A stretch of DNA of 13,451 nucleotides, taken from the IMG/VR virus record IMGVR_UViG_2698536313_000011; one strand, given 5' to 3'. Numbering within the stretch: position 1 is the first letter of the stretch; each line of letters begins with the position of its first letter. Positions 1-13,451 of this stretch are shown piece after piece. Origin of the DNA: a virus (taxonomy: Duplodnaviria > Heunggongvirae > Uroviricota > Caudoviricetes). The translations under genes and the position numbers were made by a program. Below the pieces are notes generated by a model that worked only from the letters and a program-made list of their open reading frames with translations, did no database searches and was not told the origin of the DNA.

Positions 1-2
1 GT

Positions 3-80
3 GAATTCACCATGACGCAGTCCGCACCGCTGATGGTGCTGCCGGATCCGGATGAGTTTGTGGTGGTACAGGTGAAATAA
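3..80 (+). CDS. E: Major capsid protein, C-terminal end (5'-truncated by window edge)
   Basis: Open frame running to TAA at 78-80 translates ...EFTMTQSAPLMVLPDPDEFVVVQVK. It sits directly upstream of FI, as E does in lambda. Identification is by position plus my recollection of the lambda E C-terminus, not a search. Confidence 0.5.
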   Translation, partial: EFTMTQSAPLMVLPDPDEFVVVQVK

Positions 81-131
81 TCCGTGAGCGGGGGCGAAAT
101 GCCCCCGTGTCTTTTTTCACAGGAGGCTGAG

Positions 132-515
132 ATGGCAACAAAAGAAGAAAATCTGAATCGTCTTCGTCAACTGGCTGGCCTGCTGGGGCGCGAGGCGGAT
201 ATGTCGGGGAGTGCTGCGGATATTGCTCAACGTGTGTCTGAGTGGGAAGAGGAGCTTGCTGTTTCCCCGGAGGGCATTATGCACTCTGATGAGAGCGGGG
301 CTGATCAAAATCACACAGACGATGGTGAGCAGTTGAACAACACGGATGCTCCGGATGATGTTAAAGCCGTCCGGGTACGGAAGTGCCTGCAAGTAATGGG
401 GTATTGCCCGGAGACAGGTCGTCCCGTTGAGCTGGCGTTACGGGGTATGCGTGTTCTGGTGCCATCATCACTGGCAACGGCCATGATACAGCACGGAACG
501 GCTGAATATGCGTGA
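132..515 (+). CDS. FI: DNA-packaging protein FI
   Basis: ATG at 132 preceded by AGGAGG (121-126). Translation MATKEENLNRLRQLAG... resembles lambda gpFI in sequence, size (127 aa here vs about 132) and position between E and FII. The ORF track start at 84 is a GTG with no SD and was not used. Confidence 0.85.
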   Translation: MATKEENLNRLRQLAGLLGREADMSGSAADIAQRVSEWEEELAVSPEGIMHSDESGADQNHTDDGEQLNNTDAPDDVKAVRVRKCLQVMGYCPETGRPVELALRGMRVLVPSSLATAMIQHGTAEYA

Positions 516-861
516 TTTTCAGAATGCCTTTGATGCTGCCCTCGCCGGGGTAGACAGTACGATCGTTGAAGTGATGGGGCTCTGTGCGCAGTTCACCTCG
601 GGGGCACAGTGTGGCAGCGAAGTTCAGGGGGTTTTTGATGATCCGGAGTCGCTGGGGTTTGCCGGTGGCGGGGTCCGTATTGAAGGAAGCAGCCCGTCAT
701 TATTTGTGCGGACGGATACGGTTCGTGCCGTGCGGCGTGGTGACACGCTGACCATTAATGGTGAGATATTCTGGGTGGATCGTGTTTCTCCGGATGACGG
801 GGGCAGCTGTTATCTCTGGCTCAACCGTGGTCAACCACCCGCAGTTAACCGGCGACGATAA
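508..861 (+). CDS. FII: Head-tail joining protein FII (head completion)
   Basis: 117 aa, same length as lambda gpFII. Translation MRDFQNAFDAA...RVSPDDGGSCYLWLNRGQPPAVNRRR closely matches the lambda FII sequence as I recall it. Start overlaps the FI stop by 8 nt (ATGCGTGA). Confidence 0.9.
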   Translation: MRDFQNAFDAALAGVDSTIVEVMGLCAQFTSGAQCGSEVQGVFDDPESLGFAGGGVRIEGSSPSLFVRTDTVRAVRRGDTLTINGEIFWVDRVSPDDGGSCYLWLNRGQPPAVNRRR

Positions 862-876
862 ACGCAGGGTGAAATT

Positions 877-1410
877 ATGGCGATAAAAGGGCTTGATCAG
901 GCGATTGACAATCTGAGCCGGGTTCGTAAAAACGCCATTCCGGCGGCTTCAGCAATGGCCATTAACCGCGTGGCCACAACGGCGATTAATCAGTCTTCAT
1001 CACAGGTTGCCCGGGAGACAAAGGTTCGCCGGAAACTGGTTAAGGAACGGTCCAGACTGAAACGGGCGACGGTCAGAAATCCGAATGCCAGAATTATCGT
1101 TAACCGCGGTGATCTCCCTGTGATTAAGCTGGGGATCAGGATGCCGGGGCGTCGCCCGAACAGCATACTTAAAGCCGGTCAGCATCGGTATCAGCGGGCA
1201 TTTATTCAGCGATTAAAAAATGGTCGCTGGCATGTCATGCAGCGTGTGGCCGGGAAAAACCGTTACCCCATTGATGTGGTGAAAATCCCGATGGCGGCCC
1301 CACTGAAACAGGCATTTGATGAGAATGTTGACCGTATCCGGCGTGAACGCCTGCCTAAAGAACTGGCATCCGCGCTGAAACAACAACTGAGGATTGCAAT
1401 AAAACGATGA
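877..1410 (+). CDS. Z: Tail completion protein Z
   Basis: 177 aa; the N- and C-terminal blocks (MAIKGL.., ..FIQ.LKNGRWHVMQRVAGKNRYPIDVVKIPMA..RIRRERLPKEL..) match lambda gpZ as recalled. Position between FII and U. Confidence 0.9.
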   Translation: MAIKGLDQAIDNLSRVRKNAIPAASAMAINRVATTAINQSSSQVARETKVRRKLVKERSRLKRATVRNPNARIIVNRGDLPVIKLGIRMPGRRPNSILKAGQHRYQRAFIQRLKNGRWHVMQRVAGKNRYPIDVVKIPMAAPLKQAFDENVDRIRRERLPKELASALKQQLRIAIKR

Positions 1411-1802
1411 AACACACTGACATTCGTGCCGCAGTGCTGGATGCACTCGAGCAGCATGAACACGGGGCGACGCTGTTTGATGGTCGCCCCGTTGTTTTTG
1501 ACGAAGAGGATTTTCCTGCGATCGCGGTTTATCTGACGGATGCAGAGTATACCGGTGAAGAGCTGGATGCAGATACCTGGCGGGCCACGCTGCATATTGA
1601 GGTGTTTTTACCGGCACAGGTACCGGATTCAGAGCTTGATCAGTGGATGGAAAGCCGGATTTACCCGGCGATGACCGCGATCCCGGCACTGGCAGGACTG
1701 ATTACCACGATGGTTACGCAGGGCTATGAGTATCGTCGTGATGACGATATGGCGTTATGGAGTTCTGCAGATCTGACTTATTCCATTACATACGAGATGT
1801 GA
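1407..1802 (+). CDS. U: Tail terminator protein U
   Basis: 131 aa, same length as lambda gpU. MKHT.. start and [25 protein letters not shown] motif match lambda gpU as recalled. ATGA overlap with the Z stop (1407-1410). Confidence 0.92.
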
Positions 1803-1809
1803 GGACGAT

Positions 1810-2562
1810 ATGGCAACACCAAATCCCCTTGAGCCGGTAAAAGGTGCCGGTACCACTCTGTGGGTTTACAACGGCAAGGGTGATGCTTATGCAAACCCGT
1901 TGTCAGACGATGACTGGCAGCGACTGGCTAAGGTGAAGGATCTGACGCCGGGCGAGATGACGGCAGAATCCTACGATGATAACTACCTGGATGATGAAGA
2001 CGCGGACTGGACCGCGACCGGGCAGGGGCAGAAATCTGCAGGTGATACCAGTTTTACGCTGGCCTGGAAACCGGGAGAGGAAGGCCAGAAAGGGCTTATA
2101 GGCTGGTTTGAAATCGGCGATGTCCGGGCCTATAAAATCCGTTTTCCGAATGGCACGGTGGATGTGTTTCGTGGCTGGGTCAGCAGTATCGGTAAGGCCG
2201 TGACGGCGAAAGAAGTGATCACCCGCACGGTGAAAGTCACTAACGTGGGTAAACCTTCTGTAGCGGAAGAACGCAGCAAAATTACGCCGGTCAGTGCGAT
2301 TAAGGTGACGCCGACATCCGGTACGGTGGCAAAAGGGAAAACAACCACCCTGACGGTTTCTTTTGAGCCGGAAAGTGCAACAGACAAGACGTTCAGAGCG
2401 GTTTCCGCCGATCCGTCGAAAGCCACCATTAGTGTGAAAGATATGACAATTACGGTAAACGGCGTGGCGACAGGTAAGGTGCAGATCCCTGTGGTGAGCG
2501 GAAATGGTCAGTTCGCCGCAGTGGCTGAAGTCACCGTTACTGAAGCGGGCGCTGCAGGGTAA
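1810..2562 (+). CDS. V: Major tail tube protein V with C-terminal Ig-like (Big_2-type) domain
   Basis: 250 aa (lambda gpV is 246). GAGGA ribosome-binding site upstream. The C-terminal segment (about residues 158-245, nt about 2281-2544) is Thr/Val/Ser-rich beta-strand sequence typical of the gpV Ig-like decoration domain. Confidence 0.92.
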
Positions 2563-2575
2563 ACGGAGGTCATAC

Positions 2576-3007
2576 ATGTTTCTGAAAACAGAACAATTTG
2601 AATATAACGGTGTGTCTGTCACGCTTTCCGAATTGTCTGCGCTGCAGCGTATCGAGCATCTTGCCCTCCTGAAACGGCGTGCAGAACAGGCAGAATCCAG
2701 CGGCAACCTGCAGGTAAGCGTGGAAGATCTCGTCAGAACCGGCGCGTTTCTGGTGGCGATGTCCCTGTGGCATAACCATCCACAGAAAACGCAGTCACCG
2801 TCAATGAATGAGGCCGTGATGAAGATAGAGCAGGAAGTGCTCACCACCTGGCCTGCCGATGCCATTGCCCGGGCGGAAGACGTGGTGTTGTGCCTGTCCG
2901 GGATGATCGAAGCTGTTCGTCCGGATACTGATATTACTGAAGTGGCGAAAAATAACACGCTGACTGATGATGATTTTTCTGCGGGAAAGTCTTCGACGGC
3001 GAGCTGA
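2576..3007 (+). CDS. G: Tail assembly chaperone G
   Basis: ATG at 2576 preceded by GGAGG (2566-2570). MFLKTEQFEYNGVSVTLSELSALQRIEHLALLKRRAEQAES.. matches lambda gpG as recalled. The ORF track start at 2504 lies inside V and was not used. Confidence 0.9.
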   Translation: MFLKTEQFEYNGVSVTLSELSALQRIEHLALLKRRAEQAESSGNLQVSVEDLVRTGAFLVAMSLWHNHPQKTQSPSMNEAVMKIEQEVLTTWPADAIARAEDVVLCLSGMIEAVRPDTDITEVAKNNTLTDDDFSAGKSSTAS

Positions 3008-3447
3008 ACTTTGCCCTCAGACTGGCGCGTGAGATGGGGAGACCCGACTGGCGCGCCATGCTTGCCGGGATGACATCCACCGAATATGCCGACTGGCACC
3101 GTTTTTACCGCACGCATTATTTTCAGGATACCCAGCTGGATATGCATTTTTCCGGGCTGACGTACGCCGTACTCAGCCTGTTTTTTTGCGATCCGGATAT
3201 GCATCCCTCTGATTTCAGTCTGCTTGTCCCCCGGCATGAGGAAGAGCAGGTGGAGAGGCCGGATGAGGACAAAATGCTGATGCAGAAAGCGGCAGGACTT
3301 GCCGGAGGCGTCCGGTTCGGTGGGGACGGAGGGCGCGATATTTTATCGTCTGCGGATGTGGCGGATGTCATGGTGGATGATGCCGCATTAATGATGGCTT
3401 CAGCGGGGATTCCGGGAGGTGTGAGATATGTCCCAGCCGGTTGGTGA
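2576..3447 (+). CDS. T: Tail assembly chaperone G-T fusion made by programmed -1 ribosomal frameshift
   Basis: Slippery heptamer G GGA AAG at 2983-2989 sits in the G frame 6 codons before the G stop. The -1 frame is open from there to TGA 3445-3447 and encodes ..LNFALRLAREMGRPDWRAMLAGMTSTEYADWHRFY.., which matches lambda gpT. Frames were checked by hand: G is in frame 2, T in frame 1. Confidence 0.8.
2983..2989 (+). other. Programmed -1 frameshift slippery site GGGAAAG (G to G-T)
   Basis: Heptamer is seen directly in the sequence in the correct phase (G|GGA|AAG in the G frame). It is identical to the lambda G-T slip site known from the literature. Confidence 0.8.
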
Positions 3448-6001
3448 TCTTGTTATTGACCTGAGTCTGGATGCGGTCCGTTTCGATGAGCAGATGAGCC
3501 GGGTAAGGCGTCATTTTTCAGGACTGGAGACTGACGCCAGAAAAACCGCCGGTGTCGTTGAGCAGAACCTGAGTCGTCAGGCGCTGGCTGCACAAAAAGC
3601 CGGGATTTCCGTCGGGCAGTATAAAGCGGCCATGCGAACCCTGCCCGCACAGTTTACGGATATCGCCACGCAGCTTGCCGGTGGTCAGAATCCCTGGCTG
3701 ATCCTGCTGCAACAGGGCGGTCAGGTGAAGGACTCCTTCGGCGGGATGATCCCCATGTTCAGGGGACTTGCCGGTGCGATCACCCTGCCGATGGTCGGGG
3801 TCACCTCGCTGGCGGTGGCGACAGGTGCGCTTGCGTACGCCTGGTACCTGGGGGATTCCACGCTTTCAGCGTTTAATAAAACCCTGGTTCTTTCCGGTAA
3901 TCAGTCCGGACTGACTGCCGATCGCATGCTGACGCTCTCCAGAGCCGGACAGGCCGCAGGGCTGACGTTTAACCAGGCGAGAGAGTCACTGGCAGCCCTG
4001 GTGAATGCCGGTGTGCGTGGTGGTGAACAGTTTGATGCCATCAACCAGAGTGTCGCGCGTTTTGCTTCTGCATCCGGTGTGGAGGTGGACAAGGTTGCAG
4101 AGGCTTTCGGAAAACTGACCACCGACCCGACGTCGGGGCTGATTGCGATGGCGCGCCAGTTCCGTAACGTGACGGCAGAGCAGATTGCGTATGTTGCGCA
4201 GCTGCAGCGTTCCGGTGATGAGGCCGGGGCCTTACAGGCGGCGAACGATATCGCCACGAAAGGCTTTGATGAGCAGACCCGTCGCCTGAAAGAAAACATG
4301 GGGACACTGGAGACCTGGGCGGATAAAACAGGGAAGGCGTTCAAATCGATGTGGGATGCCATTCTGGATATCGGTCGTCCTGAGTCCTCAGCGGATATGC
4401 TCGCCAGTGCACAGAAGGCATTTGATGAGGCGGATAAAAAATGGCAGTGGTACCAGAGCCGGAGCCAGCGCCGGGGAAAAACCGCCTCTTTCCGGGCCAA
4501 CCTTCAGGGCGCATGGAATGACCGGGAAAATGCCCGTCTGGGGCTGGCAGCGGCCACGCTGCAGTCGGATATGGAAAAAGCCGGTGAACTGGCCGCCAGG
4601 GACCGGGCCGAACGGGACGCATCACAGCTGAAGTATACCGAAGAGGCGCAGAAGGCTTACGAACGGCTGCAGACGCCGCTGGAGAAATATACCGCCCGTC
4701 AGGAAGAACTGAACAAGGCACTGAAGGACGGGAAAATCCTGCAGGCGGATTACAACACGCTGATGGCGTCGGCAAAAAAGGATTATGAATCGACGCTGAA
4801 AAAGCCGTCAGGTGTGAAGGTGTCTGCCGGTGAGCGCCAGGAAGACCGGGCGCATGCAGCCATGCTGGCGCTTGAAACCGAGCTCAGGACGCTGGAAAAA
4901 CACAGCGGTGTGAATGAGAAAATCAGCCAGCAGCGCCGGGATTTATGGGAAGCGGAAAATCAGTATGTGGTCCTGAAAGAGGCCGCCACGAAACGGCAGT
5001 TATCTGAGCAGGAAAAATCCCTGCTGGCTCATGAGAAAGAGACGCTGGAGTACAAACGCCAGCTGGCTGAGCTGGGAGACAAGATTGAACACCAGAAGCG
5101 GCTGAATGAGCTGGCACAGCAGGCGGCGCGGTTTGAACAGCAGCAGAGCGCGAAGCAGGCGGCAATCAGCGCAAAAGCCCGCGGCCTCACTGACCGTCAG
5201 GCGCAGCGGGAGTCGGAAGAGCAGCGCCTTCGTGAGGTGTACGGTGATAATCCGGCTGCGCTGGCGAAGGCCACATCTGCACTGAAGAACACCTGGTCTG
5301 CGGAGGAGCAGCTTCGTGGAAGCTGGATGGCCGGGATGAAGTCCGGCTGGGGCGAGTGGGCGGAAAGTGCGACGGACAGTTTTTCGCAGGTTAAAAACGC
5401 GGCCACGCAGACCTTTGACGGTATTGCACAGAATATGGCGGCGATGCTGACCGGCAGCGAACAGAACTGGCGTGGTTTCACCCGTTCTGTGCTGTCCATG
5501 CTGACAGAGATTTTTCTGAAGCAGGCGATGGTGGGGATAGTCGGGAGTATCGGCAGCGCCATTGGCGGTGCTTTCGGTGGTGGTGCGTCTGCCTCCACGG
5601 GGACGGCCATTCAGGCTGCGGCGGCGAACTTCCATTTCGCGACCGGGGGATTTACGGGGACGGGGGGGAAATATGAACCTGCGGGGATTGTTCATCGCGG
5701 GGAGTTTGTCTTCACGAAGGAGGCGACCAGCCGGATTGGCGTGGGAAATCTTTACCGGCTGATGCGCGGCTATGCCACCGGCGGTTATGTCGGTGGCACC
5801 GGAAGTCCGGCGCAAATGCGGCGTTCAGAGGGTATCAGATTTGAGCAGAACAACAACGTGGTGATTCAGAACGACGGTACGAATGGTCTGCCAGGTCCAC
5901 AGATGCTGAAGGCAGTGTATGACATGGCCCGCAAGGGTGCCCGTGATGAAATTCAGGCACAGATGCGCGATGGTGGTCTGTTCTCCGGAGGTGGACGATG
6001 A
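3428..6001 (+). CDS. H: Tail tape measure protein H
   Basis: 857 aa (lambda gpH is 853). GGAGG ribosome-binding site. The N-terminus and long internal blocks (..KYTEEAQKAYERLQTPLEKYTARQEELNKALKDGKILQADYNTLMA.., C-terminal ..FHFATGGFTGTGGKYEPAGIVHRGEFVFTKEATSRIGVGNLYRLMRGYATGGYVG..) match lambda gpH as recalled. Start overlaps the G-T stop. Confidence 0.95.
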   Translation: MSQPVGDLVIDLSLDAVRFDEQMSRVRRHFSGLETDARKTAGVVEQNLSRQALAAQKAGISVGQYKAAMRTLPAQFTDIATQLAGGQNPWLILLQQGGQVKDSFGGMIPMFRGLAGAITLPMVGVTSLAVATGALAYAWYLGDSTLSAFNKTLVLSGNQSGLTADRMLTLSRAGQAAGLTFNQARESLAALVNAGVRGGEQFDAINQSVARFASASGVEVDKVAEAFGKLTTDPTSGLIAMARQFRNVTAEQIAYVAQLQRSGDEAGALQAANDIATKGFDEQTRRLKENMGTLETWADKTGKAFKSMWDAILDIGRPESSADMLASAQKAFDEADKKWQWYQSRSQRRGKTASFRANLQGAWNDRENARLGLAAATLQSDMEKAGELAARDRAERDASQLKYTEEAQKAYERLQTPLEKYTARQEELNKALKDGKILQADYNTLMASAKKDYESTLKKPSGVKVSAGERQEDRAHAAMLALETELRTLEKHSGVNEKISQQRRDLWEAENQYVVLKEAATKRQLSEQEKSLLAHEKETLEYKRQLAELGDKIEHQKRLNELAQQAARFEQQQSAKQAAISAKARGLTDRQAQRESEEQRLREVYGDNPAALAKATSALKNTWSAEEQLRGSWMAGMKSGWGEWAESATDSFSQVKNAATQTFDGIAQNMAAMLTGSEQNWRGFTRSVLSMLTEIFLKQAMVGIVGSIGSAIGGAFGGGASASTGTAIQAAAANFHFATGGFTGTGGKYEPAGIVHRGEFVFTKEATSRIGVGNLYRLMRGYATGGYVGGTGSPAQMRRSEGIRFEQNNNVVIQNDGTNGLPGPQMLKAVYDMARKGARDEIQAQMRDGGLFSGGGR

Positions 6002-6327
6002 AGACCTTCCACTGGAAAGTGAAACCCGGTATGGATGTGGCTTCAGCCCCTTCCGTCAGGAAAGTGCGCTTTGGTGATGGCTATTCCCAGCGAGCGCCTG
6101 CCGGGCTGAATGCCGACCTGAAAACGTACAGCGTGACGCTTTCTGTTCCCCGTTGGGAGGCCACGGCGCTTGAGTCGTTTCTGGCTGAGCACGGGGGCTG
6201 GAAATCCTTTCTGTGGACGCCGCCTTATGAGTGGCGGCAGATAAAGGTGACCTGCGCAAAATGGTCGTCGCGGGTCAGTATGCTGCGTGTTGAGTTCAGC
6301 GCAGAGTTTGAACAGGTGGTGAACTGA
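5998..6327 (+). CDS. M: Tail tip protein M
   Basis: 109 aa, same length as lambda gpM. ATGA overlap with the H stop. Position between H and L. Confidence 0.9.
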   Translation: MKTFHWKVKPGMDVASAPSVRKVRFGDGYSQRAPAGLNADLKTYSVTLSVPRWEATALESFLAEHGGWKSFLWTPPYEWRQIKVTCAKWSSRVSMLRVEFSAEFEQVVN

Positions 6328-7025
6328 TGCAGGATATCCGGCAGGAAACACTGAATGAATGCACCCGTGCGGAGCAGTCGGCCAGCGTGGTGCTCTGGGA
6401 AATCGATCTGACAGAGGTCGGTGGAGAACGTTATTTTTTCTGTAATGAGCAGAACGAAAAAGGTGAGCCGGTCACCTGGCAGGGGCGACAGTATCAGCCG
6501 TATCCCATTCAGGGGAGTGGTTTTGAACTGAATGGCAAAGGCACCAGTACGCGCCCCACGCTGACGGTTTCTAACCTGTACGGTATGGTCACCGGTATGG
6601 TGGAAGATATGCAGAGTCTGGTCGGCGGAACGGTGGTCCGGCGTAAGGTTTACGCCCGTTTTCTGGATGCGGTGAACTTCGTCAACGGAAACAGTGACGC
6701 CGATCCGGAGCAGGAGGTGATCAGCCGCTGGCGCATCGAGCAGTGCAGCGAACTGAGCGCGGTGAGTGCCTCCTTTGTACTGTCCACGCCGACGGAAACG
6801 GATGGCGCTGTTTTTCCGGGACGTATCATGCTGGCCAACACCTGCACCTGGACCTATCGCGGTGATGAGTGCGGTTATCACGGTCCGGCAGTCGCGGATG
6901 AATATGACCAGCCGACGTCCGATATCACGAAGGATAAATGCAGCAAATGCCTGAGCGGCTGTAAGTTTCGCAATAACGTCGGCAACTTTGGCGGCTTCCT
7001 TTCCATTAACAAACTTTCGCAGTAA
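6327..7025 (+). CDS. L: Tail tip protein L (Cys-rich C-terminus, putative Fe-S site)
   Basis: 232 aa, same length as lambda gpL. 1-nt overlap with the M stop (TGATG), as in lambda. C-terminal Cys cluster (..CTWTYRGDECGYHG..KDKCSKCLSGCKF..). Confidence 0.9.
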   Translation: MQDIRQETLNECTRAEQSASVVLWEIDLTEVGGERYFFCNEQNEKGEPVTWQGRQYQPYPIQGSGFELNGKGTSTRPTLTVSNLYGMVTGMVEDMQSLVGGTVVRRKVYARFLDAVNFVNGNSDADPEQEVISRWRIEQCSELSAVSASFVLSTPTETDGAVFPGRIMLANTCTWTYRGDECGYHGPAVADEYDQPTSDITKDKCSKCLSGCKFRNNVGNFGGFLSINKLSQ

Positions 7026-7029
7026 TCCC

Positions 7030-7773
7030 ATGACAGAGACAGAATCAGCGATTCTGGCGCACGCCCGGCGATGTGCGCCAGCGGAGTCGTGCGGCTTCGT
7101 GGTGAGAGCGCCGGAGGGGGAAAGATATTTTCCCTGCGTGAATATTTCCGGTGAGCCGGAGGATTATTTCCGGATGGCTCCGGAGGACTGGCTGCAGGCA
7201 GAGATGCAGGGTGAGATTGTGGCACTGGTCCACAGTCATCCCGGTGGTCTGCCCTGGCTGAGTGAGGCTGACCGGCGGCTGCAGGTGCAGAGTGATTTGC
7301 CGTGGTGGCTGGTCTGCCGGGGGGCGATTCACAAGTTCCGCTGTGTGCCGCATCTCACCGGGCGGCGCTTTGAGCACGGGGTGACGGACTGTTACACGCT
7401 GTTCCGGGATGCTTATCATCTGGCGGGGATTGAGATGCCGGATTTTCATCGCGGGGATGACTGGTGGCGTCACGGTCAGAATCTCTATCTGGATAATCTG
7501 GAGGCCACAGGGCTGTATCAGGTGCCGTTGTCAGCGGCGCAGCCGGGCGATGTGCTGCTGTGCTGTTTTGGTTCATCGGTGCCGAATCATGCCGCCATTT
7601 ACTGTGGTGACAGCGAGCTGCTGCACCATATTCCTGAACAACTGAGCAAACGAGAGAGGTACACCGACAAATGGCAGCGACGCACACACTCCCTCTGGCG
7701 TCACCAGGCATGGCACGCATCTGCCTTTACGGGGATTTACAACGATTTGGTCGCCGCATCGACCTTCGTGTGA
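7030..7773 (+). CDS. K: Tail tip assembly protein K (MPN/JAMM plus NlpC/P60 domains)
   Basis: ORF from ATG 7030 (MTETESAILAHARRC..), 247 aa. JAMM motif HSHPGGLPWLSEAD (H-x-H-x7-S-x2-D) at nt 7231-7272. NlpC/P60-like Cys (..GVTDCYTLF..) and His (..VPNHAAIY..) downstream. The classical lambda 199-aa start corresponds to ATG 7174 here. The ORF track start at 6988 overlaps L and was not used. Confidence 0.85.
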   Translation: MTETESAILAHARRCAPAESCGFVVRAPEGERYFPCVNISGEPEDYFRMAPEDWLQAEMQGEIVALVHSHPGGLPWLSEADRRLQVQSDLPWWLVCRGAIHKFRCVPHLTGRRFEHGVTDCYTLFRDAYHLAGIEMPDFHRGDDWWRHGQNLYLDNLEATGLYQVPLSAAQPGDVLLCCFGSSVPNHAAIYCGDSELLHHIPEQLSKRERYTDKWQRRTHSLWRHQAWHASAFTGIYNDLVAASTFV

Positions 7774-8312
7774 AAACGGGGGCCGAAGCCATCCGGGCGC
7801 TGGCCACACAGCTCCCGGCGTTTCGCCAGAAACTGAATGAGGGCTGGTATCAGGTGCGCATTGCCGGGCGTGATGCAGGCGAAAACGAATTATCTGCCCG
7901 TCTTAATGAGCCGCTGGCAAATGGTGCCGTGATCCACATCGTACCGCGTCTGGCGGGTGCCAAAAGTGGTGGTGTTTTTCAGGCAGTGCTGGGTGCGGCG
8001 CTGATTGCTACGGCAATCTGGATGCCAGGAATCAGTATCGCTTTCAGTAACATTCTCTTTTCTATGGGGGCAGCGATGACGCTTGGTGGTGTCGCACAGA
8101 TGCTGGCCCCTAAACCCAAAACTCCACGTACACAGACAACGGATAACGGCAAACAGAACACCTATTTCTCCTCACTGGATAACATGGTTGCCCAGGGCAA
8201 TGTCCTGCCTGTTCTGTACGGTGAAATGCGCGTGGGGTCACGTGTGGCATCTCAGGAGATCAGCACGGCAGATGAAGGGGATGGTGGTCAGGTTGTGGTA
8301 ATTGGGCGGTAA
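7671..8312 (+). CDS. I: Tail tip assembly protein I
   Basis: 213 aa (lambda gpI is 223). Overlaps the 3' end of K by 103 nt in a different frame, exactly the K/I overlap length in lambda. Hydrophobic central segment (..AVLGAALIATAIWMPGISIAFSNILFSMGAAMTLGGVAQMLAP..). Confidence 0.85.
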   Translation: MAATHTLPLASPGMARICLYGDLQRFGRRIDLRVKTGAEAIRALATQLPAFRQKLNEGWYQVRIAGRDAGENELSARLNEPLANGAVIHIVPRLAGAKSGGVFQAVLGAALIATAIWMPGISIAFSNILFSMGAAMTLGGVAQMLAPKPKTPRTQTTDNGKQNTYFSSLDNMVAQGNVLPVLYGEMRVGSRVASQEISTADEGDGGQVVVIGR

Positions 8313-8384
8313 TATTATTTACTCATGTTCTAACTGATTTAATATTTATATCGAACACTGATAATTATTCTATTGGTTAGCTAT

Positions 8385-8723
8385 ATGAACAAAACGATTT
8401 TATTCTGCACGATTATTGCCTTAACAGGATGTAAATCTTTGGATTACGTAAAATCCGGAAAACCTGTAATGGAAGGTAATTCATTAAAAAATATTGATGA
8501 ATTGTCAGGCTGCATATCCAGACAATGGGCTGGTAATGGAACACCTATAACATCCCTTCCTATTGAGAATGAGGTAAGCCTTTTAGTTCCACAGGCTATG
8601 GGGGGATATGATGTTGTGCTTGATATCAAAAAAGCAGGAAATGGCAGTAGTTTTACTCTTTATGAACGTGTACCAGCATTAACGCCAAAAATTTTTGCTG
8701 ATAGTGTTAATGCATGTAAATAA
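8385..8723 (+). CDS. Putative secreted lipoprotein of unknown function (moron inserted between I and J)
   Basis: 112-aa ORF from ATG 8385. N-terminus MNKTILFCTIIALTGC has a hydrophobic signal core plus lipobox L-T-G-C. Residue after the Cys is Lys, not Asp, which suggests outer-membrane sorting. Sits in an AT-rich island between GC-rich I and J. Lambda has only about 60 bp between I and J; here the gap is 477 bp. No obvious SD. I do not recognise the protein. Confidence 0.6.
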   Translation: MNKTILFCTIIALTGCKSLDYVKSGKPVMEGNSLKNIDELSGCISRQWAGNGTPITSLPIENEVSLLVPQAMGGYDVVLDIKKAGNGSSFTLYERVPALTPKIFADSVNACK

Positions 8724-8747
8724 TAGTTAATCCTGCCGTAACTCATG

Positions 8748-8775
8748 AGCCGCCTTTTGGGCGGCTTTGTTGTTT
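8748..8775 (+). terminator. Putative rho-independent terminator downstream of the lipoprotein gene
   Basis: Inverted repeat AGCCGCC (8748-8754) / GGCGGCT (8760-8766) with a 5-nt loop, followed by the T-rich run TTGTTGTTT (8767-8775). Confidence 0.5.
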
Positions 8776-8789
8776 ATGGAGTGTGAGGA

Positions 8790-10445
<1,656 letters not shown>

Positions 10446-10463
<18 letters not shown>

Positions 10464-10765
10464 AGGACCGCCATAATGCCGTTGAGGTGAACTGGATTGA
10501 CCCGGATAACGGCTGGGAGACGGCGACAGAGCTTGTTGAAGATACGCAGGCCATTGCCCGTTACGGTCGTAACGTCACGAAGATGGATGCCTTTGGCTGT
10601 ACCAGCCGGGGGCAGGCACACCGCGCCGGGCTGTGGCTGATTAAAACGGAGCTGCTGGAAACGCAGACCGTGGACTTCAGCGTGGGTGCCGAAGGGCTTC
10701 GCCATGTACCGGGCGATGTCATTGAAATCTGTGATGATGACTATGCCGGTATCAGCATCGGCGGG
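10446..10765 (+). repeat. Direct repeat copy 2 (320 bp of J coding sequence)
   Basis: See copy 1. Copy 2 continues seamlessly into the downstream J sequence (..[21 protein letters not shown]..). Confidence 0.9.
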
Positions 10766-12766
10766 CGCGTGCTGGCGGTGAACAGCCAGACGCGGACACT
10801 GACGCTCGACCGTGAAATCACGCTGCCATCCTCCGGCACCACGCTGATAAGCCTGGTTGACGGACAGGGGAATCCGGTCAGCGTGGAGGTCCAGTCCGTC
10901 ACCGACGGCGTGAAGGTGAAAGTGAGCCGTGTTCCTGACGGCGTTGCCGAATACAGCGTGTGGGGGCTGAAGCTGCCGACGCTGCGCCAGCGCCTGTTCC
11001 GCTGCGTGAGTATCCGTGAGAACGATGGCGGCACGTATGCCATCACCGCCGTGCAGCATGTACCGGAAAAAGAAGCCATCGTGGATAACGGGGCGCACTT
11101 TGACGGCGACCAGAGCGGCACGGTGAATGGTGTCACGCCGCCAGCGGTGCAGCACCTGACTGCCGAAGTCACCGCAGACAGCGGGGAGTATCAGGTACTG
11201 GCCCGCTGGGACACGCCGAAGGTGGTGAAGGGCGTGAGCTTCCTGCTTCGCCTGACCGTGACAGCGGACGATGGCAGTGAGCGGCTGGTCAGCACGGCCC
11301 GGACGACGGAAACCACATACCGCTTCAGGCAGCTGGCGCTGGGGCGTTACATGTTGACGGTCCGGGCGGTAAATGCGTGGGGACAGCTGGGCGATCCGGC
11401 GTCGGTATCGTTCCGGATTGCCGCACCGGCAGCGCCGTCGCGGATTGAGCTGACGCCGGGCTATTTTCAGATAACCGCCACGCCGCATCTTGCCGTTTAT
11501 GACCCGACGGTACAGTTTGAGTTCTGGTTTTCGGAAAAGCGGATTACCGATATCAGGAAGGTTGAAACCACAGCGCGCTATCTTGGCACGGGGCTGTACT
11601 GGATAGCCGCCAGTATCAATATCAAACCGGGCCATGATTATTATTTTTACGTTCGCAGTGTGAACACCGTTGGCAAATCGGCATTCGTGGAGGCTGTTGG
11701 TCAGCCGAGTGATGATGCATCCGGTTATCTGGATTTTTTCAAAGGCGAGATAGGGAAAACCCATCTGGCTCAGGAGCTGTGGACGCAGATTGATAACGGT
11801 CAGCTTGCGCCTGACCTGGCTGAAATCAGGACGTCCATTAAGGATGTCAGCAATGAAATCACGCAGACCGTCAATAAGAAACTGGAAGACCAGAGTGCGG
11901 CAATTCAGCAGATACAGAAGGTTCAGGTTGATACAAATAATAATCTGAACAGCATGTGGGCTGTGAAGCTGCAACAGATGAAGGACGGACGCCTTTATAT
12001 TGCGGGTATCGGTGCCGGTATTGAGAATACGCCAGCAGGAATGCAGAGTCAGGTGCTGCTGGCGGCAGACAGGATTGCGATGATTAATCCTGCGAATGGC
12101 AACACAAAGCCGATGTTTGTTGGTCAGGGCGATCAGATATTCATGAACGACGTGTTCCTGAAACGCCTGACGGCTCCCACCATTACCAGCGGCGGTAATC
12201 CTCCGGCATTTTCCCTGACACCGGACGGGCGGCTGACGGCGAAAAATGCCGATATTAGCGGTAACGTGAATGCGAACTCCGGGACGCTCAACAACGTCAC
12301 GATTAACGAGAACTGTCGGGTTCTGGGAAAACTGTCCGCCAACCAGATTGAAGGCGATCTCGTTAAAACAGTGGGCAAAGCTTTCCCCCGGGACTCCCGT
12401 GCACCGGAGCGGTGGCCATCAGGGACCATTACCGTCAGGGTTTATGACGATCAGCCGTTTGACCGGCAGATTGTTATTCCGGCGGTGGCATTCAGTGGCG
12501 CTAAGCATGAGAGAGAGCATACTGATATTTACTCCTCATGCCGTCTGATAGTGCGGAAAAACGGTGCTGAAATTTATAACCGTACCGCGCTGGATAATAC
12601 GCTGATTTACAGTGGCGTTATTGATATGCCTGCCGGTCACGGTCACATGACGCTGGAGTTTTCGGTATCAGCATGGCTGGTGAATAACTGGTATCCCACA
12701 GCAAGTATCAGCGATTTGCTGGTTGTGGTGATGAAGAAAGCCACCGCAGGCATCAGTATCAGCTGA
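10487..12766 (+). CDS. J: Host specificity protein J, C-terminal portion (includes receptor-binding region)
   Basis: As-written ORF starts at GTG 10487 (759 aa). J-homologous sequence in this frame begins at about 10448 inside repeat copy 2. Long blocks match lambda gpJ (..[44 protein letters not shown].., ..[30 protein letters not shown]..). Removing 497 bp (one repeat copy plus the G-tract) restores a single J ORF of about 1159 aa. Confidence 0.85.
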
Positions 12767-12784
12767 ATTTTATAACCCATATAC

Positions 12785-12810
12785 GGGCGCCAGAAATGGC
12801 GCCTTTTTTA
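12785..12810 (+). terminator. Putative rho-independent terminator between J and lom
   Basis: GGCGCC (12786-12791), loop AGAAAT, GGCGCC (12798-12803), then TTTTTT (12804-12809). Confidence 0.55.
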
Positions 12811-12833
12811 TTGCAGAAAAGCGAGAGGTAATT

Positions 12834-13433
12834 ATGCGTAAATTATGTGCTGTTATTCTGTCCGCAGTAGTCTGGCTGGTTGCCGCTGGTACGCCAGCGA
12901 GCGCAGCAGAGCATCAGTCCACACTAAGCGCCGGGTATCTTCAGACCCATACTGATATGCCAGGCAGCGATGACCTGAAGGGCATTAACGTGAAATACCG
13001 TTATGAATTTACGGACACGCTGGGGCTGGTGACGTCATTCAGCTATGCAGGAGACAGGAATCGCCAGCTTACCCGTTACAGCGATACCCGCTGGCATGAA
13101 GATTCCGTTCGTAACCGCTGGTTCAGCGTAATGGCGGGGCCGTCTGTGCGCGTGAATGAATGGTTCAGCGCGTATGCGATGGCGGGCGTGGCTTACAGCC
13201 GTGTGTCGACTTTCTCCGGGGATTATCTCCGCGTAACTGACAACAAGGGGAAAACGCACGACGTGCTGACCGGAAGTGATGACGGTCGCCACAGCAACAC
13301 GTCTCTGGCGTGGGGGGCTGGCGTGCAGTTTAACCCGACCGAATCCGTGGCCATTGATATTGCTTATGAAGGTTCCGGCAGTGGTGACTGGCGCACTGAC
13401 GGCTTCATCGTGGGTGTCGGCTATAAATTCTGA
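12834..13433 (+). CDS. lom: Outer membrane protein Lom (Ail/Lom/OmpX family beta-barrel)
   Basis: 199 aa (lambda Lom is 206). Signal peptide [26 protein letters not shown]. Internal ..[11 protein letters not shown].. and C-terminal ..[24 protein letters not shown] match lambda Lom as recalled, ending in the beta-barrel terminal aromatic residue. GAGAGG ribosome-binding site at 12824-12829. Position immediately after J. Confidence 0.9.
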
Positions 13434-13451
13434 TTAGCCAGGTAACACAGT

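Follow-up and report, generated by a model that had tools for sequence, protein, structure and literature searches.

The DNA studied here raises a simple question: why does a lambda-like tail operon hold a stretch of AT-rich DNA between genes I and J, and what might the small protein encoded there do? The window, by which we mean the whole stretch analysed, comprises 13,451 nucleotides of a Caudoviricetes genome (IMG/VR record IMGVR_UViG_2698536313_000011). The original prediction described the extra DNA as a horizontally acquired, self-contained moron encoding a lipoprotein whose family was left unnamed. Here, we characterize the insert, assign its product to a family, and weigh the functions that the protein may have, concluding that it is a candidate phage-exclusion factor.

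An accessory cassette in the I-J spacer

The last position of gene I is 8312 and the first of J is 8790, so the I-J spacer (8313-8789) spans 477 bp. In a K-12 strain carrying a lambda-type prophage, as in other empty sites, the corresponding spacer measures 60 bp, which bears out both of the lengths predicted for lambda and for this locus. When aligned with three empty sites, homology ended directly after the I stop codon and resumed at ~8744, with ~15 nt (GCARAATGTTTTATG) in the empty spacers where the insert stands. The insert and its flanks are arranged as follows:

7671..8312, plus strand: tail assembly gene I (left flank), a 'tail assembly protein' in RefSeq for the 100% identical locus L001
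8313..8743, plus strand: AT-rich insert of ~431 bp, missing from empty I-J spacers
8790..12766, plus strand: tail tip / host-specificity gene J (right flank), gpJ in the L001 annotation

The reading of J is interrupted in the window by an assembly artefact. An Ail/Lom-family gene is located in the same window at 12834-13433.

Base composition separates the insert from the tail genes around it, with a GC content of 0.339 at 8313-8743 versus 0.562 in gene I and 0.578 in J, as had been claimed from the AT-richness of the spacer. The open reading frame within the insert has a GC content of 0.36, the 72 nt upstream of it only 0.222, and GC at third codon positions is 0.24 in the reading frame versus 0.55 in gene I. 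The insert was present in 334 of 5426 complete E. coli genomes, with an I-J junction in 4160. Median nucleotide identity among E. coli copies was 99.1% for the insert versus 95.7% and 97.3% for its flanks, and this greater uniformity fits recent horizontal spread.

These comparisons show that a ~431-bp accessory gene cassette entered the tail operon of a lambda-like prophage at its short I-J spacer. Horizontal acquisition of this accessory DNA, as originally proposed, is supported by the comparison with empty sites, the break in GC content, the uniformity of the insert, and the occurrence of its gene at three tail-operon junctions in other phages. The insert also agrees with two elements of the moron definition of Juhala and Hendrix, as summarised in PMC3594210, in that it is extra DNA separating genes that are adjacent in related phages (60-bp versus 477-bp spacer) and has a GC content unlike that of the surrounding genes (0.339 versus 0.56-0.58). 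The definition further includes a promoter and a terminator belonging to the element, and transcription while the prophage is repressed.

A conserved lipoprotein precursor under purifying selection

The insert encodes a 112-residue precursor with the following features, all on the plus strand:

8385..8723: lipoprotein gene, 112 aa and stop, of the PHROG 914 / phiKO2 Gp19 family (from translation, PHROG match, and homologues)
8385..8432: signal peptide (residues 1-15), lipobox, and Cys16 (from family conservation)
8421-8432: lipobox L13-T14-G15-C16
8430-8432: codon of Cys16, predicted to be lipidated, with Lys17 as the +2 residue
8469..8471: codon of Met29, the start used by RefSeq/PGAP in the identical locus
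8511..8513: codon of Cys43, invariant in 112 sequences
8571..8573: codon of Glu63, an allele departing from the near-invariant Gly of the family
8715-8717: codon of Cys111, at least 90% conserved in 112 sequences

The translation starts with MNKTILFCTIIALTGC, followed by KSLD, and has the parts of a lipoprotein signal: an MNK n-region, a TILFCTIIA h-region, and an LTGC lipobox. Cys16 was invariant across 112 family sequences, nearly all of which kept the lipobox under the pattern [LVI][ASTVI][GAS]C, so that the translation and the family agree with the reading frame, lipobox, and +2 Lys first described. Under the +2 sorting rule, Asp at this position is a Lol avoidance signal and other residues direct lipoproteins to the outer membrane. 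The +2 residue was Lys in all close homologues and Asp in no family member listed. Since the window protein has Lys rather than Asp at +2, the rule predicts that it is targeted to the outer membrane, which is the localisation suggested before.

RefSeq annotates a shorter protein in the identical locus. Its coding sequence (L001 9220-9474, equal to window 8469-8723) begins at Met29 and specifies an 84-aa 'hypothetical protein' without the signal peptide. The N-terminal 28 residues are conserved among homologues at 50% overall identity, so the 112-aa form is the real one. Cys43 and Cys111 likely form a disulfide pair.

Among the 36 intact E. coli copies, 11 variable codons were synonymous and 6 non-synonymous, corresponding to a rough dN/dS estimate of about 0.2. 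Hence, the prolipoprotein gene is under purifying selection. Frameshifted E. coli copies also exist (L066-L068, P0002, and P0018). The window itself carries Glu63, a position at which Gly is present in 34 of the 36 other intact E. coli copies and in no fewer than 90% of sequences family-wide. This is an allelic deviation that does not affect membership in the PHROG 914 family.

Family membership and predicted fold

A profile search matched residues 1-112 to positions 1-118 of the 118 in phrog_914 (E = 1.3e-30), a family annotated as function unknown. BLASTP aligned residues 1-89 with phiKO2 Gp19 at 25% identity (E = 2e-6), and tblastn recovered a homologue in phage Fraca (E = 5e-4). Homologues 47-61% identical occur in Klebsiella, Kluyvera, Enterobacter, and Jejubacter, among which G15-C16-K17-S18-L19-D20, C43, and C111 are invariant. 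Profile searching gathered 119 clusters, nearly all of them 105-125 aa long and bearing three Cys and a lipobox. The window protein shares the size and landmarks of the PHROG 914 / Gp19 family (112 aa, LTGC at 13-16, C43, and C111) and departs from it at the near-invariant Gly63. These matches place it in PHROG 914 as a remote relative of phiKO2 Gp19, which supplies the family name that was missing. Full-length homologues of about the same size were found and no larger parent gene, answering the concern that the gene might be a degraded remnant.

The family as a whole is a widespread group of ~110-aa proteobacterial lipoproteins that has no Pfam entry. In phage phiKO2 the family had already been flagged as accessory cargo, and the insert is thus not a new kind of element: the GenBank note on Gp19 reads 'putative moron gene product; similar to Xanthomonas gene XCC2962', and the phiKO2 entry places a putative terminator after the gene. 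In Xanthomonadales-type genomes, distant members are encoded by ordinary genes of the chromosome, implying that the ancestral function was not phage-related. Their neighbourhoods included a phage replication module, a genomic island, and chromosomal sites by an ECF sigma or OmpA-family gene, and no consistent neighbour partner emerged. Three long proteins (782-1090 aa) that seemed to be multi-domain relatives, with 5-6 profile stretches each, were discarded as spurious matches to low-complexity repeats.

Other resources gave little. Pfam searched at E up to 10 returned no family for the 112-aa protein, and the Bor/Iss, YebO, and DUF3568 families were not among the Pfam matches of 112 family members. 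Pfam, NCBIfam, and PADLOC together yielded nothing beyond a signal-peptide-level VirB7 match at E = 0.08, and there was neither a PDB sequence match nor a PADLOC match. Literature searches on XCC2962 and on tail-operon lipoprotein morons found no paper on the PHROG 914 / Gp19 family.

The AF2 model (pLDDT 83, pTM 0.74) has a beta-alpha-beta4-alpha fold. Its best structural match was Flpp3, a Francisella lipoprotein of the DUF3568 family (PDB 6pny / 9nlt / 2mu4), at 6-9% identity. Unrelated DUF302, KA1, and BamC-N domains obtained similar scores, which shows that the likeness to Flpp3 is one of generic fold only. Low identity and the absent DUF3568 Pfam match further distinguish the window protein from Flpp3. 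T5 Llp did not appear among the structural matches listed.

Leader and downstream hairpin

The following features, on the plus strand, surround the reading frame:

8313..8384: untranslated leader, 72 nt, GC content 0.22
TTTACT at 8318-8323, 16 nt, TAATAT at 8340-8345: weak promoter-like hexamers (8/12), found by eye
8360-8365: promoter-like hexamer GATAAT, found by eye
8376-8378: weak Shine-Dalgarno GGT
8747..8767: GC-rich hairpin with a T-rich tail upstream of J, 9-pair stem with 6 GC pairs

Upstream of the gene, no sigma-70 match on the plus strand reached 9/12 in the window, L003, L007, or phiKO2. The 72-nt leader was nearly invariant among E. coli copies, leaving footprinting without power. 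We considered whether the leader could be a remnant of the 3' end of a donor K gene because MAFFT hinted at a GAACACTG..TAAT motif in common with Kluyvera. This idea was dismissed, as local alignments to the 3' ends of seven K or T genes spanned no more than 10-27 nt and were at chance level. An RNA element was likewise rejected, with no Rfam family reaching its gathering score in the spacer. The sole sub-threshold match, GcvB (19.5 bits versus 42), probably reflects the hairpin.

The hairpin at 8747-8767 is stable (minimum free energy -22.6 kcal/mol, z -2.6). A homologous hairpin, AAACCGCC-TGCG/TCCG-GGCGGTTT, occupied the same place in 120 of 120 sampled empty I-J spacers, while a distinct allele, GAGCCGCC..GGCGGCTT, was found in 59 of 59 insert-bearing loci. 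By sequence comparison, the 8747-8767 structure is the homologue of the resident I-J hairpin, present as an insert-linked allele. The original prediction of a terminator belonging to the insert is therefore borne out as to the presence of a hairpin, here with a T-rich tail, and is not supported as to ownership. A hairpin common to all sampled empty spacers gives no sign of a self-contained unit, and with no promoter match of at least 9/12 upstream the self-contained structure first envisaged is not supported. At other junctions, homologues each have their own GC hairpin and T run 3' of the gene.

Recurrence at three tail-operon junctions

The gene lies between I and J in E. coli, between K and I in Klebsiella, Kluyvera, and phages Fraca, LMessi, phiKO2, and OS31, and between T and the tape-measure gene (T-H) in HK97-like Enterobacter prophages. 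At all three junctions its orientation was always that of the tail genes. In the K-I loci, only ~32 nt separate K from the gene, which has good Shine-Dalgarno sequences. Such a short spacer, combined with the lack of a promoter match, means that expression may be purely late.

All carriers with inspected genomes were temperate. Fraca encodes an integrase, an excisionase, a repressor, and Q, and carries cor in addition to its PHROG 914 homologue. PhiKO2 is a plasmid prophage. Relatives also occur in Serratia phages, including one from a mine, and wastewater-type phages are among the carriers. These placements show repeated capture by temperate siphoviruses at three tail-operon junctions. The number of junctions and the shared orientation imply that the gene behaves like mobile accessory cargo, with T-H, K-I, and I-J as interchangeable docking sites for one cargo gene.

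Independence from receptor-binding type

Exclusion lipoproteins of the Llp/Cor kind follow a logic in which the protein matches the receptor of its own phage and its variants change in step with the receptor-binding domain of that phage's tail protein. Lipoproteins 98-100% identical to that of the window were found beside J proteins whose C-terminal 250 aa were ~100, 93, 70, and 55% identical to the window's, and beside some J C-termini with no match to the window's at all. The lipoprotein thus stays nearly the same while the C-terminus of J takes at least three types. This result, along with the presence of cor in Fraca, weakens simple blocking of the phage's own receptor.

Homology to known exclusion lipoproteins was also lacking. 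An hhalign comparison of the family profile with Fraca Cor gave a probability of 2.6% in the signal peptide region only, and the comparison with mEp021 Lpp (Lpp021) gave 19.7% for residues 1-18 only. The overlap with T5 Llp (8a60_B) was confined to residues 1-20. Accordingly, the earlier designation 'Cor/Llp-type' can be kept as no more than an analogy, given that Cor, Lpp021, and T5 Llp align at the signal peptide only.

Possible functions of the lipoprotein

Our leading explanation, which we hold tentatively, is that the 112-aa lipoprotein excludes superinfecting phages through an action at the envelope and is made in the lysogen or at least late. The precursor would be exported, lipidated at Cys16, and cut by signal peptidase II, after which the Lol pathway would sort the Lys+2 lipoprotein to the outer membrane. 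A 97-residue alpha+beta domain, probably with a Cys43-Cys111 disulfide, would then be suspended from the lipid anchor. In the lysogen, a weak promoter within the AT-rich leader could drive expression; failing that, the protein could at least be made from the late transcript. We suspect that the target is something other than the receptor used by the phage itself because the lipoprotein is almost invariant while the adjoining end of J varies, and because Fraca has cor as well. In the periplasm, the protein might act on a conserved portion of the tail tip or tape measure of an incoming lambda-like phage; the other candidate is a host envelope factor required for DNA entry. Exclusion is favoured by the copies that occupy the HK97 gp15 slot between T and the tape measure, by the temperate nature of all inspected carriers, and by the precedent of unrelated coliphage lipoproteins that exclude phages (PMC11893012). 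Counting against it are the lack of a computationally detected promoter, the short K-I spacers, the chromosomal location of distant family members, the frameshifted E. coli copies, Glu63 at a near-invariant Gly, and the lack of both homology to known exclusion lipoproteins and a PADLOC match. In a more ambitious and unlikely extension, PHROG 914 / Gp19 would represent a new, widespread Gram-negative exclusion class, a counterpart of Ltp. From their outer-membrane anchor, its members would reach into the periplasm to a host entry factor or to a conserved piece of the arriving lambda-like tail tip or tape measure, blocking DNA entry independently of the receptor. Such a class would explain why the gene travels in tail-tip modules at three junctions and stays invariant despite changes in J.

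Other explanations account for part of the same evidence. It is conceivable, although we are doubtful, that the protein is a conversion factor for fitness or virulence in the host (through resistance to serum or complement, tolerance of stress, or adhesion) with no anti-phage role. Lambda Bor and Lom are outer-membrane conversion factors benefiting the lysogen, lambdoid tail regions are known homes of such genes, and the Ail/Lom-family gene at 12834-13433 provides an example within the window. Many carriers among the strains listed are human E. coli isolates, the lipoprotein does not follow J receptor-binding type, and the best structural match, Flpp3, bears the PDB title 'F. tularensis Virulence Determinant'. 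However, the Flpp3 match is at the level of fold only (6% identity), Pfam returned no Bor/Iss match at E up to 10, and the gene is always in tail modules, with carriers of varied hosts and sources (wastewater-type, Klebsiella, Enterobacter, and the Serratia mine phage). Placement and carrier diversity both disfavour a niche-specific virulence role. Alternatively, the protein might be a late helper of the phage's own lytic cycle, for example by masking receptors or envelope debris, or by modulating the envelope at lysis. T5 Llp has such a second role, masking receptors so that progeny are not lost. This is compatible with a gene embedded in the late tail operon and always co-oriented with it, with very short upstream spacers and good Shine-Dalgarno sequences in the K-I loci, and with the undetected promoter. 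It is also compatible with the hairpin that follows the gene in every arrangement, past which Q antitermination would carry transcription. We nonetheless regard it as improbable because the gene is dispensable, with most related prophages lacking it (334 carriers versus 4160 I-J junctions), every inspected carrier is temperate, and the missing linkage to J receptor-binding type argues against receptor masking.

Two further readings were considered. Near-neutral hitch-hiking, in which a captured chromosomal lipoprotein gene persists and is spread by tail-module recombination while having no role particular to phage or lysogen, could accommodate the chromosomal location of the family in other Proteobacteria, the frameshifted copies, and Glu63 at the conserved Gly63. 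We give it a still lower probability, since synonymous changes are in excess (11:6 variable codons) and the reading frame length, lipobox, and Cys pair have been kept at 50% identity across genera and at three independent junctions. The last reading, that there is no gene but rather a chance reading frame within AT-rich filler or what is left of a larger, degraded gene, could appeal to RefSeq calling only the shortened 84-aa hypothetical protein in the identical locus. It is already effectively refuted by the full-length PHROG match, the 119 same-length clusters with conserved lipobox and cysteines, the confident AF2 fold, and the full-length homologues of similar size with no larger parent found.

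Approximately 6% of complete E. coli genomes (334/5426) carry the lipoprotein gene, with relatives in Klebsiella, Enterobacter, Kluyvera, and Serratia phages, and yet the PHROG 914 / Gp19 family is without a Pfam entry or a solved structure. RefSeq often starts the protein at the internal Met (84 aa), which hides the signal peptide and thereby its lipoprotein nature. If exclusion is correct, the gene would be a cheap and portable envelope defence, relevant to prophage competition and to the host range of therapeutic phages in Enterobacteriaceae. Should it instead be a fitness factor, it would add one more lysogenic-conversion lipoprotein.

Comparison with known systems

PhiKO2 Gp19 resembles the window copy in size, lipobox, conserved Cys, 3' hairpin, and its status as an extra gene in a lambda-like tail operon; it differs in placement (K-I versus I-J) and has 25% identity. 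Lambda Bor / Iss is an outer-membrane lipoprotein of lambdoid prophages and a conversion factor expressed in lysogens (cited in PMC3594210). Although it is a lipoprotein like that of the window, Bor / Iss is unrelated in sequence (no Pfam match at E up to 10) and sits elsewhere in the genome, with bor near the lysis genes.

T5 Llp, Cor (phi80/N15/HK022), and Lpp021/Lpp010 are, like the window protein, phage lipoproteins encoded in or near tail and receptor-binding genes, and each suffices on its own for phage exclusion. They are smaller, with 72 aa in the Lpp021 precursor, 77 aa in Fraca Cor, and 83 residues in the Llp chain versus 112 aa here. Llp, Cor, and Lpp proteins are also matched to the phage's own receptor, whereas the window lipoprotein is invariant across at least three J types. 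Lpp021/Lpp010 of mEpimmI phages, unrelated to the window protein, are lipoproteins whose genes lie in the structural cluster of temperate coliphages, and their expression from plasmids excludes phages (PMC11893012).

Two further systems act at DNA injection or entry. Ltp of Streptococcus phage TP-J34 targets the tape measure. This prophage lipoprotein blocks DNA injection rather than adsorption (PMC3952083). We use Ltp as a working analogy for a receptor-independent mechanism. It is Gram-positive and presumably unrelated in sequence and fold. HK97 gp15 is a tail-operon moron with proven superinfection exclusion at DNA entry (Cumby et al. 2012; PMC3594210). It is an inner-membrane, YebO-like protein rather than a lipoprotein, and the absent Pfam YebO match sets the window protein apart from it. 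Both are extra tail-operon genes of temperate lambdoid siphoviruses, and in Enterobacter the homologues of the window lipoprotein are found precisely in the gp15 slot, with the tail chaperone on one side and the tape measure on the other.

Genomic setting of the lipoprotein gene

The window corresponds to the head-tail and tail module of an E. coli prophage that resembles lambda. The chromosome of strain TB354 is 100% identical to it over 601 nt around the lipoprotein gene, and the RefSeq gene order at the TB354 locus is FI, U, V, G, T, tape measure, M, L, K, I, J, Lom. As originally predicted, I and J are separated by a 477-bp spacer far richer in AT than either gene, and translation of 8385-8723 returned the 112-residue protein quoted at the time.

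Ends at 8312: gene I, GC 0.562, GC3 0.55
8313-8743: AT-rich I-J stretch, GC 0.339
72 nt upstream of the lipoprotein ORF: GC 0.222
8385-8723 (+): lipoprotein ORF, 112 residues, GC 0.36, GC3 0.24
Starts at 8790: gene J, GC 0.578

Gene J is split in the window into ORFs 8790-10463 and 10487-12766 by a 180-nt G run interrupted by C at intervals of about 11 nt (10266-10445); on either side of it lies one copy of a duplicated 314-nt J segment, the two differing by one mismatch (9950-10263 and 10447-10760). Because J is intact (3480 nt) in an otherwise identical RefSeq locus, the break appears to be an artefact of sequencing or assembly, namely a poly-G join, rather than biology; the lipoprotein finding is unaffected. 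The tape-measure gene of that RefSeq locus (L001 4180-6752) is flagged as frameshifted, and the corresponding window ORF (3428-6001, 857 aa) is intact. Downstream of J lies a second accessory gene, as in lambda: an Ail/Lom-family outer-membrane beta-barrel gene (12834-13433, 199 aa), whose product is 83-100% identical among related loci and more variable than the lipoprotein.

A conserved lipoprotein family

PHROG 914, a family of unknown function that includes phiKO2 Gp19, matched the whole protein (E 1.3e-30), which supplies the family that the original prediction had left unnamed. No Pfam, NCBIfam or PADLOC family matched it. A search of 5.8 billion proteins returned full-length homologues at 47-61% identity in Jejubacter, Kluyvera, Klebsiella and Enterobacter, in whose alignment G15-C16-K17-S18-L19-D20, C43, an MGGYDVVLD motif and C111 are invariant. 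A profile search against 1.84 billion representatives gave 119 clusters at E < 1e-3; almost all have a length of 105-125 aa, a lipobox and three cysteines. In an alignment of 112 members, C16 and C43 never vary, and conservation is at least 90% at G63 and C111. No member of the 112 falls into a specific Pfam domain family: matches were few, each to a single member, and either marginal (best E 0.005) or to the generic lipid-attachment signal of lipoproteins. The family profile matched no solved structure by sequence. The ORF is therefore a real gene, encoding a predicted lipoprotein as proposed, and that 8385-8723 is not a gene is scarcely credible.

An AlphaFold2 model built from a 12-sequence alignment (pLDDT 83, pTM 0.74) comprises a signal peptide, a short helix and a beta-alpha-beta4-alpha domain. 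The best match in the viral structure set was an uncharacterised Pseudomonas phage phiAH14a protein (TM 0.71/0.84, 24% identity); T5 Llp was absent among the structural matches listed.

Sorting of lipoproteins between the two membranes is decided by the +2 rule. As none of the listed family members has Asp at +2, the mature protein should, by prediction, reach the outer membrane. RefSeq/PGAP starts the gene of the identical locus at Met29, giving an 84-aa hypothetical protein (WP_497754817.1; window 8469-8723, L001 9220-9474) that lacks signal peptide and lipobox. Residues 1-28 are conserved, which shows that the 112-aa form is correct; a database cluster of 134 member sequences (P0003) holds 85-aa forms labelled 'partial'. 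Codon 63 of the window gene (8571-8573) encodes Glu, as in TB354, L010 and L011. Gly is the residue there in 34/36 other E. coli copies and, family-wide, in at least 90% of members; the Glu63 allele may be a weakened variant. Several E. coli copies (L066, L067, L068; P0002, P0018) are frameshifted, and so are pseudogenes or sequencing errors.

Insertion and mobility

A composite query, 300 nt from the end of I joined to 300 nt from the start of J, matched 4160 of 5426 complete E. coli genomes with at least 80% of the query covered. The spacer was mostly about 60 bp in sampled matches, and only 334 of the 5426 carry the long form. Alignment of the window to three empty sites, one of them a lambda-type prophage in a K-12 strain, showed homology breaking directly after the I stop codon and resuming at about 8744; hence about 431 bp stand in for about 15 nt of empty spacer. 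Median nucleotide identity within E. coli is 99.1% for the insert, 95.7% for the adjacent 300 nt of I and 97.3% for those of J. This greater uniformity of the insert fits recent spread by recombination.

Family homologues occupy three different siphovirus tail-operon junctions, always oriented like the tail genes.

Between I and J: E. coli
Between K and I: Klebsiella, Kluyvera, phages Fraca and LMessi, phiKO2, Serratia phage OS31
Between T (tail chaperone) and tape measure: HK97-like Enterobacter prophages

More distant members were found within a phage replication module, on a genomic island and at ordinary sites in chromosomes, and phages therefore captured a host lipoprotein family. In one IMG/VR prophage (L069 3063-7000), a further 4 kb of cargo encoding an Arc-like repressor, Bro-N and KilA-N proteins and an HTH regulator lies between K and the lipoprotein gene, which suggests that accessory DNA in general can dock at the K-I junction. 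A distant member, P0139 (L081 7001-7810), and a 153-aa ORF without known function together make up a divergently oriented unit of two genes, which lies in a phage-like replication module with DNA polymerase A, SNF2 helicase and PD-(D/E)XK nuclease.

Hairpin and expression signals

The hairpin originally assigned to the insert as its own terminator is real (8747-8767; 9 pairs, 6 GC; MFE -22.6 kcal/mol, z -2.6) but not insert-specific, since all 120 sampled empty spacers (loci L096 onward) have a homologue in the same place (AAACCGCC-TGCG/TCCG-GGCGGTTT). All 59 insert-bearing loci carry a distinct allele, GAGCCGCC-TTT-GGCGGCTT, differing by a compensatory pair. Because every lambda-type spacer sampled has such a GC-rich hairpin, with its T run, directly before J, and phiKO2 has one between its I and J homologues (L086 6005-6024), it is best read as a conserved element of the late tail operon, either terminator-like or for RNA stability. 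It may terminate the lipoprotein transcript, and it is no evidence of a self-contained cassette at I-J. Homologues at the two other junctions each have a GC hairpin and T run of their own behind the gene, the stem sequences being unrelated.

Upstream of the gene, a promoter search of the plus strand gave nothing scoring 9/12 or better at any of four loci (window, Klebsiella, Enterobacter, phiKO2); reading by eye gave only 8/12 candidates (TTTACT-16-TAATAT, 8318-8345; GATAAT, 8360-8365). The Shine-Dalgarno sequence is weak. Expression from the lysogen, as originally suggested, is therefore still a conjecture, and where the gene lies between K and I, only about 32 nt from K, late co-transcription is at least as likely.

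Candidate functions

The protein has no characterised homologue. Envelope-level superinfection exclusion is our best guess, a tentative one, because other tail-operon cargo of temperate coliphages (HK97 gp15, Lpp021, Lpp010) proved to be exclusion factors, the inspected carriers are temperate, and a predicted outer-membrane lipoprotein sits in the right compartment. The simple Cor/Llp-type form originally suggested, in which a phage masks its own receptor, is disfavoured: homology to Llp or Cor is absent, lipoproteins 98-100% identical accompany J C-termini about 100, 93, 70 and 55% identical to that of the window, and phage Fraca has both a homologue and cor. We therefore lean towards a target that lambda-like tail tips would have in common, or towards a host factor in entry.

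A Bor/Lom-like host-fitness factor, also within the original prediction, is rather unlikely. A late-cycle helper is improbable. Near-neutral cargo is quite improbable, and the variable codons of 36 intact E. coli copies (11 synonymous, 6 non-synonymous) point to purifying selection.

Comparison with known systems

That a lambdoid tail region should hold an inserted lipoprotein gene will not surprise a specialist; the family is common, unannotated and easily tested. The slot used by the Enterobacter homologues is that of the HK97 gene 15 element, the first moron described, whose product is a superinfection-exclusion protein (PMC3594210). The unrelated lipoproteins Lpp021 and Lpp010 of mEpimmI phages are likewise tail-operon cargo of temperate coliphages and exclude OmpA- or LamB-dependent phages (PMC11893012). 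phiKO2 Gp19 (25% identity to the window protein, E 2e-6) is labelled in GenBank 'putative moron gene product; similar to Xanthomonas gene XCC2962' and is followed there by a putative terminator. The window gene is no new type of element. It adds one member, at a junction new to the group, to a family of tail-operon lipoprotein genes that had been noticed before and is uncharacterised.

Follow-up and report, generated by a model that had tools for sequence, protein, structure and literature searches.

Which receptor is recognised by a lambda-like phage when the body of its J protein is that of lambda and the tip is not? The question is raised by a stretch of 13,451 nucleotides (the window; IMG/VR record IMGVR_UViG_2698536313_000011), the 13.4-kb tail module of a lambda-like E. 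coli prophage comprising head-tail joining genes, V, G/T, H, M, L, K, I, J and lom. An earlier note, written from the sequence alone, had read the distal part of J as the mosaic signature of a receptor-specificity swap.

The J gene and the insertion that splits it

Outside two elements within J, the window matches a prophage of the E. coli TB354 chromosome (NZ_AP038814.1) at 99.96% identity. J follows K and I and precedes lom, as seen from the layout of open reading frames, Pfam matches and the TB354 annotation. The reading frame ending at position 12766, with its stop codon at 12764-12766, constitutes the 3' portion of a J gene of lambda type. In the window as given, J consists of two reading frames, 8790..10463 and 10487..12766, because a run of G and a 320-nt direct repeat are inserted into it (Table 1).

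The two copies of the repeat differ at one position (10193 A versus 10690 C), which is a synonymous change. A 500-nt interval over the G-run has a GC content of 0.73 and a GC skew of 0.50. In the TB354 chromosome the G-run is absent and the 320-nt segment is single-copy. We therefore regard the G-run and the repeat as artefactual, introduced by assembly or by sequencing. An exact-sequence look-up of the 557-aa reading frame bearing the insertion found no match in public assemblies. The insertion looks like an assembly join or base calls made without signal, perhaps at a repeat; a join at a repeat was considered because TB354 carries up to 6 J-like places. The earlier note did not mention this interruption, which lies upstream of the divergent region and, taken at face value, would give J the appearance of a pseudogene.

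The protein comparisons and profile tests of J were made with the reconstructed gene (8790..9948 joined to 10446..12766), which has 3480 nt and encodes 1159 aa; in TB354 an identical J of this length is annotated as gpJ (WP_053893783.1). The region 11700-12766 (1067 nt), which contains the divergent part, is 100% identical to TB354 DNA.

Table 1. Coordinates of the parts of J, the inserted elements and the genes on either side (positions in the window; aa numbering of the reconstructed J)
Feature	Position	Strand	Remarks
I	7671..8312		PF06805
J 5' part, aa 1-493, hub domains, lambda-like	8790..10268	+	PF24801, PF13550
G-run, ~177 nt	10269-10445		pure-G stretch first, then C every 12 nt (G11C repeats); read directly
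Repeat of J nt 1160-1479 (window 9949-10268), artefactual	10446-10765	+	direct repeat, 320 nt
J aa 494-820, rest of hub, FNIII/Ig, start of shaft region, lambda-like	10766..11746	+	PF24421 aa 610-714, PF24489 aa 716-818
J aa 821-900, divergent alpha-helical shaft region	11747..11986	+	breakpoint, 47% lambda identity
J aa 901-1007, beta-prism central straight fibre including conserved island	11987..12307	+	PF09327 aa 872-1000
J aa 1008-1159 and stop codon, '1A2' (OmpC)-type RBD	12308..12766	+	PF12421 aa 1029-1159
lom (Ail/Lom outer-membrane protein)	12834..13433	+	PF06316 full length, E = 3.4e-123

Domain architecture

Reconstructed J matches the NCBIfam profile lambda_TipJ (NF049904) with 2382.7 bits (cut-off 1950), its residues 1-1159 covering profile positions 1-1163 of 1163. 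The Pfam domains follow in the same order as in lambda J: PF24801, PF13550, PF24421, PF24489, PF09327 and PF12421, the last of them matched over positions 1-135 of 135 (E = 2.7e-37). The profile itself, with its 1163 positions, fits the long-shaft form of J (1159-1160 aa) and not lambda's 1132 aa. Together with a predicted receptor-binding domain (RBD) that superposes on solved tips (see below), these matches bear out the earlier view that the divergent protein had kept its architecture.

Comparison with lambda J

A global alignment of reconstructed J with lambda J (NC_001416, 15505..18903) gave the identities listed in the first row of Table 2. A maximum chi-square scan placed a breakpoint at aa 821 (window 11747), to the left of which J is 97.0% identical to lambda and to the right 54.0% (Fisher p = 2.8e-66). 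The earlier note had called the N-terminal and central parts close to lambda and had named as the start of divergence a segment that corresponds to aa 816-832; both statements agree with the alignment. Likewise, its statement that the last 150 or so residues are especially divergent holds true, aa 1008-1159 being only 43% identical as against 95-99% in aa 1-810, and thus the pairwise alignment it had proposed finds the C-terminal region far less conserved than the N-terminal part.

Divergence from lambda is not uniform. Two divergent blocks, aa 821-940 and 1001-1159, show mostly 15-55% identity per 20-residue window (single windows reach 70%), and between them lies a conserved island, aa 941-1000, where 17-20 of 20 residues per window are those of lambda. 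At the DNA level, identity to lambda J is 96% over 8759-10267 and 92.6% over 10446-11783, where similarity ends; it returns at 76% over 11953-12316, and the RBD-encoding DNA (12317-12766) has no similarity to lambda detectable by blastn.

The segment aa 811-900 contains 28 residues more than lambda, in two gaps of 21 and 7 aa. Its divergent part, aa 821-900, is called shaft here after the lambda domain names in PMC11101478. A stretch free of proline and glycine spans 58 aa in the shaft of J versus 44 aa in that of lambda, and we infer that the 28 additional residues lengthen the helix by four heptads. As a joint for recombination between fibre and RBD, the conserved island is the obvious place, and the fusion point used for engineered chimeras, lambda residue 964, falls within it.

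Table 2. Amino acid identity (%) of other J proteins to reconstructed J, by segment
J protein	1-400	401-810	811-900	901-1007	1008-1159
Lambda	99	95	47	78	43
h434	99	96	48	77	46
Lambda_ev203	98	97	97	94	68
BP-4795	79	66	59	70	66
VT1-Sakai	79	71	94	98	99
Stx2a_2409	80	66	57	77	99

Mosaicism among J proteins

Comparison with further J proteins (Table 2) shows that the similarity is distributed in blocks. Stx2a_2409 has the RBD alone in common with the window J, Lambda_ev203 has everything except the RBD, and VT1-Sakai has shaft, fibre and RBD, but not the hub. On the evidence of these alignments, J is made up of at least three independently assorting modules, namely hub with FNIII, shaft with fibre, and RBD. 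The window J combines a lambda-type hub, a long shaft and fibre, and an RBD common to VT1-Sakai and Stx2a phages.

This RBD is 98.7-99.3% protein-identical in VT1-Sakai (Sp15), PPompW prophages, Stx2a phages, JLK-2012 and TB354 gpJ. Unlike the tip, hub and FNIII of the Stx-phage J proteins are 66-80% identical to those of the window J, which are lambda-like at 95-99%. Lambda gpJ has the same domain order and RBD fold as the window J and is 97% identical to it over aa 1-820; its RBD is 43% identical, its shaft is 28 aa shorter and its receptor is LamB.

The host range known classically as h434 depends on OmpC. The J protein of phage 434 (Lambda h434 imm21, OM418627) resembles the window J in joining a lambda-like body (96-99%) to a swapped PF12421-type tip, but it has lambda's short shaft and its RBD, 46% identical to ours, represents a separate tip class. 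HK97, N15 and phi80, with which comparison had also been proposed, gave 30-34% identity in the hub; their J proteins have no detectable similarity to this RBD, so that they say nothing about the tip.

Fold of the receptor-binding domain

An AlphaFold2 monomer model was built for J aa 1000-1159 from a 17-sequence alignment, from which frameshifted or chimeric database fragments had been removed beforehand. It is an all-beta domain with a mean pLDDT of 79.6. The best PDB matches are A8 gpJ713, 9WCA and 9WCB (TM 0.76 and 0.75, 62% identity), and lambda gpJ, 8XCK in the closed state and 8XCJ bound to LamB (TM 0.79 and 0.77, 44% identity). Foldseek E-values across the four structures range from 8e-18 to 9e-16, which places the model within the gpJ tip fold. 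The structure prediction suggested by the earlier note thus indicates that the tip, as modelled, retains the fold of the lambda and A8 tips (TM 0.75-0.79).

It is only the insertions and deletions that fall in loops or at loop edges. Concentration of the divergence in loops was considered and rejected, identity in loops versus strands being 40% versus 45% in comparison with lambda and 60% versus 53% in comparison with A8.

Near-identity to an OmpC-dependent tip

In the work of Brödel et al. (Nature 2024; PMC11338833), lambda gpJ was joined at residue 964 to the C-terminal portions of gpJ variants that occur naturally in E. coli. Two of the chimeras, A8 and 1A2, were characterised, and the DNA of both tips is given in the supplement, where the machine-read text contains dropped and added bases and 8 of 174 columns of 1A2 are unreadable. 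No exact 14-15-nt string from the RBD DNA of the window occurs in this supplement, the 1A2 tip included, and the 1A2 tip DNA appears to have been recoded. Since no exact DNA strings are shared while the proteins are nearly identical, comparison was made at the protein level; plain tblastn broke at the frameshifts, and for both tips a frameshift-tolerant protein-to-DNA alignment was used.

From the motif KNADISG to the C-terminus (aa 986-1159, 174 aa), J equals the 1A2 tip in 159 of the 166 readable columns (95.8%) and without indels. Five of the seven mismatches lie in obviously corrupted codons, which leaves R1076K and S1157T as credible substitutions; both are present in the natural allele P0020. 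Judged from the readable codons, the J tip probably differs from 1A2 at 2 of 174 residues, that is, 172 of 174 are identical. As far as the OCR-noisy source allows, the J tip is nearly identical to 1A2. With 43% identity to lambda over aa 1008-1159, its RBD is not of the lambda class. For comparison, the lambda tip is 47% identical to that of 1A2.

The J tip is also distinct from, though related to, the A8 class. Over the whole tip the identity to A8 is 64%, and over the RBD 62-64%, with two loop indels, a 4-aa deletion and a 5-aa insertion. The gpJ of A8 (9WCA, closed; 9WCB, open, 'OmpC G17 from E. coli EDL933') shares fold and domain family with the window J and uses OmpC as receptor. Its OmpC range is broader than that of 1A2 and includes the K-12 OmpC.

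Delivery by 1A2 particles (PMC11338833) depends on OmpC. It reached 5.2% of cells in LamB+ MG1655 at an MOI of 50, where wild-type lambda reached 97.7%, 2% in cells deleted for lamB and ompC that carried K-12 OmpC, and 98.3-98.7% in K-12 expressing EDL933 OmpC at an MOI of ~230. Efficient delivery by at least one of A8 and 1A2 was obtained with 21 of 23 natural OmpC variants, and the segment after lambda residue 964 was enough for OmpC use in the chimeras (PMC11338833). Another use of the 1A2 tip is the anti-STEC vector EB003 (bioRxiv 10.1101/2025.02.28.640725).

In the supplement text of Extended Data Fig. 2 (PMC11338833), the panel C values (OmpC-EDL933) of 1A2 and A8 equal those of panel B (OmpC-MG1655), and for 1A2 panel C disagrees with Fig. 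1b as well as with Extended Data Fig. 1 and 8. The duplication probably arose when the source-data file was copied or parsed; the 1A2 figures quoted above are from panels other than this one.

Distribution of the tip

We searched 5426 complete E. coli genomes for the DNA of the RBD (12311-12766). At a coverage of at least 80%, it was found in 3350 of them (62%), and the median copy number in positive genomes was two. The lambda RBD DNA was found in 98 (1.8%), always at an identity of at least 99%, the top matches listed being laboratory or DE3 strains. The 1067-nt region is 95-97% DNA-identical in VT1-Sakai, PPompW prophages, PhiR55_1 and vB_EcoS-640R1. Matches in the protein database all belong to Escherichia or Shigella, except for one fragment labelled Pseudomonas aeruginosa.

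Neighbouring genes

The gene lom belongs to the same non-lambda block as the 3' end of J, with patchy DNA similarity (80-84%) to lambda lom. On the other side of J, where lambda has a gap of 60 nt between I and J, the window carries an inserted small reading frame (8385..8723, within 8373-8777) of 43% GC. Read from its ATG, it encodes 112 aa with the lipobox LTGC, and is followed by a hairpin and T-run at 8747-8777. The only match of this putative lipoprotein is phrog_914 (E = 1.3e-30), a family listed there with function unknown. No match was found in Pfam, NCBIfam or PDB, nor by tblastn in 50,697 phage records, and it shows no similarity to HK97 gp22 or phi80 morF. Its DNA occurs in 337 of the 5426 complete E. 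coli genomes. Inserts unrelated to it occupy this position in HK97 (the gp22/gp23 'moron') and in phi80 (morF). The lipoprotein gene may be a moron.

The tape-measure gene H is an intact reading frame of 857 aa in the window (3428-6001), and its TB354 counterpart (4727-7299 of the TB354 segment) is annotated as 'frameshifted'. The single gap in the alignment of the window with TB354 over 1-10268 is probably this difference, and the window is accordingly not derived from the TB354 assembly itself. Beyond lom (14299-22839 of the same segment), TB354 carries a side tail fibre gene, stf, split by an IS66-family element, and then type III effector genes (an NleB family gene, an EspO fragment and espK), a cargo layout typical of EHEC/EPEC lambdoid prophages. 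Because H is annotated as frameshifted and stf carries the IS66 element in TB354, the prophage may be defective.

Discussion

We consider it very probable that a lambda-type J, retained over its first 820 residues, has recombined with a longer shaft and fibre and a 1A2-type RBD, and that the resulting protein most probably binds OmpC and not LamB. J is a mosaic, it keeps its fold in the model, and its tip is nearly identical to that of 1A2. That native J uses OmpC in the way the lambda chimera does would follow by analogy with 1A2, an engineered protein with lambda's short shaft and lambda fibre, whereas the tip studied here sits on a natural long shaft. The swap of receptor specificity proposed in the earlier note is supported by the identity of at least 95.8% to an OmpC-dependent tip and by the assortment of modules.

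The region 11700-12766 encodes the distal third of J, the trimeric central tail fibre. By analogy with the solved lambda-LamB and A8-OmpC complexes, each RBD of the trimer would dock on one porin subunit. Docking would spread the bases of the RBDs, upon which the prism would twist, the shaft flip, the FNIII strings be released and the tail tube open. This succession is that described for lambda (PMC11101478), and we infer that J shares it.

Could the tip be diverged and still specific for LamB, its sequence changed by neutral or antigenic drift with the receptor unaltered? Fold and domain family are those of the lambda RBD, and both receptors are trimeric porins. However, the RBDs are only 43% identical and their DNA similarity is undetectable, and the nearly identical 1A2 tip delivers to LamB+ MG1655 at the low level quoted above, where wild-type lambda is almost fully efficient. 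We regard retained LamB specificity as extremely unlikely. It is unlikely, too, that the RBD binds some other outer-membrane component, or that residue differences or the longer native shaft give it a range of OmpC variants unlike that of 1A2. A8 and 1A2, ~64% identical, already accept different variants, and two to seven residues may differ between the J tip and 1A2; but R1076K and S1157T are conservative, the latter lies 3 residues from the C-terminus, and in the chimeras the part following residue 964 sufficed for OmpC use. The range of J would most probably comprise EDL933-like OmpC and many other natural variants, and not K-12 OmpC, with the caveat that the variant range can turn on few residues, as A8 and 1A2 already differ in it.

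The divergence might also be that of a dead gene in a decaying prophage, without current function. J is interrupted in the window, the TB354 copies of H and stf are flagged as damaged, and the J gene of VT1-Sakai is itself frameshifted. The interruption is nevertheless artefactual, TB354 J is intact with 1159 aa, and so is the tape-measure frame of the window. Moreover, the RBD is 99% protein-identical across phages whose other J modules are 57-80% identical (the 1067-nt query taken as a whole being 83.5% identical at the DNA level), which implies purifying selection on the RBD. Loss of function is thus a very improbable cause, and recombination with an OmpC-type tip is the reading we retain.

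Position and length are the basis of two further proposals, each of which we find distinctly doubtful. One is that the 28-residue longer shaft is an adaptive spacer and not a neutral variant; if so, the shaft would set the stand-off distance or the trigger threshold for porins shorter than LamB, or on O-antigen-bearing cells. The other is that the lipoprotein encoded upstream of J masks the receptor as a superinfection-exclusion factor, a role which is pure speculation.

The tip of J is an already known and very common receptor-binding module placed on a lambda-like body. As a discovery this matters little, being a textbook example of how phage receptor-binding proteins exchange modules, and tips of this type have already been put to use in gut gene delivery, where they redirect lambda particles from LamB to OmpC. 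Sequence alone is enough for annotation pipelines to label such J proteins 'OmpC-type (1A2-like)'. At the distal end of J, lambda is the outlier of its own family, and divergence from lambda is the normal state in E. coli.
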